The notes under the pieces are model-generated. The model did no database searches, was not told where the DNA came from, and saw only the letters and a list, made by a program, of their open reading frames with translations. From positions 32,001-96,000 of the forward strand of contig CAVTLK010000002.1 in NCBI GenBank assembly GCA_963735595.1: DNA of 64,000 nt. The letters run 5' to 3'. The number at the start of each line of letters is the position of its first letter. Position 1 is the stretch's first letter. Shown one piece after another: positions 1 through 64,000 of this stretch. The stretch comes from an uncultured delta proteobacterium. GTDB taxonomy: Bacteria > Desulfobacterota > Zymogenia > Zymogenales > Zymogenaceae. The position numbers were made by a program, and so were the translations under genes.

Positions 1-2
1 AT

Positions 3-107
3 GTCGACTACAACGAAAAACTCTTCGATGCGGCCTACATTCAGGAAATTGCCCCCTTCGGCTCGGTTGGGGTCGGATTGGCGTTGAGAAGGGTGGGTGA
101 CCGATGA
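3..107 (+). CDS. pilM: Type IV pilus assembly protein PilM, C-terminal end (5'-truncated by window)
   Basis: Frame 3 reads VDYNEKLFDAAYIQEIAPFGSVGVGLALRRVGDR*; the GLALR ending is typical of PilM and the stop overlaps the pilN ATG. Confidence 0.8.
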   Translation, partial: VDYNEKLFDAAYIQEIAPFGSVGVGLALRRVGDR

Positions 108-722
108 TAAAGATAAATCTCCTTGCTACCCGGGAGCTAAAGAAGAGGGATACGTTCCAGCAGCAGATAGTGCTGTTCGTCTTGTGTCTTCTGCTGGGTG
201 TGGGGGGTATTGCGTACGTACACATTAATATTAACAAGAAGATAAAGGACCGTCGAGACGGAAGATGAGAACGTCAAGAAAGAGCTGGCGACTGGCAAGC
301 CTCAAGAAAGAGGTCGGCGACCTCAATGAATACAAGAAAAAGACCGAAGATCTTGAGAGCAAACGGAATATCATCAATACGCTCGAAATCGGACGCAACG
401 GACCGGTTCACCTCATGGATGAGTTTTCGCAGGCAATGCCCCAGGCAATCTGGATGATGAATTTACCCTCAAGGGAGATTCGCTTTCGGTGAGGGGATAC
501 GCCTCCGATAACGAGACGATAGCGACATTTATGATGAACCTTACCAATCGGCCTTATTTTACCTGCGTGAACCTTGTTCGAAGCGAAAAAACGACATCGG
601 GAGGGCTCACCGTTAACCGTTTTACCCTTACGATGAAGATAAAGTACCCCGGCACCGAGAAACCGGTGGAAAAGAAAGAAGAGAAGAAAAAGGAAGAGAA
701 GACCGAAGAGAAAGAGGCGTAA
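104..722 (+). CDS. pilN: Type IV pilus assembly protein PilN (two apparent frameshifts)
   Basis: ATG at 104 gives MIKINLL plus a TM helix; continues in ORFs 265..492 and 489..722; position between pilM and pilO. Confidence 0.85.
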
Positions 723-758
723 CGAAAAGTACGCTGACAGATAGGATAGGAGTACGGG

Positions 759-1331
759 ATGGCCTTTTCGCCCGAAATGATTAAGAAGCTCCCCACGCAA
801 TATAAGGCCCTCATCCTCATCGGTACGCTGGCCTTAATGGGTGCAGGCTACTATTTCGGCGTCTATACCGGAAAGCAGGACGAACTAAATAAACTAAACG
901 AAGAGCTTAATAGCCAAAAAAAGGAGCTTCAGAAACTCGAGGATACAAAAAAGAACCTCGTGGCATATAAGGCCAAGGTCAGCGAACTTGAAGCCGAGTT
1001 GAATCTCCTTTTGGTGCAGATTCCCAAGAGCTCCGAGATACCGGGAATACTCTCGAACGTTTCAACAAAGGGAAGAGAGTCGGGGTTGACATTTCTCCTT
1101 TTCCAGCCGGACAAAGAGGCAAAGAGCAAGGACAAGAAATATACAGAGGTTCCGGTTAGTATCCGCGTTGAGGGCACCTACCAGAGCTTTGCGGTTTTCC
1201 TGGACAAGGTGCGCAGACTTGAGCGAATCATCAACATCAGGGACATCTCGATGAAGAAAAAGGCGGTCAGGGAATCAAACATTATTCTCGAGATTTCGTG
1301 TAAGGCGGTTACGTTTAAGTTCTCCGAATAA
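759..1331 (+). CDS. pilO: Type IV pilus assembly protein PilO
   Basis: N-terminal TM, coiled coil, IPKSSEIPGIL, VEGTY and RLERIINI motifs; operon position. Confidence 0.9.
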   Translation: MAFSPEMIKKLPTQYKALILIGTLALMGAGYYFGVYTGKQDELNKLNEELNSQKKELQKLEDTKKNLVAYKAKVSELEAELNLLLVQIPKSSEIPGILSNVSTKGRESGLTFLLFQPDKEAKSKDKKYTEVPVSIRVEGTYQSFAVFLDKVRRLERIINIRDISMKKKAVRESNIILEISCKAVTFKFSE

Positions 1332-1336
1332 CTAAG

Positions 1337-2321
1337 ATGGAATCGGTATTGAAAAAAAGAAACTCTTTCTTCTGTGTTATTTTAATCGGCTCATTGTCCA
1401 TGGCGTCGGGTTGTTCCGACCTCGCGGACAAGTATGGCGACCTTTTGCCCGGCTTTCTTAAATCGGAAGAGAAGAAGGAAGAGCCGGTAGTACACAAGCT
1501 CAAACCAACCGAGGAGATACGCAGCTCTATACCGGCGTTTACTCCGAGTGCGGTGGTGCCTGTCGGAGAGGAAGCGGGCGTGCCCGGCAAACCCGGTCCG
1601 GGAGGATCGATAGTTCCCGATAAGGACGGGGTCAAAGGGTCCCCTGCCCTGCCGGAGAAACAACCGCCCGGTACGGAAACGGCAAAGAAACCGGGAGAAA
1701 AGGCGACCCCGCCCGCGGGGCTCGATAAAAACGGGAAACCCGCCGGGCCAGATATAAACGGGACAGCGGATAAGACCAACGGAAAAACTAAACCGGCCAC
1801 ACCTGCCGAAGGGACAAAAACTCCGCCGGCGACGCCCGATAAACCGTCGACCGACAAGGCCGCGGGAGGCGGTGCGGCCGCAGGGGAAGATATCGCAATA
1901 TTGGCCCTCGTACCGGGGGCAGGCGGCCCAACGCTATCGCCCACGAAACCGGTGGATTCCCTCATGGACAAGGAATATACCTATGATCCAACCGGGAAAA
2001 GGGACCCGTTCAGGCCCTTTAACCTGAAGGTGGAGAAGAAAGTCAGAGGTCCCCCCGGAGGCACTGACCCCGTTGCAGCGATATAACCTTTCGCAGCTCA
2101 AGCTGACGGCAATAATATATGACTCGGAAAAAGGGACGGGTATCGCTATGGTGGAAGCACCGGATAAAAAGGGTTATAACATCATTGTCGGCTCGGAAAT
2201 CGGCGGCGGAAGAGTAGTGCGAATCACCGAGACCGACGTGCAGGTCGAGATGAGCTATGAAGATTTCTACGGAAATACCGAAAAGAGAATTGAGACGTTA
2301 AAGATTGCGGGAGGAAAATAG
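1337..2321 (+). CDS. pilP: Type IV pilus lipoprotein PilP with long Pro/Lys/Gly-rich linker (one apparent frameshift near 2070)
   Basis: Lipobox-like SMASGC, YTYDPTGKRDPFRP, then QRYNLSQLKLTAII...AMVEAPD in ORF 2073..2321. Confidence 0.85.
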
Positions 2322-4794
2322 ATGAATAGGTCACCGTTAAATGTATCGGTTTGTTATTCCTCCTCTATGATGATACATATCGCCGATACAAGGGTGTGTC
2401 ACCGGCACAACGCAGCCGGTTTCCGGGGGACCGTCACCGGTAAATACGGTCGCTGCTGGATTCAATCCAGGAATTAGACGACCGTGTGATTATGACTCTT
2501 TCCGGCAATGCCGAACTGAACTATACCCCCTATCGCCTTGAATCCCCGCTCAGGCTCGTCATCGATATTCCTGATGCTGCATTCGACAAGCCGGAAAAAG
2601 ACGTTGTCGTCGGGAGCGATACGATCAGCAAGATATCGAAGCTTGATATGACGTCGGACGGCAAGAACCTCGCCCGTCTCGAGATCTATCTGACCGAGGA
2701 CACCAATTACTTTGTTGCCAAGCCGTCCGATTATCAGATTCGGGTCGAGATACAGAAACTTTCGGCGGCAGTCGTTACGGAATCGACGCCCGAACAGCCC
2801 GCCTCAACCCCCACGACGACGTATCCTCCTGCCACCAAGATCATCAATGTCGTGGCAGACGATGAGGCCGACGGTACAATGGTCACGATTCTGGCCGACG
2901 GCGGTGTTGAGAACTTCGAGTCCTTTGTCCTTGAGAGCCCGTACCGATTGGTCGTGGATATCAAGGGACTGACCAATACCTATCCCGAGCAAAGAGATAA
3001 AGAGTCAAGCGGCTCCGATATCAGGGTTATCAGAATCGGTACGTACCCGGATAAGACACGGGTGGTTATGGAGTCGGTGCTGCCGGACAAGATCAATACG
3101 TATAATGTATTTCCCCTGGACAATAAGCTGATGATTTCGTTCAGGAAGGCCGGCGAGATGGTGCTTGGGTCGATTCCAGCCGTCTGTGCCCAAGGAGAAA
3201 CGCCGTCGGCCCCGGCCCAGCCCGCCGGGGAGACTCCCGGTAACGGAAATCGGACCGATGACGGGATACGGCCAGGCCCCCGAAACCCCGGTCTCGACAC
3301 CGGCCACACTTCCGGGAGAGACCACGCGGACCGTTGAATCGACGGTCGTTGCACCCGGTATGGAACCGACTCCCGACCGGGACCGTACCTCTGATGAAAA
3401 GGTCTATACGGGAAAACCGATGACCCTGATCTTCAGTAACGCCAAGGTCAAGGACCTCATCAATCTGATTGCCGAGTTTTCGAATGTGAGTATCGTCATC
3501 AAACCCGAGGTTCCCAACGATCTGACGCTTTCGCTGAGGCTCAAGAAGGTCCCGTGGGATCAGGCTCTGGATTTGATCGTGAGCCTGTCCGGGACTGGGC
3601 ATGGTGCAGCGGGGCAATGTTATCATCGTGACGACCAAGGCCAAGCTGAATGAAGAGATTCAGAGCGAGTATAAGTTCAAGAAGAATCTCGAAGACGACG
3701 AACCGCTGGTGACCCGACAGGTCAACGTCATATACCGTCAGAACCCGGCCCCGACCACCCGGTACGACAACAACAACGACCACCACCGACCGGCACGACC
3801 GTTGATATCGTTTCTGCGATCACTAATGCAAAGATGCTCAGCACGCGCGGATCGATCGCCTGGGCGCCTTCAGGGGACATGATCATCGTGACCGATACGC
3901 AGGGAAGGGTCGATAAAATAATCGAGATGGTCCATCTCTTGGATACGCCGGAAAAGCAGCCGGAAGTGCGAATCGAGGCGCGGATCGTCGAGATGAACGA
4001 TACGTTCGAACAAGATCTGGGAATTAAGTGGGTTGCCGGTTACAACGGCGACAACGGGGGCACCATCAAGAGCGCCATCGGAACGCTGGACGCCACCAAT
4101 CTGAACAATGGCGGCTTTTTTGACGCGGCAACGACGATCTTTCCGCAGCTTCCGCTAACGGCGCTCAACGCCTACGGCGGCGCCGGTGCGATGATCGGCC
4201 TGCTGGACGGTGCGCTGCGTCTGGATATCGAGCTCCATGCCCTGGAGAGCCTCGGCGAGGCACAGATCATCGAGTCCCCGAAGGTGCGGGTTCTCAACAA
4301 TGAAACGGCGACCCTTGAAATAACCACGAGTATTCCCGAGAGCAATCTACCCACGGAGGATAGACCGACGAGACCGGAAACGTCACCATTACCTCGCAGA
4401 TCGAGTATAAGGACTTTGACAACCAAGCTCGTCATCACTCCGACGGTGAATCCCGATAATACCATCAAGCTCGATCTGGACCTCACCCACAACACGCAGG
4501 GCGAGCCGGTCTCCCTGACCAACGAGGCCGGTATTGAAAATATCTACTATACGGAGTTCAAGAAGAATCTCATTACGAAGGTGTCTGGTCGACAACCGCG
4601 ACACGATCGTTATCGGCGGGCTCTATCGGAAACAAAGCAACACCCTGAAGGAGGGCCTTCCCGCCCTCAAGGATATCCCCCTTCTCGGGTGGCTCTTCAA
4701 GACCAGAGAATATAACCGATAATCGGCGAGAGCTTCTGATCTTCATAACGCCGACGATCGTCGGAGCGAGGATGAAGCCAAGGCCGAAAAGTAG
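2322..4794 (+). CDS. pilQ: Type IV pilus secretin PilQ with two AMIN domains (several apparent frameshifts; ends approximate)
   Basis: [11 protein letters not shown] and [15 protein letters not shown] repeats, [40 protein letters not shown] and RELLIFITP motifs spread over ORFs 2486..3337, 3165..3653, 3601..3882, 3834..4715, 4534..4722. Confidence 0.9.
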
Positions 4795-4868
4795 TACAAT
4801 ACGGTAATACCGTTTATTCAGTGCACCTGATATTCATCAGGTGCACGTTTTTTTTAGAGACAGTGCCT

Positions 4869-6025
4869 ATGTTTACATTTTCGTCAGCGGGAGAATCACA
4901 CGGACCGTCCGTCGTGGCGTTGGTCTCGGGGATACCGGCAGGCTTCGTCGTTGGTCCTGAGGTGATCGACGAACAACTGAAGCGGCGCCAGAAGGGGTAC
5001 GGAAGGGGGGGCGGATGGATATCGAGACCGACCGGGTCCGAGTCCTATCGGGCATCAGGGGAGGGGTGACCACCGGCAGCCCCATTGCGCTCATGATAGA
5101 GAATCGGGATTATGATAACTGGAAGGCCTATATGGATCCCGGGAAAATCTCGCCCGGGCGCGAAGTCACCCGCCCCGCCCCGGACATGCGGACCTGGCCG
5201 GAGCGGAATGAAATACGACCACCGGGACATGCGAAACGTCCTCGGAACGCGCCAGCGCCCGGGAGACGGCGGCGCGGGTCGCCGCGGGGGCGGTAGCCCG
5301 GGCAATACTTGCCGATTTCGATATCCGCCTTTACGGGTACGTCCTGGCGATCGGGGGGATATCGGTTGATCCCGGTGATATTCCCGTACGATACCAGGCA
5401 GCAGAACGCCCAGAAGTCTCCGTTTTCAACCCCGATACCCGATAAAGATGACGAGCTCATGTCGCTGGTCGATCGGACGCGACAGGCCGGCGATACCCTC
5501 GGCGGGGTCGTCGAGGTCGTTGCAACGGGAATTCCCGTCGGGTTAGGCGGGTACGATCGGTGGGACGCGCGCATAGACGGGAGGCTCGCCCAGGCAGTTA
5601 TGAGCATTCCCGCGATTAAGGGGGTGGAAATCGGGGACGGGTACCGGCTCGCGGATGTACCGGGTTCGCGGGCCCACGACGAGATCCTGTATCAAGAGCA
5701 AAAAGGATTCTACCGGCAAACGAATCACGCCGGCGGACTGGAGGGAGGGGTAACCAATGGACAACCCCTCGTTATCCGGGCGGCAATGAAGCCGATACCG
5801 ACTCTCATGAGCCCGTTGAGATCGGTCGATATCGACACGAAACAGCAGGTCTCGGCCGCGGCCGAGCGAAGCGACGTGTGCGCCGTGCCGGCGGCCGCGG
5901 TCGTCGTGGAAGCGATGATTGCGTTGACGCTGATCGGTGCGTTTCTCGAAAAATTCGGAGGGGACTGCCGCCGCGATATCCATGCCTCGTTAGACTCGTA
6001 CGCCGAGAGGATACTCGGCAGGTGA
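4869..6025 (+). CDS. aroC: Chorismate synthase (apparent frameshifts)
   Basis: [38 protein letters not shown] and [11 protein letters not shown] motifs across ORFs 4821..5069, 5015..5296, 5309..6025. Confidence 0.93.
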
Positions 6026-6561
6026 TGGAACCAAATCTGGTACTCGTCGGGTTTATGGGCACCGGGAAAACCGAGGTCGGAAAGGTCGTCTCGGAACGCT
6101 TGGGCAGGACTTTCGTCGATATCGATGACCAGATAATCCAGTCGGCCGGAATGACGATCAACGAGATATTCAAACAGCACGGAGAGGATCGTGTTTAGAG
6201 AGATCGAATCGGGCATAATCAAGAAATTCTCGAAGTTACAGGGATCTGGTCATCTCAACGGGCGGAGGTTCGCTGTTGAAGATGGAAAACGTGCAGAACC
6301 TCAAACATAGCGGTGTACTCGTCTGCCTGACGGCCTCTCCCGAGGAGATTACCCGGCGCGTTGCCGACGACCGGCATCGGCCGCTCCTTAACGTACCGGA
6401 TCGGGTCGCCGTCGTGCGGGAGATGATGGAAAGGCGCAGCCTATCGTATCAGGTTCTCAGACGTTACGGTCGATACGGACGGCAAGAGCGTCGATGCCGC
6501 CGTCCAGGAGGTTCTCGACGGCTATTGGAGGTATCTGGGGGAATGGAAAGGGTCACGGTAG
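6025..6561 (+). CDS. aroK: Shikimate kinase (apparent frameshifts)
   Basis: LVGFMGTGKT P-loop, FVDID, STGGG and RPLL motifs; ATG overlaps the aroC stop. Confidence 0.9.
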
Positions 6562-7605
6562 AGCTCGGCGATCGGAGCTATCCAATTCTCATCGGATCCG
6601 GAATTCTTATCGGCGATCGGCGGCTATCTGCCGATCGGCGACGTCTATATCCTCACCAACCCGCCGGTCGATCGGCTGTACGGCGGAGTAGTACGAGACG
6701 CTGTCGAGAGGGCGGGGGCCACGGCTCATACCATCATCGTACCCGACGGCGAGACGTCGAAGGATTTCACGCACCTTCACGAGGTATACGACGAGTTGTT
6801 ACGCAGCGGGGCGCAGCGCAAGACGCCGCTTATCGCGTTGGGCGGCGGTGTAATCGGGGACCTGGGAGGCTTTGCCGCGGCGACATTCATGCGTGGGATA
6901 CCCTTTGTGCAGATCCCGACGACCCTTCTTGCGCAGGTTGATTCCTCCGTAGGCGGCAAGACCGCAGTGAACCATCCCCGCGGTAAGAACCTCATCGGCG
7001 TCTTTTATCAGCCGAGGTTCGTGTTCATCGATATAGACACCCTCTGCACGCTCCCGCGGGACGAATTCCTCTCCGGACTGGCGGAGGTCCTTAAGTACGG
7101 GATTGTCCTGGATCGCGCGTTGTTCGAGCTGCTCGAGAACAAGAGAGAAGAAATCCTCAGCCAGAAGCGCGAGGAACTCATTACGATTATCAAGAGGTCC
7201 GTCCAGATCAAGGCGGATGTTGTGCGTCAGGATGAGCGGGAGGCAGGACTGCGCAGCGTGCTCAACTTCGGCCACACTATCGGGCATGCCGTGGAGAAGC
7301 TCGTCGGATATGGGAGCATCAGACACGGCGAGGCGGTGGCAAAGGGCATGGCGTTTTCCGTAAACCTTTCCCAAAATATGGGGATTATCTCGTCGGTAGA
7401 CCGGGACAGGATTATCGCCCTCTTGTCAGCCTACGGCTTTGAGCTTTCAATTCCGAGGTTCGGGCAGGCCGACTACCGTCATGCCCTCATGGTGGACAAA
7501 AAATCCGATGGAACGACAATAAATTTCGTCCTTAGCGAAGGTATCGGTCGTTTTATCTTGAAAAATGTATCTGTCTTAGATATACTTGATTTCATTGAAC
7601 AATAG
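6543..7605 (+). CDS. aroB: 3-dehydroquinate synthase (apparent frameshifts in 5' part)
   Basis: MERVTVELGDRSYPI start; GGGVIGDLGGF, PTTLLAQVDSSVGGKT, LNFGHTIGHA and HGEAV motifs. Confidence 0.95.
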
Positions 7606-7614
7606 GGGTCCTAT

Positions 7615-9145
7615 ATGGCAGACGAGAGAGAGAATATCAGGCCTCCTGAGAAGTCTCTCACGCCCGGAGCAAAAGCCGGTCGCAGAAGGCCGTTACCCCG
7701 GCCCCGCCGCAGAAAGAGGTCCCTATCGGTTTTGGGATCGTAACGCCCGAGATGGAGCGGTACCGGGCGATGATTGCCAAAGACCCGAATTCGCGGGTGT
7801 TTGCGGCCCTGGCCGAGCTTTACAGAAAGGCGGGTATGCTCGATGAGGCCGTCAGGCTCTGCTGGAGCGGGACGAAGGCCCATCCGAAATACATGAGCGG
7901 GCGGGTAGCCCTTGCGAGGGCCTATGCGGACAAGGGGATGATAAAGGAGGCGAAAGAGGAAGTACTCACGGTCGTCTCTATTACGCCCGACAATATCCTG
8001 GCCAATAAGATTCTGGGGGAGATCCACCTGTTGGAGGGAGATACCGTCCAGAGGCCGTTGAGAGCTTTATCAAGGTACTCGCGCTTGCCCCCGATGACGC
8101 GGAGGCCAAAGAGAAGCTCATTGAAGTCGGCAACGACCCCGATAAACCGGTTCAGGCAGCGCAGGAGACGGAAGAAATACTTGAGGGCGAGATCCTCGAG
8201 GAGGTGGCCGAGTACGCGCCCTCCGAGATTATCGAAGACGCCATGCCCACCGGACAGGGCGGAGAGACCGCCCGAGAGCCACGGCGGGATCCCGCCCTCC
8301 GGGGAAGACCCCCGACCGGCAGAGCCGAACGGATTCGGGAGGCAGGAGACCTCGACATACCGCTTGAGGACGATGGCTCTCTGGACGATCTGTTTGACCG
8401 ACGAAACCGGCGGAGACGTGCCGGAAAGTGAGCGTATGCGAGGAATCGAGCGGGAGTATCGAAGGCGATCGCGCAAGGGTGAAGGGGATCTCTGGGAAGT
8501 TGAGCAGGAGCAGGAGCAGTCCCGACCGAGACGCCGTCGGTTACGCCCCGGATGACGAATCGGAATTAGAGTCGGATCGAGATACTACAGGACGGCGATA
8601 TCGACATTGAGGGAGACCAGGAACTGGTGGATGAGTTCGGTATCTGGAAGAAGAAGAGGGGGAGATAACCGTAGAAGGGCTCGACAACGCTCGTCAACCG
8701 GCCGGCCGGGCCCCCGGCGGCGCGCCGCAAAGCCACGGCCCTCGAAAAAACCGTTGAACCGGGCAAACGTCGGCCATCGGATGAGGTCACAGAAGGACCG
8801 GAGGGCGAAGATGCAGCCCCTGATGCCCAGGGGGTGACTATAACCACGGAGACTATAGCCGATATCTACGTAAAGCAGGGCTATTTCGACAAGGCGCTGT
8901 CCGTCTATGAGGAGCTCTTGGGGGTCTACCCCACGAGGGACTCACTCAAGCAGAAGATCGCCTTTGTCAAGAATAAGATGAGGGAAGGCCGGCGACGATC
9001 ATCAGAGCGGCCAACGACACCGATTGAGGGAGAGGACTGGACGTCACGGCGGTGTCCCTGAAATCGCCGGTGACCGAAACTCAGAATAACGTCGAGAGTC
9101 TCAATCGGTGGCTCGTATCGATTAGAAAGATTACGTCGTTTTTAG
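7615..9145 (+). CDS. TPR-containing protein with acidic central region (multiple apparent frameshifts; ends approximate)
   Basis: DPNSRVFAALAELYRKAG TPR (7752..), acidic low-complexity middle, C-terminal TETIADIYVKQG and LNRWL motifs; usual neighbour of aroB in deltaproteobacteria. Confidence 0.7.
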
Positions 9146-9408
9146 CGGCGACGGGTAAACCCCGCAGTCCTTCCGCAGGTAGGACCACCGCCGAGGGTTT
9201 TTAGTAGCCGGGCAATCAGCTATAAGGGAGAAATACGCGAAGAGCGTACGGTCTTCTTTTTTGTTGTTTTCCTTTATCCGTGCGTATCGGACGGGTTATT
9301 ACTGTAAAGCATGGCAGGCAGATTTCTCATTTGCCGTGGATCGGACCGGCCAAACGATACGACAGGCGATAAAGCGAATTCCGGATCATAGACCGGACGG
9401 CGTTGTGT

Positions 9409-9771
9409 ATGATAGATTTTAAGACCGTACTGAAGGAAGTCATCAGGGCGATTCCCGGAAGCCTTGTCGCCATGGTTATCGGGAGAGACGGGTTAATCGT
9501 GGAATCGTATCAGAACACCACTATCGGTCTTGATCGGGAGGTAATCGGGGCGGAGTACGCCGGTGTCGTATCGGAGGTACATAAGCAGATATCGATTCTT
9601 AAGCTGGATGATCTTAAAGACGTAACCGTATGCTCGGACATGTTTACGGTTGTCGCCCATATCATATCGCATGATTACTACTTCGTAGTCTTTCTCAATT
9701 CACAGGCGAACGAAGGTCTTGCCCGGTATAAGACCCGGATCTATTCCCTCAAGCTTCGCGAGCTGATGTGA
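9409..9771 (+). CDS. Roadblock/LC7 domain protein (MglB/MglC-like)
   Basis: About 120 aa, VIGRDGLIVE and NEGLARY motifs; synteny before aroQ/efp. Confidence 0.75.
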   Translation: MIDFKTVLKEVIRAIPGSLVAMVIGRDGLIVESYQNTTIGLDREVIGAEYAGVVSEVHKQISILKLDDLKDVTVCSDMFTVVAHIISHDYYFVVFLNSQANEGLARYKTRIYSLKLRELM

Positions 9772-9790
9772 CGTTCAAGGGCGAGTGCTC

Positions 9791-10246
9791 ATGGACATAC
9801 TGATCATAAACGGTCCGAATCTTAATATGCTCGGGAAGCGGGAGCCGGCAGTATACGGGAATGTCTCGTATGACGAGCTTGTTAATATGATACACCAGTG
9901 GTCCGATTCCCTTGGGACATCCGTCCGGGTCTTTCAATCCAACAGCGAGGGAGAGATCATTGATACGATCCAGGAAGCACGAGGCTGCGACGGGATCATC
10001 ATTAACGCCGGCGGTTATACACATACCTCGGTCGGTGTCCGAGACGCCCTGTTATCGGTAGGTCTTCCCGTTATTGAGGTTCACCTCTCTAATATATTTT
10101 CCCGGGAGGAATTCAGGAAAAGGTCGTTCATATCCGATATCGCCGTCGGCGTTATCACGGGTTTCGGTGCAACCGGTTACCGCCTCGCTCTCATCGCCCT
10201 GCATGAACACCTCACCGCGAAGAAGCATGTCAAAGACAAGAATTGA
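9791..10246 (+). CDS. aroQ: Type II 3-dehydroquinate dehydratase
   Basis: NGPNLNMLGKREP, QSNSEG, HTSV and EVHLSN motifs. Confidence 0.96.
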   Translation: MDILIINGPNLNMLGKREPAVYGNVSYDELVNMIHQWSDSLGTSVRVFQSNSEGEIIDTIQEARGCDGIIINAGGYTHTSVGVRDALLSVGLPVIEVHLSNIFSREEFRKRSFISDIAVGVITGFGATGYRLALIALHEHLTAKKHVKDKN

Positions 10247-11297
10247 TCGATTAATGGGAACCCTCTCGCGTCTGGGGCTTTCCGGGATTATTATTACCGA
10301 CATGAAGAATATCCGGTACTTTTCCGGTTTTACGGGTAGTGACGGTGTCCTGGTGGTTTGCGAAAACGGCGGTACATTTCTTACCGACGGCCGCTATACA
10401 ACCCAGGCCACCGGCGAGGTTACCTCGTTTTCCGTCAAGGAATACCGCAATAAGATTGACGGTATAACCGACGAGGTTCGTGCGTTGAAGATTAAGCGGA
10501 TCGGAATTGAATCCCGCGTGCTGCCCCTCTTTCTCTTCACGACTATCAAGTCGCGCCTGCCCGGACGAAAGGTCCTCCCGATAGAAGAAGATCTGGCGCT
10601 CATGCGGATGATAAAGGACGACGATGAGATAGACGCCCTCAGGCAGGCGATCAGGATTTCGGAGGAATCATACGCGGAAACGGCATCCTATATTACAGCG
10701 GGCGGCCGTGAGGACATAATTGCCGTCGAGCTCGAATACCGGATGAAAAAGAAGGGATCCGGCGTGCTTCCGTTTCCAATAATCGTGGCCGCGGGCACAA
10801 ACGGGGCGCTCCCGCACGCCCATGCGGGAAACCGGATGATAAAGCCCGGAGATCTGGTAACGATTGATTTCGGCGCGCAGTACCAGGGTTATCACTCCGA
10901 TCAGACCGTTACCGTCATGATTGGGACAGACGGTGCAAAACAACGGGAGGTCTATGACGTGGTGCAGGGGGCTCAGCGGCGGGCGATCGAGGCCGTCAGA
11001 CCCGGCACGCCGGTGCGGGAGGTGGATACAATCGCCAGGGACTATATCGCCGAGCGTGGGTATGGGAGCTATTTTACTCATGGCACCGGCCACGGTGTGG
11101 GTCTGGACATTCACGAGCCGCCCAGGATCAGCCCGCTTGGCGAGGAAGTCCTCGAGGAGGGTATGGTCGTCACGGTGGAGCCGGGTATTTATATTCCCGG
11201 CTGGGGAGGAGTTCGTATCGAGGATATGGTTCTGGTAACGCATACCGGCCCTCGCGTGTTGACAACGATTCCCAAATCGTTTAAAGTGATCGCTTAA
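10227..11297 (+). CDS. Xaa-Pro aminopeptidase/dipeptidase, M24 family
   Basis: TDGRY, ALPH, DFGA...SDQT, HGTGHGVGLDIHE, VEPGIY and GVRIED motifs. Confidence 0.93.
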   Translation: MSKTRIDRLMGTLSRLGLSGIIITDMKNIRYFSGFTGSDGVLVVCENGGTFLTDGRYTTQATGEVTSFSVKEYRNKIDGITDEVRALKIKRIGIESRVLPLFLFTTIKSRLPGRKVLPIEEDLALMRMIKDDDEIDALRQAIRISEESYAETASYITAGGREDIIAVELEYRMKKKGSGVLPFPIIVAAGTNGALPHAHAGNRMIKPGDLVTIDFGAQYQGYHSDQTVTVMIGTDGAKQREVYDVVQGAQRRAIEAVRPGTPVREVDTIARDYIAERGYGSYFTHGTGHGVGLDIHEPPRISPLGEEVLEEGMVVTVEPGIYIPGWGGVRIEDMVLVTHTGPRVLTTIPKSFKVIA

Positions 11298-11323
11298 CGT
11301 TATTTTCTCAAGGAGCTACGTAG

Positions 11324-11887
11324 GTGTATTCAACAGCGGAGTTCAGGAAGGGACTTAAGATTGAACTGGACGGAAAGCCCTATATCATAGTTGATTTTCA
11401 ACACGTGAAACCCGGCAAGGGTGGAGCATTCGTTCGGACACGGCTCAAGAGCCTGGTAACCGGAGCGGTGCTGGAGAAAACTTTTCGCTCGGGTGAAAAA
11501 GTGGACAAGCCCCGTCTCGAAGAGAAGCATATGCAGTATCTGTACCGTGATTCGGACGGGTTTCACTTCATGGATACGGACACGTACGATCAGGTCTTCA
11601 TTACCCAGGATCATGTGGGGGATTCCGCCGATTTTCTTTCTGAGGGGTTGGAACTCATGGTGCTCTACCACGATGACACGCCGATCTCCCTGGAGCTCCC
11701 CACGTTCGTCGAGCTTCCGATAGCAAAGACGGAACCCGGTGTAAAGGGTGATACCGCAAGCGGAGGGACGAAACCCGCCCGCCTCTCGACCGGACGGGTA
11801 GTGCAGGTGCCTCTCTTTGTGAACGAAGGTGACGTTCTCAAGGTGGATACGAGGACCGGCGAATATATCGAGCGGGTTTCGAAATAG
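11324..11887 (+). CDS. efp: Translation elongation factor P
   Basis: HVKPGKGGAFVR, PGVKGDT, VPLFV and GEYIER motifs; GTG start after AGGAG. Confidence 0.98.
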   Translation: MYSTAEFRKGLKIELDGKPYIIVDFQHVKPGKGGAFVRTRLKSLVTGAVLEKTFRSGEKVDKPRLEEKHMQYLYRDSDGFHFMDTDTYDQVFITQDHVGDSADFLSEGLELMVLYHDDTPISLELPTFVELPIAKTEPGVKGDTASGGTKPARLSTGRVVQVPLFVNEGDVLKVDTRTGEYIERVSK

Positions 11888-11906
11888 AATCAGAGAGGGG
11901 CCGCGC

Positions 11907-12322
11907 ATGAATCTCAGGGAGATAAAGGACATCATCAGGGCGATAAGAGGGAACGGACATAACGGAGATTGAGATCGAACGGTCAGGGGAGAGGATTAAA
12001 ATTAAACGGGGCACGCCCGGGTCCGTGGACGTGAAGGCCGCAACGGCGTCTGACGCCCAAGAGCGTGACCGAAGACCATGAGCTGGCGGCGGTGACATCC
12101 CCGCTCGTCGGTACGTTCTATCGCTCATCCTCTCTGGATTCTCCCCCGTTTGTCGAGGTGGGTCAGGAGGTCCATGCGGGGGATGTCCTGTGTATGGTGG
12201 AGTCGATGAAGCTGATGAACGAGATCGAGTCCGATGTGGACGGGATCGTCGTCTCAATCGTTGTTGAAAACGGACAACCGGTGGAATACGGGCAGACGCT
12301 CTTTCTGCTTGAGCCGCTGTAA
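11907..12322 (+). CDS. accB: Biotin carboxyl carrier protein (two apparent frameshifts)
   Basis: MNLREIKDII start at 11907; SPLVGTFY, ESMKLMNEI biotinylation site and PVEYGQ in ORF 12065..12322. Confidence 0.88.
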
Positions 12323-12329
12323 CGGACGT

Positions 12330-13664
12330 ATGTTTCACAAAGTCCTTATCGCCGATCGGGGCGAAATAGCGGTTCGTATCATACGCAGCCTCAAAGAGAT
12401 GGGCGTCAACACTGTTGCCGTCTACTCTGTGGCCGATCAAGAATCGCTTCATGTCAGGACCGCCGATGAGGCGCTCTGCATAGGGCCGGCCGGTATCAGG
12501 GACAGCTACCTCAATTTTTCCGCGATTCTGTCGGCCGCCGAGATTACAGGGGCGGACGCGATCCATCCTGGATACTGTCCGCTCGCCGAGAACCTCGAAT
12601 TCGTCGAATCCTGTTATCACGTGGGCGTCACGTTTATCGGTACAGGGGTCAATTCGATGTCGCTAATGGCCGACAAGGTGGCCGCCAAGAACATCGCGGC
12701 GAGCGTCGGGGTTGAGGTCGTGCCGGGGAGCGTGGAAGCCATAGGGGATGAGCGGGAGGCGCTGTCCGTGGCCGATTCCCTCGGTTTTCCGGTTATCCTC
12801 AAGGCAGTTGGCGGCGGAGGAGGCAGGGGCGTCAAGGTTGTCGGCGACCGGGGGGGGTTTGCATCGGCCTTTGAGCAGTCTAAAAAGGAAGCGCAGAGTT
12901 ATCTTAAGAATCCGGGCATCTATATCGAGAAGTATCTTCAAAAGGCCAGACACATAGAGTTTCAGATCGTTGCAGACAACGCCGGCAACACTATTCACCT
13001 CGGTGAGCGTGATTGCACGATACAGCGCCGGTATCAAAAGATAATCGAAGAGTCGCCGGCGTTCGGACTTACCGATGAGATGCAAAAGGGGATGGGTGAG
13101 GCGGCCGTCCGCTTCGCCCGTTCGGTTGGGTATTCGAATATTGGAACGGTGGAATTTCTCCTTACCGAGGACCAACGCTTCTACTTTCTTGAGATGAACA
13201 CCCGTATCCAGGTGGAGCACGGTATTACCGAGATGGTTACGGGCATCGACGTTGTCAAGGAACAGATACGGCTGGCCGCGGGAGAGCCGCTGGGTTTAGC
13301 TCAGGAGGACGTGGTGCTTACCGGACACGGCATTGAATGCCGAATTACGGCTGAAGACCCGTTCAGGTTTACCCCTTCTTCCGGCACGATTACACAGTAT
13401 ATCCCGGCCGGCGGCCCGGGAGTTCGCGTCGATTCGGCAATCTACTGCGGCGCGCACGTTAATCCATACTATGATTCTCTCGTTGCGAAGCTGATTGTTT
13501 GCTCTCCCGATCGGGCAAGCGCAATCGGGCGCATGAGGAGGGCCCTCTCCGAATTCGTCATAGAGGGGATCGAAACGACAATACCCCTATACAGGAAGAT
13601 AATGGTTGATCCTATATTTATTGGCGGTTACAACGATTCGAGCTTTCTCGAAAAATATATCTAA
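12330..13664 (+). CDS. accC: Biotin carboxylase
   Basis: RGEIAVR, HPGY, GGGGRG, EMNTRIQVEH and YYDSL motifs; follows accB. Confidence 0.92.
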   Translation: MFHKVLIADRGEIAVRIIRSLKEMGVNTVAVYSVADQESLHVRTADEALCIGPAGIRDSYLNFSAILSAAEITGADAIHPGYCPLAENLEFVESCYHVGVTFIGTGVNSMSLMADKVAAKNIAASVGVEVVPGSVEAIGDEREALSVADSLGFPVILKAVGGGGGRGVKVVGDRGGFASAFEQSKKEAQSYLKNPGIYIEKYLQKARHIEFQIVADNAGNTIHLGERDCTIQRRYQKIIEESPAFGLTDEMQKGMGEAAVRFARSVGYSNIGTVEFLLTEDQRFYFLEMNTRIQVEHGITEMVTGIDVVKEQIRLAAGEPLGLAQEDVVLTGHGIECRITAEDPFRFTPSSGTITQYIPAGGPGVRVDSAIYCGAHVNPYYDSLVAKLIVCSPDRASAIGRMRRALSEFVIEGIETTIPLYRKIMVDPIFIGGYNDSSFLEKYI

Positions 13665-13793
13665 CTCCGTTAGTGATCGGCCGGGCCCGAACCCGAGTCA
13701 CGGCGAAGCGGCGCCGTCACCCCATAGTGTATTGACTTTTCAGCCGATATGTAGTATTTTTTAAAAAGACTTATTTCCTTTAAATTCCGTCGT

Positions 13794-16217
13794 ATGGCCC
13801 TTGATAAGAACAAGACGATCCTGCTCGCACAGAAGTATATCCAGAAGGGGATGTATGACCGCGCTATTAAGGAACTGGCCGGTATTGTACGTCAAGACCC
13901 GAAGGATATCAAGGTACGCCAAAAGCTCGGCGATCTGTACGCCCGCGAGAACAAGAGATCTGAGGCATTGGCGGAATATAACTACGTCGCCAAGTTCTAT
14001 GCCGATGACGGATTCTATCTTCGTGCAATCGCTCTGTATAAGCAGATCCTGAAGCTTGATCCTACCCAAATAGCGATTAACCTCAAGCTTGCCGAGCTAT
14101 ACCACAAACAGAACCTCAACGGCGATGCAATCCAGCAATTCCAGCTCGTCTACCAGTTCCATGAGCGCAAAGGAGACACCGTACGCGCGCTGGAGACGCT
14201 GGATAAGATGGCCGAAATGGCCCCCGGTAACCTTCAGTTGCGTATGCGGCTTGCCGATGCCTACTATCGTAACGGAAACATCGACCATAGTCTGGACGAA
14301 TACGTCAAAATCGGGGAGCAGCTCAAGAAAGACGGCCGCATCGACGATATGATAAGCCTCTACGAAAAGCTTATAAAACACCATCCGCAGCGTTTGGATA
14401 TGATCACGGAGGTTGCGGATACCTATCTCAAGGCCAATAAGAAGGACATGGCAGAGGCCCGTATTGATATGGGTTTGGGGGTAGCCCCCGATTCAATGAA
14501 ACTCCTCTATCTCAAGTCGAGACTCTGCCTGGAGCGGGACAGTCACCAGGTAACTATTGAAATTCTCAATCGAATCCTCAAGGCGGACCCCGAGTTTATC
14601 TCAGCGAAGGAAGACCTGGCCAGAATCTACGAAAAACAGGGCAATAAGGATGAACTGGAACGACTCTACACCGAATTAATGATCTCATTTCGAAAAAAGG
14701 TCGGGGGAGAGGAAAAGGCGGCCCACTACAAAGCCCTTTACGACAACCTGAAAAGCACCATATCCGAAGATATGATGAGCGCGGGTATCGGCTCCGGGTC
14801 CCTGTCGGGAGACGAAGACGAACCCTTACGGGAACTCGGCGAGGAAGATGTAATTGAGGTGGGCGAAAACGAGATTATCGACGCGGAGATCGTAGAGGAG
14901 ATCTCCGGCCCTGGACAGGCTCCTGAAGAGATCGATGAGTCTCTTGACAACGAGGGGCGGCTGGTTATGCTGAAGGTGGATACATACGTTAAATACGGCC
15001 AGTTCAAGGAGGCTGCCAATGTCCTGGGTGATTATACAGCCAAACGGGACGTAATAACCCCACGGATGCGGCTCGCGGAACTCTACCGGGAGCTTGCCGG
15101 CACTAGCGAGGATTCCGACCAATATTCCAGCCTTGCCGCGCAGGTGTATCGCGATATTTCGGCGATCGCCAAGAAGAAGGGCTATACAGCGCTTTCCAGA
15201 GATATGGCGGCCCAGGCGGCGGAACTGGGCGCGCCGGATTCGGCCGAGATTCCTTCCGACGTCGCCATGGAAGAGGTTAACGAGTTTGACGTCGTTATGG
15301 ACGACACTGAAGAGCTGGAGGCGATTGAGCAAGGCGACGATTTTTCGTCTATGGACGAAATCGAGGTTTCCGAGTCCATCGACGTCGGTGAAGCAGGCGG
15401 GGAGCCGATAGAGATTTCCCTGGATGAGCAGGGATTTTCCGACAATTACGAGACGGTAATCGAAGATAACGAGCTGCATGAGGTAAAAGCTACCCGCGAG
15501 CCGCAGGTCAGAGAATCTTCCGCCTCACCGCTGATCAATATGGCTCCGCGGGACGAGCCGCTCGGCGATGGGGAAGACTACTTTGATCTCCGTAAGGAAC
15601 TCGAGGAGGTCGTACTCGACGAAGACATCTCGCTGGAATCAAAGGGAGGTGCGGGCCTGCTCGGGAAGGACGATCAATACTCTTTTGAGGACGTCTTCGA
15701 TGAATTCAAGCGGGGCGTGCAAAAACAATTTGGGAAAGGGGATTACGACACACACTACAATCTGGGCATCGCCTACCGCGAGATGGGCCTTTTCGAGGAC
15801 GCGGTAACCGAGTTTCTCATTTCGGCAAGCGATCCGAAAAAGAGACTGGACAGCATTATTATGCTCGGGGTTACGCACCGCGATATCAACGAATACGGCA
15901 AAAGTATCGATTATTTTACGGAAGCCCTCGATACGTCCGGGATAAAGAAGGACGAGCGAATGGGTATCCTGTACGAGCTGGCCCTCTCCAACGAATATGC
16001 GAAACAGCTGGACGAGGCCGTCACGTTGTACGAGCAGATATACTCTCAGGATACGGGTTTCAGGGACGTAGCCGATAAGATTCGAACGATCAGGGGACAC
16101 GCGGGCCCACCCCCCGCTGTCAAGACGGCCACCAAAACCGAACCCTCAAGTCAGGACGGCGATAAATCCTCTCATACGGAAACCCCATCGAAAAAGGGGA
16201 AGATATCGTTTGTATAG
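13794..16217 (+). CDS. Large multi-TPR protein, SgmX-like architecture
   Basis: N-terminal TPR array, acidic linker, C-terminal DYDTHYNLGIAYREMGL TPRs, ends KISFV; synteny accC-TPR-ExeA-like ATPase. Confidence 0.75.
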   Translation: MALDKNKTILLAQKYIQKGMYDRAIKELAGIVRQDPKDIKVRQKLGDLYARENKRSEALAEYNYVAKFYADDGFYLRAIALYKQILKLDPTQIAINLKLAELYHKQNLNGDAIQQFQLVYQFHERKGDTVRALETLDKMAEMAPGNLQLRMRLADAYYRNGNIDHSLDEYVKIGEQLKKDGRIDDMISLYEKLIKHHPQRLDMITEVADTYLKANKKDMAEARIDMGLGVAPDSMKLLYLKSRLCLERDSHQVTIEILNRILKADPEFISAKEDLARIYEKQGNKDELERLYTELMISFRKKVGGEEKAAHYKALYDNLKSTISEDMMSAGIGSGSLSGDEDEPLRELGEEDVIEVGENEIIDAEIVEEISGPGQAPEEIDESLDNEGRLVMLKVDTYVKYGQFKEAANVLGDYTAKRDVITPRMRLAELYRELAGTSEDSDQYSSLAAQVYRDISAIAKKKGYTALSRDMAAQAAELGAPDSAEIPSDVAMEEVNEFDVVMDDTEELEAIEQGDDFSSMDEIEVSESIDVGEAGGEPIEISLDEQGFSDNYETVIEDNELHEVKATREPQVRESSASPLINMAPRDEPLGDGEDYFDLRKELEEVVLDEDISLESKGGAGLLGKDDQYSFEDVFDEFKRGVQKQFGKGDYDTHYNLGIAYREMGLFEDAVTEFLISASDPKKRLDSIIMLGVTHRDINEYGKSIDYFTEALDTSGIKKDERMGILYELALSNEYAKQLDEAVTLYEQIYSQDTGFRDVADKIRTIRGHAGPPPAVKTATKTEPSSQDGDKSSHTETPSKKGKISFV

Positions 16218-16271
16218 CGGCTGTCTTCAACGGGTCCGGCTTATGACCCATTCCACTACCACGGCGGTTTA

Positions 16272-17318
16272 ATGGAACACTACCAATTCTACGGCATGCA
16301 ACTGGATCCGTTTTCCAATACGCCGGACAATCGGTTCTATTTTAATAGCGATCAACATTCATTGGTATTGACCAAGCTGCTCTATATTGCCAGGTCGATG
16401 AAGGGCCTGGCCATACTCATCGGTGACGTAGGAACCGGAAAGACGACGCTGGCCCGCAGGCTTCTGATGTCTCTGTCCGATGACGAGTACGATGCGTCGA
16501 TGCTCGTAATCATCCACTCGGGAATTAGCGCAGATTGGCTGTTGACCAGGATTGCCGTTCAGCTTGGGGTAGAAAACCCTGCGGACGATAAGATAAAGCT
16601 CCTGGGGCAGCTCTTTGCGCGATTGAGCGAAATCCAGGCCTCCGGTAAGAGCGCGATCATCCTGGTAGACGAGGCCCAGATGCTCAAGAGCAGGGAAGTC
16701 ATGGAGGAGTTCAGAGGGCTCTTGAATATAGAGACGCCTGGCAAGAAGTTCATCTCGTTTGTCTTTTTTGGCCTGCCGGACCTCGAGGAAAACCTTAAAC
16801 AGGATGAACCGCTCAATCAAAGGGTCGCACTGCGCCTTCGGCTCCAGTATATGAATATCGATTCGACCGAGAAATATATAAAGCACCGCCTCAAGGTGGC
16901 GGGTGCGACGAAGATGCTGTTTACCCGGGAGGCGGTAGAGGAGATACAGCGGTATTCGAAAGGCATACCGAGGATCATCAATAACATCTGCGACAACTCG
17001 CTTTTGGAGGGAATGCTCGCAAAAGCGGACGTGATTGATCGCACGATCATTGAGCAGGTAGCCCGGGAACTGAGCCTCAAACCCGCTTCGCCTGATGAGC
17101 TGAGCCGAATTGAATCACATAAGGTAATAGCCCCGGGCGGCGACCGGGTGGTCACCGATGACAGGAAGCGGCCGGCTCCGGAAAATGCCCCCCGCACCCC
17201 GGTATCGGGCGCGGCGCCGCCAGGAGCACCGGTTGCAAGCGAAAACACGCAAACCGGGCAGGATTTGAACGAGACAATTGATATAGATAAAATACTGGAT
17301 TCCCTCGACATAGAGTAG
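16272..17318 (+). CDS. ExeA/GspA-family AAA ATPase
   Basis: PFSNTPD, Walker A GDVGTGKT, Walker B LVDEAQ, YIKHRL and GIPRIINNICD motifs. Confidence 0.9.
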   Translation: MEHYQFYGMQLDPFSNTPDNRFYFNSDQHSLVLTKLLYIARSMKGLAILIGDVGTGKTTLARRLLMSLSDDEYDASMLVIIHSGISADWLLTRIAVQLGVENPADDKIKLLGQLFARLSEIQASGKSAIILVDEAQMLKSREVMEEFRGLLNIETPGKKFISFVFFGLPDLEENLKQDEPLNQRVALRLRLQYMNIDSTEKYIKHRLKVAGATKMLFTREAVEEIQRYSKGIPRIINNICDNSLLEGMLAKADVIDRTIIEQVARELSLKPASPDELSRIESHKVIAPGGDRVVTDDRKRPAPENAPRTPVSGAAPPGAPVASENTQTGQDLNETIDIDKILDSLDIE

Positions 17319-17372
17319 ACCGTAAACGAGCCAAAACGGCCCGACCGCCCGGAAACAGCCGAAAAATATCTA

Positions 17373-17401
17373 TTGACAAAAAAACATTTTTCATCTATAT
17401 T
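17373..17401 (+). promoter_or_regulatory. Sigma70-type promoter upstream of tRNA-Gly/rimP operon
   Basis: TTGACA-17 nt-TATATT. Confidence 0.65.
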
Positions 17402-17511
17402 ACCATTTCTAAACATAGGTTCGTGCGGCTCTAGGATACCGGGGGATGCCGGGACTTGATATTTTGTCTCGCGACGAACGGAACACCGGTCGCGATAGAT
17501 CGATGCGATAA

Positions 17512-17587
17512 GCGGGCATAACTCAGTTGGTAGAGTGCAAGCTTCCCAAGCTTGATGTCGCGGGTTCGAACCCCGTTGCCCGCTCCA
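17512..17587 (+). tRNA. tRNA-Gly (CCC)
   Basis: 76-nt cloverleaf GCGGGCA...TGCCCGC-T-CCA, anticodon arm CAAGC-TT-CCC-AA-GCTTG, GGTTCGA T-loop. Confidence 0.97.
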
Positions 17588-17655
17588 TTTTTTACGTTTG
17601 GAAACGATGATGGACTTTTTGTGATTTGCAGTGTTGCTATGGGTCTACTTAAAAT

Positions 17656-17684
17656 AAGTGGGCTCTTGCGCCCGCTTTTTTTTT
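17656..17684 (+). terminator. rimP-leader hairpin/attenuator
   Basis: AAGTGGGC-loop-GCCCGCTT followed by a T-run just upstream of rimP. Confidence 0.75.
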
Positions 17685-17729
17685 GGCAGATAGTATCTAA
17701 CGGCTTTTAACGGTTTATTATCACGACGG

Positions 17730-18223
17730 ATGAACAAAGGCGAGGGTATCTCGAAGCGTTACAGGATACCCTCTGGGCATTAGGTGAGAAGGCCTGCGAT
17801 CTTTTTGGCTTATCGCTCATCGAGGTCGAGGTCAATCGCGGAAGGGGCAGGCTCCTGGTTCGCTACTATATCGACGGGCAACAGGGGGTCACGGTGGAAG
17901 ATTGCGCCCACGTGAGCCAGGCCGTCGGAAGATTCCTCGACGCGCAGGACCCCATCGACGGCCCATTTACCCTCGAGGTTTCATCTCCCGGGCCCGATCG
18001 ACCGCTGAGGAAAGAGGGCGATTTTCAGACGTTTGTTGGTAATACTATACGGATAAAGACGGATATCCCCATCGAAGGGCAGACGAATTTCTCTGGCAAG
18101 CTCATAGGGATTTCCGATGGACAGATTATACTCATGGGCGAAGGTGATAGGGAGTTTCGTATTCCTCATAAGACGGTAAAGAAGGCCCGTCTTGCCCATC
18201 ATGATATTCCTATAAAAGGGTAG
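17730..18223 (+). CDS. rimP: Ribosome maturation factor RimP (start uncertain)
   Basis: YID...VTVEDC and [12 protein letters not shown] motifs; frame open from 17711 but nearest ATG (17730) is one base out of frame. Confidence 0.9.
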
Positions 18224-18228
18224 GTCAA

Positions 18229-19728
18229 GTGGCGACGACAACAACAACGACAACATATACGAACCTGGATCATATCCTCGACCAGGTCGAAAAAGAAAAG
18301 GGAATCAGCAAGAGCGTTCTCGTCGAGGCTATCGAGGCGGCCCTCCTTTCGGCGGCCAAGAAAAAGTACGGCAACATGAAGGAGATTGAAGCGTCATTCA
18401 ACCACGAACTTGGCGAGGTCGAGCTCTTCGAGTTTAAGGAAGTCGTCGAAGAGGTTACCGATCCCGAGACCCAAATATCCTGCGAGGAGGCCGTAAAGAC
18501 GGATCCGGAAGCCGTCCCGGGAGACAGCCTCGGGTTTAAACTCGATATATCGGACTTCGGCAGGATCGCCGCCCAGACCGCCAAGCAGGTGATTATCCAG
18601 AAAGTACGCAACGCCGAGCGGGATAACGTCTACGAGGAATATAAAGACCGTATTAACGAGCTTATTACCGGGATGGTCCAGCGCTTCGAGCGTGGACATA
18701 TCTACGTTAATCTGGGAAGGGCCGAGGCGATTATACCGCCGAAAGAACAGGTCCCCCGAGAGGGGTACCGTCAGGGGGATCGGATCAGGGCCTACATCCT
18801 TGACGTCCTCAGGGAGTCAAAGGGACCGCAGATCATTCTCTCCCGAACCCACCCCGGGCTCCTGATTAAGCTCTTTGAACTGGAGGTTCCCGAGATCAGC
18901 GAAGGGATCGTCAAGATTATGGGGGCGGCCCGGGAGCCGGGCGAGCGCTCCAAGATCGCGGTCTCTTCAACGGATAAAGACGTCGATCCGGTCGGGGCGT
19001 GCGTTGGAGTGAAGGGGTCCCGGGTTCAGAGCATCGTCCAGGAGCTCAGGGGCGAGAAAATAGATATCGTCCCGTGGGTCGAAGACCCGGTCAAGTTCGT
19101 CTGTAAGGCGCTGTCGCCGGCGGAAGTAAGTGAGGTCATTATATACGAAGATGAAAGGTCGATGGAGATCATCGTATCGGATGATCAACTGTCGCTTGCC
19201 ATAGGCAAAAAAGGGCAGAACGTGCGTCTCGCCTCGAAGCTCGTGGGGTGGCGGCTTGATATTAAGAGCGCCTCGAAGAAGGAGAAGCAGTTTGCAGAGG
19301 CGGTCTATGCATTGGGAGCCGTTCCCGGTGTGGGCCTCGCAACCGCGGAGATCCTTTACCGAGACGGTATTGCGACGGTTGCCGATATTGTTGACGCGGG
19401 CGTCGATTATCTCGCCAACATCGAGAGCCTCGGCCCAAAGAAGGCGGAGAAGATCTACATGGCGGCACGAGCAATCCTTGCCGGTGAAAGCGTCGCAGGG
19501 GCCGAAACAGAGCCGACCTCCCTGCCGCCATCCCTTGGAGACCTTGAAGGGGTCGGCGAAAAGACCCGGGAGCTTTTGGTCGGTGGGGGATTTGACGAGG
19601 TGCGGAAAATCGCCGCAGCAAGCGTTGAGGAACTCTCCATGGTCCCCGGTATCGGGGAGAAGAAGGCCCAGGCTATCATTGAATCGGCAAAAAAACTCAT
19701 TGGTGAAGCTGTATCGGAAGAAAAATAA
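18229..19728 (+). CDS. nusA: Transcription termination/antitermination factor NusA with C-terminal HhH repeats
   Basis: [31 protein letters not shown] and [12 protein letters not shown] motifs. Confidence 0.98.
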
Positions 19729-19800
19729 CGATAAGGACGGTACCGATTGGAGCAGCGGTTCGAATGCTGCGGACGTCCACCGTGTGGGGGAATTGTCTTA

Positions 19801-22470
19801 ATGTCTAGGATGAAAGTCTTCGAACTGGCGAAAAAATTAAAAATCGAGGACGAGATCCTCTTACAGAGGATCCGGGATGTCGGCCTCGGAATAGAAGACG
19901 CCACGGAGACCCTCGAGTCGGAGGAAGTCAAGATCCTCGAAGAATTAATCAGGAAAGAGAAGACCGATAGCGTTATCGAGGAAAGGATCAAGCCGACCGT
20001 CATCAGGAGGAGGGCCAAGGAAAAACCGGCCGCATCTCCCGATGAAGACGTCACCCTCGAGGTCATAGAAGAAACGCCGGTCATTGAAACCGAGGCTGAG
20101 CGCGAGCCGAGAGCTGACACAGGTCCACGCCTCAAGACGGTAGAGAAGGAGCAGGCATCGGCTCCCCGTATTATCTCCAAAGAGGTAGTCAAGGAGCGTA
20201 AACCGAAGCAGGATGGCGAAGAGAAGCCGGCGGCAAGGGTAGTACGGGCGCCCGAGGCGGAAGAAGGGAAGCCCGCGACGCCCCAGCATCCTACCGAACA
20301 ACGGGAGGAGAGGGTGTTGGGCAAGCGGCTGAAGACCGTTTCAAAAGATGAGATGACCGAGATCGTTCGACCCAAGATCATACATAAGCCCCAGCACGTT
20401 GAAATAACAGCCGCCGACAGGAAAAGGCCCGTGCCGACCACCGGTGCCGGCGCCGATAAAAAGGCGGTAGTGGCCCCCGTTAATAGAGAGGCCGATAAGA
20501 AACGAAAGAGGAAAAAGAAGAGAGGGGATGTCGTTGACGATAAGGCGGCTATAAGACATCCCGTCAAGAAACGCGAGGTCCTTATTACGACGGAGGTTCC
20601 CGGAGTTACCGATGAGGTCGCTCGGGCCAAGCCCGGGCCGCTGGCCAAAAAATTCAAGAAAGCGCCCAAAACCGTCAAGAAGGCGATGCTGAAAACGGCC
20701 ATCACGACGCCAAAGGCAAGTAAACGCATCATCAAGATCGAAGAGGTCGTCACTGTCGGGGAACTTGCCAAACGGATGGGCGTAAAGGCCTCCGACCTCA
20801 TCAGGAAGCTGATGGAACTGGGCACCATGGCGACGATCAACAAGGTGATTGACCTGGATACCGCCTCGATTATCGCCCACGAGTTTGGATACGAGGTCGA
20901 AAATGTCGCTTTTGAGGAAACGACGCTCATCAAAGAGGTCGAGGATAATGAAGAGGACCTGAGCATCCGTCCGCCGGTTGTTACTATTATGGGGCACGTC
21001 GACCACGGGAAGACCACCCTCTTGGACGCCATTCGAGAAACAAACGTTGTGGGCGGTGAGTTCGGCGGCATCACGCAGCACATCGGTGCCTATGAAGTGG
21101 ATATAAAGGATAAGAGAATCGTGTTCCTTGACACCCCCGGCCACGAGGCCTTTACGACAATGCGGGCCCGGGGAGCCCAGGTGACCGATATCGTCGTCCT
21201 GGTGGTTGCCGCCGATGATGGTGTTATGCCCCAAACGGTGGAGGCCGTCAATCACGCGAAGGCCGCAGGCGTTCCCATCATTGTCGCGGTCAACAAAATT
21301 GATAAGCCGGACGCGAAGGCCGAGCGTGTCAGGAAGGAGCTCATCGAGTACGGTCTTGTCTCAGAGGACCTGGGCGGTGAGACCATATACGTCGAGCTTT
21401 CGGCCAAGAAGAGGCAAAACATCGGCGAACTCCTCGAGATGATCCTGATTCAGTCGGAGGTGCTGGAGCTGCGGGCCAACCCCGATAAGCCGGCCCGCGG
21501 CGTGGTCATAGAGGCCAAACTTGACCGGGGGAGGGGGCCCATAGCGACCGTCCTGGTGAAGGACGGGACCCTCAAAGTGGGAGATCATCTTGTGACCGGC
21601 CTTTACTCCGGCAAGGTGCGGGCGCTCATCAACGATCAGGGAGCATCCGTCGATCAAGCCGGGCCGTCGATTCCGGTTGAAATCCTGGGGCTTTCGGGGG
21701 TGCCGGCTGCCGGAGATCCGTTTAGCGTTGTCGAGAACGAAAAGACAGCAAAAGAGGTAGTCGGCCACCGGCAGCAGAAGGCCCGGGAAAAAGAGATGGT
21801 CATGCCGCATGCCCGGGCGAGCCTCGAAGAGTTCTATCAGAAACTGCAGGATGGCGTGAAAGAACTCAAGCTCATCATAAAGGGCGACGTGCAGGGCTCC
21901 GTCGAGGCGCTCTCCGAGAACCTCGTGAACCTCGGTAACGAGGAAGTGAAGGTCGTCGTCGTTCATGGTGCAACCGGGAGCATCACCGAGTCGGACGTGA
22001 TGCTGGCGTCGGCTTCCGAGGCGGTCATTATCGGTTTCTCGGTTCGACCGGAGCCGAAGGTGATGGAGCTTGCAGAATTCGAAAAGGTGGAGATAAAGCT
22101 CTATAATATTATTTATGACTGCGTGGACGATATAAAACGGGCGATCACGGGGATGCTTGCCCCGAAGCTGGTGGAAAAGACCCTCGGTCATGCCGAGGTC
22201 CGGGAAGTATTCTCGATCCCGAAGATCGGCTCAGTGGCCGGCAGCTACGTAACGGACGGCAAGATTACTCGGGGGTCCCGGGTTCGCCTGCTCCGTGATA
22301 AACAGGTCATCTTCGACGGGAAGATGGAATCTCTCAAGCGATTCAAGGAAGATACCAAGGAAGTAGCCTCGGGGTATGAATGCGGTATAAAACTCGAGAA
22401 TTATAACGACATAAAACCCAGCGACATTATTGAGTCGTACATAATAGAGGAAATCGCCGCGGAGTTGTAG
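19801..22470 (+). CDS. infB: Translation initiation factor IF-2
   Basis: [25 protein letters not shown] and ECG motifs. Confidence 0.98.
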
Positions 22471-22471
22471 C

Positions 22472-22777
22472 ATGTTTGTCGGGGTGGGTCGCGTTCGGTT
22501 TTTTATCCATCACGCCAATTCCCTAAAGTCGAAACGGCAGGTGGTCAAGGGGATAACCGTACAGGTTCACAATAAATTCAATGCGGCATGCGCCGAGGTT
22601 GCCGACGGCAACCTCTGGCAGAAGGCGACGATAGGATTCGCCGTGGTGGGTAACGATGCTTCGTTTGTCAATTCCCACCTCGATAAAATCATCAACTATA
22701 TGGAATGCATCGAGGCGGCCGAGATAATCGACCACAACATTGAGATACTCAATTATTCCGACAGGGATTTTGATTAG
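22472..22777 (+). CDS. DUF503 (YlxP-like) protein
   Basis: SLKSKRQVVK...KFN...AEV...LWQ pattern, 101 aa, between infB and rbfA. Confidence 0.85.
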   Translation: MFVGVGRVRFFIHHANSLKSKRQVVKGITVQVHNKFNAACAEVADGNLWQKATIGFAVVGNDASFVNSHLDKIINYMECIEAAEIIDHNIEILNYSDRDFD

Positions 22778-23131
22778 GTGAAGGGGAAGGATACACGGAG
22801 GATCGACAAGCTCGGGGACCTTATCAAGGAAGAGATATCGACCCTCTTGATCAGAGAAATCAGGGATCCCCGGATCGGGATGCTTACCATCACCGACGTA
22901 GAGGTTTCCCGGGATATACGAGCCGCAAAGGTTTTCTATACCGTCAGCGGCGATGACAACGCGAGGCGTGAAGCGCAGCGGGGGTTGGAGAGCGCCGTGG
23001 GATTTATCAGAAGCTCCGTTGCGCATAGCCTGACGATCAGGCGGATGCCCGAGTTGACGTTTATGTTTGACAAGAGCCTCGACTATGGTCAGAAGATAGA
23101 TCGGATCCTCGAGGAGTTGAAGGAAGAGTAG
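22778..23131 (+). CDS. rbfA: 30S ribosome-binding factor A
   Basis: IRDPR, ITDVEVSRD and PELTF.FDKS motifs. Confidence 0.96.
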   Translation: MKGKDTRRIDKLGDLIKEEISTLLIREIRDPRIGMLTITDVEVSRDIRAAKVFYTVSGDDNARREAQRGLESAVGFIRSSVAHSLTIRRMPELTFMFDKSLDYGQKIDRILEELKEE

Positions 23132-24120
23132 TGTCCATACTCACCGAGATTACCCGGACGATAAGAGACTCGTCACGCCTTTTTTTGGCGACGCACGTAA
23201 ATCCGGACGGGGACGCGATCGGGTCACTACTTGCCCTCAACTGCCTGTTATTAGGGCTCGGGAAGGATGTGACGGCATTTATTGCGGACCCGATCCCGGC
23301 TAATTTCCGGTTCTTGCCGACCTCCGATCTCGTGATAAACGGGCTTACCGGCCGGCAGGGCCGGTCGTTTGACCTGGCAATCGTGGTGGACAGCACCGAC
23401 TGGGAGCGTACGGGCACGGATATCCCGTCGATCGTGAGGCTGGAGAAGGTCATCAATATCGACCATCATGTCTCCAACAACTCCTTCGGTGATATTAATT
23501 ATATTGACCCGAAGGCGTCTGCGGTCGGAGAGATGCTCTATGACGTGATCGACGCCCTGGGAACAGGGGTCGATTCCCGAATTGCGTCGTGTCTCTATGC
23601 GGCGATCATGACCGATACCGGGAGCTTCACCTACTCGAACACGACGGCCCGGGCGTTTGAAATATCCGAAAAGCTCGTCAGGTGCGGCGCACAACCTGCC
23701 AAGATCGCAGAGGAGATCAACGAGAACTACTCGGTATCCCGTCTCGACCTCCTGCGGTTGGCGCTGTCTTCTCTCGAGTTTTCCGGTAACCGTCGAATCG
23801 GCTCGATGACGATCACCCAGGAGATGTTCAGGGAGACCGGCAGCGGACCGGACATGATCGAGGGATTTATCGATTATCCGAGGTTTGTTGCGGGTGTAAA
23901 GGTCGCAGTCCTCTTCCGGGAATTGACGGGCGGCGGCTATAAAGTCAGCTTCCGATCGCGAGATACGCTGGACGTGTCGCGGATTGCCGGGCACTTCGGA
24001 GGCGGCGGCCACATGAACGCCTCCGGGTGCACGATACCCGGCGAACTGGCCCGGATCAAGGACGATGTCATTTCGGTAACCCAGCGTGTGCTGGAGGAAA
24101 CGACCGGCGGGGAGACGTAA
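23131..24120 (+). CDS. nrnA: DHH/DHHA1 phosphoesterase (NrnA-like oligoribonuclease/pAp phosphatase)
   Basis: HVNPDGDAIGS, NIDHH, TDTGSF, SFRS and GGGGH motifs. Confidence 0.9.
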   Translation: MSILTEITRTIRDSSRLFLATHVNPDGDAIGSLLALNCLLLGLGKDVTAFIADPIPANFRFLPTSDLVINGLTGRQGRSFDLAIVVDSTDWERTGTDIPSIVRLEKVINIDHHVSNNSFGDINYIDPKASAVGEMLYDVIDALGTGVDSRIASCLYAAIMTDTGSFTYSNTTARAFEISEKLVRCGAQPAKIAEEINENYSVSRLDLLRLALSSLEFSGNRRIGSMTITQEMFRETGSGPDMIEGFIDYPRFVAGVKVAVLFRELTGGGYKVSFRSRDTLDVSRIAGHFGGGGHMNASGCTIPGELARIKDDVISVTQRVLEETTGGET

Positions 24121-24121
24121 T

Positions 24122-25015
24122 ATGCCGTTTGACGGTGTCCTGATCATCAATAAACCGGAAGGCATAACGTCCCACGATGCGGTTCGCGAGGTAAAACGGT
24201 CGCTCTCGGCGGCAAAGGTTGGCCACACGGGCACGCTCGATCCCTTCGCAACCGGCGTTCTGGTAATGGGGATCAACCAGGGGACGAAGCTCATCCCGTT
24301 TCTCGACAAGACTGAGAAGGCCTACCGGGCCGTGATGGTCCTGGGCGCCTCTACCGATACGTATGACCTGACCGGAACGATCGTCACAGCCGGGGATATC
24401 TCCGGGATAACCGAGCAGGACATCGTAACCGTCTTTTCGCGGTTCGTCGGTGATATTCTGCAACACCCGCCGATTTTTTCGGCGATCAAGGTGGACGGGG
24501 TTCGGCTCTATAAGCTTGCCCGCAGCGGCGTTGAAATGCCCCTGCCGGAGGCCCGGCCCGTGCATATCCGAATGTTGAGGCCGGTCGACTATTCGCCTCC
24601 CCGGGTCAGTTTTGAGGTCGTTTGCTCGCCGGGGACGTATATCAGATCGCTGGCCGCCGATATCGGCCGGGCGCTCGGGACGGAGGCCTATCTCGAACAG
24701 CTGAGCAGGACCGCATCCGGCCCCTTTACCCTCGATGCGGCCCACGAGCTGTCGGAGTTCACGGCCCTCGGCCTCTCGGGATACGGCGCCGTTATTGGGC
24801 TTCGCGAGGCGGTCGCCGACATGATGGAAATACCCATCAGCGAGCAGGAGGCGGCGCTCGTGGCCAACGGCGGGTTCCTCTGCTGGAGCAGGCCTAACGC
24901 CATGCGGACGGGGGCGACCGTCAAACTGGTGCATGAGGGACGGCTTGTGGCGCTCGCAAAGGTTATGGATCGGAATATCAAGGCAAATTTAAAGCCGTTT
25001 AAGGTTTTTGTTTAA
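24122..25015 (+). CDS. truB: tRNA pseudouridine(55) synthase
   Basis: KVGHTGTLDPFATG, PPIFSAIK and GTYIRSL motifs. Confidence 0.97.
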   Translation: MPFDGVLIINKPEGITSHDAVREVKRSLSAAKVGHTGTLDPFATGVLVMGINQGTKLIPFLDKTEKAYRAVMVLGASTDTYDLTGTIVTAGDISGITEQDIVTVFSRFVGDILQHPPIFSAIKVDGVRLYKLARSGVEMPLPEARPVHIRMLRPVDYSPPRVSFEVVCSPGTYIRSLAADIGRALGTEAYLEQLSRTASGPFTLDAAHELSEFTALGLSGYGAVIGLREAVADMMEIPISEQEAALVANGGFLCWSRPNAMRTGATVKLVHEGRLVALAKVMDRNIKANLKPFKVFV

Positions 25016-25040
25016 GTAACGGTGTTTTTGGAGGTAGTAG

Positions 25041-25310
25041 ATGTCCCTTATTAAGGAGAAAAAGATCGAGATCATCGACGGATATAAAAAACATCCGACC
25101 GATACCGGCTCACCGGAGGTACAGATCGCGTTGTTAACCGAGCGCATCAATACCCTCACGGAACATTTTAAAACACACAAAAAGGATCATATGTCTCGGC
25201 GCGGCCTACTGATGATGGTTGGCCAGCGGCGGCGGCTTCTGGAGTACCTCAAGCGAAAAAATGTCGAGGGATACCGGGAGCTTATCGCGCGGCTGGGGAT
25301 CAGAAAGTAA
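25041..25310 (+). CDS. rpsO: 30S ribosomal protein S15
   Basis: [13 protein letters not shown] and KKDH.SRRGL motifs. Confidence 0.99.
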
Positions 25311-25338
25311 CGTCGCCCGCGGGCAATGAAAGAGGTTT

Positions 25339-27429
25339 ATGACAGAATTTAGAGAGAAAAAGAGAGAGTTTCACGGAAGACCCTTTGGTATCGAGACCGG
25401 GAAGATGGCCAAGCAGGCCGGAGGCTCGGTCCTCGTGAAGTACGGGGATACCCGGGTGCTTGTAACGGCCGTTTCCGCGGATACGACCAGGGCCGGGACG
25501 GATTTCCTGCCGCTGACCGTCGATTATCAGGAAATGACCTATGCGGCCGGCAAGATTCCCGGGGGTTTCTTCAAACGAGAGGGCAGACCCAGTGAGAGAG
25601 AAATCCTCACCTGCCGCATCATCGACCGGCCTATCCGGCCGCTGTTGCCCAAGGGGTATTATTACGAAACCCAGATCGTGGCTTCGGTGCTTTCCATCGA
25701 TCAGGACAACGATCCGGATATCATGGCGCTTACCGGCGCTTCATGCGCCCTTTGTCTGTCGGACGTCCCGTTTTGCGGCCCCATCGCGGCGGTGCGGGTA
25801 GGCAGGATCGGCGGCAAGTTCCTGTTCAATCCGAGCGGCGAGGACCTCCTGAAGAGTGATATGGATCTGTTTGTCGCCGGCAGCCGCGACGACGTGGTCA
25901 TGGTGGAGGGAAGGTTCTCGGAAATCTCCGAAGACGACGTCCTTTCGGCGATCGTGTCGGCCCACCGGGAGCTTCAGCCCCTCATTGATATGCAGCTTGA
26001 GCTCATGAAAGAGGCGGGGAAACCCAAGAGGAGCTTTGAAGAAAAGACGCTTGACGCCGCGCTCCGAGCACAGGTAGAAAAGGCGGCCGCCGATAGCATC
26101 ACAAAGACCCTGGCAATTCCTGTTAAGCAGGAGCGGTACAAGACTTTGTCGGCCCTGCGGCAGGAGATCACGGCAGCGCTTGCTCCCGACGACCCAACGA
26201 TGGCGGCGGAGGCGGCGGCATGTTTCGACGACGTCCATCATCACGTGCTCAGGGATATCATCCTCAAGGGGGTACGCATCGACGGCAGGAAGTTTGACGA
26301 AATCAGACAGATCACCTGTGAGGTGGGGATTCTCCCGCGGACCCACGGCAGCGCCCTGTTTACCCGGGGAGAGACCCAGGTCATGGCTTCGACGACACTC
26401 GGTACGTCCCAGGACGAACAGAAGATCGACGCCTTACGCGGCGAAAGCTACAAGTCCTTTATGCTTCACTATAATTTCCCGCCCTTTTCCGTCGGTGAGG
26501 CGCGGCCGTTGCGCGGCCCGTCACGCAGAGAGATCGGCCACGGGGCCCTTGCAGAGCGGGCGATATCGTCCGTGCTGCCCAAGGACGACAACTTCCCCTA
26601 TACGATCCGTATCGTCTCGGACGTTCTTGAATCCAACGGTTCCTCGTCAATGGCGACGGTCTGCGGATCGAGTCTTTCCCTGATGGATGCCGGCGTCCCG
26701 ATCAAGGCGCACGTGGCGGGCATCGCCATGGGCCTCGTCAAGGAGGGCGACAAGGTTGCCGTTCTCTCGGACATCATGGGAGACGAAGACCACGCCGGCG
26801 ATATGGACTTTAAAGTAGCCGGCACGACAAACGGTATCACCGCGCTCCAAATGGATATAAAGATCACCGGTGTCGGCGAGGATATCATGAAACGAGCCCT
26901 TGCGCAGGCCGGCCAGGGGAGGCTCTTCATCCTTAAGAAGATGTCCGAGGCCATTGATCGGCCCAGGGCCGAACTCTCGCCCCATGCACCGCGTATCGTG
27001 ACGTTCTTCATAAATCCTGACAAGATCAGGGACGTGATCGGCCCCGGAGGCAAGGTCATCAGAAAGATCGTCAGTGATACCGGAGTCAGGATCGATATTA
27101 CCGACGACGGTAAGGTCGAAATAGCGTCCATCGACGAGGCCGCCGCAAGCAAGGCGATCAACACGATCAAGGAGTTGACCAAAGAGGCGGCCATCGGGGA
27201 GATATACGAGGGTAAGGTCGTCAGGGTCGTCGATTTCGGCGCCTTTGTGGAGATACTTCCCGGCGTTGACGGACTGGTTCATATCTCGCAGCTCACCAGG
27301 AATCGCGTCAATAAGGTGACCGACGTAATCAAGGAAGGCGATACGGTCCGCGTCAAGGTAATCGATGTCGACAAGGAAGGAAGGATCAAGCTTTCCCGAA
27401 AAGAGGCCCTCGTCGGCGACGAAATCTGA
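25339..27429 (+). CDS. pnp: Polyribonucleotide nucleotidyltransferase
   Basis: [32 protein letters not shown] and GDMDFKVAG motifs; KH and S1 domains. Confidence 0.98.
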
Positions 27430-27441
27430 TTGCAGGGTAAC

Positions 27442-28686
27442 ATGTTTACAAAGACACATATAGGAGGAGGGGTTCCCCTCCTCTCTGAATATATACCCTA
27501 CGTTCATTCCGTTTCTCTCGGCATTTGGGTAAGGTCCGGCTCCGTCTCCGATACGAAAAAGACGATGGGGATAGGGCACTTCGTCGAGCACATGCTGTTC
27601 AAGGGAACTCAGCGCAGGACGGCCTATCAAATCGCCCGGGAGATTGATGACGTAGGGGGCCATCTGAACGCCTATACCTCTAAGGAATATACCAACTTCT
27701 ACGTGAAGGTTCTCAAGGACGATATCGAGCTCGCTGCCGACGTCCTGATGGATATATTCCTGAATCCGGTCTTTCCTGCAGACGAGATGGAAAAAGAGAA
27801 GTCGGTCGTCATTCAGGAAATAAAGATGGTAGAGGATACCCCGGACGATCTGATCCACGACCTATCCTTTCAGACGATGTGGCCCGATCACCCCTTCGGG
27901 TATTCGATACTGGGGGAAATAGAGACGGTTGGGGCCGTCACCAGGGAATTACTGACGGCCTATCGGATGAAGCACCATACCCGGGAAAACATTATTATCG
28001 GGGCGGTCGGGAATTTCGAACATGAGCGGCTCGCGGCCCTGCTCTCCGGGCCGCTGGCGGCGATTCCGGCGGGTTCTCCCGAGGGCATCGCATCGCCGCA
28101 GTTTGCCGCCCGGCGCGAGGTATTCGAGCGCGATATAGAGCAGGTCCATTTCATCATCGGGTTTTCGGCGCTTCCCTATACGCATGCGGACCGGTACAGC
28201 CAGTTGATCCTCAACACCGTGCTGGGCGCGGGCATGAGCTCCCGGCTCTTCCAGGAAGTCCGTGAAAAAAGAGGGCTCGCGTATTCGATTTACTCGTTTC
28301 TCTCCCCATACCGGGATTCAGGCTCGCTGGAAATATACGCCGGCACCGATGCCGACTCACTGGAGGAGCTCCTGCGGATAAGCGCCCGCGAGATCAAGAA
28401 ACTGACGAAAAAGCCCCTCTCGGATGCCGAGCTTGCCTCGGCCAAGGGACAGATCAAGGGCAATCTCCTGCTCTCGCTGGAGAGCACGGACGCTCGCCTC
28501 GGACGAATGGCCAAGAACGAGCTCTATTTCGGCCGCCGGGTGGAGGCCGACGAAATTATCCAGAGCATCGACCGGGTAACCGCGGCCGACGTCCTGGAGG
28601 TCGCGCGCACGGTGATCAACCCCGATCAACTGACGGCGGTCTTCCTGGGGCCGGTCACCGAGCGGGATATTCCCGAGATTATGTGA
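27442..28686 (+). CDS. M16 family zinc peptidase (cytoplasmic)
   Basis: HFVEHMLFKGT, NAYTSKE and SSRLFQEVREKRGLAY motifs; usual position after pnp. Confidence 0.93.
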   Translation: MFTKTHIGGGVPLLSEYIPYVHSVSLGIWVRSGSVSDTKKTMGIGHFVEHMLFKGTQRRTAYQIAREIDDVGGHLNAYTSKEYTNFYVKVLKDDIELAADVLMDIFLNPVFPADEMEKEKSVVIQEIKMVEDTPDDLIHDLSFQTMWPDHPFGYSILGEIETVGAVTRELLTAYRMKHHTRENIIIGAVGNFEHERLAALLSGPLAAIPAGSPEGIASPQFAARREVFERDIEQVHFIIGFSALPYTHADRYSQLILNTVLGAGMSSRLFQEVREKRGLAYSIYSFLSPYRDSGSLEIYAGTDADSLEELLRISAREIKKLTKKPLSDAELASAKGQIKGNLLLSLESTDARLGRMAKNELYFGRRVEADEIIQSIDRVTAADVLEVARTVINPDQLTAVFLGPVTERDIPEIM

Positions 28687-28695
28687 TCCGGCGCC

Positions 28696-29019
28696 ATGTT
28701 TTCAAAGGGAGACATCGTTATCGAGTTCTACCGGGCCTCCGGCCCCGGCGGGCAGCGGAAGAACAAGAAGGATACGGCCGTAAGGATCACGCACCTGCCG
28801 ACCGGGATAACGGTGGTCGCCCCGGAAAGCCGCTACCGCAGCGTCAATATGAAACGGGCATTTGAGAGGCTCGCCGAGCGGGTCAGCGAAAAGACGAAAC
28901 GCGCCGCCGTCCGCATCAAGACCAGGGCCCCCGGGCGCGTGCGCGAACGGCGGCTCGAAACAAAGCGGATAACTTCGGTAAAAAAGGACTTTCGCAGGCG
29001 GATTGAACATGACGAATAA
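28696..29019 (+). CDS. Stand-alone GGQ peptidyl-tRNA hydrolase (ArfB/release-factor-like ribosome rescue factor)
   Basis: [25 protein letters not shown] plus basic C-terminal tail RERRLETKR. Confidence 0.85.
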
Positions 29020-30346
29020 GGCAGGCGGCATCGCGTGGAAGGATGTGAAAGATGAGGCATCCGAAATCCTGGCCCAATACGTGCGGATCAAGACGGTAAA
29101 CCCCCCGGGCGACGAAGAAGAGGCGGCCCGGTTCCTCGCATCCGTGCTCAAGAAAGACGGCATCGACTCGAATGTCTATCTATCCGGTCCCAAACGGGCC
29201 AGCATCCTGGCGCGGCTGAAGGGCGTGGACCCACGGGGATTGATTTTTCTTTCTCATATAGATACGGTCGGGGCCGAGGCCTCCACGTGGGATTTTGATC
29301 CTTTCTCCGGTGAGCGAAGGAACGGCAACATCCTCGGCAGGGGAACGCTCGACGACAAGGGGATGGGAGTCATGGGCCTGATGGCGCTGCTGCTGGCCAG
29401 GCGCACGGGTCTGCAGCTCAAGCGGGACGTTGTCTTTCTGGCGACGGCCGACGAGGAGACCGGGGGCGAATACGGAGCGGGATATATGGCCAGGGAACAC
29501 GCCGATAAGCTGGCGGCGACCTTTCTCCTCAACGAGGGGGGCGCCCTTATGCGGGGGGTCCTGCCCAACGACAGGGTTTCGTGCATGGTCGCCGTGGGGG
29601 AAAAGGGGCCGCTCTGGCTGGAGCTCTCCCGAGCCGGCACCTCGGGGCACGGCTCGGTCCCCGTGGCAGATAACGCCATCCTCAAGCTGATCCGGGCGGC
29701 CGACCGGCTTTCCCGGTCGCGCCGGCCCATCCGGTTCATCGACGAAACGATCGAATTTTGCGCCGGTCTCGGCGGCGGGATCGGAGGGATAAAGGGCGCG
29801 TTGCTCAAGGGCGTACGCGTCCCGTTGTTCAGGCCGCTGATCGGCAGGCTCCTATCAAAGACCCCCAATATCGGCGCCATGCTTACCGATACGATAAGCC
29901 TCACCACTATGCACGCGGGTATCAAGGAGAACGTAATCCCCGACGGGGCCCGGATGACCATCGATGTCCGGCTGCTCCCCCGCACCGACAAGGACGAATT
30001 CATCGGGTGGGCGAAAAAACGGCTTGATGACGACCGGATCGCGGTTCGGGAGGTCTTCTTCGCCCCGTCGTCCCTGTCACAATCGACAGGCGAATTTTTC
30101 CGGGCCGTTTCGGCCACGGCCGACGAGATCGTCCCCGGTTCGATTACCATTCCGATGATTTCTACCGGCTTCACCGATTCCCGGTTTTTCCGGGATCTCG
30201 GGATCACATCGTATGGCCTTCTGCCAGCCCCGCTCACGACCGAGGACGTACAGACGGTCCACGGCAAGAACGAGAAGATCAGCGAGGAGGGACTTCTCCT
30301 CGGTACGAAGTATATGTACCGTCTCATCGAAAGACTCTGCGCGTAG
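29009..30346 (+). CDS. M20/M25/M40 family metallo-hydrolase
   Basis: [28 protein letters not shown] and HGKNE motifs. Confidence 0.92.
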
Positions 30347-30364
30347 CCACCGTACGGGTGATAC

Positions 30365-30985
30365 ATGGATTTTACGTTTGCCATAACGTCATTCATCACG
30401 ATCTTCGTGGTGGTGGGCGCGCCGGAAAGCGTCGCGATCTTCCTGACCCTCACCAAGGGGATGGACCGGCATAAGGTCAGGCGTACCGCCCTCAAGTCCT
30501 GCGTGACTGCCCTGGCCGTCCTTTCGGTCTTTACGCTATTCGGTAACAATATCCTTACTTTCTTCGGAATTACGGTGGCGGCCTTTCAGGTTGCGGGGGG
30601 AATAATCCTCTTTTTTATCGGCTTTGCGATGATACGGATTATCCGTGCACGGGTCATCACGACCCCGGAAGAAGAGGATGAGAGCGAAAAAAAAGAGGAT
30701 ATATCCATCGTCCCCATGGCCGTCCCGATTCTGGCCGGGCCCGCCTCGATCACTACGGTGATGGTCCTCTCGTCCCGGATGCCGGGGTGGGAGGCAAAGG
30801 TGGTGGTCCTCGGGGGGAGTCTCCTGACCATACTTATCGCTTTTCTTCTCTTGAGTTTTGCCGAGAACGTACAGCGGGTCTTCGGCAGGACCGGCATGAA
30901 TATCCTCGAGCGGGTGATGGGGCTCATTCTCTGCGTAATGGCTGCGCAGTTCGTAATCGACGGCGTCAAGCAAGCGCTGCTGTAA
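30365..30985 (+). CDS. MarC family membrane protein
   Basis: Hydrophobic 206 aa; AFQVAGGIIL, SIVPMAVPILAGP and RVMGLIL motifs. Confidence 0.93.
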   Translation: MDFTFAITSFITIFVVVGAPESVAIFLTLTKGMDRHKVRRTALKSCVTALAVLSVFTLFGNNILTFFGITVAAFQVAGGIILFFIGFAMIRIIRARVITTPEEEDESEKKEDISIVPMAVPILAGPASITTVMVLSSRMPGWEAKVVVLGGSLLTILIAFLLLSFAENVQRVFGRTGMNILERVMGLILCVMAAQFVIDGVKQALL

Positions 30986-31056
30986 GACGTGCCGAAGTAT
31001 CAGAATATACCATTAGATAGCGCCCGCCGACAAACAGGCGGATTACAGCAATCCAT

Positions 31057-32097
31057 ATGAATCTCACGTCATCCCGCAACGCAGTGCTCAACTACCTCGA
31101 GCGGGTTTTGAAACGGGAGCGGCTGATCTCGCTACCCACGATCCTGCAGGTGGAGATCAGCTCGGCCTGTAACCTTGCCTGCTCCATTTGCGCCCGTTCG
31201 GAGTTCCCGTACGGGCCCGGTCACCTTTCGATCGACCTCTTCAGGTCGTTGGCGCCGGTCTTTCCGTATGTGAAAAAGCTGATACTCCACGGTTATGGAG
31301 AGCCGTTGGCGCATCCCCGGTTTACCGAGATAATGGATATCGTCGGCCTGTTCGAATGCGAGAAGTCGTTTTATACCAACGGGACAATGCTAACCGGCAG
31401 GCGGGCAGAGGCCGTTATCACCGGTGGAATGACCGAGATCACCGTCTCCATCGATTCGCCCGATAAAGCCGGTTTCGAGCGGATACGCAAAGGCGCGTCA
31501 TTCGACCGGGTAACCGGTAACGTAGGGCGCTTCATTACGATGCGAAATGAGCGGGGGACGCGCCGGCCCCGGGTAGTGCTCGCCGCTGTGGCGATGACCG
31601 ACAACGTCGACCAATTACCGGGGCTCGTGGACCTTGCGCGCGAGCTGTCTGCCGACGCCGTTGAGGTCAACTACCTGATGGCCTATAAGGAAGAGCTCGT
31701 TGGCAGAAGCCTCTTTTTCGACCGACCGCGCGCAAACAGGGTTTTCATGGAAATCGCCTCGATGGCGCGGGCGGCGGGTCTCGAGGCGCGGCTTCCCGGC
31801 CTGTTCGCATCGGACGAAGGGCAAAAACCCCCCGAGCCCCAGAAGACCTGCCTTCGCCCGTACGATTTTGCCTACGTCGGTTACGACGGGAACGTTCGGC
31901 CATGCTGCTTTCCGCTGCTGTATCTCGGATCGATCGTCGAGACCGATTTTCGGACCATCTGGAACTCGCAGGGATACCGGGGCCTCCGGCGAAGCTTCGC
32001 CAAGGGGACACCGCCCGAATTCTGCCGGATGTGTCTTTCGGGAATCTATACCCACGTGGACAGCGAAAAATGCCATATCTCCTGTCGGAAGGAATGA
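31057..32097 (+). CDS. Radical SAM protein with SPASM/twitch domain
   Basis: CNLACSIC (CxxxCxxC), GYGEP, TNG and C-terminal C...GNVRPCC...CRMC. Confidence 0.92.
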   Translation: MNLTSSRNAVLNYLERVLKRERLISLPTILQVEISSACNLACSICARSEFPYGPGHLSIDLFRSLAPVFPYVKKLILHGYGEPLAHPRFTEIMDIVGLFECEKSFYTNGTMLTGRRAEAVITGGMTEITVSIDSPDKAGFERIRKGASFDRVTGNVGRFITMRNERGTRRPRVVLAAVAMTDNVDQLPGLVDLARELSADAVEVNYLMAYKEELVGRSLFFDRPRANRVFMEIASMARAAGLEARLPGLFASDEGQKPPEPQKTCLRPYDFAYVGYDGNVRPCCFPLLYLGSIVETDFRTIWNSQGYRGLRRSFAKGTPPEFCRMCLSGIYTHVDSEKCHISCRKE

Positions 32098-32109
32098 CCG
32101 CGCGGGCGG

Positions 32110-32157
32110 GCCAATTCGCTTATTTGCCTATTTGCATATCGGCTTATTGGCTTATCG
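32110..32157 (+). repeat. Six degenerate tandem octamers (GCYTATTN-like)
   Basis: gccaattc/gcttattt/gcctattt/gcatatcg/gcttattg/gcttatcg. Confidence 0.75.
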
Positions 32158-32281
32158 CGGGCGCCGTTACGATCGCGGCGACGTGTCCCGAAAACGTCTT
32201 GAGATTGATTGACTTCTATGATAGCCTTTGTTACCGGGTTCGCGTCTCCGTCCGATCAGCCACGAAAAGGAGCGTCGTTCG

Positions 32282-33115
32282 ATGAAGAATCTCATTAAAC
32301 GGGCCGCCTGGGATATCTATGGGGCGCAGCACGTCGTTGTGCTGACCGGCGCGGGCGTCAGCACGGAATCCGGAATCCCTGATTTCCGAAGCCCCGGGGG
32401 GCTTTGGGAGAAGTATGATCCTATGGAGTTCATGTATGAGCGCTTCATGTCCAACCCGAAGCGGATCTGGGAGATGAGTATCAGGATGAAACGGGAAGGC
32501 GATCTGGACATGGCCGAAGCGTTGCCGAACCCGGCGCACCTGGCGCTGGCCGAACTGGAAGCGATGGGATACGTGAAATGCGTCATTACCCAGAACGTCG
32601 ATAACCTCCACCAAAAGGCCGGCAGCACCGACGTCATCGAATTTCACGGGAGCCTCTTATGGGGGCGGTGTATCAACTGCGGCGAGCGCTACTCGACCGA
32701 TGCGATCGACCGGAAGATCGACACGGGCGAGCTCCCACCCCGATGCACTGCGTGCGGGGGCATCCTCAAGCCCGACGCGGTCTTCTTCGGCGAACCGATA
32801 CCTCCCCAGGCATTACAGCGGTCGATTGCGGAGGCGCGCCGCTCGGACGTGATGATCGTGGCCGGGACTTCCGCGGTGGTCTACCCCGCTGCCGAGCTCC
32901 CGTTCATCGCAAAACGGGGCGGGGGCTTCTTTTCGACCGCCGTTATCGAACCCTCACCTAACGTCGGGGCAATCGTCATCGAAATCAATGATGAACCGAC
33001 CCAGTTGACCGGAAAGGTCTCCGACTATCTCATCCTCGGGAAGGTGGGAAATGTCCTGCCCGAGGTCGTTAACGAGCTCAAGAAGCTACAACAAGACAGC
33101 GGACACCGGCCGTAA
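32282..33115 (+). CDS. cobB: NAD-dependent protein deacylase (Sir2 family)
   Basis: TGAGVSTESGIPDFR, TQNVDNLH, HG, two CxxC pairs and GTSAVVYPAA. Confidence 0.93.
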   Translation: MKNLIKRAAWDIYGAQHVVVLTGAGVSTESGIPDFRSPGGLWEKYDPMEFMYERFMSNPKRIWEMSIRMKREGDLDMAEALPNPAHLALAELEAMGYVKCVITQNVDNLHQKAGSTDVIEFHGSLLWGRCINCGERYSTDAIDRKIDTGELPPRCTACGGILKPDAVFFGEPIPPQALQRSIAEARRSDVMIVAGTSAVVYPAAELPFIAKRGGGFFSTAVIEPSPNVGAIVIEINDEPTQLTGKVSDYLILGKVGNVLPEVVNELKKLQQDSGHRP

Positions 33116-33328
33116 GGCGACCCCGGTACGCGTCAGGTCCTGCGCGGGTAACAATACGATATTACGGTCCCATACAGGAACAAAAAGGAAGCCAATTTGT
33201 GTTAAGTTTGACACACCACGTGTGTCATTTGTGACATAAGATCGAGGGATGCCATCCCCGGCCGTATATGTCGCCCCCCTATCTTCTCGAAATCATTAGA
33301 TTAAATAAATGTTTCACGGCCGGATATA

Positions 33329-33344
33329 TGGCAAGGATATTGCT
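33329..33344 (+). promoter_or_regulatory. Sigma54 -24/-12 promoter
   Basis: TGGCAA-GGATA-TTGCT with an upstream IHF-like site (33291-33303) and inverted repeat (33209-33227). Confidence 0.65.
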
Positions 33345-33469
33345 TACTATACTCTCAATTGGTAGGTGAGCGGGGTTACGCTGGGTACTAAATGGTACTA
33401 TTCCTGCACGCACCCCTAAAAAATAATAGTTTAATATAATCGGATACGGAATCGGCACCCGAGGAACAC

Positions 33470-33700
33470 ATGACGGCAAATACGAAAAAGATAAGCGGAA
33501 ACGGAAATGGAAACGGAAACGGGAACGGAAACGGACGCATCAAGGGGAACGGCCATAAGGGAATGGACCTCATCGCCAAGACCATGTTCAAAGAGCTGAA
33601 AAACTCGGGCTATGACCTCGGGCAGATCCTTGATTTCTCCGGGAAATTGATCTCCTTCGTCCACGAGGAGATCAACCAAGACGACAAACCAAGAGCATAA
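33470..33700 (+). CDS. Small hypothetical protein with (GN)6 repeat and helical C-terminal domain
   Basis: GAGGA RBS, 76 aa, amphipathic LIAKTMFKELKNSGY...ILDFSGKLISFV. Confidence 0.75.
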   Translation: MTANTKKISGNGNGNGNGNGNGRIKGNGHKGMDLIAKTMFKELKNSGYDLGQILDFSGKLISFVHEEINQDDKPRA

Positions 33701-33806
33701 TTATCGCGCTGAGCGTACCTGGTCCGGCGCTTAGAGCCGTCGCTCCGGCGCAGTACCTGTCACTGAATCCACCCCTAATTCCCCCCGAATACAGAGATAA
33801 ATAGTC

Positions 33807-33835
33807 TTGACGTATTCCCGTCCCTGGTATATAAA
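33807..33835 (+). promoter_or_regulatory. Sigma70-type promoter of gap-pgk-tpiA
   Basis: TTGACG-17 nt-TATAAA. Confidence 0.6.
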
Positions 33836-33876
33836 AAAACTTTCCCTGATTATTCATGCCTTGAATGGAGATACAG

Positions 33877-34884
33877 ATGACCGTACGAGTTGGTATTAAC
33901 GGATTCGGGAGGGTCGGGCGGTATGCCCTCAGGAGCATTCTTGGACGAAAGGACATGGAAATCGCCGCGATTAACAGCAGGGCGGAATCCAAGGTCCTGG
34001 CGCACCTTTTTAAGTACGATTCGATCCACGGGAAATACGATGCGCCGGTCTCGTACGAGGAAGATTCGTTCTCGGTCGGCGGGAAGAAGATCCCGATCAT
34101 CCGTGAAACCAAGGACCTGGTCTCGATTCCGTGGGGAAAATACGGCGCGGACGTCGTGTTAGAATGCACGGGCAAATTCCGCAAGAAGGACGAAATGACC
34201 GGCCATCTGGCGGGGGGGGCGAAAAAGGTCATCCTGGCGGCCCCGGGCAAGGGGGTGGACGCCACGATCGTGTTGGGCGTCAACGAAGACACCTATGACG
34301 CCGCCTCACACCACATCCTTTCAAACGCCTCGTGCACCACTAACTGTCTCGCGCCCGTTGTGAAGGTCATTAACGATACCTTCGGAATCGAGAAGGGCCT
34401 CATGACCACTATCCATTCCTACACCATGGATCAGCGGCTGCTGGACGGCTCCCACAAGGACCTGAGGCGGGGGCGCGCCGCGGCCCTGTCCATGGTCCCG
34501 ACGACAACGGGTGCGGCCGGCGCCGTTGGGCAGGTCATACCCGAACTGAAAGGGAAGCTCGACGGATTTGCCGTTCGCGTCCCCACGCCAAACGTGTCAC
34601 TGGTCGACCTGGTGGTTGACCTCAAGAAGGACGCAACACCGGAGCAGATCAACGAGGCGGTCAAGCAGCAGGCCGAGGGACGGCTCAAGGGGATTATATA
34701 CTACAGCGAGGAAGAGCTGGTATCCATCGACTTCCAGTCATCGCCCTATTCGGCCATTTTCGATGCCCCGCTGACAAACGTCATCGGCGGGCGGATGGCC
34801 AAGGTAATCGCGTGGTACGATAACGAGTCCGGCTATGCCGAGCGATTGGTCGACCTGGCCAACTACGTCGGCGTTCGTCTTTAA
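33877..34884 (+). CDS. gap: Glyceraldehyde-3-phosphate dehydrogenase, type I
   Basis: GINGFGR, SNASCTTNCL and WYDNE motifs. Confidence 0.98.
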   Translation: MTVRVGINGFGRVGRYALRSILGRKDMEIAAINSRAESKVLAHLFKYDSIHGKYDAPVSYEEDSFSVGGKKIPIIRETKDLVSIPWGKYGADVVLECTGKFRKKDEMTGHLAGGAKKVILAAPGKGVDATIVLGVNEDTYDAASHHILSNASCTTNCLAPVVKVINDTFGIEKGLMTTIHSYTMDQRLLDGSHKDLRRGRAAALSMVPTTTGAAGAVGQVIPELKGKLDGFAVRVPTPNVSLVDLVVDLKKDATPEQINEAVKQQAEGRLKGIIYYSEEELVSIDFQSSPYSAIFDAPLTNVIGGRMAKVIAWYDNESGYAERLVDLANYVGVRL

Positions 34885-34904
34885 CCAGATAAAGAGACAT
34901 ACCC

Positions 34905-36092
<1,188 letters not shown>

Positions 36093-36094
36093 CA

Positions 36095-36850
36095 ATGAGA
36101 ACGAAACTAATCGCTGCTAACTGGAAAATGAACCTGACCCTGCCGGAGGCCGAAGCGCTGGCGGGGGAGCTGGTGAAACGGATAGGGAATGTTACCGACG
36201 CCGCGATCGTCGTGGCGCCCAATTTCACCGTCCTGATCCCGGTTGGCGCCGTCCTCGCGGGGTCCTCGATCCGGCTTGCGGCGCAGAATATCCATTACGA
36301 GCGAAAGGGCGCCTTTACCGGGGAGACCTCGGCCCCGATGCTTGCGGCCGTGGGCGCGACATACGTGATCGTCGGACACTCGGAGCGCAGGACGCTCTTC
36401 GGCGAGACCGATGATATGATCAACAAAAAGCTTATCGCCGCCCTCTCGGAAGCGATTTTGCCGATCTTCTGCGTCGGGGAGACCCTGAAAGAGCGGGAAT
36501 CGGGCAAGGCCCAGACGGTCGTCCAGCAGCAGATTGCCGGGGGGCTTTCCGGCATAGACCGGGAAACGATAAGCCGGATCGTTGTTGCCTACGAGCCGGT
36601 CTGGGCTATCGGCACCGGCGTAACCGCGAGTCCCGAGCAGGCTCAGGAAATGCACGGATTTATCCGGCGTATTCTAGAAACAAAATACGACAAAACTGTT
36701 GCAAATTCACTTAAAATACTATATGGTGGTAGTGTTACCCCGGACAATGTCGACACCCTGATGGCGATGCCCGATATAGACGGGGCGCTGGTGGGCGGTG
36801 CGAGCCTCAAGGCCGATTCGTTTGAGCGGATCGTCAGGTTCGCGCGCTAA
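36095..36850 (+). CDS. tpiA: Triosephosphate isomerase
   Basis: NWKMN, GHSERR, AYEPVWAIGTG, YGGSV and VGGASL motifs. Confidence 0.98.
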   Translation: MRTKLIAANWKMNLTLPEAEALAGELVKRIGNVTDAAIVVAPNFTVLIPVGAVLAGSSIRLAAQNIHYERKGAFTGETSAPMLAAVGATYVIVGHSERRTLFGETDDMINKKLIAALSEAILPIFCVGETLKERESGKAQTVVQQQIAGGLSGIDRETISRIVVAYEPVWAIGTGVTASPEQAQEMHGFIRRILETKYDKTVANSLKILYGGSVTPDNVDTLMAMPDIDGALVGGASLKADSFERIVRFAR

Positions 36851-36997
36851 TTCGAGGTAATACGAAAGGGGAAAGGGGCGGACGGCGTTTCTCCGACACA
36901 TGAGCGGCGGGGTGCGGGGTGTCTACTCCGGCACAAAATGCAGGAAAGGGAGTAATCGACCGCCCGATACCACATAACGGGTAAAAGGAAGGGTTTT

Positions 36998-37330
36998 ATG
37001 ACAGCGGCAATCATTACGGTCCACATCATTGTCTGTTTTGCGCTGATTCTTATCGTGCTTCTACAGACCGGCAAGGGCCAGGACATGGGGGCGGCGTTCG
37101 GCGGGGCGAGCCAGACGCTGTTCGGGAGCGCCGGACCGGCGACCTTTTTAAACAAGCTGACGACCGTGGCGGCTATAGTATTTATGCTCACGAGTCTGGC
37201 GCTTGCCTACTTCACGACGTCGGTCGGCTCTTCGTCATTGATGGAGAACCTCAAGGGAAAGCCCGGGGTCGAAGAAGAGCTTCCGGACGTCCCGGCAATC
37301 CCGGAGCTTCCGTCGGACATCGGCGAATAA
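36998..37330 (+). CDS. secG: Preprotein translocase subunit SecG
   Basis: VLLQTGKG.DMGAAFGG...FL.KLT, two TM helices, follows tpiA. Confidence 0.96.
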   Translation: MTAAIITVHIIVCFALILIVLLQTGKGQDMGAAFGGASQTLFGSAGPATFLNKLTTVAAIVFMLTSLALAYFTTSVGSSSLMENLKGKPGVEEELPDVPAIPELPSDIGE

Positions 37331-37381
37331 ATCTCCTTGACAGACAAGACGCTATTGTATACTATTGCGTTTCCTGAAATA

Positions 37382-37468
37382 GCCGAAGTGGTGGAACTGG
37401 TAGACACGCCATCTTGAGGGGGTGGTGGGTTAACGCCTGTGCGGGTTCGAGTCCCGCCTTCGGCACCA
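37382..37468 (+). tRNA. tRNA-Leu (GAG)
   Basis: GCCGAAG...CTTCGGC-A-CCA, anticodon arm CCATC-TT-GAG-GG-GGTGG, long variable arm. Confidence 0.97.
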
Positions 37469-37474
37469 TACGAG

Positions 37475-37505
37475 AAAAAAAGGCCGCCCTGGGCGGCCTT
37501 TTTTT
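37475..37505. terminator. Bidirectional intrinsic terminator after tRNA-Leu
   Basis: A-run, GGCCGCC-CTG-GGCGGCC, T-run. Confidence 0.88.
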
Positions 37506-37638
37506 ATCCGTGATTGAGAAACGCCCGCCGATGTGCTATAGTATCTCCTAAATATCTTCATTCCCTGCCCGGCCGCCGGCCCCGTGGTGGTTGACGGCCC
37601 CGGGCGGGACTGCCGCTTGATGCAAAGGGACCCCACTC

Positions 37639-39018
37639 ATGGCACAGAGATCCTCCGTATCCATCGTAAGAACTGAACTGCCCGCGGCCGATTCTGATAT
37701 CAAGCGGATAACAGAACAGGCCGTCGATCTCGTCGGGGGAATCGGGCGGTATGTCAAGCCGGGGCAATCGGTCGTCATCAAGCCCAACCTCTTTGCCCCC
37801 TACCCCCCGCCGGTCTCGGTGGACCGCCGGGTGATCGCCGCGGTCGTCTCGCTCTGCAGAGCCGCCGGTGCGGGCAAGGTCACGGTCGTGGAGGGGGTGA
37901 GCGTCGGCAGCCTCATGAAACGGGTCAATATCGAAAAGAGCGGCCCGTCGAAAGCGATGACCCGGGGGATGAAAACGATCGACGTCATGAAGCTGTTGGG
38001 TATAAAACGCGCGGTCGAGGAGGCCGGGGGCGAGGTCCTGGGTGTGGAAGACGGCCCGCGGGTCAAAACGGCCGTTGACGGCGGAAAGGTCCTGACCACG
38101 ATAGACTATCCGAGGTCGGTACTTGAGGCCGACGTCTTTATAAACCTGCCCGCACTCAAGACCCATACGATGACGATGGTGACGCTGGGCATCAAGAACC
38201 TCCAGGGCCTGTTGAACGAGGCGGACCGTTACTACGGCCACCGGGACGACCTGGATCAGCACATGGTTGACATCATGAAGGTCAGGAAGCCCGACCTGAC
38301 CGTCATCGACGGGCTCATCGGCATGGAGGGAATGGGAGCGGGAGAAGGGGGCGGGCCAGTGCCCCTTGGGGTACTGATTGCCGGCGCCGACCCCGTTGCG
38401 ACCGACGCGGTCGCTTCCATGGTGATGGGCATCGAAACCCCGACGGTCGTCGGTACGACGCGGATTGCCGCCTACGACGGGCTGGGTACGGGCTTGCCCG
38501 ACCAAATCGACGTCGTAGGTCTGCCGGTCTCTGAGGTCAGGAAGAAGTTCATGCTTCCCATCAATTATACGCAGCCGGTCGATACCTTTGTGACGGGGGT
38601 CTGGCCCAACGTGGATATCTTCATCGGGGGGGCCTGCCCCACCTGCTGGCTCATGGCGGCGCTTGTCCTCCCCTCGCTCAACAAGTTTCCCGAAAGGACG
38701 GTGCTGGTCGTCGGGGTAGACCCGAAGGTTCCCGCCGGAAGGACCTGGGACGAGAGAAACACCTTTTTCCTGGGCGACTGTGCCCTCGGCTGCGCCGGCG
38801 ACGCCCGGGAGATCAGGAACCGGATCGCGCTTTCGGGGAACGATACGTTTTTATCCGGGTGCCCTCCCTACGAACAGGCGCTCAAGAAGCTCGAAGATAT
38901 CATGGTCGACCGGGGTATTATCACCCGGGAATCGCTCGTGCATAAGGCACAGGAGCACCGTGATCGGTTCTTCACCTATTACCGGACCTATGACCCCACC
39001 TGGGAGCCGGAGCTATAG
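37639..39018 (+). CDS. DUF362 domain Fe-S protein with C-terminal Cys-motif domain
   Basis: VIKPN, INLPALKTH, TLGIKNL and DPVATD motifs; C-terminal GACPTC, GDC and GCPP. Confidence 0.85.
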   Translation: MAQRSSVSIVRTELPAADSDIKRITEQAVDLVGGIGRYVKPGQSVVIKPNLFAPYPPPVSVDRRVIAAVVSLCRAAGAGKVTVVEGVSVGSLMKRVNIEKSGPSKAMTRGMKTIDVMKLLGIKRAVEEAGGEVLGVEDGPRVKTAVDGGKVLTTIDYPRSVLEADVFINLPALKTHTMTMVTLGIKNLQGLLNEADRYYGHRDDLDQHMVDIMKVRKPDLTVIDGLIGMEGMGAGEGGGPVPLGVLIAGADPVATDAVASMVMGIETPTVVGTTRIAAYDGLGTGLPDQIDVVGLPVSEVRKKFMLPINYTQPVDTFVTGVWPNVDIFIGGACPTCWLMAALVLPSLNKFPERTVLVVGVDPKVPAGRTWDERNTFFLGDCALGCAGDAREIRNRIALSGNDTFLSGCPPYEQALKKLEDIMVDRGIITRESLVHKAQEHRDRFFTYYRTYDPTWEPEL

Positions 39019-39055
39019 TGCACTTATACAATGACATTATTTTGCAGGTAACGTG

Positions 39056-40609
39056 ATGGAAAAAGAATTCGTTATGGCGGTGGACAGCGGCACGCAGAGC
39101 GTACGGGCCATCGTATACGATCGGCAGGGCAAAGAACTTGCCGTGGCCCGGGCGCCGCACGATCCCTACTTTTCCCTTAAACCGGGATGGGCGGAGCAAA
39201 AACCGGACGACTACTGGAAGAAATTCTGCAAGGTCGTCGGGGAAGTGATGGCAAGCAAGAAGTTCGATCCAAAGAAGCTTGCCGCGCTCGGGATTACCGC
39301 CCAGCGGTCGGCGGTCATCCCGACGGATAAAAACGGAAACGCCCTGAGGAACAGCATCATCTGGCTCGACCAGCGGTACACGGAAAACCCGCCGCCCGCG
39401 AGCCTGGGTGTCAAGGTGCTGTTCGGGCTGGCCGGCAGGTCCAAACTCATAAATTTTGTCCAGAAGAATTCCCGCTTTACCTGGATCAAGACCCACGAAC
39501 CGGAGATCTATAAGAATACGTACAAGTTCTGCCAGGTCACGAGCTACTTCGTCAAGAAGCTGACCGGCGAGTTCGCCGATTCCTGCTCGCTCTACGTCGG
39601 TTATTACCCGCTGGAGCACAAGAAGTCCGACTGGTTCAAGATCAAGGGAGTCATGGATCTCTTCAGCGTAAGCGAGGATATGCTCCCGGTCATCAAGCAG
39701 CCTCACGAGGTTCTCGGGGTCGTCACCAAGAGCGCCGCAAAGGAGACCGGGCTGCCGGAAGGCCTGCCGATTATCGTCGGCGGCGGCGACAAGCAGTCCG
39801 AATCCCTCGGGGCGGGCGTCCTCACGCCGGATATCGGCGTCATCTCGTTCGGGACGGCCACCGCAATGGAGATCGTGACAAAGAAATACGTGGAGGACCG
39901 TCAGGGGCAATTCTTTACCTGGTGCTCGGCGGTGCCGTACGGATGGAACATCGAGTGTTTTGTTTACCGGGGGTTCTGGATGGTGCGGTGGTTCGCCGAC
40001 GAGATGGGCAGCCGGGAGAACATCATCGCCCGGGAGCGAGGCGTTGCCCCGGAGGTAGTCTTCGATGAGATAATCCGGGACATCCCGCCGGGGTGCCTGG
40101 GCCTGGTACTTCAGCCCTACTGGACGCCGCTGCCGTCACTCAAGTACTCCAAAGGGTCCATCATCGGTTTCGGCAGCGCCCATACCCGGGCGCATATCTA
40201 CCGGGCGATCCTCGAGGGCATGGGCTACGAGCTCAGGCGTCTGGGGGAGCTGGCCCAGAAGAAGACGGGAGTGCCTCTCAAGGAGCTCAGGGTCGGCGGC
40301 GGCGGGTCCCGGAGCGAGGAGGCGGTCCAGATTGCCGCGGATATCTTCAACCTGACCGCAAGGCGGATGGATACCTTCGAGAACTGCGCCAAGGGCGCCG
40401 CGATCGATGCCGCCGTGGGCACCGGGCTCCATAAGAACTTTGAGGAGGCGGTCGCCGCGATGACCAGGACGGGCAAGGCGTTTTACCCCAACCCCAAGAA
40501 CCGCGAGATATACGACGGCCTCTACAAGGAAGTATATTTAAAAACCTATGACGCGCTTTCCCCGCTCTATAAGAAGATGATCGAAATTACGGGGTACGAG
40601 AGCACGTAG
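39056..40609 (+). CDS. FGGY-family carbohydrate kinase
   Basis: DSGTQSVRA, GWAEQ, WLDQR, GGDK, RAILEG and GGGSRS motifs. Confidence 0.92.
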   Translation: MEKEFVMAVDSGTQSVRAIVYDRQGKELAVARAPHDPYFSLKPGWAEQKPDDYWKKFCKVVGEVMASKKFDPKKLAALGITAQRSAVIPTDKNGNALRNSIIWLDQRYTENPPPASLGVKVLFGLAGRSKLINFVQKNSRFTWIKTHEPEIYKNTYKFCQVTSYFVKKLTGEFADSCSLYVGYYPLEHKKSDWFKIKGVMDLFSVSEDMLPVIKQPHEVLGVVTKSAAKETGLPEGLPIIVGGGDKQSESLGAGVLTPDIGVISFGTATAMEIVTKKYVEDRQGQFFTWCSAVPYGWNIECFVYRGFWMVRWFADEMGSRENIIARERGVAPEVVFDEIIRDIPPGCLGLVLQPYWTPLPSLKYSKGSIIGFGSAHTRAHIYRAILEGMGYELRRLGELAQKKTGVPLKELRVGGGGSRSEEAVQIAADIFNLTARRMDTFENCAKGAAIDAAVGTGLHKNFEEAVAAMTRTGKAFYPNPKNREIYDGLYKEVYLKTYDALSPLYKKMIEITGYEST

Positions 40610-40701
40610 GCGCGGCGGCGTGGAAAAAACGCCCGCACAGAAGTCTGCGCATACCCTCCGGCGGGGGGTCATTGTCGAGCCGCCGAAGTATAGGAAGAGA
40701 G

Positions 40702-41871
40702 ATGGGTAATTTTTCCGTGGTCAAGAGCATCGCCGAGATCAACGAAAAGATCAAGTCCGGCAAAGTCGTCGTTGTTACCGCCGAGGAAATGACGGCCCTC
40801 GTGAAGAAGGAAGGCGAGGTGGCCGCCGCCCGCAGGGTGGACGTGGTTACCACCGGTACCTTTGGGCCGATGTGTTCCTCGGGGGCCTTTCTCAACTTCG
40901 GGCACACGAAGCCCCGGATCAGGGCATCAAAGATCCTCATGAACCGCGTACCGGCCTACGGCGGAATAGCGGCGGTGGACCTCTACATCGGCGTCACCGA
41001 GCCGACCATCGACGATCCGCTCAACAAGGTTTTCCCCGGCCAGTTCCCCTACGGAGGGGGGCACGTGATCCAGGACCTCGTCTCGGGCAAGAAGGTCGAT
41101 CTCGATCTCGAGTCATATGGCACCGACTGCTACCCGAACAGGGGCCTGAAAAAGGGAATGCGCCTGAAGGACTTTCCCTACGCGATGCTCACCAACCCCC
41201 GTAACGCATACCAGAACTACAACGTGGCGGTCAACACCGGCGACCGGACCCTCTATACCTATATGGGTATCCTCGGGCCGAAATTTTCCAACGCCAACTA
41301 CTGCAGCGCGGGCGAGCTTTCCCCCCTCATGAACGACCCGCTGTTCAAGACGATCGGACTGGGAACGCGGATATTCCTGGGCGGGGGGGTCGGCTATGTC
41401 GTCTGGCACGGTACGCAGCACAACCCGAAGCCCAGCCGGGGCTTCAAGGGGGTGCCCACGGTGCCGGCGGGCACGCTCTCCGTCACGGGGGACCTCAAGG
41501 GGATGAACGGGAGGAATCTCGTCGGCGTCAGCTTCATCGGATACGGGTGCTCGATGGCGGTGGGTTTGGGGATACCGATCCCGATCCTCAACGAGGAGAT
41601 GGCCTACCATACCTCGATTGCGGACGACGAAATCCAGGCGCCGGTCGTGGATTACGCGGTCGATTATCCCCAGATGACCGGCCGGGTCCTCGGCTACACT
41701 ACGTACGGGGCGTTAAAGACCGGCGCGATCACGTTTGAGGGAAAAGAGATCCAGACCGTGCCGCTGTCTTCCCGCGTCCGCGCGCAGGAGATCGCGGCCG
41801 CCCTTAAGGGGTGGATCGAGAAAGGGTCATTTGCGCTGACGGAAGCGCAGGTGTTGCTGCCGTCGAAATAG
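40702..41871 (+). CDS. DUF39 homocysteine biosynthesis protein (aspartate semialdehyde sulfurtransferase-like)
   Basis: VDVVTTGTFGPMCSSGA, YGGGHVIQDL, NPRNAYQNY, YTYMG and GELSPL.NDP motifs. Confidence 0.9.
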   Translation: MGNFSVVKSIAEINEKIKSGKVVVVTAEEMTALVKKEGEVAAARRVDVVTTGTFGPMCSSGAFLNFGHTKPRIRASKILMNRVPAYGGIAAVDLYIGVTEPTIDDPLNKVFPGQFPYGGGHVIQDLVSGKKVDLDLESYGTDCYPNRGLKKGMRLKDFPYAMLTNPRNAYQNYNVAVNTGDRTLYTYMGILGPKFSNANYCSAGELSPLMNDPLFKTIGLGTRIFLGGGVGYVVWHGTQHNPKPSRGFKGVPTVPAGTLSVTGDLKGMNGRNLVGVSFIGYGCSMAVGLGIPIPILNEEMAYHTSIADDEIQAPVVDYAVDYPQMTGRVLGYTTYGALKTGAITFEGKEIQTVPLSSRVRAQEIAAALKGWIEKGSFALTEAQVLLPSK

Positions 41872-41893
41872 GAGAGCACCTAAGTTATATGCA

Positions 41894-41977
41894 GAATTAA
41901 CGGGACGCCATACGTAATCCATTATCCCCCCCAATTGAGCTACGAAAGGGGAATTACGTATGGTGTCCCCTTAATTC
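41894..41977. repeat. Imperfect ~26-bp inverted repeat (REP/MITE-like) between convergent genes
   Basis: GAATTAACGGGACGCCATACGTAAT(CC) versus reverse complement of the right arm GAATTAAGGGGACACCATACGTAAT(TCC). Confidence 0.8.
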
Positions 41978-41989
41978 GCCCCTACAAAT

Positions 41990-42937
41990 TCACGCCATCC
42001 GGATCGTCCCGTCTACCCTCCTGATCCTCCCCTCTCCCAACAGCTTCTGTACGTGGCTTTCGGTGATGCCGGTGCCGGGGAAAAACCTGATCATCTCGTT
42101 GGCAAACATCCGCCCGACCAGGTCGACAAACGAAATCGGCCCTTCGGAGAGGACGCCGAGCATCTTTTTCTCCCGCGAAAGGAGCCGCGCCCTTACCTCG
42201 TCGATCTTCGCGGCCGGATCATTGATAACGGCGCCGTGGGAGGGCAGGATGACGCGCGGGTTGCATGCTTCGATCTTCGCGAGGCTTTCGAGATAGCCCG
42301 TAACGCCGCCCGATGCCGGCGTGTACCACGCCACGATGTCCCCCACGAGGTCGCCGCCAAACAATATCCCGGTATCACGGTCAAAGAGCGAGACGTGTCC
42401 GGGGGAATGCCCGGGTGTGTGCAGCACCTCGAAACGGTATACCCCGAGGCGGACGATATCTCCTTCTTCCAGCGACCCGTCCGGGTCGGCCCGCGACATC
42501 GATCATCCTGACCCGTCGAAAAACGAGAAGAGGTCTTTCACCGGCCCCTCCGCGCGGCCTAAAAGCCGCGTGGCAAGCTCGATGTCAAAGGTCCCGGTAA
42601 GGCCGCCGGGATCGCGGGCGTGGTCAACGTCGTCTGTATGGATGAGGACCTCCGGCGAGCACTGCCCGAGGAGCATTTCCGCGGCACCCATGTGGTCGGG
42701 GTGGGCGTGGGAAAGAACAAGCGTCTTCAGGGACGAGAGATCAAGCCCCAGTTGCGCGAGCCCCGCCTTCAGCCGGTCGAGCGCGTCTGCCCTCCCGCAC
42801 CCCACGTCGATCAGCGAAAAGGAACCGTTGTCCACGACGGCGTAGACGCAGGCCGTAGCAGGCCACATTGGTGACGGGGGCGAGATTTGGAACAGGTCGT
42901 CGGCGACTTTTTCTACGATCAGGTCTTCAGATTTCAT
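41990..42937 (-). CDS. MBL-fold metallo-hydrolase with in-frame TGA (candidate selenoprotein)
   Basis: HAHPDH in ORF 42503..42937; HTPGHSPGH, GGDL and PSHG in same-frame ORF 41990..42499; joined by GGA-TGA-TCG-ATG. Confidence 0.85.
42468..42502 (-). promoter_or_regulatory. Putative bacterial SECIS element
   Basis: CGACCC-GGAC-GGGTCG hairpin, apical loop starting with G 20 nt after the TGA. Confidence 0.65.
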
Positions 42938-42995
42938 GATACCTTCTTAAAGGTGGACGGACACCGTGCCTGGCCGGTATTGTAAATTACCTATG

Positions 42996-43349
42996 CTAAT
43001 TACCCGGCAACAGCCGCCACGCGAGAAACGCAGCGGCGAGGAGCAGTACCGCCCCCAGCCACGGGACGATCACCGTGAAGACACCGGTCCTGAGACACAG
43101 CGCCATGATCGGAAGTGCTAAGACGGCATACATAGCCAGCCAGAGCGGGAGGCTTGCACCGACGGAGTCCCGCGCGAACGAGACTGCCAACAGAAGCGCA
43201 AACCCGGAGGTTAGTGCGGCGAAGAAAGCGCGCGGCAGCGAGGTTGCCCGGATACGTCCCAGCCGTGCCCCGAAGTAGATCACGGCGGTTTCGGCCGCGA
43301 TCCACAGGAGGAAGACGGTAAGACCGATAAAGAATGCCCTTTCCTGCAT
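42996..43349 (-). CDS. Hypothetical membrane protein (about 4 TM)
   Basis: 117 aa, strongly hydrophobic, co-oriented with its neighbours. Confidence 0.7.
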   Translation of the reverse strand: MQERAFFIGLTVFLLWIAAETAVIYFGARLGRIRATSLPRAFFAALTSGFALLLAVSFARDSVGASLPLWLAMYAVLALPIMALCLRTGVFTVIVPWLGAVLLLAAAFLAWRLLPGN

Positions 43350-43396
43350 GGTAGTAGTCCTGGGGGTCGAATAGGAAAGACAGTGTCCCGTAATTC

Positions 43397-44188
43397 CTAA
43401 TCCCGAACGTATATCTGTGCCGGGTGGGTGACCGTGATCGATGGGCCGTTTCTCTCGTTGATCGTACCGGTTACCTCGATCTCCCTGCCCCGGTAGGCCA
43501 CGGTGGGGTCGGCGCCCGCGGTCCCGAAATAAACCTGGAGGTACTGCGTCGGTACGAAGGCGGTAAAATCGGTTTTGAAGTCTGTACCGAAGTTTAGAAA
43601 CAAGCCCGGCGCGGCGATCTTTGCCGAGAGCACCCGCCCCGCGACGGTCTTGGACTCTCCGACGAATCGGGCCGCGTCATCGTCCCGGACCATCCAGCGG
43701 CCGGTGTCGGCCCAGAGGCCCTTTCCCTCGCTCCGGGCCGTCTCCATCGCGGCCGAAAGCTCCTTCTGGTGATTCAGGTTCGGCGGATAGGGGACGGCCA
43801 GCGCGGAGCCGGCAAGCACCATCTCACGGTTTATCATGGTATCGCCGTCATACACGTAGGCAAGCGTCCTGCCATAGCGGTCTTCTGTCTCGACATCGAA
43901 CTCGAGCCTGACCTCGTTCCCCTCAACGAGCCGCTCGTTGAGCTCCGCCGCCGCACTCCCCCCGTATTCGGCGGGGCGGTTGCCGCCGGTCTCGGGCGCG
44001 TCGATGCCGATGTAGCGGACCTCGCGGCCGTCGGAAAGCAGGAGGCTGTCACCGTCAAAGACCTTTGACACGACAACGCCCTCCTCCGGGGTACGTAGAA
44101 AAGAAATGACCCCGGCCGCGGAGGCGGCAAGGGCCAGAAGGACGATCAGGATAATGACAGGCGGGGCCTTTCTGCTTAGGCGTCTCAT
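43397..44188 (-). CDS. Thermonuclease (SNase) family protein with extra C-terminal domain
   Basis: N-terminal signal/TM, DGDS, VRYIGIDAPE, DRYGRTLAYV and GKGLW motifs. Confidence 0.92.
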   Translation of the reverse strand: MRRLSRKAPPVIILIVLLALAASAAGVISFLRTPEEGVVVSKVFDGDSLLLSDGREVRYIGIDAPETGGNRPAEYGGSAAAELNERLVEGNEVRLEFDVETEDRYGRTLAYVYDGDTMINREMVLAGSALAVPYPPNLNHQKELSAAMETARSEGKGLWADTGRWMVRDDDAARFVGESKTVAGRVLSAKIAAPGLFLNFGTDFKTDFTAFVPTQYLQVYFGTAGADPTVAYRGREIEVTGTINERNGPSITVTHPAQIYVRD

Positions 44189-44192
44189 TGTA

Positions 44193-46175
44193 TCAGCGGT
44201 TGGTCCCCGGCACCTCGATGATCATGAGGTTCTTCTTGCTTTCGGTCGGCAACTCGGCGGCGATCGCCACGCCTTCCTCGGGCTGTTCGGTAATGCTCAT
44301 CAGCGCATCGGTCCTGGCCTCCACGACGGTCAGGATGAACGGCTCCTTGGTGGACTCGCCCGTCCGGTCGATGGTGGTGCTGCCGGTGACGCCCTCCCAG
44401 TCCCTCACCGACAGGAGCGAGAGACGCATGTCGTTGCGGTTCCTGATGCCCTGGGTCTTGACCAGGTACTGGATGATCTTGATGGTATCGTACCCGTAGG
44501 CCTCCAGAACGCCCGGTTCCCGGCCGAATGCGGTCTTGAAATCGTCGACAAACCGCTTGACCTCAGGGCGGTCGCTGTTGGGGCAGAAGGCGTCGGGGAA
44601 ATAGGCGCCGACCAGCGCGTCGCCGCCGATCGAAAGGAGGCCGGGGTCATTCCAGCCGTCGGTGCCGATCAGCGTGACGTTCTTGAGGTTATAGTAGGAG
44701 ACATACGGGACGATCATCCCGACCATGCTATAGTAATCGGGGATAAACAGTGCGTCAAACGCCGGTTTGCTCCGGTCTCCTCCGGCCGCGCCTATCAGAT
44801 CTCTCATCGTCGCTCGGAAATCGGCGGTCTCGCCCGCGTAGGTTGTCTCGGCGACAACCCTGGCGCCGTAGTAGCCCACTTCCCGGGAAAACAACTCCTT
44901 CATCTCCCGGCCGTAGGCGTCGTCGGGATAGAGGACCGCAAAGCGGGTGAGCCCGCGCCCCTGCACGACGTAACGCACCAGGCCGCGGATCTCGTCGGGG
45001 TTGGTGAGGAAGTTCCTGAAGACATAATCGCCGATGCCGGTGATATCCTGGGTCCTGGTAAGCGTGATGATGGGGATCTGCCGCTCCTGGGCCTCTTTTG
45101 CGGCGGCGATAGCGCTTTCTTTTGCCATCGGCCCGACGATGACCATGACGTCGTTATCCCGGGCAAGGTCGGTCACGGCGTAGGTGGCCGAGCCGGCATT
45201 GTCGCCACAGTCCTTGATAACCAGCTTTACCCGCGGGCCGTCGGTAAAGCCCATATCGCCGGCGGCAAGTTTCATCCCGTCGCGCGCCATGATCCCGAAC
45301 GATGAGTTGCGTCCGGACAGAGGCAGGATTACCCCGACGGTGATTGCCCCGGTCACCCCGGTGCCTGCCGTCTCCTTGAGCATCCCCTGGGCCTTGTAGT
45401 AATATTCGTGATCCGGCTGGTTTCGGACGATCTTCAAGAGCTGCTCGTGGGCCGCCCCGATCTCGCCACGGTCTATATATAACTGCGCCAGGGCAAACGC
45501 GGCGTAGCTGCCGGCGTCTTTGCCGACCAGGCCGTCCGATATCCAGGCCAGCTCATCCTCGGAAAGGTATTTCTCGACGATGTATTTGACATTGGTCTTT
45601 GCATCGGATTTTACCGCCGCGTCCGAAGTGCTGTCTCCAGCCTTCGTGAACCAAGAGATCGAGGAGTAGTAGTCCCCGATCATGAGATAGCTTTTTGCCA
45701 GCAGCATGTAGGTCGTGGTCTTGTCGGTACCGGCCGAGGGTTTTGCGGCCAGCGGTTTGAGGATCTCGGCTGCGTCGGTATATTTTCCCGATTTGAAATA
45801 CGTATAGCCGAGCTTGTAGCGGGCCTCATCGTAGCTGTCGGAGTTTACGTAATCACCGACGGCCTTGAGATAAAGGTTGCTCGCGGAGTTGAGGTCTCCC
45901 GAGGCCAGGTAGATATCCCCGGCGCGGACGAGGGCGTTATCGGTCAGGGAGTTACGCTCATAGGTATTGATGTATGCAAGGTACTCCTTGAGCGCCTGGG
46001 CGTACGAGCCGCTCTTGAAGTCCTGTTCAGCCTTTAAAAAGGCCTGCGACATCTCCGCGGACGGCGCCGCCGATGTCGATATATCCCGGGGGCCGGTCAT
46101 GGTAACGCAGGAGGCCGCAAAGATCAGGACGGATGCGATGCACGCCGCCACCCATAGTCTTTTTATTGTGTTCAT
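44193..46175 (-). CDS. LpoA/LppC-like lipoprotein (TPR plus periplasmic-binding-protein domain; penicillin-binding protein activator family)
   Basis: Lipobox FAASC, BamD-like TPRs, VGVILPLSG, IVGP, ALFIPD, AYGYD and GVTG motifs. Confidence 0.85.
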   Translation of the reverse strand: MNTIKRLWVAACIASVLIFAASCVTMTGPRDISTSAAPSAEMSQAFLKAEQDFKSGSYAQALKEYLAYINTYERNSLTDNALVRAGDIYLASGDLNSASNLYLKAVGDYVNSDSYDEARYKLGYTYFKSGKYTDAAEILKPLAAKPSAGTDKTTTYMLLAKSYLMIGDYYSSISWFTKAGDSTSDAAVKSDAKTNVKYIVEKYLSEDELAWISDGLVGKDAGSYAAFALAQLYIDRGEIGAAHEQLLKIVRNQPDHEYYYKAQGMLKETAGTGVTGAITVGVILPLSGRNSSFGIMARDGMKLAAGDMGFTDGPRVKLVIKDCGDNAGSATYAVTDLARDNDVMVIVGPMAKESAIAAAKEAQERQIPIITLTRTQDITGIGDYVFRNFLTNPDEIRGLVRYVVQGRGLTRFAVLYPDDAYGREMKELFSREVGYYGARVVAETTYAGETADFRATMRDLIGAAGGDRSKPAFDALFIPDYYSMVGMIVPYVSYYNLKNVTLIGTDGWNDPGLLSIGGDALVGAYFPDAFCPNSDRPEVKRFVDDFKTAFGREPGVLEAYGYDTIKIIQYLVKTQGIRNRNDMRLSLLSVRDWEGVTGSTTIDRTGESTKEPFILTVVEARTDALMSITEQPEEGVAIAAELPTESKKNLMIIEVPGTNR

Positions 46176-46351
46176 CGGGTGTTCCTTCCGTAGTAATTCC
46201 ATAAATATATCATATTACCCCGCGTAAATCTACTGTAAACAACTTCACTGTTCGTTTTGACCGTTTTAGCCTTGACATGTTCCCGCTTCTGCTTTTTAAT
46301 TAAAATAGCAGATAGACACGAGGCCGGCTTGTCGGCGACAGGGAGAGGAAA

Positions 46352-47236
46352 ATGAGAAAAAAGCTCGCGGTATCCGGCTTGGGTTCGAGTGCCGGGCGCC
46401 TGCCGGTCGCCCTTGCCTTGATATGGCTGTTGCTGATGGTCTCCCCGGCCGCCGGCGCGGAGCCGATCCCGGCCGCCGCTGGCCCGGTAACCGAGGGGCT
46501 TTCCCGGGTGTGGGAAATCGTCCCCGCGAACCCGAATGACTTCACCTTCGCCGTCATCGGCGACAATCAGGGCAGCACCACCGTCTTCCCGCGCCTCCTT
46601 GCCCAGATCAGCACGGACCCGGACATCCTGTTTGCCGTCTCCACGGGTGACACCGTAACCGATGGAACGAGTCGGCGGTTCGAAATCTTCTTCTGGCAGG
46701 TGTCCCGCTATCTTACCAAGCCCCTCATCTTAACCGCGAGCAACCATGAGCTTTCCCGTGGCGCGGCCCTCTACGAATCGGTCGTGGGCCGCCGTAACTA
46801 CTCCTTTACGTTCGGGGAGGTCTACTTTATTGTTATAGACAACGCAAGCGCAAGCCGGATGGACTGGATTTTTGAGGAATGGCTCGCGAAAGAGCTTGAT
46901 GCGGCCGACCGATATGCGGCGACGCTGGTTTTTATGCACGTCCCCCTGTATGACCCGCCCGGATCGGGCATACGTCACAGCATGGGAGAAAAGACGGCGG
47001 AGCGGCTGATGAATATATTCAGGGGCCGGCGAATCACGCACATCTTTTGTTCTCACATACACGGCTACTTTACCGGAGACTGGGAAGGGATACCGTATAC
47101 GATCTCCGGAGGCGGGGGTGCGCCGCTCGTCGGCACCGACCCGGTCCACTTTTTCTATCATTACCTCAAAGTGCGTGTGGAAGACGGAACGGTAACGTAC
47201 GAGCCGGTGCCGGCGGCGCCGACCTGGAGGCGGTGA
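46352..47236 (+). CDS. Exported calcineurin-like metallophosphoesterase
   Basis: Signal peptide; GDN, TGD, SNHE, MHVP and SHIH motifs. Confidence 0.88.
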   Translation: MRKKLAVSGLGSSAGRLPVALALIWLLLMVSPAAGAEPIPAAAGPVTEGLSRVWEIVPANPNDFTFAVIGDNQGSTTVFPRLLAQISTDPDILFAVSTGDTVTDGTSRRFEIFFWQVSRYLTKPLILTASNHELSRGAALYESVVGRRNYSFTFGEVYFIVIDNASASRMDWIFEEWLAKELDAADRYAATLVFMHVPLYDPPGSGIRHSMGEKTAERLMNIFRGRRITHIFCSHIHGYFTGDWEGIPYTISGGGGAPLVGTDPVHFFYHYLKVRVEDGTVTYEPVPAAPTWRR

Positions 47237-48435
47237 TGTCAGAAAGCAGTCCTGCAGCTGAAAAGAAAAAGGGACAAAATAATATCTTCTTCCTCGGATT
47301 GGTCAGCTTCTTCAACGATTTCGCCTCAGATATGATCTATCCTCTCCTGCCGCTCTTTCTCACGACGGTACTGAAAGCCGGGGCGGCATCTATCGGGGTC
47401 ATCGAGGGCGTTGCCGAGACGACGGCCTCCTTGCTGAAATTTTTTTCGGGTTACTGGTCGGACAAGTACCGGCGAAGAAAGCCGATATTCGCCTCGGGAT
47501 ACGCCCTTTCCAACACGATACGGCCCCTGATGGGAGTGGCGGGCTCGTGGTGGCACGTGCTGCTTTTGCGCTTCTCGGACCGGATCGGCAAGGGAATCCG
47601 CACCGCCCCCCGGGACGCGCTGATGGCCGATTCGGCCGGCGACGGTAAGCGGGGCCTCGTTTTCGGTTTTCAGCGGGCCATGGACAACGCCGGGGCGATC
47701 ATGGGCCCGCTTGCCGCCGCGCTGCTGCTGCCGCTATTGCACAACGACCTCAGGACGCTCTTTTTTCTCTCGGCTATTCCCGGGGTGCTGGCGCTGATCC
47801 TTGTATTCTTCTTCGTCAGGGAGGTGCGGCCGAAGAAATCCGCCGCGCGGCTGTCTATCAGGGACGGGCTTGCCGGGGTGGACCCTAACTTCAGGTACTA
47901 CCTCGTGGTTGTCCTCTTATTTACCCTCGGTAACTCCTCGGACGCCTTCCTGCTCCTCAGGGCGTCGTCCGCCGGCATCCCGGCGGCCTTGATCCCTATC
48001 CTCTGGATGGTGCTGCATATCGTTAAGACGGTCACGGGGATTCCCGGGGGGTACATTTCGGACAAAATAGGACGCAAGAAGGTCATCATCTCGGGGTGGG
48101 TGGTCTATGCAGCGATCTATGTCGCGTTCGCGTTCGTGACGACGAGCACCGGCATATGGATTCTCTTCGGGCTTTACGGCATCTATTTCGGCCTTACCGA
48201 AGGGGCCGAGCGGGCGCTGGTGGCCGATCTTGTCGGCGAGGACCGGCGGGGCACCGCATACGGCCTCTTTAACCTGACGGTGGGGATAGGGGCGCTTCCC
48301 TCAAGCATCATCTTCGGCATCATCTGGCAGTACGCGGGATTCGGTTACGCCTTCATCATGGGGGCCGGGTTTGCGCTGCTGGCCTCCATACTGCTCCTGT
48401 TCGTCCGACCTCATCGCCCTAATGGGCCGGCGTGA
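47236..48435 (+). CDS. MFS transporter
   Basis: About 12 TM; SDKYRRRK, DRIGKGIRTAPRDAL and SDKIGRKK motifs. Confidence 0.93.
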   Translation: MSESSPAAEKKKGQNNIFFLGLVSFFNDFASDMIYPLLPLFLTTVLKAGAASIGVIEGVAETTASLLKFFSGYWSDKYRRRKPIFASGYALSNTIRPLMGVAGSWWHVLLLRFSDRIGKGIRTAPRDALMADSAGDGKRGLVFGFQRAMDNAGAIMGPLAAALLLPLLHNDLRTLFFLSAIPGVLALILVFFFVREVRPKKSAARLSIRDGLAGVDPNFRYYLVVVLLFTLGNSSDAFLLLRASSAGIPAALIPILWMVLHIVKTVTGIPGGYISDKIGRKKVIISGWVVYAAIYVAFAFVTTSTGIWILFGLYGIYFGLTEGAERALVADLVGEDRRGTAYGLFNLTVGIGALPSSIIFGIIWQYAGFGYAFIMGAGFALLASILLLFVRPHRPNGPA

Positions 48436-51070
48436 TGATGGTGAGGACCGAGTTTTGCTGATCGAGGTAGGTCTCGGCGACGCGCCTCACGTCCGATTCG
48501 GAGACCGCGTCTATCTTCTCGGGATAGCGCCGGAAGAAATCATACCCAAGCCCATAGAGCTCATCTGCGGCCATTAGCGAGGCGGTGTCGAGGTTCGTCT
48601 GCAGGGAAAGCTCGAAATTACCGATAAGGTAGTTTTTGGCCCGGGAAAGCTCATCGGGAGTTATCCCCTCGTCCCTGATTCTCAGCAGCTCCTTCTTGAT
48701 TCCGCCGACTGCCGCCGGCAGGTTCTTGGGTGCGGTCGCCATGTACACCCCGAAAAACCCGGGGGCGACACCGCCGACGGAAAACGCTTCGACTGCGTAG
48801 GCCAGCCCCTGCCGTTCGCGCAACTCCATGAACATCCGTCCCCCCATGCCGGAGAGCACGGCCGTGAGCACCTCCATGCCGTAGTAGTCGTCCGACAGGT
48901 AGTCTGTGCCCAGAAATCCGTACATTATGTGGGCCTGTTCCTTGCCGGCTTCAGTCTCACTGATCCGAATGGGGGAGGCGGACCTTACGGCCGGCCCGGG
49001 CTCGGGGGCGGTGGGTGCGGACGCCGATAGATCGCCGAAAAGATCATAAATCCGCCCCAGGACTTCGTCCGGGTCTACGTCGCCGACTACCGAGATGACC
49101 ATGCGCTCGGGGTTGGCCGCACGCCGATAGTATGCAACCAGATCGCTCCGGGAGATCGACGCCAGACTCTCCTTGGTCCCGAGAAGGGGCAGCGCGTACG
49201 GATAGCCGCGGTAGAGGGTCTTCTTGAAGAGATTAATGGTCCGCTGGACGAGATCATCCTTGCCCCGGTCGATGGCGGCCCCTACGATCTCCTTTACCTT
49301 GTCCATCTCGTCGGTATCGAACGAGGGGTTGCGCAGGATATCGGCAACGATCTGCCAGCCGTCATCCTGATACGCGGTGAGAAACTGGGCCTTGAGCCCA
49401 AGTGAGTCACGTCCCGAAAAACCGCCTACGTCGGCGGCGATCCGGTCGATACGCTCGGAAAGGGCCTGCGCGGTGAGGCGGGTTGTCCCGCGGGTCAGCA
49501 TCATGGCGGTGAGGTTGCCGATGCCGTTATTTTCGGAGGTTTCGTATCGAACACCGCCGTCGAAAACCGCTGCCACGGAAACGATGGGCAGCGAATGATC
49601 CTCCTTGATGACCAGACGGATGCCGTTTGGAAGGACCGCCTTATAGCCGGCCGGGGGGCCGGCAACGAGATCGGGGAAATCACCCCCGGACACCGCCGGC
49701 GCCCTGAAGGCGGCCAGCGCCGCTGCCTTGATTTCCTCGTCCGATACGACTTTCGCGTCTGATGAAGGGACGAGGTAGACGATGGTCACATTACGGGCGG
49801 TCAGGTATTTTTTCGCCGCCCTCATGATGTCGTCGGTGGTCAGGGCTTTTATCCCTTTGAGGTAGTGCTTCTCGAAATCGAGCGTCCCCGTGGCGGTTTC
49901 GTAAAACCCCAGCGCACGGGCGCGGCCGCCGTAGGTCTCCTTGTTGAAGATGAAATCCGCGGTGGTACCGGTAACGGCCTTCGCGAGCTCGTCTGCTGCG
50001 GCCGGCTCGTGAGATAGGCGCGAAACTTCGCGGATTATCGCCTCGATCGCCGGTACTATCTTCTCTTCGTCAAGGGTTGCCGTTATAAAGAAGAGCCCCG
50101 CCTTTTTCGGAGTGTAAGAGTACGAGCCGATCGAATAGGCCAGCCCCGTATCCACTACGGCCCGGTAGAGGCGCGAGTCCCTCCCGGTGCCGAGGATAAA
50201 CGACGATACGTCGAGCGTAAACAGGTCGTCGTGGGTGATGGGGATCGCATTGAAGGCGACGTAGATCGACGCCGTGTGTACGGGTTTCGTGAGCCCGGCG
50301 ATTACGGGGCCGGCGTTGATGGGGCAGGCGGCAAACGTGTCTGGAGGCCCATCGGAGGGCGCGGCGGCGCCCAGATATTGCCGAATCATGGGCTTTACGG
50401 CGGCGGGATCAAAATCACCGACCAGTACCGTAACCATGTTGTCCGGCCGGTAATGGGTCGAATAATATCGGTACAGGTCATCCCGGGTATAAGCGGTAAT
50501 CTTCTCCATCGTCCCGATGACCGGTTTTCCGTAGGGGTGGCCGACAAACGCCTTCTCGAACAACAGCTCGGAGAGGCGGTCTTTGGGGTCATCGAGCCCC
50601 ATTCGAATCTCCTCGAGGATCACCTGCCGCTCACGCTCAACCTCGCCCGGGTCAAACAGGGGGGTGAGTGCCGTTTCCGACACGACCCTGATCATGGTCT
50701 CAACGAACCGCGAGGCGACGGTCGCGGTAATAACCGTATTGTCCATGTCGGTATAGGCGTTGATATTGCCGCCGGACGCCTCGATGAGGGAGGCCCCCTC
50801 TCCCGGCTTCAGATTAACGGAGCCGTCAAAGAGGAGGTGCTCGATGAAATGGGACGTCCCCGATTCCGAATCAAGTTCGTTACACGCGCCGACGTTGACC
50901 CAGATATTCATGGATACGGCCGGCGTTGAGTTGTCAGGTGCGAGGATCACGACCATACCGTTCGGCAGGGTATAACGGTCGACCTCGCCGCAGAGGCCGG
51001 CCGGGGCCAACAGGAAGATTATCAGAATACCGATGACGGCAAAAAGTCCGGAAAATCTCCACTGGTTCAT
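48419..51070 (-). CDS. Exported M16 family zinc protease (two-unit fusion)
   Basis: Signal peptide, HFIEHLLF, INAYT, second inactive M16 unit with ELRERQGLAY. Confidence 0.92.
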   Translation of the reverse strand: MNQWRFSGLFAVIGILIIFLLAPAGLCGEVDRYTLPNGMVVILAPDNSTPAVSMNIWVNVGACNELDSESGTSHFIEHLLFDGSVNLKPGEGASLIEASGGNINAYTDMDNTVITATVASRFVETMIRVVSETALTPLFDPGEVERERQVILEEIRMGLDDPKDRLSELLFEKAFVGHPYGKPVIGTMEKITAYTRDDLYRYYSTHYRPDNMVTVLVGDFDPAAVKPMIRQYLGAAAPSDGPPDTFAACPINAGPVIAGLTKPVHTASIYVAFNAIPITHDDLFTLDVSSFILGTGRDSRLYRAVVDTGLAYSIGSYSYTPKKAGLFFITATLDEEKIVPAIEAIIREVSRLSHEPAAADELAKAVTGTTADFIFNKETYGGRARALGFYETATGTLDFEKHYLKGIKALTTDDIMRAAKKYLTARNVTIVYLVPSSDAKVVSDEEIKAAALAAFRAPAVSGGDFPDLVAGPPAGYKAVLPNGIRLVIKEDHSLPIVSVAAVFDGGVRYETSENNGIGNLTAMMLTRGTTRLTAQALSERIDRIAADVGGFSGRDSLGLKAQFLTAYQDDGWQIVADILRNPSFDTDEMDKVKEIVGAAIDRGKDDLVQRTINLFKKTLYRGYPYALPLLGTKESLASISRSDLVAYYRRAANPERMVISVVGDVDPDEVLGRIYDLFGDLSASAPTAPEPGPAVRSASPIRISETEAGKEQAHIMYGFLGTDYLSDDYYGMEVLTAVLSGMGGRMFMELRERQGLAYAVEAFSVGGVAPGFFGVYMATAPKNLPAAVGGIKKELLRIRDEGITPDELSRAKNYLIGNFELSLQTNLDTASLMAADELYGLGYDFFRRYPEKIDAVSESDVRRVAETYLDQQNSVLTIITPAH

Positions 51071-51133
51071 AGATTACCTCCTCTCTATAATGATAGGGCC
51101 GTTTCGGCCGAAAGTAAAACGAAAAATATAGCC

Positions 51134-51162
51134 TTGACAGTCCATCCAAAAGAACCTATTAT
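51134..51162 (+). promoter_or_regulatory. Sigma70-type promoter of tat operon
   Basis: TTGACA-17 nt-TATTAT. Confidence 0.65.
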
Positions 51163-51183
51163 ACTAAATGTGAAGGAGGCGCG

Positions 51184-51447
51184 ATGTTTGGACTTTCCGG
51201 CCAAGAGCTGCTGCTTATCGTCATACTTGCGCTCGTCGTCCTCGGGCCCAAAAAGCTTCCTGAAGTGGCCAAGACACTCGGAAAAGGTTACCAGGAGCTG
51301 AGAAAGGCTATGGACGGGGTGAAGGGGACGGTAAACGTCAACGATGTCTTCACCAACATGATGAAGGATGACGCCGAGCGCACTACCGACAAGCGCGACG
51401 ACGGTACGCACTCGAAACGGGAACATGACCGGCAGCACAAGGGATAG
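51184..51447 (+). CDS. tatB: Twin-arginine translocase TatA/TatB family subunit (TatB-like)
   Basis: MFG...ELL.I.ILALVVLGPKKLPE; directly before tatC. Confidence 0.8.
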   Translation: MFGLSGQELLLIVILALVVLGPKKLPEVAKTLGKGYQELRKAMDGVKGTVNVNDVFTNMMKDDAERTTDKRDDGTHSKREHDRQHKG

Positions 51448-51474
51448 GCACAGAGAAGCGAAAGGGGGGAGGTC

Positions 51475-52281
51475 TTGGCTGAAAAGGAGAACAACGGCGA
51501 TAACGTAACTATGAGCATCCTCGAACACCTCGAGGAGCTGCGCTCACGACTCATAAAGATCCTTATTTCGGCCGGTATCGGATTTGGTATCGGCTATTAC
51601 TTTGCCGAAAGCATCTTCGGCTGGCTCATCAAGCCGCTTACCGACGTCCTGCCCAAGGGGACGAGCCTCATCTTCACCAGCATCACCGAGGCCTTCTTTA
51701 CCTACCTCAAGGTTGGGTTGCTGGCCGGCGTCTTTATCGCCTCTCCCTTCATACTCTACCAGATATGGGCCTTTATCTCCCCGGGTCTCTACAAAAAGGA
51801 GAGGCGGGCGCTTATCCCCGTAACGGTCGTATCGGTCATTCTCTTTGTTGCCGGGGCGGCTTTCGGGTACTTCGTCGTATTTCCCTTCGGCTTTAAGTTC
51901 CTGATTGCCAACTATACCACCGACGTGATCAGGCCGATGCCGACGATGAGGGAATACTTCTCTCTGGTAACGTGGATGCTCCTTGCCTTCGGGGCTATAT
52001 TCGAGCTGCCTGTGGTGATCTTTCTCCTGGCCCGATTCGGGATCGTCGGCCACAAGGGGCTGAGGAAGTTTCGCCGATACGCATTCCTGGGCGCCTTTAT
52101 CCTGGGGGCGATCCTGACGCCGACCCCCGACGTCTTTAACCAGGCCATGATGGCCGGGCCGCTGATTATCCTGTACGAGATCAGCATCTGGGTGGCCTAT
52201 TTCTTCGGGAAGAAGAAGGAAACGACGGCGGAAGAACGTGAAGATACGGCGGCCGCCGCCGAAGACGGAGAAGAGAAATGA
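51475..52281 (+). CDS. tatC: Twin-arginine translocase subunit TatC
   Basis: EHLEELR, WAFISPGLY.KE, FELP, LTPTPD and LYE motifs. Confidence 0.97.
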   Translation: MAEKENNGDNVTMSILEHLEELRSRLIKILISAGIGFGIGYYFAESIFGWLIKPLTDVLPKGTSLIFTSITEAFFTYLKVGLLAGVFIASPFILYQIWAFISPGLYKKERRALIPVTVVSVILFVAGAAFGYFVVFPFGFKFLIANYTTDVIRPMPTMREYFSLVTWMLLAFGAIFELPVVIFLLARFGIVGHKGLRKFRRYAFLGAFILGAILTPTPDVFNQAMMAGPLIILYEISIWVAYFFGKKKETTAEEREDTAAAAEDGEEK

Positions 52282-53027
52282 ACGCCGAAGGGAGCCGCGT
52301 CGTCTTTATCCCCGACGCCCACCTGCACGACCCCGCCGACGACGACTACCGGGATATGTCGGCGTTTCTCGATGAGTTGATCGGCCGCCTCGGGTACTCG
52401 GATACCCTCATCATCATGGGCGACCTGTTCGATTTCTGGGTCGGATTTCGCTCGGTTGTTCCCTATCGCTACCTCCCGATACTCAGCCGCCTTCATAGGC
52501 TTTCGGCCTGCGGCGTCTCCATCCATTACACCGAGGGCAACCACGATTTTTCCGTGGGCCCGTTTTTCACCGATTTTATACGCGCGCAGGTACATACCGG
52601 CCCATGGGAGCTTACCCACTCCGGAGTGCGCATCTACGTGGCACACGGCGACCAGGTCAATCAACGGGACCGGGGCTATCGGCTCCTCAGGCTGGTACTG
52701 CGCAGCCTGCCGGTTCGGTTCGTCCGTCATCTCATTCCCCCCTTCATTATCGAACGGGTGGCCCGCGCCATGAGCCGTGCGAGCCGTGTCTATACCGACT
52801 CGAAGAAAGACGATAAGGAAGCGCTGGGCCGCGAATTCGCGGTTGCGCGGTTCTTCGAGGGATATGATGCCGTCGTGCTGGGCCATTTCCATTTTCCCGC
52901 CACCTGGGGGATGGAGTTAGATGGGCGGCGGCGTACGTACGTCAACACCGGCAGCTGGATGGATCGGCGTGAGTATGTAGAGCTCTGCGATGGGACGTTC
53001 AGACGTATAACCTACGGGGGGCAGTAG
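52278..53027 (+). CDS. lpxH: UDP-2,3-diacylglucosamine diphosphatase
   Basis: DAHL, GDLFDFW, GNHDF, HGD, GHFH and NTGSW motifs. Confidence 0.85.
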   Translation: MNAEGSRVVFIPDAHLHDPADDDYRDMSAFLDELIGRLGYSDTLIIMGDLFDFWVGFRSVVPYRYLPILSRLHRLSACGVSIHYTEGNHDFSVGPFFTDFIRAQVHTGPWELTHSGVRIYVAHGDQVNQRDRGYRLLRLVLRSLPVRFVRHLIPPFIIERVARAMSRASRVYTDSKKDDKEALGREFAVARFFEGYDAVVLGHFHFPATWGMELDGRRRTYVNTGSWMDRREYVELCDGTFRRITYGGQ

Positions 53028-53239
53028 ACGGCCGTCCGGGCGAGGACGGGTGGGTGCAAAATAAGCAGTAAACCGCAGAACTATTTTGCACCCCTGTTTT
53101 TGACAGGATTCTTTGTAACTAACTGATATTACTTATCATTTCCCTTCCCGTCGCTTGCCGGCGTTTTCAAATCATTTAAATACCCTTCAATTATAACAGT
53201 ATATTATCTAATAATATCTATTACTTGCGTGATGCTGAA

Positions 53240-53255
53240 TGGCACTATAGTTGCT
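53240..53255 (+). promoter_or_regulatory. Sigma54 -24/-12 promoter
   Basis: Consensus TGGCAC-TATAG-TTGCT, 66 nt before the ATG at 53322. Confidence 0.8.
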
Positions 53256-53321
53256 TTACTATTATGCAAGCAATTTTTGTAGATTATTTATAATCAGCGT
53301 TACGCAGAAGGAGATTTAGCC

Positions 53322-54185
53322 ATGAGTGACATCAGGCGCGTGTTTCTTGTATTTTTTGTCGCCTCGATAGTCGGGTGCCTGACTTTATTTGTTCCTGCCA
53401 TGCTATCGGCCCAGGACACGACCGACACTACGGATACGACGGATACGACGGATACAACCGATACCTCGGACGAGTCCGCCGATGAGGAGACGAAGGACGT
53501 CAACTGGAACGAGGCCCAGACCATGAAGGCCGAAAACGTCGCCGAGGCCGCGGCCGATATACTCGCCGAGAAGGCTGAGGACGCCGCTGCCGAGGCCGAG
53601 GCCGCTGAGGCTGATCTTGCGGCGGCGGAGTCCGACCTGACGGCGGCCGAGGATGGTCTCGCGGCGGCCGAGCAGAACCTCTCAGACGTTCAGGCAAACG
53701 CCGAGGCCACCGACGAAGAAATCACCGCGGCTGAAGCGGCAGTAGCGGACGCCACCGCGGCAGTTGATGCGGCTACCGCCGCAGTCGATGCAGCCACCGC
53801 CTCGGCCGACGAGGCCACCGCCAATGCCGACGAGGCCGCCGCCGCGGCCGAGAGCTTCGATGCAGAGTCTGTCATGGCGATGCGCGAGGACGGCATGGGC
53901 TGGGGAGAGATCTGCCATGAGCTTGGCATTCACCCGAGCGTCCTGGGCCTTGCCCTCGGCAAAAAGAAAGCGGCAGGTTTCATCGAGACGGTCAGGAACA
54001 CCTTCAGGGAGAATAAAGGGAAGGGCAAGAAGGGCGGAGACGACGGAGAGACCGATGTCGCCAGCTCTGGCAGCGGGAAGTCCAATAACGGGAAGTCCGA
54101 TAACGGAAAGTCCAAGTCCGATTCCAAGGGCAAATCCGGCGACAGTAACGGTAAAAGCGACGGTAAGGGTAAGGGAAAGCATTAG
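53322..54185 (+). CDS. Secreted low-complexity protein (DTT repeats, Ala/Glu coiled coil, GMGWG motif, Gly/Lys tail)
   Basis: AGGAG RBS, signal peptide ending LSA-QD, own promoter and terminator. Confidence 0.85.
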   Translation: MSDIRRVFLVFFVASIVGCLTLFVPAMLSAQDTTDTTDTTDTTDTTDTSDESADEETKDVNWNEAQTMKAENVAEAAADILAEKAEDAAAEAEAAEADLAAAESDLTAAEDGLAAAEQNLSDVQANAEATDEEITAAEAAVADATAAVDAATAAVDAATASADEATANADEAAAAAESFDAESVMAMREDGMGWGEICHELGIHPSVLGLALGKKKAAGFIETVRNTFRENKGKGKKGGDDGETDVASSGSGKSNNGKSDNGKSKSDSKGKSGDSNGKSDGKGKGKH

Positions 54186-54235
54186 CTCCTTGGTTTCCCC
54201 TCTATAGATAGATCCCAGAATTCTCTTTCCGATCC

Positions 54236-54275
54236 GGCCGCACGACCGGCCGAACAGTCGTGCGGCCCTTTTTTT
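54236..54275 (+). terminator. Intrinsic terminator
   Basis: GGCCGCACGAC/GTCGTGCGGCC 11-bp stem followed by a T-run. Confidence 0.85.
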
Positions 54276-54795
54276 ATCCCGCGTCGATAACGGAACGCGC
54301 GAACAAGCGCGCATTATTTTCGTCCTCGGCGTTGGGGCGGCCGGTCATCTTTTCGATGATCGCGTTCCACTCGTCGTCCGATACCTTCCGGGCCTTCTTG
54401 ACGTAGGGCTGGATATCCGGTGAGAGATACCCCTGGCAGTCGAAACAGCCGAGAAACGGTATCTGTTTTGCCCCGCTTATTGTCTCAAAGGACGCGATGC
54501 ACTTCTCGAATCCCGCCCTCTCGTAGGCCGACGACGCGTGGGTGATAAACCCGGCGAGCTTAAACGTTCCCTGCTGCGGCAGGCCGGTCAGAAAGGACTT
54601 CGCCTGCGCGGAGAGATCGCCCGCGTGGCAGGGCGAGCCGACGAAGACCAGATCATACGCCCCTGCCGCATCGGGCCCGGTTACGTCGATCGGCGCCAGG
54701 TCAACCTGATTGCCGGCGGCCAGCTCCTCATAGAGGGCAGCGGCGATCTTCCTGGTGTTGCCGGTCTGCGAAAAGAAGGCGATTAATATCTTCAT
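54274..54795 (-). CDS. Flavodoxin-family protein
   Basis: SQTGNTRKIA FMN loop, VFVGSP and FDCQG motifs. Confidence 0.88.
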   Translation of the reverse strand: MKILIAFFSQTGNTRKIAAALYEELAAGNQVDLAPIDVTGPDAAGAYDLVFVGSPCHAGDLSAQAKSFLTGLPQQGTFKLAGFITHASSAYERAGFEKCIASFETISGAKQIPFLGCFDCQGYLSPDIQPYVKKARKVSDDEWNAIIEKMTGRPNAEDENNARLFARSVIDAG

Positions 54796-54922
54796 CGTGC
54801 CGATTCCTCCGTATCCCGTCATTTACCCGTAGTGCTCTTGAAGCTCCCTGATTCCGACGGTTGACGCACAGGCGCCTGGTTACGGAGCCGAGCCTCGTGT
54901 CGATCCTATGTCTCCGTCGGGT

Positions 54923-56848
54923 TTACGCCCGCGCCAGGAGCGCACGCGCCACGTCCACCGCCTCAACGGCGTCCTTGGCCCAGCCGTCGGCTCCGATAGT
55001 GTCGGCAAACTTCTTGTTGAGGGGCGCCCCGCCGACCATCACCTTAACGTGGTCCCTCAACCCCTGTTCTTTGAGGGCCTCGATGATGACCTTCATCTGG
55101 TCCATCGTGGTGGTTAAGAGCGCCGAGAGGCCGAGGATATCGGGTTTTTCCTCGCGGACGCGGCGAATAAACTCCTGGCTGTCCACGTTGATGCCGATGT
55201 CAATCACCTCAAAGCCTACACCCTTGAGCATGATGGCCACCATGTTCTTGCCGATATCGTGCATATCCCCCCGGACGGTGCCGATGAGTACCCGGCGGCC
55301 TGTTTTGGCCCCGTCTGCGGCAAGCTGCGGCTCCAGCAGGACGAGCGCGGTGTTCATCGCCCTGGCAGAGAGCAGCACCTCTGGGATGAACAGGTCGCCG
55401 TCCTTGAAGCGGGTCCCAACGATCTCCATAGCCGGGATCATCCCGCGGTGGAGGATGTCATGGGCCGATGTCCCTTGATCCAAAAGCCCCCGGATACGGG
55501 CGAGGAGGGACTCGTCGTCACCCGAAATGATATCCTCCCGGACCCCCGAAAAGAGATCGTCGGCCCCGGCCGCCGGCGTTACCGATGTCCGCGCCTTCTC
55601 AAGCCGCTCGTCTGAGACCGGGTTGAACCCGCCCGCTGTGAGCGGGAGCATTCCCTCGGCCTGGACGCGCTCCGAGATCCGGACGAGCCGCTCGAAGACC
55701 GCCCTCGGCGGTGTGGAGTCGGCGGTGCCGAGGATGAGCCGGTCTCCCGGGGTAACGTTTTTAAAGAGGTTTGTGAGAAATGACTCGAACTCATCTTCGT
55801 CGGCCGTGTCGGCCGAGAGGATCGATTCGGGGATACCGCCCATGATGGTGAGCTTATCGCGCCAGCGCCGGTAATAGTCCTCGATCTTGACCTTGGTCAT
55901 CGGCCAGGGGGTTACGGATTCCGCCACGTGGACGCCCGAGTCGCGTATCAGGTCCATGAGGCCGAAGTTCTCCCCATCGGTATGGGTGGCGACGAGCTTG
56001 CCGCGCGCCCCGAGGTAATCGGAGACCTTTCGGAGCCAGGGGACGATCTCCATTTCAAAATAGGGCGGGTAGGTGAGCATGTCGTCGTAGTTGGCGCCCC
56101 AGAGCACCACTTCGGCGGGCGAGTTTCCCATGACGGCCAGCACCTTCTCGAAATAAACGGCGACGCTGTCGGCAAGACGCCGCATCTGGGCGGGGTGGTC
56201 ATTATACTCGTAATAGAAACGGGTTGGATCGAGGAACTCCTTCTGGATATGGTGCATGGGGGAGGCCGCCAGCGACGCGCCCCCGGCCGCCACAACTCCG
56301 TCGTCCCCGACTTCGTCCATGTACTGCTGCGCCGTCTCGTACTGCCCGAAGACGTCGATGTTTTCGAAGATATAGCCGACGATCTCGTAGTCCGAGGGTT
56401 TCTTGATGATGTGTTCCTGGGTCCAGCCGAGGGAGGCGCCCGCCCGCTGCATCTCTTCGGTGAGTCCCCCGGCGGTACGCACCGTGCCCTTGGGTGTATG
56501 ATAGGAGACGATCTGCTGGCCCGCCTCGCTCTTCACCTCGATCTCGATATCCTTCGAAAAACTCCAACCGTAGACCGACTGGATGAAATTGAAGAGACCT
56601 ATCGAGCGGTGAAGGATGTCGTCCGGACTCTTGATCATGTTTGTGAAATCGGGCACCATGTGGTAGCACGCCCACCCCTCCGCCCTGGCGATATCGTCGG
56701 GTTTCCTTCCCTTATGCCGCTCGGGGAGCGTGCCGCCCAGGTTATTGGCGATCCACCAGAGGTCAAGACGGGGGACAAAAGGGATCCGGTCGACCATCTC
56801 CCCCCTCATCGTCCTGAGAATTCTTTCTTTGTGGGTTAACGAGGTCAT
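54923..56848 (-). CDS. URO-D/MtaA-fold methyltransferase fused to corrinoid (B12-binding) protein
   Basis: N-terminal URO-D-like domain (HTDG, IMGGIP, LGTADSTP); C-terminal FIPEVL cap, GDMHDIGKN, SALLTTT and VGGAP motifs. Confidence 0.88.
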   Translation of the reverse strand: MTSLTHKERILRTMRGEMVDRIPFVPRLDLWWIANNLGGTLPERHKGRKPDDIARAEGWACYHMVPDFTNMIKSPDDILHRSIGLFNFIQSVYGWSFSKDIEIEVKSEAGQQIVSYHTPKGTVRTAGGLTEEMQRAGASLGWTQEHIIKKPSDYEIVGYIFENIDVFGQYETAQQYMDEVGDDGVVAAGGASLAASPMHHIQKEFLDPTRFYYEYNDHPAQMRRLADSVAVYFEKVLAVMGNSPAEVVLWGANYDDMLTYPPYFEMEIVPWLRKVSDYLGARGKLVATHTDGENFGLMDLIRDSGVHVAESVTPWPMTKVKIEDYYRRWRDKLTIMGGIPESILSADTADEDEFESFLTNLFKNVTPGDRLILGTADSTPPRAVFERLVRISERVQAEGMLPLTAGGFNPVSDERLEKARTSVTPAAGADDLFSGVREDIISGDDESLLARIRGLLDQGTSAHDILHRGMIPAMEIVGTRFKDGDLFIPEVLLSARAMNTALVLLEPQLAADGAKTGRRVLIGTVRGDMHDIGKNMVAIMLKGVGFEVIDIGINVDSQEFIRRVREEKPDILGLSALLTTTMDQMKVIIEALKEQGLRDHVKVMVGGAPLNKKFADTIGADGWAKDAVEAVDVARALLARA

Positions 56849-57157
56849 GGCAGGGCCTCCACTGATTGGGGACAATATAACACGCGGGCATATGTATCGG
56901 GGTATCGGGCATTGCGCGCCGATTGACAGCGTATTCCCGGCCATGATAACAAAAGAGATACGCCGTGGTCAAGCAATTACGGCGGTGGCGGCGGCGCCGG
57001 ACCTCCGGCACATTTCGATTGAAAAGCCACGCGCCCTTTGCTATAGTGATGCCGTCGGATTGGGTCCGCTTCTCCCCGTGCGAACGCTCCGCCACCTACC
57101 CTCACCGGGGAGGCATCCCATTTTTATATCTATAATCCCATTTTTCAGGAGCGTATT

Positions 57158-58819
57158 ATGAAGATCGTCAAGGGCTTCCCTTCCACGATGCAGGATGACT
57201 ACCAGCTCAATCTCATCAATCTCATCAAACACGGTGCCAGGAACTTTGAAAAGCAGCAGATCGTCTGCAAGGTCGGCGAGGAGATGTTCCGCTATACCTA
57301 CCTCGACGCGTACTTGAGGATTATGCGGTTCGGCAACGTACTCAAGAAGCTGGGGATCAAGGTCGGCGACAGGGTCGGCGTCATGGACTGGAACAGCTAC
57401 CGTAATTATGAGCTCTACTTTTCCATCCCCGGGTATGGGGCCGTTATGCTGCTGATGAACCTCAGGCTTGCCCCGCCCGATCTCGCGTATGTGGTCAACC
57501 ACGCCGAGACAAAGCTCGTTATCGTCGACGAGACGCTGGCACCCCTCGTGGAAATGGTCGCCCCCCAGCTCAAGACCGTCAAGGGGTACATCATCATCAC
57601 CGACAAGAAGCTCTCGGACATTCAGACGAAGCTCAAACCGGTGTACAGCTTCGAGGAGCTGCTGGCGGCCGAAAAGCCGGAGTATGACTGGCCGTTGATG
57701 GACGAAAAATCGGCATGCGCCGCCTGTTACACAACGGGAACGACCGGCAAACCGAAGGGCGTCTATTACTCCCACCGGAGCACCTACCTGCACGGCCTGG
57801 CGGTGGGGACGAACGCCGCACTCTCATACTCTGACTGTTTCTTCCAGTTGGTGCCGATGTTCCATGCGATGGGGTGGGGCGGGCCCTACTTTTCCACCAT
57901 GTGCGGCGCCAAATATGTACTGCCCGGCATGTATAACCTCCAGCGGCTGGACGAGCTGGCCCAGATCATCGTGGACGAGAAGGTCAATACGACGGCCGGG
58001 GCGCCGGCCCTCTTTATGCCGATGCTTGAATATATTAAAAAGCTCGACAAGAAACCCGATCTCAAGGGCGCCCGGTTCCTCTCCGGCGCTACCGAGCCGC
58101 CGCTGTCGATGATGAAGGACTACTGGGACCTGACCGGCGCCGAGGTGATACACGCCTACGGCGCAACGGAGACCTCGCCGCTGACCAGCATGAACCGACT
58201 CAAGCCGTGGCTTGCCGAAAAGATGACCGAGGACGAGCAGTGGGACATGCGCCGCAAGCAGGGATACGTGGTTACCGGCCTTGACGTCAAGCTCATGGAC
58301 CCGATGGGAAAGGAAGTGCCCCACGACGGCAAGACCCCGGGCGAGTTCTGCATCCGGGGACCGTGGGTCACCGGCAGCTACTATAACCCGGAGTCCCCCA
58401 GCACCCAGTTTTCCGAGGACGGCTACTGGAAGAGCGGCGACGCCGGCACCATGGACGAAGAGGGATACCTCAAGATCACCGACCGGGTCAAGGACATCAT
58501 CAAGAGCGGCGGCGAATGGATCTCGTCGGTGGATATGGAAAACGCCCTCGTGGCCCATCCGGCGGTGCTGGAGGCGGCCGTCGTCGGCGTTGCCCACCCG
58601 AAGTGGGAGGAGCGGCCGCTGGCGCTCGTCATCCTGCGGGATGAATACAAGGGCAAGGTTACCAGGGAAGACATCCACGATCACCTGCTCAAGTCGTTTT
58701 CCAAGTGGCAGCTTCCCGACGAGGTCATGTTCGTCAACGAGATCAGCAAGACCTCCGTGGGCAAGATCGACAAGAAGGTGGTCCGGGAGCAGTATAAGGA
58801 TACGTATACCAAGAAGTAG
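57158..58819 (+). CDS. Long/medium-chain fatty-acid-CoA ligase
   Basis: [36 protein letters not shown] and TSVGK motifs. Confidence 0.94.
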
Positions 58820-58844
58820 GCCGGGCAGGATTGCCGCGAGGACG

Positions 58845-58887
58845 CGCGGGGAGCCCGTCAGTCTATTGCCCGTGAGGGCTCCCCGCG
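58845..58887. terminator. 12-bp GC-rich hairpin between ligase and oxidoreductase genes
   Basis: CGCGGGGAGCCC/GGGCTCCCCGCG; no clear U-tract. Confidence 0.5.
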
Positions 58888-58946
58888 GCGTTAGCGTATA
58901 TACTATTTACAGCCAACACGGGCGTGTTGAAGAGGAGGGGCAACAT

Positions 58947-59843
58947 ATGCAAAAACTACTTGATCTGCTCGGCTGTCGGTACCCCATTATCCAGGGACCG
59001 ATCGGCGCGTTGAACGGCCCCCGGCTGGTATCGGCGATCTCCGAGGCCGGCGGTTTCGGGATGCTGGCCCTCGGGTTTTCCGGGCCCGACGACGTCAGGC
59101 GCATGGTCTCCGAGGTCAGGGAGTTGACCGATAAGCCCTTCGGGGCAAATCTCATGATCATGAATCCCGCCAATAAAGAGAACCTCGAGGTACTGGCCGC
59201 GGCGGGCGTTGGGCTTGTCACGACGTCGGCGGGGTCCCCCAAGAAGATATTTCCGGACATCCATGCGCTCGGTATGAAGGGTCTCCACGTGCTGCTGTCT
59301 CTGCCCCACGCGCTGGCGGCCGAGGAGGCCGGGGCCGACGGGCTTGTTGTCTGCGGGGCAGAGGCGGGAGGCTTACGGTCGGTCAATCCCGAATCATCGA
59401 CGATGGTGCTGGTCCCGCTCGTGGTCGATCATGTAAAGATACCGGTAGTTGCCGCCGGCGGAATCGCCGACAGCCGGGGGTACCGTGCGGCCCTGGCGCT
59501 CGGCGCCCAGGGGGTCCAGGTGGGCACCCGCTTCATCGCCACCGATGAAAGTCCGGCTCCTCAGGCATGGAAAGACGCCATCGTAGGGTGCAGCGATGGC
59601 GGAACGGCGCTGCTGCCGCTGGGCAGGATGACGATGCGGACAATCATGAACGAGAAGCTGAGGGCGTTGATGAGTGACCCAACGGCTGATCTCGCGGCCG
59701 AATATAACTACATGAACGCGGGCAAGGCCTGGACGACGGGCGACTTCGATCTGTTCCCGGCAGGCTCAGGCGACGTGGCCGCCCTCATCAGAGACATAAA
59801 GCCGGCGGCCGATGTAATCCGGGAAATGGCCTCACAGGGATAG
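58947..59843 (+). CDS. Nitronate monooxygenase/FabK-like FMN oxidoreductase
   Basis: YPIIQG, KPFGAN, GAEAGG, VAAGGIAD and GTRF motifs. Confidence 0.9.
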   Translation: MQKLLDLLGCRYPIIQGPIGALNGPRLVSAISEAGGFGMLALGFSGPDDVRRMVSEVRELTDKPFGANLMIMNPANKENLEVLAAAGVGLVTTSAGSPKKIFPDIHALGMKGLHVLLSLPHALAAEEAGADGLVVCGAEAGGLRSVNPESSTMVLVPLVVDHVKIPVVAAGGIADSRGYRAALALGAQGVQVGTRFIATDESPAPQAWKDAIVGCSDGGTALLPLGRMTMRTIMNEKLRALMSDPTADLAAEYNYMNAGKAWTTGDFDLFPAGSGDVAALIRDIKPAADVIREMASQG

Positions 59844-59923
59844 GCGTCCCATTCGGGGGAAGGCCGCGCGAGCTCAGCCCCGGACGTTTACACGAAGCCG
59901 TACATCAGAGAGGAGCAAACGCC

Positions 59924-60772
59924 ATGCCGTTGGTATCGATCATCGAAACGCTCAGGAAGGCCTCGTTGGGCCGCTTTGCCGTCCCCCTCTTTGATGCCTT
60001 CGAGATGAACGCGGTCGAGGGGATCATCGCCGCGGCCGAGGAGAAGAGGGCGCCGGTCATCATCGCGATCTACGACGCCCTGTTATTACTTCCGACGGTG
60101 TCGTCATACGCCGCCTTTATCCGGGACGTTGCGGCCCGATCGCCGGTGCCGGTTTCCCTCATGCTCGATCACGGATCGAGCCCCGAGCGCTGCGACCGGG
60201 CGCTCTCGCTCGGGTTCACGGATGTCATGTACGACGGGTCAAAGCTCCCGATCGAGGAGAATATCGCGTCCACCGGGAGTGTCGTCATCGCGGCCCGGAA
60301 GACAGGCGCCGGGGTGGAGGCGGAATTGGGCCACGTGGGCGAGGGCTCGAACTACGAGGCGTTCGGGGCCGCCCGTGAAGGCTTCACCGATCCCGCGACC
60401 GTTTCGCGCTTCGTGGCCGATACCGGCTGCGACGTCCTGGCGGTAGCCGTCGGTACCGCCCACGGCCGCTACAAGGGGGCGCCTCATATCGACATTGACC
60501 TCCTGGCGCACATTCGGCGCGAGACCGACGCGCCGCTGGCGCTCCACGGCGGAACAGGGCTCTCCGAACGGCAGTACCGGGACGCGATCGACGCCGGGAT
60601 CGCCAAGATCAACATCGCCACGGACCTTCTGGGGGTTGCGACAGAAATGATGACCGAGGCCGCCCGGCAGCCGGAAGCATCGTATCTCGGAATGGTTGCC
60701 GCCGCCAAACAGGCGCATCGGGAGCGGTGTTCGTACTATTTCGACCTCTTCGGGGCGTCGGAAAAAGGATAA
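59924..60772 (+). CDS. Class II fructose/tagatose-bisphosphate aldolase
   Basis: LDHG, YDGS, VEAELG, GTAHG, LHGGTG and KINI motifs. Confidence 0.93.
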   Translation: MPLVSIIETLRKASLGRFAVPLFDAFEMNAVEGIIAAAEEKRAPVIIAIYDALLLLPTVSSYAAFIRDVAARSPVPVSLMLDHGSSPERCDRALSLGFTDVMYDGSKLPIEENIASTGSVVIAARKTGAGVEAELGHVGEGSNYEAFGAAREGFTDPATVSRFVADTGCDVLAVAVGTAHGRYKGAPHIDIDLLAHIRRETDAPLALHGGTGLSERQYRDAIDAGIAKINIATDLLGVATEMMTEAARQPEASYLGMVAAAKQAHRERCSYYFDLFGASEKG

Positions 60773-60782
60773 TGGACGGTTT

Positions 60783-61667
60783 ATGGAAATAGAGCAGGTT
60801 GAATTTTCCGGGAGCCCGAACTGCTACGCGTGCCGCATTGGGGACAAGAGCCTTGTAATCACCGCGGATTTCGGCCCGCGGATCATCTCTCTTGCGGCCG
60901 GCGGCGGCCCCAACGTATTGTTCGTGGACGAAGGCAGGGGCATGGGCAGCGGGGGATGGCTCCTCTACGGGGGACATCGCCTCTGGATCGCTCCGGAGAC
61001 CCGGTCTACCTACGCGCCGGATAACGGGCAGTGCCGGGTGGAATCGGACGGCGGGCGCCTGACCGTCACCACGCTCGACGAGGCGCTGATGCTCGAAAAA
61101 TCGATTACCGTCTCCGAGCGTGGGGGAGATTTTCTCGTCGCGCATACGGCCGTCAACCGGTCAGATACGCTTGTCGTCGGCGCGATCTGGGCGCTGACCT
61201 GTGTTGTGCCGCGGTGCACGGTCTTTTTCCCCTGGGGGACGGGGGGCGACTGGGACCTGAAGAAGATCGTCTACTGGAAACGGTGGATGAACCATACGAC
61301 GGACGTGGGAGGTTCCCAGTACATCCCCACGGACGACCTCTTTCTGGTCAGGCCGGACGGCTCGGAGGGGAAGGTCGGGACGTCCGGCACCGAGGGATTC
61401 ATCGGGGTTGCCGGGGCGGACTATACCTTCGTCAAGCGGTTTGACCGCATAGCATCCGCCCCCTACTATGACGAGGACTGTGCCGTCCAGTGTTACACCT
61501 GCGCGGACTTCGTGGAGCTTGAGACCCTCTCTCCCACGTATACGCTTTTCCCGAACAGGCCGGTTATTCACGAGGAGGAATGGATCGTCCGGGCTACGGC
61601 AGTCGACCCCGCCGACGGGCAGGCGGTCCGCCGGCTGATCGGTATGCGGGGAAACGGGCCGTCATAG
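60783..61667 (+). CDS. Hypothetical protein, probable galactose-mutarotase-like fold
   Basis: GPRII, YGGHRLW.APE, YAPDN and ELETLSP motifs; follows the aldolase. Confidence 0.65.
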   Translation: MEIEQVEFSGSPNCYACRIGDKSLVITADFGPRIISLAAGGGPNVLFVDEGRGMGSGGWLLYGGHRLWIAPETRSTYAPDNGQCRVESDGGRLTVTTLDEALMLEKSITVSERGGDFLVAHTAVNRSDTLVVGAIWALTCVVPRCTVFFPWGTGGDWDLKKIVYWKRWMNHTTDVGGSQYIPTDDLFLVRPDGSEGKVGTSGTEGFIGVAGADYTFVKRFDRIASAPYYDEDCAVQCYTCADFVELETLSPTYTLFPNRPVIHEEEWIVRATAVDPADGQAVRRLIGMRGNGPS

Positions 61668-61706
61668 AGGTCGTCCGCAAAAAGAAGTCCGACCGGCCGC
61701 GCACGG

Positions 61707-62519
61707 TTACTTCTCTTTTACCAGCTTCCGGGCGCGGGCAAGCTGCTGTTTGATCTCGACGCTGTCCGGAGAGAGCGAAAGGGCGCGCTCGAGGGCGTCG
61801 ACGGCCTCCTCGGGGTCCCCGGTTTCGATATGGGCGATCCCAAGATTGTACCAGGCGTCGTGGTGCTTGGGAGAGAGCTCCACCGCCCGGCTCAAAAGAT
61901 TAAGCGCCCGCTTGGCGTCGCCCAGGGCACCCGCGGCCGTTCCGAGCGCGAACAGGGCCTCGGGATCCTCGGGCCGGAACCGTAAGACATACTCGGCCCT
62001 CGTCCCGGCGGCTTCCCACTGTTGCCACCGGAGGGCGCTCCTGATCCCGGTCAGCTCAACGTCGAGCTCCTGACCGCTCGGGACACGGGCGGCTGCCGGC
62101 CCGAACTCCCTCTCGAATACGCGTACCACCTCCCCTACGGCCTCCTCGGGGCCCGCCGCTGTCAGCTCGAGGTAGCGCGGCTCAAACCAGCTTCGCTCGC
62201 AGATAATCGAAAGCTCAGTTCCTTCCGGCAGCCCGTAGGCCCGGACCGAGACGGAGCTCGCGGCAATTCCGTCGTATCGGGGCTCGATGGTCTGGCCGAA
62301 CGTGACGGCAAAACCGCGCTTTTTGTCTCCCCGGCTCCATCCCCGTTTGGTCCAGTAACGCTCTTCGCCCTCCGGCTCGACCCACTCCGGGGTCCGGGTC
62401 GGTGGGGGACTAAAATCGGGGGACAGGAGTGCGGCGCCTTTTTCGGCAAAGCCCAGCAACGTCTCGTAATCGCTGTCATACGCCTTGAAGGGCTGGTAGC
62501 GGATCGTCTTTTTGGCCAT
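61707..62519 (-). CDS. Hypothetical protein with C-terminal TPRs
   Basis: ALFALG, AWYNLGIA and ALSLSP TPR pattern. Confidence 0.8.
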   Translation of the reverse strand: MAKKTIRYQPFKAYDSDYETLLGFAEKGAALLSPDFSPPPTRTPEWVEPEGEERYWTKRGWSRGDKKRGFAVTFGQTIEPRYDGIAASSVSVRAYGLPEGTELSIICERSWFEPRYLELTAAGPEEAVGEVVRVFEREFGPAAARVPSGQELDVELTGIRSALRWQQWEAAGTRAEYVLRFRPEDPEALFALGTAAGALGDAKRALNLLSRAVELSPKHHDAWYNLGIAHIETGDPEEAVDALERALSLSPDSVEIKQQLARARKLVKEK

Positions 62520-62679
62520 GGCATTTCCCGAATGTATCGAGCGGAGATATCCAAACCGTTACGATTTGAGTATACGCCGCGATCGGGCGGCGGTCAAGAT
62601 GCGGGGGAGCTGTATTACGCGCACCCGTCCGCGTACGAAGAGTATGGATTTACCGCATTATATCTGGTACTATATAGAT

Positions 62680-63027
62680 ATGAAGCTCTCCGAGGACATC
62701 CGTGCGCTCCTGATCTTCATGGTGGTGATGGCGGCCATCGGCGGGGTTATCGTCATGGCGATCGTCGTCGCGCCGATGATCAACAAGTACCCCCAGGTAT
62801 CGCTGCGGCTGATCGTTGCCGTCCTGCTGACGTTCGTCAGCGCGAAGTTTCTCTTCTACATCTCCGAGGCGCTGCTGATCGTCATAGGGAAAAGAAGCGC
62901 CCGGGCCGAGGCCAGGATCCGCTCCGCTCACCCTGCCCTCCGGCGAACCGCTATCTTGCTTGCGATCGGGGCGACCTTCGTATGCTGGTATTTCATCTTT
63001 GCCTACCTCAAGGGGATTTTCGGATAG
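62680..63027 (+). CDS. Hypothetical membrane protein (about 3 TM)
   Basis: Hydrophobic segments in ORF 62512..63027; start at 62680 chosen by composition. Confidence 0.65.
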   Translation: MKLSEDIRALLIFMVVMAAIGGVIVMAIVVAPMINKYPQVSLRLIVAVLLTFVSAKFLFYISEALLIVIGKRSARAEARIRSAHPALRRTAILLAIGATFVCWYFIFAYLKGIFG

Positions 63028-63099
63028 CCCGCGGCCCCAACTCCCGCGAGAACCCTGTGACACGCCGCTGTTTCTTGCCCTTATGTCAGTATTTTTTTC

Positions 63100-63158
63100 T
63101 TGACTTCAGCCACCTTGGATACTATACTGCAAAGTACTTTGTAACGCAAAGTACTTTA
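63100..63158 (+). promoter_or_regulatory. Sigma70 promoter with tandem palindromic operators
   Basis: TTGACT-17 nt-TATACT followed by GCAAAGTACTTT at 63129 and 63146. Confidence 0.75.
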
Positions 63159-63177
63159 TTACTGTTTCCCGTGGAGG

Positions 63178-63861
63178 ATGGTCTCAATGGACAAGAGAGG
63201 AAACCGCCCGGATATCGGCACGGCGGCAAGCAAACCGACGGGACGCCGGCCGGCGGCAGGCGGGGGCGATGTCCACATGGATACCCTGAACCGGGCGATC
63301 GGCGACGTCCGGTATATCCGCGACCTCCTTGACGCCTCTCACGACTTTTTTGTCTCCGGCTGGTCCGGGGTGGCGGCGGGGATTGTCACCGTGGCGGGGG
63401 CGGCGGTTACCGCGCTGGTCATGGCACATCCCGAGCGCTGGGATATCCCCAAAACTCTCTGGGCGCTCTGGGCCGTCGTCGGTATCCTCCTCGCATTATC
63501 TGATTTCATCTTCTTCGCGCGGCGCTGCCGGGAGGTCGGCCGGCCGATAATCTCCGGGCTCCTGGTAAAGATCGTCGCTTCCGAACTCGTCATGGCCGCC
63601 CAGGGGCTTATCCTGACCCTTGTCTTCATCAAGATATCTATGCCTGAATATATCCCCGCGGCGTGGCTCCTGGGCTTCGGCGCCACGTTTACCGCGCTGG
63701 GCCTCTATATCCCCGGGGGGCTATGGGTGCTCGGGGTGACCACGATCGTCGCCTCTGTCGCGGCCTTTATCGTCCCGGCGGGCGGGATCTGGTGCGTCGG
63801 GTTCGCGGGAGGCGCGATGTGTCTCTGGGGGGCGGCCTACCTGATCACCCGCGGCAGGTGA
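63178..63861 (+). CDS. Hypothetical multi-pass membrane protein
   Basis: About 6 TM; DVRYIRDLL...SGWSG..AG N-terminal pattern. Confidence 0.75.
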   Translation: MVSMDKRGNRPDIGTAASKPTGRRPAAGGGDVHMDTLNRAIGDVRYIRDLLDASHDFFVSGWSGVAAGIVTVAGAAVTALVMAHPERWDIPKTLWALWAVVGILLALSDFIFFARRCREVGRPIISGLLVKIVASELVMAAQGLILTLVFIKISMPEYIPAAWLLGFGATFTALGLYIPGGLWVLGVTTIVASVAAFIVPAGGIWCVGFAGGAMCLWGAAYLITRGR

Positions 63862-63913
63862 CGCGTGTCTCAGATTCGTCCGATTGTTGTCCGTTAGAAA
63901 GGAGTATAAAACC

Positions 63914-64000
63914 ATGTGGGACCTGTTGTTCTGGCTGTATCTTGTCAACGCAATCTTTTTGATCAACCACGAGATCGACTCCGGCTATCAGAAGGAATGG
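63914..64000 (+). CDS. Small membrane protein, 5' part (HEID motif, DUF6713-like; truncated by window)
   Basis: AAGGAG RBS; MWDLLFWLYLVNAIFLINHEIDSGYQKEW. Confidence 0.65.
   Translation, partial: MWDLLFWLYLVNAIFLINHEIDSGYQKEW

Follow-up and report, generated by a model that had tools for sequence, protein, structure and literature searches.

The window analysed here, a stretch of 64,000 nucleotides from an uncultured delta proteobacterium (genome G000), carries on its minus strand an MBL-fold metallo-hydrolase gene that, in all likelihood, is intact and inserts selenocysteine (Sec) at an in-frame UGA, codon 145, where its relatives keep Cys; Sec insertion is what we infer from comparison with those relatives. 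In the mechanism that we propose, SelB would bind a hairpin 20 nt past UGA145 and deliver Sec-tRNA, and the product would be a 315-residue MBL-fold hydrolase with a binuclear metal site, which shares the TTHA1429/LACTB2/PqsE architecture and has all the ligands (H77, H79, D81, H82, H177, D196 and H234), in which the invariant Cys145 would have been replaced by Sec once, in one lineage of an anaerobic Desulfobacterota-type family. Delivery of Sec-tRNA by SelB bound to a hairpin is the established bacterial mechanism, and its use in an MBL-fold gene is the part that we propose. The features of the gene are as follows, with positions counted along the window.

41990–42937, minus: MBL-fold metallo-hydrolase gene, 315 residues when read through TGA145; a second TGA (41990–41992) ends it
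42848–42850, minus: residue 30, Cys in the window and Asn in the Cys-type family, shifting together with the TGA
42797–42799, minus: Cys47, three residues past the motif I Asp44, a possible partner of Sec145
42692–42709, minus: MBL motif II, HAHPDH (H77, H79, D81, H82); H77, H79 and H82 invariant and D81 nearly so in a 117-row alignment
42503–42505, minus: in-frame UGA, predicted Sec145; TGA in seven genes, Cys in 120 of 120 full-length homologues
42497–42499, minus: ATG of Met147, start of the 169-residue downstream ORF given by gene callers, preceded by an anti-Shine–Dalgarno match that includes the TGA
42473–42488, minus: bSECIS-like hairpin, 6 bp stem with a 5 bp invariant core and the 4 nt loop GGAC, 20 nt after the UGA, −9.5 kcal/mol
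42407–42409, minus: His177, motif III metal ligand, invariant in the 117-row alignment
42350–42352, minus: Asp196, motif IV, invariant; bridging role by analogy with LACTB2 Asp164
42236–42238, minus: His234, motif V metal ligand, invariant in the 117-row alignment
41993–42217, minus: C-terminal domain, residues 241–315, three helices and a beta-hairpin, which may be read as winged-helix-like and is common to TTHA1429 and LACTB2

The gene and its reading frame

Translation of the minus-strand frame from 42937 to 41990 gave a single internal stop, the TGA of codon 145, in the context FFDGSG-stop-SMSRADPD, which bears out an earlier sequence-only reading of two same-frame ORFs separated by one TGA (42503–42505). 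An ORF finder splits the gene here into ORFs of 144 and 169 residues, and the Pfam Lactamase_B match (residues 31–234) straddles the codon. That reading had also placed an HxHxDH motif upstream and H/D/H ligands downstream of the TGA, and these were located as HAHPDH at residues 77–82 and as H177, D196 and H234; together with D44, all of MBL motifs I–V, as defined in the available text of PMC4770246, are kept. Residue 145 lies in the context G-U-S-M, the equivalent in the Cys-type family being G-C-x-M, and there was no CxxU or UxxC motif. In terms of coverage, contigs from three of four sequencing runs span codon 145; among the runs listed, none contained more than 0.16 of the words searched and none was RNA. 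A promoter scan returned zero promoter-like sites; terminator-like sites numbered six against 2.2 expected, with none in the gap 3′ of the MBL-fold gene.

Codon 145 in relatives

The same TGA was found at codon 145 in seven distinct sequences, those of G000, G001, G002, G003 and G005 and of the loci L055 and L056, where G000–G003 belong to one genus and G005 to another genus of the same bacterial family. Counting the window's genome, TGA145 occurred in five of the nine orthologue-bearing genomes of the family, and close orthologues with TGC or TGT at this column were present in G004, G006, G007, G008, G013 and G053 (61 genomes searched). The seven TGA sequences share mostly 71–79% protein identity (71–94% across pairs) and contain no other stop, with the exception of the G003 copy, which is spread over three frames. 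Because the same TGA recurs in independent assemblies, a sequencing error is very unlikely.

At the protein level, Cys occupied column 145 in all 120 of the top full-length homologues (the best 120 of 972 matches, 43–61% identity), and Met followed two residues later (Met147) in every one of these Cys-type proteins. The sequence-only reading held that homologues with Trp at this position would speak against Sec; all 120 have Cys. In a sample of the phylum, 28 of 401 genomes matched at E 1e-40, and the 30 loci read comprised 5 with TGA, 17 with Cys and 8, the weakest, with a gap or some other residue; Cys (17) and TGA (5) share the 22 strongest genome loci between them. Metagenome loci gave TGA in 2 of 13 and Cys in the other 11. 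Cys145 fades with distance: with the query left out, 21 of 27 representatives scoring at least 200 bits have it, and below 200 bits a minority do. One Cys-type homologue (L085; G214:C49) has a single in-frame TAG at a different position. Among short database proteins, for which 120 of 917 matches were listed and the 34 best were examined, 21 of those 34 stop exactly at residue 144, the window's own included. Judging by these alignments, the Cys/TGA pattern singles out Cys145 as a residue that matters for function in a so far uncharacterised MBL subfamily.

The hairpin and selection on the gene

The perfect 6 bp stem with a GGAC loop that had been described as starting 20 nt past the TGA is present at 42473–42488. 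The bSECIS consensus comprises a 4–16 bp stem, a 3–9 nt loop with G at its start, a spacing of 16–37 nt and a stability of −7.5 kcal/mol or lower (Fig. 2 of PMC13188914, in the text available), and we applied it through a purpose-written filter; the hairpin fits with its 6 bp stem, GGAC loop, 20 nt and −9.5 kcal/mol, which taken alone is a weak test. Its stability was not above that of shuffled sequence (z 0.06 to 0.49, four windows) and was rejected as evidence for Sec, and a loose bSECIS-type filter also accepted the sequence 3′ of 565 out of 6119 ordinary Cys codons within genes of G000. The hairpin alone therefore proves little, and the weight that the sequence-only reading had given to it was too great. 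A stricter filter (GG loop at 17–22 nt) passed 47 of the 6119 Cys codons; its threshold was chosen with the data in view, and both SelD genes, the UXX-star gene and one Fdh gene fail it, so it carries little weight as well. The lower stem by which the hairpin was supposed to extend did not hold up, as the predicted lower pairings differ among the seven TGA genes and show no conservation.

What goes beyond chance is, on this comparative evidence, conservation: the TGA shared by seven sequences and the frozen 5 bp core. The core was identical in all seven TGA genes, silent sites included, while the outer C–G pair was broken in one (L055), and the sole variation within the core region was in the loop, from GGAC to GGGC in two of the seven. 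Compensatory stem changes were absent from the seven TGA genes because the core never varies. Third positions of codons 151–155 were invariant in all seven, the longest such run in the gene, and silent differences over codons 149–155 amounted to 11 in 131 pairwise comparisons versus 1781 in 4290 overall. With the place of the hairpin named beforehand, none of 2000 permutations was as low there; when any window in the gene was allowed, 17% of permutations were equally frozen (11% with five sequences). The hairpin codons also encode conserved residues, and outside the hairpin 19 of 107 codons with an invariant residue were also codon-invariant. In the eight Cys genes compared, the region varies freely and the core is not kept. 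As far as silent sites can tell, the hairpin is under selection in the TGA genes. Substitution rates likewise indicate that purifying selection acts on both halves of the gene, before and after TGA145: dN/dS was 0.13–0.20 in nine of ten half-gene comparisons with five TGA orthologues (one was saturated), and a dS of about 0.8–1.4 separates the window's gene from the four TGA relatives that are farther away.

Selenocysteine machinery and other selenoproteins of the genome

If the codon is Sec, the genome should hold the Sec machinery, and selA, selB, selC and selD are all present, G000 encoding tRNA-Sec (75.9 bits), SelA, SelB and two SelD. The lone tRNA with a UCA anticodon among 47 is tRNA-Sec. 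Both tRNA-Sec and SelA were found in the four other TGA genomes (SelA in pieces in G005), and across 15 relatives tested SelA was present in 14 and tRNA-Sec in 13, all four TGA carriers and most of the Cys carriers among them, so that loss of the machinery does not account for the Cys forms. The earlier proposal of Sec in a protein of about 315 residues is thus supported by the Cys column, by the Sec machinery and by the TGA and hairpin in relatives, which are shared by G001, G002, G003, G005, L055 and L056.

A TGA scan of the genome, made with a gene model and giving at least some of its other selenoproteins, found read-through candidates that match the known families Fdh-alpha, UshA-like and UXX-star; among eight candidates scanned, L106 had no match and L105 matched a hydrogenase cytochrome b. 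TGA followed by a GG-loop hairpin at 18–20 nt occurred in Fdh-alpha, two UshA-like genes and one glutaredoxin-like gene of G000. Each of the two SelD genes (C3:6076, plus strand, and C3:25541, minus strand) has a TGA in the usual N-terminal motif, and the frame of the second breaks 42 codons past it. Of the two UshA-like selenoprotein genes (C1:960094, plus strand; C5:549192, minus strand), the longer one has several CxxCH motifs in its terminal region. At C1:675605 (minus strand; L105:221–565) a TGA lies in a Ni/Fe-hydrogenase cytochrome b-like frame (TIGR02125, under cut-off), with coding signal on both sides and no clear SECIS-like hairpin; either an assembly error or an unusual Sec site could account for it.

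A separate observation concerns a bacterial alpha-2-macroglobulin gene (Pfam A2M, TED and bMG10; G000 C4:339137, plus strand; L102:4138–4140; loci L112–L115 and L111) with an in-frame TGA at the Cys of its thioester-type motif, which reads YPYG-stop-NEQ; a strong GG-loop hairpin comes next. G002, G003, G005 and G007 have the TGA with the hairpin as well, G001 having Cys and an altered hairpin, and the distance from the gene to selA is about 9 kb in G000, G001, G002, G003 and G005. By its sequence, the product may be a selenoester macroglobulin, possibly a more striking case than the MBL-fold selenoprotein. The 119-family table in the available text of PMC13188914 contains no macroglobulin selenoprotein, and a literature search gave unrelated papers only.

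Alternative readings of the UGA

A split gene, in which UGA145 is a true stop and translation re-starts at Met147 so that chains of 144 and 169 residues reassemble without residue 145, is an alternative that the sequence-only reading did not raise; it is very unlikely. Just ahead of Met147, base pairing between the 16S tail and the UGA with its flanks reaches −6.2 kcal/mol in the window and −8.4 to −10.8 kcal/mol in the other six TGA genes, against medians of −6.4 at called starts and −3.6 at internal ATGs, and pairing as strong precedes only 2–21% of internal ATGs. This ribosome-binding-like site makes a split gene with re-initiation possible: the match equals or exceeds the median called start (−6.4) in six of the seven TGA genes, whereas the eight Cys genes reach only −1.8 to −6.4 ahead of Met147. 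Such an arrangement would also explain purifying selection on both halves, and the break falls in a loop of the structure model. However, of the seven genes the window's own has the weakest match, and since the Cys genes also have Met147 without exception, this Met did not originate as a start. A split would throw away a position at which all 120 homologues have Cys and would leave unexplained a frozen GG-loop hairpin at SECIS distance, which would then sit on the start region; moreover, the stop is TGA in seven of seven genes and never TAA or TAG, with the halves in frame and the length unchanged. We give little credence to the UGA-made ribosome-binding-like site serving as a selenium-free, two-chain fallback when selenium is scarce.

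Reading of the UGA as Cys or Trp, by an alternative code or near-cognate read-through, is improbable in the extreme: insertion of Cys would restore the family sequence, the homologous residue being Cys, but the sole UCA-anticodon tRNA among 47 is tRNA-Sec, TGA terminates the MBL-fold gene at the family's C-terminus, and the known Sec sites of G000 use TGA. A pseudogene or a sequencing error at a Cys codon, suggested by the single base between TGA and TGC or TGT and by the three-frame G003 copy, according to which assemblies of this genus can carry errors, has next to no chance and is close to refuted by sequence comparison, given the same TGA in seven distinct sequences, four of which differ from the window's gene at dS of about 0.8–1.4, with dN/dS of 0.13–0.20 on both sides, and the 21 database proteins that stop at the same residue.

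Origin of the predicted Sec form

Insertion of Sec at codon 145 is the reading that we prefer, and its history was followed in two trees, a quick one (64 rows, with 5 outgroup rows) and a full one (27 rows), each with six TGA rows, G003 being left out. The TGA rows came together as one clade (100/99), which joins the Cys genes of the same bacterial family in a larger supported group; that group in turn is nested among other Cys genes. A single Cys-to-Sec gain would be the simplest reading of the trees, and the TGA genes, all being kin, count as one event. One other column of the N-terminal half shifts with the TGA: Asn30, present in 115 of 120 Cys-type homologues, is lost in all 21 N-halves ending at residue 144, which have Ala (9), Ser (9) or Cys (3). 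Shared ancestry alone could be enough to explain this loss.

Gene neighbourhood

In the window, the MBL-fold gene comes after a nuclease-like gene and a small one for which Pfam gave no match. An RND pump gene upstream and/or an alpha/beta hydrolase gene downstream was found at one TGA locus (L049) and five Cys loci (L015, L017, L018, L050 and L060), and at L065 beta-oxidation genes, for a thiolase and a 3-hydroxyacyl-CoA dehydrogenase, lie upstream. The neighbourhood differs among the TGA genes, the others having unrelated neighbours. Convergent with the MBL-fold gene, at 40672–41871 (plus strand), is a gene for a homocysteine-biosynthesis sulfur-incorporation enzyme (PF01837), a neighbour common only to the closest relative among the loci compared. 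The PF01837 family is typical of methanogens and some anaerobes. Elsewhere in the window, at 37639–39018 (plus strand), upstream of an FGGY kinase gene, lies a gene for a 459-residue DUF362 protein whose C-terminal extension is rich in Cys.

Fold and likely function

The motifs and the alpha-beta/beta-alpha fold place the protein in the MBL superfamily, binuclear hydrolase type, and PF00753 matched at 94.9 bits against a cut-off of 22.7. Among the best 25 of 32 NCBIfam matches, none was over its cut-off and none was a selenoprotein model. A subclass B3 metallo-beta-lactamase (NF033105) was rejected, with 52.6 bits against a cut-off of 240, Asp at motif IV and no N-terminal hydrophobic leader in the sequence, as were glyoxalase II (GloB; TIGR03413, 37.2 bits against 200.8) and the AHL lactonases AiiA/AttM/AidB (23–24 bits against curated cut-offs of 360–390).

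A structure model with Cys standing in at position 145 (pLDDT 96, pTM 0.93) showed the MBL core, a helical insert at about residues 101–142 and residue 145 opening the next loop. By analogy with MBL structures, the insert would form a lid over the pocket, and our best guess is that residue 145, which opens the loop behind these lid helices, sits on the edge of the substrate pocket, its position relative to the metals being a prediction. The residue three past the motif I Asp presumably lines the MBL active site; in this family it is Cys47, which is Cys in 109 of 120 Cys-type homologues and in all 21 N-halves ending at residue 144. The bridging Asp of LACTB2-type enzymes is LACTB2 Asp164 (PMC4770246, text available). 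In AiiA, E136 and M138 are near the acyl chain (PMC8173579), and as our alignments do not cover that stretch, AiiA serves as a model for residue 145 by analogy only.

Apart from the ligands, conservation is highest at aromatic or hydrophobic residues (W25, P26, W204, Y205, P207, F285, F286 and P287), and the conserved aromatic residues together with the neighbours point to a lipophilic acyl substrate. There is about an even chance that the protein is a cytoplasmic esterase, thioesterase or lactonase with a hydrophobic acyl compound as its substrate. That it is a LACTB2-like ribonuclease, or a sulfur or redox enzyme, in place of an acyl-ester hydrolase would be compatible with Sec, and we regard this as rather unlikely. 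The two-domain fold is that of LACTB2, and Arg255 (108 of 120) aligns with LACTB2 Arg220, which is needed for RNA binding (PMC4770246, text available); in the RNA-binding patch His216/Arg217/Arg220, however, Arg217 aligns with Leu252. Two conserved Cys/Sec positions, 47 and 145, hint at redox chemistry, whereas the conserved residues listed above suit a lipophilic pocket and the CstB/ETHE1 type of persulfide dioxygenase was absent from the top sequence and structure matches, which is not an exclusion. A link between LACTB2 His259 and His295 was dropped, as the residues are not aligned.

For residue 145 itself, given Sec, the odds are balanced as to whether it is a thiolate or selenolate touching substrate or metal. 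Tentatively, Sec145 could be a catalytic selenolate that binds metal or forms an acyl-selenoester intermediate, with the loss of Asn30 as matching remodelling of the site; a redox pair of Sec145 with Cys47 is more doubtful, and a structural role for Cys/Sec145 is unlikely.

Discussion

The closest fold was that of TTHA1429 (PDB 2zo4; Z 30.8, rmsd 2.7, 286 residues aligned), and with the Burkholderia MBL-domain proteins (5u8o, 5i0p and 6ao1) it matched over the whole length (Z 27.9–30.8, rmsd 2.7–2.9, 286–303 aligned); like the window protein, these consist of an MBL core and a C-terminal domain, at 21–24% identity, and TTHA1429 has no Cys at column 145, unlike the Cys-type family. For the Bacillus sp. 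S3wahi paraoxonase (PDB 8zxg; Z 27.1, rmsd 2.9, 284 aligned, 22–23% identity), a profile alignment puts a Cys at the residue-145 column, in a weakly aligned stretch, and the match may be due to chance; a literature search on this enzyme found no paper. Human endoribonuclease LACTB2 (Z 26.0, rmsd 3.3, 265 aligned) and the 2-aminobenzoylacetyl-CoA thioesterase PqsE (Z 24.2, rmsd 3.0, 260 aligned) are alike in fold and metal-ligand pattern, both at about 20% identity. LACTB2 is without most of the helical insert that bears residue 145, and its profile matches are split (26–93 and 155–311).

Known bSECIS-decoded selenoproteins resemble the present case in the UGA at a conserved Cys, the consensus hairpin, the full machinery and the TGA homologues elsewhere, but the MBL fold is not among the families in the available text of PMC13188914, and the window protein is without CxxU or UxxC. 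Table 1 of this 2026 review, as available, has 119 families and none with an MBL fold, in agreement with the sequence-only statement that MBL-fold hydrolases lie outside the known selenoprotein families, and neither 'lactamase' nor 'hydrolase' occurs in its available text; a term search found neither word in the available texts of PMC9312934, PMC12013277 and bioRxiv 10.1101/2022.07.06.499078. UshA-like selenoproteins (NF041198) are a listed family with a hydrolase fold, and two copies in G000 have TGA and GG-loop hairpins, so Sec in a hydrolase fold has precedent; they differ from the window protein in their unrelated 5′-nucleotidase-type fold and CxU motif. The selenoprotein families of Haft and Tolstoy 2025 appear in Table 1 of the 2026 review, and Deng et al. 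2026 (Cell Rep) reportedly drew novel candidates from 44,000 groundwater MAGs, which could include an MBL-fold family. Among the papers available, our literature search returned no report of an MBL-fold selenoprotein. The genes described here very probably represent a real, uncatalogued selenoprotein family, narrow in range.

Such a family would add a fold, and a type of metal-dependent hydrolase, to the bacterial selenoproteome, and it would call for correction of the annotation of at least 21 database proteins that are cut at residue 144, with the other half listed separately. If Sec145 is indeed catalytic, it would represent selenium in hydrolytic, non-redox chemistry within the MBL fold. 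Since the proposed Cys-to-Sec switch would be recent and Cys sisters in the same bacterial family hold the Sec machinery, the Cys and Sec forms are directly comparable, and their comparison could show what selenium does in a hydrolase.
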